DNA of 20,000 nucleotides from positions 1,284,823 through 1,304,822 of the forward strand of contig JABVCE010000009.1 in the NCBI GenBank assembly GCA_014905635.1, read 5' to 3'. This stretch comes from Scenedesmus sp. PABB004. Lineage: Eukaryota. The first letter of the stretch is position 1. Each line of letters opens with the position of its first letter. Shown here piece after piece: positions 1-20,000 of this stretch. The position numbers and the translations under genes are program-made. The notes beneath the pieces are model-generated. The model worked only from the letters and a program-made list of their open reading frames with translations, had not been told where the DNA came from and did not search any database.

Positions 1-1125
1 CGAGGTCGAGGCGCGCAGCGCCATGGCCGCCGCCGGGCGGCGCTGCCTCGGCTGGTACCACAGCCACCCCTGCTTCGAGGCCGCGCCCAGCCGCAAGGAC
101 TGCTCCGCGCAGCGCAACTACCAGGCGCTCACACGCGACGACGCGCCGCCCGCGCCCGGCGCCCGCGAAGGCGGCGTGGGCGGCGAGGCGGGGTGTGAGG
201 CAGCGTGGTGTGGCGGCGGTGAGGCGCGTGGTGAGGCGCGTGGTGAGGCGCGTGGTGAGGCGCGTGGTGAGGCGTGTGTGGAGCCGTTTGTCGGATTCAT
301 CCTGGGGCCCTACGACCCAGCGCTGCCGCGACCGCACAGCCGGGTCACCGCCTTTGTCGTGCGCGAGGAGCGGGGCGGCACACTGCAGCCCTACAGCGTG
401 AGGTGCGCCACCCGCGCACCGCCGCCGCGCGCCGCGCGCCGCGGCTGCCCTGCCCCGGCGGCGCCGCCTGCCCCCTGGCGCCGGCGGCGTGCGGGCCGAG
501 CCGCCCGCCCGCCCGGCCGCCCGCGCGGGCGCAGGTACGGCATGGTGGGCGCGACCGCCCTGCCGCCCCGCGAGCAGCTGCGGGCGCTGCTGGCCGCCAC
601 AGCGGACGACGCGGCGCGCACCGACTTCAACGCGCCCTGGCGCTGCTTCACCGCGCGCTCGCCGACAGGCGCGCCGCCGCGGCAGCGCCGGCCGCCGCGC
701 GTGGCGCCCGCGCCGGCGGCGCCCCTGCTCAGGCGCCGCGCCCGCCGCGCAGGCGGCCTGCTGGGCCCGCCGCTGACCAAGCTGGACAAGCTGCTGGCGG
801 CGCTGCGCTGGCAGTGCAGCTGGGCGGACGCCGGCGCGCGGGAGGCGTGGCTGGCGGGCCTCGTGCAGGACATCCAGGCGCGGCCAGGGAGGGGAGAGGG
901 GTCGGAGCAATGTCGCGCGCCGAGCGCGCTCGCACCCGCCGGCGCCGCTGGCCAGCCCCGGCCCGCCGCGACCGCCCTCGCGCGCAGGAGGTCTGGGCAC
1001 TGCCCCTGCGGGCCCTGCAGGAGCGCGCGCCGGCGCAGGCGGGCGCGGATCAGCTGCGGCCAGAGCAGGCGCAGCAGGAGGAGCAGGCGCAGCGGCCGGA
1101 GCAGCCGGAGGTGGGGGCGGCGTGA
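1..1125 (+). CDS. MPN+/JAMM metalloprotease-domain protein (MPND/MYSM1-like deubiquitinase family), 5'-partial. Exons <1-402, 535-668, 753-877, 988-1125
   Basis: Intact JAMM motif H-x-H-x7-S-x2-D in LGWYHSHPCFEAAPSRKD, followed by Q..YQ and PFVGFILGPY as in MPND/MYSM1. The frame is open from the window start. Introns 403-534 (GT-AG), 669-752 and 878-987 (GC-AG) give phase-consistent joins to TGA at 1123-1125. Confidence 0.8.
218..277 (+). repeat. 12-bp coding minisatellite (GGTGAGGCGCGT) x5 encoding GEAR repeats
   Basis: Four perfect units plus one variant, in frame within the MPN exon. Confidence 0.9.
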
Positions 1126-1536
1126 CGCGCGCTGTGCGCGCTCGTTGCGCCGCGGTCGCGCGCCGTTAACGGCGCGCGGCAACGTGGCCGCCGCCAGCCT
1201 GAGCTTGAATGCGCTCGCCGGTAACCGGCTCCACGGCGGCGGGGGGCGCCTTGTTGGCCTGGCGCCCCGCGTGCGCCGCGGGTCGCTCGTGCGCTTGCGC
1301 CGCCAGCAACAACCGCCGCAAAGCCGTGGCAGCAGCAGGCGGCGGTCTGCGCGCGGAACGGAACTCCGTACGACCTCCTGCGGGGTGAGCAAGCGGACTC
1401 GCTCAGCAGGCCGCGAGCCGCAACCGTGCGGGCGTGGACCGCGTTCGCGCGCGCGCCCTTCTCGCTCTGCAGCCCCCTCGAGCGCGCGCCCGAGCCGTCT
1501 GGGCGCTGAGGTACCGTCGGCAGCTCGCGTCTGAAG

Positions 1537-2780
1537 ATGGGCGACGCCGGCGAGGGCGAGGACGCCGGGGCGGGCGCCGCCGCTGCTCCTGGCCCGCTGG
1601 CGGTGGCGCCGCTGCCCGTGGACTGCGGCACGCCCGCCAGCCTGCAGCTCAAGTCCACGGTGCACCTGGCGGCGGCGCAGCTGCGCTCCATCCTGCAGGA
1701 CGACCACGCGCGCGCGCACGCGGCGGCGCTGGCGCAGTCGCCGGCGCTCGCGGAACTGGTCGCCGCCGTCGGTGACGGGCCGGACCGGCCCGCCGCGGGC
1801 GACGCGCTGGGCGCGCTGGCGCTGCTGGCACAGACGCCACGGGGCCGCGCCGCGGCGAGGGCGGCCGGCGTGGTGCCGCCCGTGGTCAGGCAAGCGGCGC
1901 GCGGGCGCACGGCGCCCGCTCACGCGTGTGCGGCGGTGATCGCGTCCTCACGCGCGCGCCCTGCTGCTGCCGCTGCCGCCGCAGGTTCCTCGCGCTCAGC
2001 AGCCAGCACGCGCCGCTGAGTGCCAACGTGGGGCCCGCGGCGCAGCTGCTGCAAAACCTGAGCTGCGACAGGCGCTGCCGGGCCGAGATGGTCAGAGCTG
2101 GCGCGGCGCCCGCGCTGATCGAGCTGCTGCGCGCGCACGCGGCCGCGCTGTGCCGGCAGCCGCCGCTGGGCGCGGCGGTCACGGGCGCGCTGGCCAATTG
2201 GCAACCTGGTCGTCGCCGACCTCGACGAGCCGAGCGGGGGCGGCGGTGGCAGCGGTGCGAGGCGCGCGTTTGTTCGGGCCGGGGGCGTCGAGGCGGCGTG
2301 CGAGGTGGGGCGCACAGGGGCGCTGCAAGCGAGGCTGGGCTGGACAGGCAGGAGCGCGCGGGCGCGCACAGCACCCAGCACGCCAACCAGTAAACCGCCC
2401 TGCGCAGGCGCTGTCATGCTGGGGCGCGGCGACCAGCTTCCCGGCGTCACTGCGGCTGCGGCTGCTGCTCGGTGAGCTCGCGGCGGCGCCGCAGTTTGCC
2501 AGCATCGTGCAAAAGGCTGCCTCGGCGGTGCACGTGCCTCACGCCCCCCTGCAGGCTGGCGGCGGCCTGTCGGCGCGCGGGGTGCCGCAGCACGGCAGCG
2601 CGCGGGAGGGGGGCGGCGCGCGGCGACAAGGCCCCGCCGCCGGGCAGCGAGTGTGTGCAGCGCACTGTGCTGGGCACGCCGCGCATGCCGGCGAGCGAGC
2701 GGCTGGCGGCCGAGGTGCTCGCGCACGGCAAAGACAATGGCGACGCGGAGCCAGACGGCGACCCGGCGACCGGGAGCTAG
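1537..2780 (+). CDS. Armadillo-repeat-like protein, possibly frameshifted or pseudogenised. Exon 1 1537-1889, exon 2 from 1985, 3' structure uncertain
   Basis: ARM-like helices AGVVPPVVRFL, AAQLLQNLS, AGAAPALIELL, VTGALAN. The GC-AG intron 1890-1984 (AG|GCAAG) joins in phase. Coding-like codon usage switches frame near 2200 and near the G-run at ~2608-2613. Candidate stop TAG at 2778-2780. Confidence 0.5.
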
Positions 2781-2829
2781 CCTCCCTGCTGCAGCTGCGG
2801 CCGCGGCGCGAGGAGACGTCGGTCCAGTG

Positions 2830-2834
2830 TTACA
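2830..2834 (-). promoter_or_regulatory. TGTAA polyadenylation signal of the ADCS gene
   Basis: TTACA on + (TGTAA on -) about 200 nt downstream of the ADCS stop. TGTAA is the established chlorophyte near-upstream poly(A) element. Confidence 0.6.
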
Positions 2835-3040
2835 GAGCAGGGTTTAGGGTGATGTACACGATGCAGGGGGAAGCTGTGTGACAAGCCCGCGATCCCGAGG
2901 GAAGGGTGAAGGAGCGGTGAAGGAAGCGCGCGCCAGCCGGGCACAGTGCATCCTGTGCAGGTATCCCAGTCATCCCGCCAAAGGCCCGTGATCATGCACG
3001 CTCGATCAGCTGCTCTCTGCCCTGCGCGCTCACACCCTGC

Positions 3041-6000
3041 TCACACCCTGCACGCCTGCGCGCGCGACGCGCGCTGCCCCGGCGGCGCCGGGAACTGCGT
3101 CTCAGCAGCGCCCGCAGCGAGCGCCGCGGCGGCGAGCAGGGCCGCGCCCTTGAGCTCCATCTCCTCGTACTCCGCCCCGGGGTCGCTCTGCACCGTCACC
3201 GCGCCGCCCGCGCCGACGGTCATGCGCGCCGCGGCGCCGTCGGGGGCGTCGCTGTCAGTGAAGACGGCGGTGCGGATGACGATGTTCATGTCAAACGTGT
3301 CGTTCAGGCCGAGCCAGCCGAGCGCGCCCGAGTACACGCCGCGCGGGCCGCCCTCGAGGTCGTCCAGCAGCGCCAGGCTGCGCACCTTGGGCGCGCCCGT
3401 CATGCTGCCGCCAGGGAAGGCGGCGCGCAGCGCGGCGACGGGGCTCGTGTCGCCGCGGCGCAGCCCGCGCACGGTGGAGACGAGCTGGTGCACCGTGGCG
3501 TAGCTCTCCAGCTGGATGAGCCCGGGCACGTGCACGCTGCCGGGCTCGCACACGCGCCCCAGGTCATTGCGCAGGAGGTCCACGATCATCAGGTTCTCAG
3601 CCGCCTCCTTGGCGCTACCCAGCAGCGCGGCCGCCGCCGCCGCGTCGGCGGCGGGGTCGCCCGGGTGCCGGCGCGCGGTGCCCTTGATGGGCTTGGCCTC
3701 CAGCACGCCGCCGCGGCCGCAGCTCAGGAAGCGCTCCGGCGAGGAGCACGCGACCGTCACGCCGGGCAGCGCGCCGCCGGCGCCGGCGCCGCTGCCGGGC
3801 GCGATGCGCAGCCACGCGGCGTAGGGCGCGGGGTTGACGGAGCGCAGCGTGGAGTAAAAGTCCCACGCCGGCGGCGCGTCGTCGACGGCAAACTGAGTGG
3901 TGAGGCAGAGCTCGTAGCTCTCGCCCGCCGTCAGCGCCTCCTGGCAGGACCGCACGTTGGCCTCGTACGCGGCACGGTCGTGCCGCAGCACCGCACGGCC
4001 CCTGCCCAGCGAGCGCTGCTGCTGGAGCTGCTGCTGGTGCTGCTCCTTGAGCTGCTGCTGCTGCTGGACCTGCTGCTCCTGCAGCTGCTGCTGCAGCCGC
4101 GCGAGCACCTGCTGCTGCTGCGGCGGCGCGCGCGCGTGGCCGCCGCCGGCCGCCGCCGCCGCCGCCGTCGCCAGCGTCGCGTCAGCCGCGGCGACCGCGG
4201 CCGCGGCCGCGGGGCTACCGCCCGGCTGCGCGGGCGCCGGCAGGCCGCCCGCGAGCGCCGCGACGTCGGCCGTGGCGCGCGCCAGCCAGGCCTGCGCGGC
4301 GCGCGCGGCGTCGTCGCCCGGCGCGTGCGTGGCGAGGGCGTAGACGTCCCCCGCGGCGTGGTCGACCGCGACCAGGCGGTCCGCAAAGAGCCAGGCCGCG
4401 TCGGGCGTGTCCGCGTCGTGCCGGGGCGCGCCGCCCGTCTCGGCCTTGAGCTCGTACCCCAGGTAGCCAACGAAGCCGCCCCAAAAGTCAAACGGCAGCG
4501 CCGCTGCCGCCTCGGCGGCGGCGCCGGGCGCGAGCGCGAGCGCGGCGAGCTGCTGCTCCAGGTAGGGCCACACCGACAGCGCCGCGCTGCTGCTGCTCGG
4601 CGCCGCGCCGCCGCCCGGCGCGAGGCGCGCGACGGTGAGCTGCCCCGGCGGCGGCGCGCCGCCGGGCGCGGCCGGCTGCTGCGCGGCCGGCGGCAGCTTG
4701 TACGTCACGCGCGCGCCGAGCGGGCCGGCCAGCGGCGCGCCGCCCATGTAGGAGAAGGTGCAGCGCTCGGGCGCGCACGCGCTGTCCAGCCAGAAGCTGT
4801 CCGGCCCGGGGCCAACGAGCGCGGAGAAGAGCGCCGCGCTGCCGCCCGTGGCCGCCAGCGCGCCGGGCAGCTTCACCCAGGCGAGCTGCAGCTGCCCGGC
4901 CTCACCGCCGTCAGCCGACAGCCAGCCGCTGGGGCCCAGCGGCACGGCATGCTCCTGCGGGGGAGCGCCGCCAGCCGGCGCCGCCCCCGCGCCGGCGGCG
5001 CTGGCCGCCCACGCGTGCGGGGCAGGCCAGGGCCGCGGCGGCAGCTCGCGCCCAGGCGGGCCCACGCCCGGCACGCTGATCGCGGGCGGGGTCGCGCCGC
5101 TGTGTGCGTGGGCGAGGTCCCTGAAGTTGAGCAGCAGCTGCTGCCCGTAGCGCGTCGCGATGCTCTCGGGGTGGAACTGCACGCCCCAGTGCGGCCGCCC
5201 CCGGTGGCGCAGCGCCATCAGCAGCGACTCGCCGCCGTCGTCGTCCGCCGCCTGCGCGCGCCGCGGCCGCGCCGTGCCCGTGGGCACAGCGTGCGTGGCA
5301 CCGCAGGTCCACGCCAGCGGCTCCAGCTCCGGCGGCAGGCTGGCGGGGTCGACCACCAGCGAATGGTACCTGCGCGGGGCGCGCAGCGGCGCGCGGGTGA
5401 GGGGCAGGCGCAAGGGGGGGGGGGGGTGGCTGCGGCCGTGGCCGCGAGGGGCGCTCACCTGACGACGTCAAAGCCGCGCCCCGGCCCAGAGGGGACGGCC
5501 TTGAACAGGGCGTCCCCGTTGTGCCGCAGGCCGCTCAGGCGGCCGTGCACGGGCTCCGGCGCGCGCACCACGCGCGCGCCCGCCGCCGCCGCCAGCGCCT
5601 GGTGCCCCAGGCACACGCCGAGCACGGGCGTGGTGGTGCAGTGGCGCAGCACGTCCATGCACACGCCTGGGTCGCGGGGCGGGCGGGGCGGGCTGCCGTC
5701 GGCGGCGCGCGGCGCGGCGCGGCGGCACAGCCGAGCCGGCGCGGAGGGGGGGGGGGGGGGCTGCTGGCGCCGCCGCAGCGCTTGCCGAGCGCCACGCAGG
5801 CACGCACCGATGTCGGCGGGCGTGTGCGGCGAGCCCGGGCCGGGCGAGAGCACGATGTGGTGCACCGCGCCGTCCGCGAGCAGCTGCTGGATGTCACGCA
5901 GCTCCACGGCGTCGTTGAACAGCACCATGGGCTCCACTGCGGCGGCAGCGGCGGCGGCGGCAGGGCGCGGGGCTGAGCGCAGCGCTCGCGCAGGCGCGGC

Positions 6001-6308
6001 CACAGCTTGCGGCGGCTGCGGCTGCCCCCGCGCCGCGCACCTCCGTAGACCTCTGCGATGATCTGGTAGAGGTTGTAGGTGTAGCTGTCATAGTTGTCGA
6101 TCAGCAGCGGCCGCAGCTGCGCCTGGGGCGCCGGCGCCAGGCGCCGGGCGGCGCCACACGTCTGCTGCTGCTGCTGCTGCTGCTGCTGCCCCCACGCCGC
6201 GCGCACGGAGCGCCGGCGCAGCGACGGCACGCACGCGGAGACGCTACAGCGCGGGGCGCCCAGCGCGCCCCGTGCGGGCGGCGCCGCGGCGCGCACGGGC
6301 CGGGCCAT
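3041..6308 (-). CDS. ADCS: Aminodeoxychorismate synthase (fused PabA glutamine amidotransferase + PabB) with N-terminal transit-peptide-like extension. Exons 6308-6041, 5936-5808, 5666-5459, 5369-3041
   Basis: GATase motifs LIDNYDSYTYNLYQ, LSPGPGSP, LGVCLGHQ (Cys), RYHSL, GVQFHPES (His/Glu). PabB motifs GESYELCLT, SSPERFL, KPIKGT (PabB-specific Lys), ENLMIVDLLRNDL, FPGGSMTGAPK, IVIRT. Three phase-consistent GT-AG introns. The N-terminus is rich in Ala/Arg/Ser. Confidence 0.95.
6162..6188. repeat. (CTG)9 microsatellite encoding polyQ in the ADCS N-terminal extension
   Basis: Nine perfect CTG units, giving Q9 on the minus strand. A second Q-rich insert lies at ~4016-4120 in the PabB part. Confidence 0.9.
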
Positions 6309-6336
6309 GGCTCTAGAGCCGTCGTCAGGGCTGCTG

Positions 6337-7350
6337 CGGGCGCGGTTGGCGGCGTTGCTGGGCGTCGCGGTGGGGGGTGGGTCGGCGAGTTCCTGTGGCG
6401 TGGCGGGCGTCCGCGCGAGACTTTGACCGCGCGCGTTTGGTCCGGGTCACTCTCACACACATAATGGACGCGCCATCACGCGCGCGCCTGCGTGCCGCCC
6501 CGTGGCATGGCCGGGTGCGTCCCCCGAACGCGGATCGTGGGCGGCGCGCCGAGTGCACCGCGCCCTGCAACTGCGGCGGCGGAGCGAGCGCTGCAAGCGC
6601 CCTGCAAGAGCGCCCTGCAAGAGCGCCCTGCAAGAGCGGCGCGCATGCCGCCGCCCCGCCTCGCCGGGGCGGCGTGGGTGCTCACGCGCCGCAGCGGGGG
6701 TCAGGGGGTCGCCGCCGCCGGCGTCACCGCGCGGCGCGCGCGCTGCTCACGCAGCGCGCGCCCGGCTTGCGGGCGCAGCGACGTGGCGCGCCCGGCTGCG
6801 GCCGTGTGGGCGTGGCGTGGGCACATTGCGCCGGCGGCGTGCGGGCGGCGGGCCGGCAATCGGGTGCGGGCCAATGTGACAGGCAGAGGCATACGACCGT
6901 GGCCACCGCCTCGCTGCGCGCGTTTTGCGCGGAGCGCGCGTGCTCCGCCGTCGCCCCGCCTCCCATAGAGCCTCGTTCACTGCCCCCCGCGCCGAGCCCG
7001 CAGAGGACCAACGCGCTTGGCCGCTATAAACGGGCGTTTATAGCGCCACGCCCCTGCGCTGCGCGGCACGCCCCATGCGCGCCGCTGGGCACCGTCCGAG
7101 CTCCGCCATGCCGGGCGCGATGCATCCGTGCGGCCAGCCGGGCCAGCGCGGCGCCCAGGGCGCCGTGCCGACGCACTGCGCGGGCGCGCAGCTCGCCCCG
7201 GGCAAGCGCGCGGGCTCCACGGACGAGGAGTCGCCGCTCTACGCGACCGACGAGTTCCGCATGTGCGTGCCGCGATGCGCCGCGCCGTGTCGGCGCGAAG
7301 AGGGCGCCGATGAAGGCGCATCGCGATGCGGCGACCAGCAGCGCTCCTCC
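6337..7350 (+). repeat. Copy A of a ~1 kb direct segmental duplication (ADCS/TZF intergenic region, TZF exon 1, part of intron 1)
   Basis: Aligns to 17211-18212 with about 4 substitutions (6534, 6552, 6797, 6953) and one block replacement (6583-6634 vs 17457-17496). Confidence 0.97.
7022..7045. promoter_or_regulatory. Palindromic double TATA element CGCTATAAACG-GG-CGTTTATAGCG
   Basis: Perfect 11-bp inverted repeat with TATAAA on + (7025-7030) and on - (7042-7037), about 80 nt upstream of the TZF ATG. A CCAAT lies at 6871-6875. Confidence 0.6.
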
Positions 7351-8606
7351 GAGGGGCCCCTTCTCACCGACCCGCCCCCGCCACGGTCCACGCCCGCAGG
7401 TACTGCTTCAAGATTCTGCCCTGCTCCAAGGTGGGAGGCCTCGGCGGCTGACGGCACCCGCGCCGGGCGGTGACCGCCACTGCTGCACTGCCCGCAGCTG
7501 CCGCGGGCGCGGCCGCCGGCCGCCGCCGCGCCGTCCAACCGTCCCGCCGCCGCCGCCGCCGCCGCCGCCTTGCCTGACCGCGCAGAGGTTTTCGCACGAC
7601 TGGGTCACGTGCCCGTTTGCTCACCCGGGCGAGAAGGCGCGCCGGCGCTGCGTGCGCGCGCACAGCTACAGCGCGGTCATGTGCCCCGACAAGCAGAAGT
7701 CGGGCGACTGCCAGCGCGGCGAGGCCTGCGCCATGGCCCACTCGGTGCGCGCAGCGCTGCTGCGGCGCGCGCCATGGCCTTGCGGGTGCACGCCCGCCCA
7801 CGCCGCGCCGCGCCGCGCAGGTGTTCGAGGTCTGGCTGCACCCCGAGCGCTTCCGCACGCAGCTGTGCAACGACGGCGACAACTGCCAGCGCAAGATCTG
7901 CTTCTTCGCCCACTCGCTGGACGAGCTCCGCGTGCCGAGCATGATGCCCGCGATCGGCGCCCCGCCGGCGCCGCTGCAGCTGGCCCCCGCCAGCGGGGGG
8001 CTCGGCCTGGCGCGCGCCGGCGCCCCCGCGGGCGTGCTGGCGCGCGGCGGCAGCCTTGCCTCCTCCCTGTCGGCGTCGTCGAGCGCAAGCGAGCTCTGCG
8101 GCAGCAGCCCCGTGGGCAGCAGGGACGCGCTGCTGCTGCCGGCGGGCTCGCCGATTTCGCCTACCGGCAGCGACAGCGCGGCCGGCCTCGACCTGCTCGC
8201 GCAGCTCGCCCGGCTGCAGGGCGGCGAGGGCGGGCCTGCGCTGGCCGAGCTGCTGGCGGGCCTGGTCGCGGAGGCGCGCGCCAACCGGGCCAGCGCGGCC
8301 ATTGCACAAGCGCAGGCGGCGGCCGCCAGCAGCACGCTGCAGGCGGCCCTCGCTGGCCTGGGCGCCGGGACGGTCGGCGGCGCCGGCACGGCCAGTTGCC
8401 TGGGCGGGCCGGCCGTGCCGGGCGCCGCCCACCTGGCCGCGCCCCTCGCGCACCTGCACCCGCTGGCGGTGATGCAGTGGCAGGGCGGCCCGCCGCTGGC
8501 GCTGGCTGGCGCCGGCGGTAGCCTCGGGGCGGGGCTGCTCGCGCCCGGCGCGCTGCCGCTGCCGTGCTATCAGGGCGGCGATGCAGCTTGGAGTGTGTGG
8601 ATGTGA
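7108..8606 (+). CDS. Arginine-rich tandem CCCH zinc-finger protein (plant RR-TZF family). Exons 7108-7262, 7400-7430, 7586-7744, 7821-8606
   Basis: The spliced product reads [36 protein letters not shown]...[52 protein letters not shown], the RR-TZF signature. Start context is ccgccATG and the three GT-AG introns are in phase. Confidence 0.92.
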
Positions 8607-10100
8607 ACTGCAGTCTGCGTCTGCTTTGCAACGTGATCTGGTTGGCCAGCGGCGGTGCGCCGCCGCGCGTCTGGGGCGTGCGACAGCGTCCCCCCTGTTT
8701 GAGGCGTCATGTGTGTCCCTTGGCCAGCAGCACTTGCTTGAGTCCCAACTCAACACCCCAACGCGCCGGCGTCGTAGCGCTGGGCGCTCCGGCTGCCGGC
8801 AGCTCGAGGCACTGAACATGATCTCTGAGCAAGCGCGCCTGAGAGCTTTGCGCCTGGCTCCACGCACACCAGCGCCGACGAGCGCACCGGCGGGGCCCAC
8901 TTAGCTGCCAGCCCAGCCTCATCGTGCCGCGCGGCGGCGCCAATCTTCCGCACATTCCCTCCGCACCTTGAGGCTGGTCGCTCGCTGAATGGACAGCGGG
9001 CTGGTCGTTCGCTGAAGCAGCAGCAGCAATGCCAAGACATACACACCTGGAGGCGGCCCCACCAAGCGCACCTCAAAACTGCGCGATGGGGCCCCGCACT
9101 GCCATGTGTTGTGCTGGGTTTCTTTCCCCACAAGGCTGGCGGAGTAGAGTCGCAAGGCACTGCCTTGGTTCGCCGCTGCCGCGTCACGCGCGGCGGCGCC
9201 GCTGACACTGCCGCTCCCATGCTGCAGGCGCCTGGTGCCTCCGCGCACCGGGGCGCCGGCGGCGCAACACACGACCGCGCGCCCCAAAGCCCCAACGACT
9301 GCGAACTACGGCGGGGCGCAACGAACCGCGTGCGGGCGTTTGAATAAGGGCGGTGCACCGCGCCGCAGCCACGCACGCACCAATTGTGGGCATTCGCTGG
9401 CGCGCGAACTTTGCTGCTCCGCGGGACGGGAGGCGCGTACGATACTGGGCTGATTGAACGGAGGCGCAGCGGGCTGGCTGGTGGGGCCCGCGCGGCGCGC
9501 AGCGCGCGGCGCTGACACCGCGCGCGCGCGCAGTGTCTAATAATGCCTCCCTTTAGGCTTCTTCTTCACCAGGTTATTACCCAGCACCTCCCCTTGCAGT
9601 AACCATCCCCGCACGGCGGCGGCCGTGCGCACCCGCGGCGCGGGCGGCCGCGCAGGCCCTGCGTCCGGCGGCGGTTCTGTGCCGCAACCGCCGGCCCAGG
9701 CCCACGGAGACAGCGCACACGACTCAGCTGTCTGCGGCACTGCCACGCCGCCCGACTGCTCGCCGCCAGCGCCGCGAGCGAGCGGCGAGCAGCGGCGGGC
9801 GACGCTGCCCGCCGGCGCCGCGCTGCCTTGCCGTCGCTGCCTCCCAGGCCGCTCGCGACCCGCCAAAGCCTCATCGCACCTCCGCGAAGCCGCGGCGGGC
9901 GCTGGGAGCACGCTCGCGTTCAAGCGGCGGCAGCGCGCCGCTGCTGATGGGCGCCCCGGCTGCGAGAGGGCGACGCCCATGTGCGAGGCGGCTGGGCTGG
10001 GGCGGCTGGGTGGCGCCATACCATCACCAGCAGGCCGTGCAGCGCTCACGCGCTGCCGCCGCCGCCGCTGCGACCCGCGCAGAGCGCGGCGGCGCCCGCG

Positions 10101-13100
10101 ATGGCGCCCGCGGCCGGCGCTCCGGGCGGCGACAAGCTCTCGCTGTCGTCATGGGGCCTGCCTGCGCCGGTGCTGGCAGCGTTTGCGCGCAAGGGCCTGA
10201 CGTCGCTGTACCCGTGGCAGGCGGCGGCGCTGGAGTGCGGGCAGGGCGGCAACCTGGTGTACTGCGCGCCCACGTCGGGCGGCAAGAGCCTCGTGGGCGA
10301 GGTGCTCATGCTCGCGCGGCTGCAGCGCATGGAGCGCGCCGTCGCCGCGCGCGGGCGCGGGCGCGGGGGCGCGCCGGTGCCGCGCGCGCTGCTTGTGTTG
10401 CCCTACCTGAGCATCGTGGCGGAGAAGACGGGCCACCTCACGGGCCTGGTCGCGGACATGAAGTGGCGCGTGCAGGGCTACCAGGGCGCGAGCGAGGGCC
10501 AGCCGCTCGCCAACAAGGCGCGGCGCGGCGCTGGCGCTGGCGGCCGCGGCGCGCGGGGCTCCGCCGCCTGCCCCGCCTGCGTGCAGCGCGCGGCCCGCGC
10601 ACAGCACGCAGCCGTCGCCCCCCGGCCGACCCGGGGCCGCGCGGCGCCCGGTGCCGCGCCACGCGCGCAGGCTGAGCGCATCGCCATCTGCAGCATCGAG
10701 AAGGCCAACATGGCGGTCAACCACCTCATCACCGAGCAGCGCCTCCACGAGCTCGTCTCGCTCGTGGTGGACGAGGCGCACATGCTGGCAGACCCACACA
10801 GGCGCGTGCGCGTGGCGCGAGCAGGGGCGTTGCTGCCCGCGCACGCCTGCGCGCCTGCGCGCCTGCGCGCCTGCGCGACGCTCGCCGCCGCCGCCGCCGC
10901 CGCGTCAGGGGCGCGTCGCTGGAGATGCTGCTGAGCAAGCTGGTGGCGTGCCGGGGCAGGTGCAGCGTGCAGATCGTGGCCATGAGCGCGACCATGGCCG
11001 GTGCGCGTCGCCTGCAAGCACTTGCAGGACACGCGCGCGCGAGCGGCGCTGGCGCCGGCGGCGCGCGCCCACGGCGCGCCCCGCCCGCCGGCGCGCAGGG
11101 CTGGAGAGCCTGAGCGCGTGGCTGCGCGCCCACCTGTTCCTCACCAACTTCCGGCCCGTGCCGCTCACGGAGCACGCCGTCTTCCAGGGCACCGTCTTTG
11201 CGCGCACGCCGGAACGCACGGGCCGCGGCGCCGACGAGGCCGACGAGGCCGGCGCGGCACCGCTGGTGGAGCAGCGCAAGTGCGCCGCCCCGCTGCAGGC
11301 AGCAGGCTCGCTGCCGCTCCTGCTGCTGGACCCGTCGCTCGTGCCGCTGCTCAACTTGTGCCACCGCCGCCGCCGCCGCGGCAGGCTGCCCGTGCAGGGC
11401 TCCAGCGACAAGGAGAGCCTGCTGGCGCTCGTGGCCGAGGTCGTGCGCGACGGCCACAGCGTGCTGGTCTTCTGCGCGGGGCGTGGCGCCGCGCAGAGCT
11501 GCGCCGGGCTGCTCGCGGACCAGCTGGCCAAGCACGTGGGCCCGCCCAGCGCGCAGCAGGCAGCGGCGCGCGCCGAGCTCGTGACGGCGCTGCGCGTGGC
11601 GCTGGCGGGCGCCAGCAACGCGGAGCTGGAGCGCCTCATTGGTGAGCGGCGCGGCGCGTGCGCAGCCCGGGCTTTGGGGGGCCGGCCTGCCCACAGGCGC
11701 CGCGCCGCCGCCTGGCCCGCCCTGCCCTGCAGGCGCGGGCGTGGCTTACCACCACGCGGGGCTGACTCAGCAGGAGCGGGGGGTCGTGGAGGAGGGCTAC
11801 CGCAGCGGCGCGCTGCTGGCGCTCACGGCCACCTCCACGCTCGCTGCCGGAGTCAACCTGCCCGCGCGCCGCGTCATCCTGCGCAGCCTTTGGCAGGGCG
11901 GGGGCCTGGTCGGGCGCGCGCAGTACCTGCAGATGGTGGGCCGCGCGGGGCGCGCAGGTGAGGCGCAGTATTGGCGCGCTGGGAGGGGGGAGGGGGGCGC
12001 TGCTGCTGGCGGGCCCGAGGCACGATAGCGCCCCCCTCCTCCTGGCGCGACAGGGCAGTCCCCTGTGGGCGAGTCGTTCCTCATGGCCACCGGCACGCCC
12101 GGCTCCACCACCGCCGGGCAGTGGTCGGCGGTGTGCCAGCTGCTGACGGCGCCGATGCCAGGTGGGCGGTGCAGAGCGGGGGGCGCGGCGCGCCGGCCGC
12201 CAGCCCGCTGCCCCTGGCACGTGCTCAGAGCGCCCGCTCGCGCGTGCGCCCCGCCAGCGCTCAAGTCGCAGCTGGTGCAGCCGGAGCACGGCAGCGCTGC
12301 GGGCGTGCCCGTACCGCTGGCTGCCGGCCGCCCCTCCCGCGGCGGCGGCAGCGGCGGCGACCGAGCTGGGTCTGGTGCAGCTACTCAGCAGCCGTCGCAG
12401 CCGCCCGCCTCGCTGACCAACGCCCAGCCCAGCCTGCAGCAGCTGCTGCTTCACGGAGTGGCGACCGGCCTGGTCAGCACGGGCCAGAGCGTGCTGCAGC
12501 TGCTGCAGTGAGCGCGCGGCTGCTGCTGGGTGCGCAGGCGGGGGCGCGGCGGCGCGGCTCCTGGGCGCAGGCGGTCCTTGCTGGCGCCCACAGCGCCTGC
12601 TCAGCGCTGCCCGCGCCCTCACCGTCTCGCAGGAGCACGCTGGCGTGCCACCAGGTGCCCTTTGACGGCCTGGCGGACGCGGCGCGCACCGCGCTGACGG
12701 CGCTGCGCGGCCGGAAGCTGCTCAGCCTCAAGCCGGAGCGCCGCGACGCGCCGAGCCACTGGGAGCTCACCCCCCTTGGCGCGGCGGTGGTGGCCAGCAC
12801 GCTGCCGCCGGACCTGGGGCTGCTGCTGTGGAGCCGGCTGTCTGAGCTCATGTCCTGCCTCGTGCTCGGCAGCAACGCCCACCTGCTCTTCACGCTGCAG
12901 CCCGACCCGGTGCTGGGCGTGATCTACGACTGGCACGCCTGGTGCCGCCTGGCCAAGCAGCTCAGCCCGGCGCACAGGCGCGCGGCGCAGCCAGCGCCGC
13001 AGCCGGGCCATGCTGCCGGCGCTCCCGCCCGCGCTCACGAACGCTCGCTCGCCCCCCGCCAGGCGCGTCGCGGCGGTGGAGGGCGTCGACCTGGCCTACG

Positions 13101-16100
13101 TGGAGCGCCGCATCGGCGGCGCGCGGGGCGACGCCGCCAGCGACGCGCGGCACGCGCGCTTTGCGGGCGCGGTGCTGCTCGACCTGCTGCTGGGCGACGC
13201 CTCGCGCATCACGCAGCTGGAGGAGGCGTGGGGCCAGCCCAACACGCTCACCAAGGCCGGTGAGCAGGGCTGTCGGACGCCGGCTCGGCAGGCCGGCGCC
13301 AGCGCTCCGACGCAGGCCACGCACGAGCCTCGCTGCGGCGCAGCCGGCGCGCCCGCGACCTGCCCTGACCCTGCCCCGCCTGCGCTCTTGCCGCAGGCAT
13401 CACGCGCGGCCAGATGCAGGCGTGGCAGGTCGAGCTCAGCAAGACCGCCGCCATGGCGGGCCTGCTGGCCAGCAGCGCTGGCTGGTGGGCGCTGGAGACG
13501 GTGCTGATGCCCCTCTCCGCGCAGGCGGCTGCGGGCGTGCGGCCGGAGCTGCTGCCGCTCATGGAGGTGCGGCAGGGTTTAGGGGGCGGCGCTTAGAGGG
13601 CGGCGCGGCGGCGCAGCCTGTGGTGGGGGTGGGATGGGTGGGGGTGGGTGGGGTGGGTGCAGGAGGGCTGCGCCGCGCTGGGCCTCCTCCGCCGCCTTGA
13701 TCGCGCCCGCGCCGCGGCAGGTGCCTGGGCTCCTGCCTGCGCACGCCGCCGCGCTGCACGCCGCCGGCTTTGCACGCCCGGAGCTGCTGCTGTGCGCGTC
13801 GGAGAGCGACGTGGCCGCCGCGCTGGCGGCCAAGCTGCCGAGCAACACGCGCAAGCGCAAGGGCGAGGCGGACAAACAGTGCGCCGCGCGCCGACCAGCT
13901 GCTTGACGCGCCAGCGTGTGCTGCGGTGCAGCGCTTCACATCTGCGCCGTCTGTGCACGCAGGGGCGCCAGCTCCAGCTCCAGCGTGGCCGGCCACGGCA
14001 CCAGCGCGCTCGCCGCGCGCGCCGCCAAGTCCATCCTGGCGGCGGCGCGGGAGCACGCTGTGCTGGCGGCAGCATCGCGCGCGGCCGACGCCGAGGGCGG
14101 CAGCCAGCAGGTGCGGCACGGGAGGGCTGGCATCAGGAGCAGGCGCTTGCCGAGGCCTGGCGGCTGCGCCGCCGCGCCTGCGCCCGGCTGACGCGTCACG
14201 GCGCGCCCGCGCCCGCGCGCCCGCGCCTGCAGGCCGCCTCGGCCGTGCCCGTGCTGGTGCGCTCTGTCGCGGGGCAGGCCACCGTGCATGCGGTGTGGCC
14301 GCGCCTGGACGACCCCTTCCTGCAGCAGCTGCTGGCGGCGTGGACGACGCAGCCCAGCTTTGCTTTTGCCGTGATTCACCACCCGCGCTGCGCGGTGGAG
14401 GGCTGTGCGGCGCGAGCCGGCGCTGGCTGCAGCGCCAGCGGCCCGCAGGCAGGCAGCGGCGAGCCCGCGACGCTGGAGCCGGCGCAGCTGGCGCCCGACA
14501 CCTCCGCCAGCGCCGCGGCGGCAGCAGCGCCCGCGGAGGCCGGCTGCAGCGTGCTGCACTGCCAGAGGCCCGCCGCGCTGGCGCTGTGCTGGGCGGACCG
14601 CGAGGCGGCGCTGCTGCACCTGCCCCCGGTCGCCGCTGCAGACGCAGGCAGCGTCCAGGTGTGGGCGACGGTCAGGTCAGTGTTTGCCGACGCGGCGCGC
14701 ACGGCCGTCTGCTGCGCCTCCGCGGCCGCGCTGGCTGCGCTGCGGGCGGCGGGCGTGGAGTGCCGCGCCACCGTGGACGACCCCTGCGCAGCATTTGCCC
14801 TCTGGCAGCCGCGCGGGTGCGAGCAGCTGGCCCTGCAGCAGCAGCTGCAGGGCCAGGCGCAGCACCCGGCGCAGCCGCAGGGCGAGGCATGCCAGGCCTG
14901 CAGGCAGCCGGCAGACGTCATGCGGGCGGCGCAGGCGCTGGTGCTGGGCAGCAGCTACAGGCTGCAGGTGCCGCTGCTGGGCAGCAGTGAGCAGACCAGC
15001 GCGGTGCGTGCGGCGCTGCTGGCCCACGCACTGATGCCGCCGCTGCGTGCGGTCGTGGCGCAGCAGGGGCTGTTCCGCGCGTACGAGGCGGTCGAGCGGC
15101 CCCTGCAGCGCGTGTTTGCCTGCGCCCGCGCCGCGGGCGCGCGCGTGGCGGTGCGCAGCGTGCAGCAGCAGCTGCTGCAGTGCGAGTGGCAGCGCCAGCA
15201 GTTGCAGCAGCACGCTGGGCAGCTGCTCGGCCAGCCCGGCATCGACATCAGCAGCACCGGCCAGGTGCGCCTGCTGCTGGCCAAGCTCGGCCTCGCGGCG
15301 GCCGGTGCCCAGCAGCCGGCGGCTGTGGCGCTGCTGGCGGCCCTGCGCGACGCGCTGCGTCGCGGCCGCCACGACGCGCTGCAGCTGCTGCGCTGCCTGC
15401 ACACCTACTGGCAGATCGCAGCGCACGAGGGAGAGCTACGCGCCCTGCTGCAGGCAGCCGGCGGCGCCAGCGACGGCAGCGCCGCCGGCGCCGCGCAGCT
15501 CATCGCGCTGCAGCCGCTCGCACAGCTGACTGCGCTGAGCGGCGAGGTCGCCAGCGGCCTGCCTGCCGGCCTCGGCGGCGTGCTGTCCTGCGTCGCCGTG
15601 TCAGCCCTGCCGGTGGTCGTGGCGCCAAGCAGCTTCGCGGATGCGCCCTCGGCGCCGCTCCCGGCCTCGGTGCGCGTGGTGGCAGGCCTGCCCGCCTGGC
15701 AAGAGCAGCGCGCGCCGCTGCAGCCGCTGGCACCTGTGCAGCAGCAGCAGCACCTGGCGCAGCAGGGCGAGGCCGCGCTGCAGTGGCGCTGCGTCACGCT
15801 CGGCTCGCTCAAGCGCGCGCCTGCCTTGGAGGCCGGCGAGGAGCAGCCGCTGCCGCTGATGGACGCGCGAAGCGGCGCCGCTGGCAGGGGCGGCGGCGGC
15901 GGCGGCGACGGCGGCGGCGGCGGCGACGGCGACGGCGTCGGGAGCACCCGACACTGGTGCGGCGCCACGGCGTGCGTGCGCGAGGGCCACGCGCGGGCCT
16001 CTCAGCTGCACGCTGCTGCTGCGGCGCCGCCGGCGCCGCCGGCGGCCGGCAGCGCGGCGGCGAGCCTGGCGTTTGTGCCGGGAGCGCTCAGCTTGCTGGC

Positions 16101-17046
16101 GTCGGTCGCACCCTCCAGCGCCGGCCGGAGCTTCATCGGCGTGCGCCTTGAGCAGCTGCCGCTGCTGGTGGTGGCGGCGTTGTCGGGCGATGCCGCGCTG
16201 GCCGACGCGCTGGCCCAGCCCGACCCGCTCGCGGCGGCTGCGGCGCACTGGCTCGCGCACAGCGGGCTTCCGCCCGCGGCGGCGTCGCTCATGCTCTCGC
16301 GCGTGGCGGCGGGCGCGCTGGACAGCGTGCCAGCGCCGCAGCAGGACGTCCCGCGCGCGCTGTTCAGCGCCGCCCTCGACGCGCTGGTGCTGGGGCGCAG
16401 GCCGTCGGCGCAGCGCAGCCTGCTGGCGATCGAGGCGCCCCTCAACCTCACCGACAGTCTGCTCGCCGCGTTCCCCGGCCTCACTGCTTGGCGTGCGGAG
16501 CTGCTGGCGGGGTGCCGCAGCGTGGGGTGAGTCGCGGGCTGCCGCGCATGCTGGCTGGGCGCCGCCCTGCGTGGCAGCCGCAGTGGTCGCGCGTCACCGC
16601 GGCCCCACCGCTGCCGCGCCGCTGCCCGCAGGCACATGCGGTCGTTGTTGGGCCGCAAGCTGCCGTTCAAGCTGCCGACCGCAGCGCCGGGCAGCAGCAG
16701 CAAGGACGCGCGCGCGGTCCGGGAGGCAGAGCGCGCAGCGTGCAGCAAGCTGGTGCTGGCGTGCTGCGGCGACATCGAGCGCGTCGCAGCCGCGGCGCTG
16801 CTCGAGTGCTGCGCGCGCGACGGCGGCCCCGTCGACTGCGTCGCCTGCGGCCAGCGCTGGGTCGCGCTCGAGGTGCCCTCGGCTGCTGCGCTTTGCCTGT
16901 TGCGCAGCGCAGCCGCGTGCGTCGGCCAGCGCCTCGGCGAGCTGCTGGAGCAGGCGCGGAGGCGGGGCGCCCCGGCCAACCTGCCGTTTGTTTGGTGGTG
17001 GGGCAGCAGCTTGGACGTCATGCACGCCAACTTCCTTAACGCATGA
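10101..17046 (+). CDS. POLQ/TEBICHI/HELQ-like SF2 helicase fused to a degenerate family-A polymerase domain, at least 15 exons. Start codon uncertain, an upstream exon is possible
   Basis: Helicase motifs: [66 protein letters not shown], and later RGQMQAWQ and [15 protein letters not shown]. Introns: 10518-10670, 10802-10908, 11001-11098, 11280-11384, 11642-11732, 11958-12053, 12162-12257, 12508-12632, 12978-13062, 13260-13396, 13567-13720, 13879-13962, 14111-14232, 16527-16631, and possibly one more in-frame ending at 16005. The C-terminus follows the Pol A scaffold ([29 protein letters not shown]). Stop is TGA at 17044-17046. Confidence 0.88.
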
Positions 17047-17136
17047 CTTGCGTCGCCGAGTGAGTCGGATCGTGGCATCTGAACACGTGCATGCGCGCGT
17101 CGCTGCAACACGCAACGCCGCATCTCCTGCTTGATC

Positions 17137-17206
17137 GCGCCGCACCAAGCCCAGGCCGCGCGCCGCACCAAGGCCAGGCCGTGCGCCGCCACCAAGCCCA
17201 GGCTGC
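17137..17206 (+). repeat. 23-bp tandem repeat x3 (GCGCCGCACCAAGCCCAGGCCGC-like)
   Basis: Units start at 17137, 17160 and 17183 with 1-2 differences each. The array ends 4 nt before the duplication breakpoint. Confidence 0.85.
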
Positions 17207-17210
17207 GAAA

Positions 17211-18212
17211 CGGGCGCGGTTGGCGGCGTTGCTGGGCGTCGCGGTGGGGGGTGGGTCGGCGAGTTCCTGTGGCGTGGCGGGCGTCCGCGCGAGACTTTGA
17301 CCGCGCGCGTTTGGTCCGGGTCACTCTCACACACATAATGGACGCGCCATCACGCGCGCGCCTGCGTGCCGCCCCGTGGCATGGCCGGGTGCGTCCCCCG
17401 AACGCGGGTCGTGGGCGGCGCGCCGTGTGCACCGCGCCCTGCAACTGCGGCGGCGGCGCGCCGCTCTTGCCCCGCGCACCGGCCGGTCCCAGCACCAGCG
17501 GCGCGCATGCCGCCGCCCCGCCTCGCCGGGGCGGCGTGGGTGCTCACGCGCCGCAGCGGGGGTCAGGGGGTCGCCGCCGCCGGCGTCACCGCGCGGCGCG
17601 CGCGCTGCTCACGCAGCGCGCGCCCGGCTTGCGGGCGCAGCGACGTGGCGCGCCCGGCCGCGGCCGTGTGGGCGTGGCGTGGGCACATTGCGCCGGCGGC
17701 GTGCGGGCGGCGGGCCGGCAATCGGGTGCGGGCCAATGTGACAGGCAGAGGCATACGACCGTGGCCACCGCCTCGCTGCGCGCGTTTTGCGCGGAGCGCG
17801 CGTGCTCCGCCGTCACCCCGCCTCCCATAGAGCCTCGTTCACTGCCCCCCGCGCCGAGCCCGCAGAGGACCAACGCGCTTGGCCGCTATAAACGGGCGTT
17901 TATAGCGCCACGCCCCTGCGCTGCGCGGCACGCCCCATGCGCGCCGCTGGGCACCGTCCGAGCTCCGCCATGCCGGGCGCGATGCATCCGTGCGGCCAGC
18001 CGGGCCAGCGCGGCGCCCAGGGCGCCGTGCCGACGCACTGCGCGGGCGCGCAGCTCGCCCCGGGCAAGCGCGCGGGCTCCACGGACGAGGAGTCGCCGCT
18101 CTACGCGACCGACGAGTTCCGCATGTGCGTGCCGCGATGCGCCGCGCCGTGTCGGCGCGAAGAGGGCGCCGATGAAGGCGCATCGCGATGCGGCGACCAG
18201 CAGCGCTCCTCC
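17211..18212 (+). repeat. Copy B of the ~1 kb direct segmental duplication
   Basis: Near-identical to 6337-7350. The offset is 10874 left of the variable block and 10862 right of it. Confidence 0.97.
17970..18212 (+). pseudogene. Truncated duplicate of the RR-TZF gene (exon 1 17970-18124 plus partial intron 1)
   Basis: Identical to 7108-7350. The sequence stops mid-intron and no zinc-finger exons follow. Confidence 0.9.
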
Positions 18213-18406
18213 CACAGGGACCACGCCCGACCTTCCCGGTTTCCTCCCGGAGTCTTCCCGGCCGGGATCCAGTCGGGAAGAGCCGGGAGCCTTCCCGGTC
18301 GGGATAATTCTGGGAAGGCCCGGGCGCTGACCGGTAAACGCCCCCGGGAAACGCGCCGCGCGAGCCAGGCCTTTCGGGCAGCGCGCGGTCCCGCGGTCTT
18401 CTGTTG

Positions 18407-18411
18407 TTACA
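18407..18411 (-). promoter_or_regulatory. TGTAA polyadenylation signal of the subtelomeric minus-strand gene
   Basis: TTACA on +, about 140 nt past the TAA stop at 18552-18554. Confidence 0.55.
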
Positions 18412-18502
18412 GAGGCAGCGGGAGCGCCTGGCGCGGAAAAGGCCGCGCGCAGCCCACGCGGGCGGGCCCGGGCGGGCCTGCCGCGCGCGCGCGCGGGCGC
18501 CA

Positions 18503-18534
18503 GCGACATGGCAAGCACGCGACATGGCAAGCAC
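18503..18534. repeat. Perfect 16-bp tandem duplication GCGACATGGCAAGCAC x2
   Basis: Direct read of the sequence. It lies in the 3' UTR of the minus-strand gene. Confidence 0.9.
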
Positions 18535-18551
18535 GAATCGCACAGCAGGCA

Positions 18552-19801
18552 TTATGCGTCAGTGCCGTCCACGCCCGCCGCGCCGCGCCGGCGGCGCTTG
18601 GGCGCGCGCGCCGCCGGCGGCGGCGGGCTGCCCGTCTCCTCGCTGCCAGAGCTCCAGCCCTCCTCGTTCTCGTGCTGGTCCAGGACCAGGTCCACGGCGG
18701 CCTTGGCCGCCTGCTTGCCCTTCTGCCTGCCCACGGCCGCCACAACCGAGGCGCGCCGGTCCGCGCGCGCCGCGCGCCCGCCCCGGCGTGCCTGCTGCAT
18801 AGCCGTGTCGCAGCTCCTCTGTATCTCCTGCCTCGCGACCTGCAGGCGCTGCCGCTCCGCACCTGTGCGCGCCAGCGTGCGTGCAGGCTGCGCGTCGACG
18901 TCGCCGCCGCTGCTGCGCTCGCGCGGGGCCGCGGCCGACGCGGCGACGGCGCTCGCGCACGCCTCCATGATCGCCTTGTGGGCCGCTCGCGGCAGGTCCG
19001 CCTTGGTGACCTGCGCCATGACCTGCAGGGTCGGCCGCCGTTGCGTGCGGTGCCGGGGTCGGCCGCAGCGGCGCGCGTGCACCGCGGCGAGCGGGCGTGT
19101 GAGCGTACGTCGCAGCCGTCGCACGCCGCCGCACGCCGCCGCACGCAGCCGTCGTGCCTGGCCGCGTGCCCGCCGGGCGGCCTGCAGCGCTGCCTGACCT
19201 GCGCAGCCCGTCCAGCACTTTGGCGCGGTCGGCGTCGTACTCGATCAGCACCGCGTGCACCACGAGCTCGTAGCAGAGGTCGATGAACGGCATGAAAAAC
19301 GCAGTCAGCCTCGCCCGCTCCTCCATGCTCAGCGTCTGGAAGCTAGGCACGACGGCTGCGTGCGGCGGCGTGCGGCGCGCGCGTGACACGGCTGGCTGGT
19401 AACGGTGTTGGTGTACGTGCAACCGCCGCGGACACGCACCTGCCAGCGTGGCGTCGTTCACGTTCCGCTTGTCGCTCGTGAGGATGTACATGCCGCGGTG
19501 CATCTCGACCTTCCCGATGGTGATGTCGTGCGGCCAGCGCAGCAGCCACTTGCGGGAGAAGCGCCTGCCGGCGAGGTTCCATGCGGCCGCCTCTTCGTCC
19601 CTGCTGCGGGCGGCGGACTAGGCGCCGGCGCCGCCCGGCGCGGGCAGCGTCGCGACGGGCGTCACCGCCGCCTGGCTGGCGGCCGGCGCATCTGCGTAGA
19701 ACGTGATGACCGGCGGCTCGCCCGCGGCGGGCGCCTCCACCAGGCGGCGGCTCATCATGGCGGCGACCGTTTCAAGCGAGACGCTGCACAGGTCGGCCGG
19801 G
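18552..19801 (-). pseudogene. Unknown spliced gene, damaged and cut by the telomere. Coding segments ~19801-19440, 19355-19199, 19022-18552
   Basis: Coding-like frames (WNLAGRRFSRKWLLRWPHDITIGKVEMHRGMYILTSD; FFMPFIDLCYELVVHAVLIEYD; C-terminal acidic patch plus PKRRRR NLS-like motif). GT-AG intron at 19439-19356. In-frame TAG at 19620-19618. The best donor (19198) and acceptor (19023) of the next intron are out of phase. Confidence 0.6.
19127..19377. repeat. Perfect 33-bp inverted repeat (arms 19127-19159 and 19345-19377)
   Basis: CGCCGCACGCCGCCGCACGCAGCCGTCGTGCCT and its exact reverse complement, with a further ~15 bp of imperfect outward extension. Confidence 0.9.

Positions 19802-20000: not shown

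What the first reader, a model, noticed from the sequence alone, without database searches (positions are those of the whole stretch)
14233..17046. Pol theta-like protein with an intact helicase and a catalytically dead (pseudo-)polymerase domain
Seen: all SF2 helicase motifs are intact, and the C-terminal half stays open through a phase-correct last intron. It follows the POLQ C-terminal scaffold in order ([57 protein letters not shown]). Motif A, known as ADYSQLELR in family-A polymerases, reads VRLEQLPLL (catalytic Asp->Arg at 16144-16146). Motif B, R..AK...YG..YG, reads [14 protein letters not shown] (16354-16395). Motif C HDE is absent ([13 protein letters not shown], ~16837-16875). Known: POLQ/TEBICHI have an active polymerase and HELQ has none. 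Inference: this is a third architecture, a helicase with a retained non-catalytic Pol A fold, possibly a DNA-end-binding or scaffold module or a POLQ-to-HELQ intermediate. A long stop-free frame is weak evidence of selection at this GC content.
Basis: partly seen in the sequence, partly recalled or inferred. Interest (0 to 1): 0.8.

Follow-up and report, generated by a model that had tools for sequence, protein, structure and literature searches.

The report
Algal POLQ paralogue with dead polymerase
This green-algal gene joins a working-looking DNA-repair helicase to a well-folded copy of the polymerase-theta polymerase domain that has lost its catalytic residues, and many green algae keep the same arrangement, giving a natural "polymerase-dead" form of a major repair enzyme.

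Summary
A 15-exon gene on the + strand (about 10101-17046, 1733 aa by my coordinate model) encodes a POLQ-type SF2 helicase with intact motifs. A short linker joins it to a 900-aa domain with a full family-A polymerase fold: Foldseek's top hit is human Pol theta (E 4e-16), and VIA-align gives Z 21-25 over about 550-580 residues. In the window the motif A Asp is Arg, motif C HDE reads QRW, and the O-helix Lys and Tyr are gone.

The frame is not a chance ORF. GC at codon positions 1/2/3 is 80/59/91, against about 81% in introns, and 0 of 2000 shuffles stay open.

The gene belongs to a well-supported clade across Chlorophyceae and Trebouxiophyceae. This clade is separate from canonical green POLQ/TEBICHI, which keeps DYxQIELR and HDE. 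Erosion of the active site varies by lineage.

Pfam misses the domain. That probably explains why Chlamydomonas POLQ2, likely a member, was published as lacking a polymerase domain and called a HELQ orthologue.

Open points: function, transcript evidence, and deep placement (the AU test does not reject a HELQ sister position). I judge it a new variant of a known kind.

The parts
10101..10517 (+). Exon 1. ATG at 10101 is the only in-frame Met after the upstream stop. Carries Walker A GGKS at 10278-10289. The predicted donor at 10518 is GC, which is unverified.
10671..10801 (+). Exon 2, with the DEAH box at 10770-10781. GC donor predicted at 10802.
10909..11000 (+). Exon 3, with motif III MSAT at 10982-10993.
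11099..11199 (+). Exon 4. Its 3' boundary is uncertain: several in-frame donors score alike.
11398..11641 (+). Exon 5 (motif IV region). Donor TTG|GTGAGC.
11733..11957 (+). Exon 6, with motif V TSTL at 11831-11842 and motif VI GRAGR at 11939-11953.
12054..12191 (+). Exon 7. Its 3' boundary is uncertain.
12381..12507 (+). Exon 8 (winged-helix region). Its 5' boundary is uncertain.
12633..12977 (+). Exon 9, start of the POLQ helical domain. The window ORF gives a weak Pfam PF21099 hit; the orthologue P0034 passes the cut-off.
13063..13259 (+). Exon 10, helical domain continued.
13397..13566 (+). Exon 11.
13721..13878 (+). Exon 12, helix-hairpin-helix-like end of the helicase.
13963..14110 (+). 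Exon 13, last helicase helix and the short linker. Donor CAG|GTGCGG at 14111 is in frame with exon 14.
14233..16526 (+). Exon 14 (764 aa), in residues of the read-through product P0250:
- exonuclease-like subdomain, about residues 12-245 (14266-14967)
- thumb, about 252-410 (14986-15462)
- disordered low-complexity insert, 467-600 (15631-16032)
- palm and fingers, 611-765
- motif A Asp replaced by Arg at 16144-16146
- degenerate O-helix at 16354-16395
16527..16631 (+). Last intron: 105 nt, GTGAGT...CAG, with an in-frame TGA at 16528-16530. Homologous ORF fragments from other algae end at the same place.
16632..17046 (+). Exon 15. Carries motif 6 ([10 protein letters not shown]) and AERAA..GD. 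In the motif C hairpin HDE is replaced by QRW (16852-16860). Also carries the C-terminal WWWG and the stop at 17044-17046.

Best explanation
This is a real, multi-exon nuclear gene of a very GC-rich chlorophycean alga. Its nearest named relative is the eukprot model Cz13g19210 of 'Chrzof1'.

Architecture. It encodes a POLQ-type SF2 helicase with all ATPase and translocase motifs intact. A linker of only about 40 residues joins the helicase to a complete family-A polymerase fold: exonuclease-like subdomain, thumb, palm and fingers.

The active site is dismantled. The metal-binding Asp of motif A is Arg, and the Glu three residues on is Pro. HDE of motif C is QRW. The O-helix Lys and Tyr that hold the incoming dNTP are Ser, Asp and Leu. 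No DxE is visible at the exonuclease Exo I position. The protein therefore cannot polymerise DNA.

Evolutionary setting. The gene belongs to a clade of paralogues found across Chlorophyceae and Trebouxiophyceae. In Chlamydomonadales and Sphaeropleales this clade sits beside a canonical, catalytically intact POLQ/TEBICHI gene. Both domains give the same tree, so the fusion was inherited as a unit.

Mechanism (inferred, not shown). The helicase acts as the ATP-driven ssDNA motor in break or crosslink repair. The pseudo-polymerase serves as a non-catalytic DNA-binding or assembly module, gripping a 3' end or primer-template as the active domain would. That could modulate or compete with POLQ1-dependent end joining.
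For: Gene and frame:
- The collinear tblastn match to the 1815-aa orthologue P0034 runs from 10134 to 17031.
- All 14 junctions can be joined in frame with GT/GC-AG sites, giving a stop-free 1733-aa product.
- Codon-position GC is 80/59/91 in the pol-like exons and 74/54/95 in the helicase exons. Introns are 81% overall and the downstream stretch is 74-79% at all three phases. 0 of 2000 shuffles stay open.

Fold:
- AF2 used an alignment of clade members only, with no canonical POLQ. It gave pLDDT 74.2 and pTM 0.75, with 362 residues at pLDDT 90 or more.
- Foldseek's top hits are human Pol theta polymerase domain structures, E 4e-16, TM 0.69.
- VIA-align gives Z 24.8 to Bst, 24.6 to Pol nu and 23.7 to Pol theta, with 552-579 residues aligned across model residues 14-934.

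Sequence homology:
- phmmer against PDB matches the Taq thumb at E 7e-5, plus a collinear motif A alignment.
- The clade profile against PDB matches Pol theta polymerase 8ef9 at 3e-50 and 4x0q at 6e-47 (one stretch covering the whole chain), Pol nu at 5.5e-33 and Taq at 1e-32.
- The clade HMM hits canonical POLQ polymerase domains at 34-125 bits.

Dead site:
- 13 of 13 canonical POLQs keep D..Q.E.R, the O-helix K/Y and HDE. 0 of 11 full-length clade members keep Asp in both motifs A and C.
- The motif A Asp is kept in 4 of 30 clade rows.

No alternative exon: a canonical-pol HMM against all six frames hits only this frame.

Clade:
- In the helicase tree the clade has 20 rows at 100 SH-aLRT and the canonical green POLQ clade has 99.
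- The polymerase-domain tree agrees: the clade has 11 rows at 100 and the green canonical clade has 96.
- ORF fragments P0018, P0020, P0022 and P0023 run from the last helicase helix straight into the pol-like domain.

Constraint: the ratio of pol-like to helicase identity is about 0.65 in the clade and about 0.80 in canonical POLQ.
Against: - There is no transcript evidence.
- The window exon gives no Pfam DNA_pol_A hit at E<=0.1. The orthologue scores 21.3 bits against a cut-off of 34.3.
- Three predicted donors are GC rather than GT, and two helicase exon boundaries are uncertain.
- No dN/dS could be computed because no homologue DNA was obtained.
- Some clade gene models (Trebouxia, Tetraselmis, Tetrabaena) end just after the helicase. 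The domain may therefore not be universal, or those models may be truncated.
- Nannochloris-type members keep Glu/Asp in motif A, xDE in motif C and the O-helix Lys. 'Dead' is therefore secure for the window and the Chlorophyceae rows, not for the whole clade.
- The DNA-binding or scaffold mechanism is inference only.
Confidence: 0.85

Rival explanations
1. The clade is the green-algal HELQ orthologue, as published for Chlamydomonas POLQ2. On this view the pol-like tail shows that HELQ-type helicases descend from a helicase-polymerase fusion by decay and loss of the polymerase. This gene would then be a surviving intermediate.
For: Holding the clade with fish HELQ costs only 17.8 lnL and is not rejected (p-AU 0.279). 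Several clade gene models end right after the helicase. Ferenczi et al. 2021 (passages read) call POLQ2 the likely HELQ orthologue.
Against: The ML tree puts branches of 98 and 87 SH-aLRT between HELQ and the group holding the clade plus animal and plant POLQ. The helicase scores higher against POLQ than against HELQ: 350 bits to TEBICHI versus 259 to fish HELQ. Ferenczi's own BLAST table ranks human POLQ (285) above HELQ (246). Only four fish HELQ sequences and no archaeal outgroup were in the tree.
Confidence: 0.1
2. The C-terminal region is a decaying remnant: either not translated or evolving neutrally. It stays open only because stop codons are rare at 77% GC.
For: Other frames in this region are also open for hundreds of codons. 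There is no Pfam hit. Evolution is faster than in the helicase.
Against: Codon periodicity is strong along the whole exon, and 0 of 2000 shuffles stay open. Homologues at 26-48% identity occur across two algal classes, with the last intron at the same site. AF2 gives a confident fold from clade-only covariation. Indels are confined to low-pLDDT loops.
Confidence: 0.04
3. The domain is still an enzyme. It could be a polymerase or terminal transferase using non-canonical residues, or it could retain another Pol theta activity such as a lyase or end-trimming function.
For: The fold is complete. Some relatives keep carboxylates and the O-helix Lys.
Against: In the window both carboxylate positions are Arg and the neighbouring acidic residues are Pro and Trp. 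The dNTP-binding Lys and Tyr are absent. The replacing residues differ from species to species. That pattern is what lost function predicts, not changed function.
Confidence: 0.04

Closest known systems
DNA polymerase theta (POLQ / Mus308 / plant TEBICHI)
   Same: The order of parts is the same: N-terminal Hel308/POLQ-type helicase with POLQ helical domain, then an inactive exonuclease-like subdomain, then a family-A polymerase fold. POLQ gives the best structural and profile matches.
   Different: Catalytic Asp/Glu of motifs A and C and the O-helix Lys/Tyr are replaced. The linker between helicase and pol fold is 39-139 aa in the clade, against about 230 to about 1200 aa in five of the six canonical POLQs I compared; Gonium P0073 is near 135 (ranges). 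The clade is separate in both domain trees. Pfam DNA_pol_A is below threshold.
Chlamydomonas reinhardtii POLQ2 (Ferenczi et al. 2021, Nat Commun, PMC8604939)
   Same: It is a paralogue of POLQ1 with a helicase domain. Clade members come from Volvox, Edaphochlamys, Tetrabaena and Astrephomene, so POLQ2 is very likely the Chlamydomonas member. The knock-out has a subtle zeocin phenotype and no loss of single-strand templated repair (passages).
   Different: It was published as lacking a polymerase domain and as a likely HELQ orthologue. Here the orthologous clade carries a cryptic, degenerate Pol A fold. I did not have the POLQ2 sequence, so its membership is inferred, not tested.
HELQ / Hel308
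   Same: It is the same helicase superfamily branch, and there is no polymerase activity.
   Different: HELQ has no polymerase-fold domain. In the ML tree fish HELQ lies outside the group that holds this clade, though the AU test does not reject a sister position.
DNA polymerase nu (POLN) and bacterial Pol I large fragment
   Same: The fold is the same over about 550-580 residues (Z 24-25).
   Different: Those are active enzymes with no fused helicase.
Inactivated polymerase modules kept as scaffolds, such as the C-terminal half of the Pol epsilon catalytic subunit (recalled, not checked here)
   Same: A polymerase fold is retained without catalytic residues and presumably used for binding or assembly.
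   Different: That is family B, not family A, and it sits in a different complex. The comparison is an analogy only.

Membership tests
POLQ / TEBICHI / Mus308 | N-terminal Hel308/POLQ-type SF2 helicase with intact ATPase motifs and the POLQ helical domain | tested here: met
   Motifs are located. The orthologue P0034 passes Pfam DEAD, Helicase_C, POLQ_helical and HTH_61. The human POLQ helicase matches at E 1e-88.
POLQ / TEBICHI / Mus308 | C-terminal family-A polymerase fold with an exonuclease-like subdomain | tested here: met
   Foldseek E 4e-16 to Pol theta. Z 21-25 across model residues 14-934. Profile E 6e-47 to 4x0q.
POLQ / TEBICHI / Mus308 | Catalytic carboxylates of motif A (DYSQIELR) and motif C (HDE) | tested here: not met
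   The window reads VRLEQLPLL and GQRW. All 13 of 13 canonical sequences keep them.
POLQ / TEBICHI / Mus308 | O-helix Arg/Lys/Tyr that bind the incoming dNTP (motif B) | tested here: not met
   The window reads [15 protein letters not shown]: Lys is Ser and the two Tyr are Asp and Leu.
Pfam DNA_pol_A (PF00476) | Score at or above the gathering cut-off of 34.3 bits | tested here: not met
   There is no hit at E<=0.1 for the window exon. P0034 scores 21.3 bits and P0022 scores 16.9 bits.
HELQ / Hel308 | Helicase-only architecture | tested here: not met
   A 900-aa Pol A fold follows the helicase in the same reading frame.
HELQ / Hel308 | Orthology by helicase phylogeny | tested here: inconclusive
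   The ML tree separates them, but the AU test gives p 0.279 for the constrained tree. Only four fish HELQ sequences were used.
Chlorophyte POLQ2-type clade (defined here) | Groups with the clade in both the helicase and the polymerase-domain trees, and matches the clade's pol-like HMM | tested here: met
   100 SH-aLRT. The window is sister to P0034 at 100 and 99. The window exon scores 721 bits to the HMM, though it was in the seed.

The most novel reading that the evidence does not exclude
The pseudo-polymerase is a natural polymerase-dead POLQ that binds the same 3' single-stranded ends as POLQ1 but cannot extend them. It would therefore restrain theta-mediated end joining and random DNA integration.

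No canonical POLQ turned up among the 94 hits for Trebouxiophyceae. If this eroding paralogue is the only POLQ-family gene in that class, that would help explain why relatives such as Auxenochlorella and Prototheca integrate DNA almost only by homologous recombination. The Auxenochlorella preprint (passages) leaves that trait unexplained after finding all core NHEJ genes.
Probability: 0.12. Interest if true: 0.8.

Novelty: new variant of a known kind. Interest (0 to 1): 0.62.

Why it matters
Pol theta is the key enzyme of microhomology-mediated end joining. It is a cancer drug target and the route of random transgene integration in plants and algae.

A conserved natural version that keeps the helicase and the whole polymerase fold but not the chemistry is a ready-made separation-of-function allele. 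It can show what the polymerase fold does apart from synthesis, such as end binding, synapsis or oligomerisation.

It also changes how the green-algal POLQ2 genes are read. They are currently annotated variously as TEBICHI, DNA polymerase theta, POLQ-like helicase or hypothetical protein (names). The one published Chlamydomonas study describes POLQ2 as having no polymerase domain.

A survey of family-A polymerases stated that every subfamily keeps its catalytic residues (Czernecki et al. 2023, passages). This clade would be an exception.

For algal genome engineering, knowing which species have an active POLQ bears on random versus targeted integration.

Tried and rejected
- Own genome: none is held, so no search for a second, canonical POLQ in this organism was possible.
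- Longer relatives of the exon: nothing was found, which is weak evidence.
- HELQ diversity: the third protein search, seeded with fish HELQ, listed only fish HELQ. The trees therefore lack plant, protist and archaeal HELQ/Hel308.
- Homologue DNA for dN/dS and synteny: the wide alignment gave an error. The narrower alignment and single protein P0008 found no confirmed locus in metagenome contigs. No dN/dS was done.
- RNA: no RNA holder is listed. The three DNA runs hold only 5-7% of the words, and I did not lay reads.
- Last exon alone against PDB: nothing significant.
- Earlier findings of the scan: none found for this sequence.
Exon mapping was redone from coordinates alone.
- The MAFFT alignment shifted motif C for the window and Chromochloris by eight columns and misplaced Micractinium and Edaphochlamys. 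I read motif C together with the AF2 hairpin (strands 868-872 and 876-882).
- AU tests did not settle whether the clade is closer to green POLQ (p 0.402) or to HELQ (p 0.279).
- Rows dropped:
  - From the helicase tree I dropped five partial or very divergent rows: P0050, P0051, P0055, P0128 and P0129.
  - From alignment A2 I dropped P0024, a tandem-repeat protein and a false hit.
  - I also left P0028 and P0029 out of A2. They later matched the clade HMM at 49.6 and 31.9 bits.
- Literature searches for a described dead polymerase domain in algal POLQ found none. Supplements of bioRxiv preprints could not be seen.
Full report
**What is there.** The window is 72-81% GC almost throughout (66% in the last kb) and carries GT-AG introns. 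On the + strand a tblastn match to a 1815-aa eukprot protein runs collinearly from 10134 to 17031. That protein is P0034, source name jgi/Chrzof1/4086/Cz13g19210.t1; reading 'Chrzof1' as Chromochloris zofingiensis is my recollection. Working from coordinates alone, I could join all 14 junctions in frame with GT-AG or GC-AG sites. The result is a 15-exon model from ATG 10101 to the stop at 17044-17046. It is stop-free and 1733 aa long. Three donors are GC, and the boundaries of exons 4, 7 and 8 are uncertain. The junction that matters here is strong and in frame: donor CAG|GTGCGG at 14111 and acceptor CTGCAG| at 14232.

GTGAGT starts at 16527 and the AG is at 16630-16631. The intron is 105 nt, and phase 2 gives [10 protein letters not shown]. 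The motif coordinates also check:
- Arg at 16144-16146 sits where phmmer aligns the Asp of Taq's LDYSQIELR.
- The O-helix remnant lies at 16354-16395.
- [13 protein letters not shown] lies at 16837-16875.
- The helicase motifs are intact: GGKS, DEAH, MSAT, TSTL and GRAGR.

**Is it coding?** At this GC content open frames are common; one search lists 130 ORFs of 100 aa or more. I therefore tested the frame directly.
- GC at codon positions 1/2/3 is 80/59/91 in the pol-like exons and 74/54/95 in the helicase exons.
- Introns are 81% GC and the downstream stretch is 74-79% at all phases.
- Each 300-nt block of exon 14 shows the same periodicity.
- 0 of 2000 mononucleotide shuffles of exon 14 are stop-free.

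**Is it a Pol A fold?** Pfam does not see the domain. There is no DNA_pol_A hit at E<=0.1 for the window exon. The orthologue P0034 reaches 21.3 bits against a cut-off of 34.3. Other methods do see it.
- phmmer against PDB aligns residues 259-379 to the Taq thumb (E 7e-5), with a collinear motif A stretch.
- A search of 1.84 billion representatives found 26 proteins at E<=0.001. 21 are at 1e-10 or better and 9 at 1e-30 or better. One, P0024, is a repeat-protein false hit.
- I aligned 34 clade sequences, with no canonical POLQ, to the read-through product (TGA as X) and folded it. Mean pLDDT is 74.2 and pTM 0.75. 362 residues are at pLDDT 90 or more. The low-confidence stretches are two low-complexity inserts and the intron-encoded piece.
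- Foldseek's best matches are human Pol theta polymerase-domain structures (7zx0, 8e23, 7zus; E about 4e-16, TM 0.69 on the target). Bst Pol I and Pol nu follow.
- VIA-align gives Z 24.8 (Bst, 552 aligned, rmsd 3.9), 24.6 (Pol nu) and 23.7 (Pol theta, 579 aligned, chain 1824-2587), across model residues 14-934. Rows this close in Z are tied.
- The clade profile against PDB hits the Pol theta polymerase at 3e-50 and 6e-47, Pol nu at 5.5e-33 and Taq at 1e-32.

**Is it dead?** I aligned the window against 13 canonical POLQs, all of which keep D[YF]xQxExR, the O-helix K and Y, and HDE.
- In motif A the window has Arg for the Asp and Pro for the Glu.
- In the O-helix it has Ser for the Lys, and Asp and Leu for the two Tyr.
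- In motif C it has QRW for HDE.
- The AF2 hairpin has strands at 868-872 and 876-882 with GQR at the turn. This supports the register rather than the shifted MAFFT register.
- A canonical-pol HMM run over all six frames of the window finds only this frame, 14578-15300 at 34 bits plus weak collinear pieces. No alternative exon carries intact motifs.

**Family.** With the helicase part of P0034 as query, 94 proteins scored E<=1e-20.
- The top tier (400-755 bits) is all green algae among the named rows. Chlorophyceae members are Volvox africanus, Edaphochlamys, Tetrabaena, Astrephomene and Sanguina. Trebouxiophyceae members are Trebouxia, Symbiochloris, Micractinium, Nannochloris, Elliptochloris and Apatococcus. 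Tetraselmis is also present.
- The next tier (about 300-356 bits) holds land-plant TEBICHI, Gonium, Chlamydomonas 'DNA polymerase theta', Tetradesmus and animal POLQ. Fish HELQ scores 259 bits.
- In a helicase tree of 48 rows (five partial rows dropped) the clade has 20 rows and 100 SH-aLRT, and the window is sister to P0034. Canonical green POLQ forms its own clade at 99.
- A polymerase-domain tree of 27 rows gives the same picture and the same internal order. The clade has 100 and green canonical 96. Branches are roughly twice as long as in the helicase tree. The two domains therefore travelled together.
- Astrephomene has one protein in each tier: P0051 by score only, and P0063 in the tree.

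**Deep placement is open.** Forcing the clade together with green POLQ costs 5.6 lnL (p-AU 0.402). Forcing it together with HELQ costs 17.8 lnL (p-AU 0.279). Neither constraint is rejected.

**Erosion differs by lineage.**
- The motif A Asp survives in 4 of 30 clade rows, and Glu stands there in 7.
- Among 11 full-length rows none keeps Asp in both motif A and motif C.
- Micractinium keeps the motif A Asp and Glu.
- The four Nannochloris-type rows have Glu...Asp in motif A and the O-helix Lys. Motif C reads ADE or PDE in three of them and PEE in the fourth.
- Chlorophyceae rows have lost both carboxylates.
- The replacing residues vary from species to species. That fits lost function, not changed function.
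- Fold-level motifs persist: DPL..AA..W, AFPG...W, G..T..GR and AER.
- The ratio of pol-like to helicase identity is 0.59-0.74 in ten clade pairs and 0.74-0.90 in eight canonical pairs. Constraint is relaxed but real.
- The linker between helicase and pol fold is 39-139 aa in the clade. It is about 230-1200 aa in five of the six canonical POLQs I compared, and near 135 in Gonium P0073 (ranges).

**Literature.**
- Ferenczi et al. 2021 (passages) state that Chlamydomonas POLQ2 'lacks a polymerase domain' and is most likely a HELQ orthologue.
- Their Supplementary Data 6 (read) ranks human POLQ above HELQ, with only 15% and 10% query cover. That implies a long protein.
- Their polq2 lines were subtly zeocin-sensitive and showed no loss of templated repair.
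- Sizova et al. 2021 (passages) concerns POLQ1.
- Czernecki et al. 2023 (passages) say every PolA subfamily keeps its catalytic residues.
- Searches found no description of a degenerate polymerase domain in algal POLQ paralogues.
- I did not have the POLQ2 sequence, so its membership in the clade is inferred.

**Mechanism.**
- Shown: the architecture, the fold, the loss of catalytic and dNTP-binding residues, and conservation of the arrangement.
- Inferred: the helicase is the active motor, and the pseudo-polymerase acts as a DNA-binding or assembly module that may compete with POLQ1.

**Verdict.** This is a new variant of a known kind. Function and transcript evidence are missing.

Noticed in passing
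window 6317-8521 (+), Pfam hit at about 7583-7645: The upstream ORF carries an AtC3H23-like CCCH zinc finger (PF25512, E 2.8e-10). It is probably a separate gene on the same strand.
   Followed up: no
window 2-1534 (+): The ORF running off the window start has weak JAB/MPN hits (PF14464 at 8.5e-5, PF01398 at 4.6e-4), both just below the Pfam cut-offs.
   Followed up: no
window 10518, 10802, 12978: The best in-frame splice solutions use GC rather than GT donors at three introns of the helicase part. Either GC-AG introns are frequent in this very GC-rich genome or those boundaries are slightly off.
   Followed up: partly
window 15631-16032: A disordered insert between thumb and palm (pLDDT below 50) holds Gln-rich and Gly/Asp-rich runs. 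Orthologues have unrelated low-complexity sequence at the same place.
   Followed up: partly
proteins P0044, P0052, P0054, P0056 (Nannochloris-type): These clade members keep Glu...Asp in motif A and the O-helix Lys. Motif C reads ADE or PDE in three of them and PEE in P0052. They may retain some activity, unlike the window's protein.
   Followed up: partly
proteins P0037, P0038, P0045, P0049, P0064: Clade gene models from Trebouxia (two species), Tetraselmis, Tetrabaena and one unnamed source end 2-126 aa after the helicase and do not match the pol-like HMM. They are either truncated annotations or true helicase-only forms.
   Followed up: partly
one search hit list: No protein named as a trebouxiophyte appears in the canonical POLQ tier, though at least nine appear in the dead-polymerase tier. 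This is weak evidence, since only the 7998 candidates sharing most words were scored. It hints that the class may lack canonical POLQ.
   Followed up: no
window 13597-17134, other frames: Several overlapping frames are open for 200-400 codons in the same region. This is a by-product of the GC content. Only the annotated frame shows the codon-position GC pattern, and only it matches relatives.
   Followed up: yes
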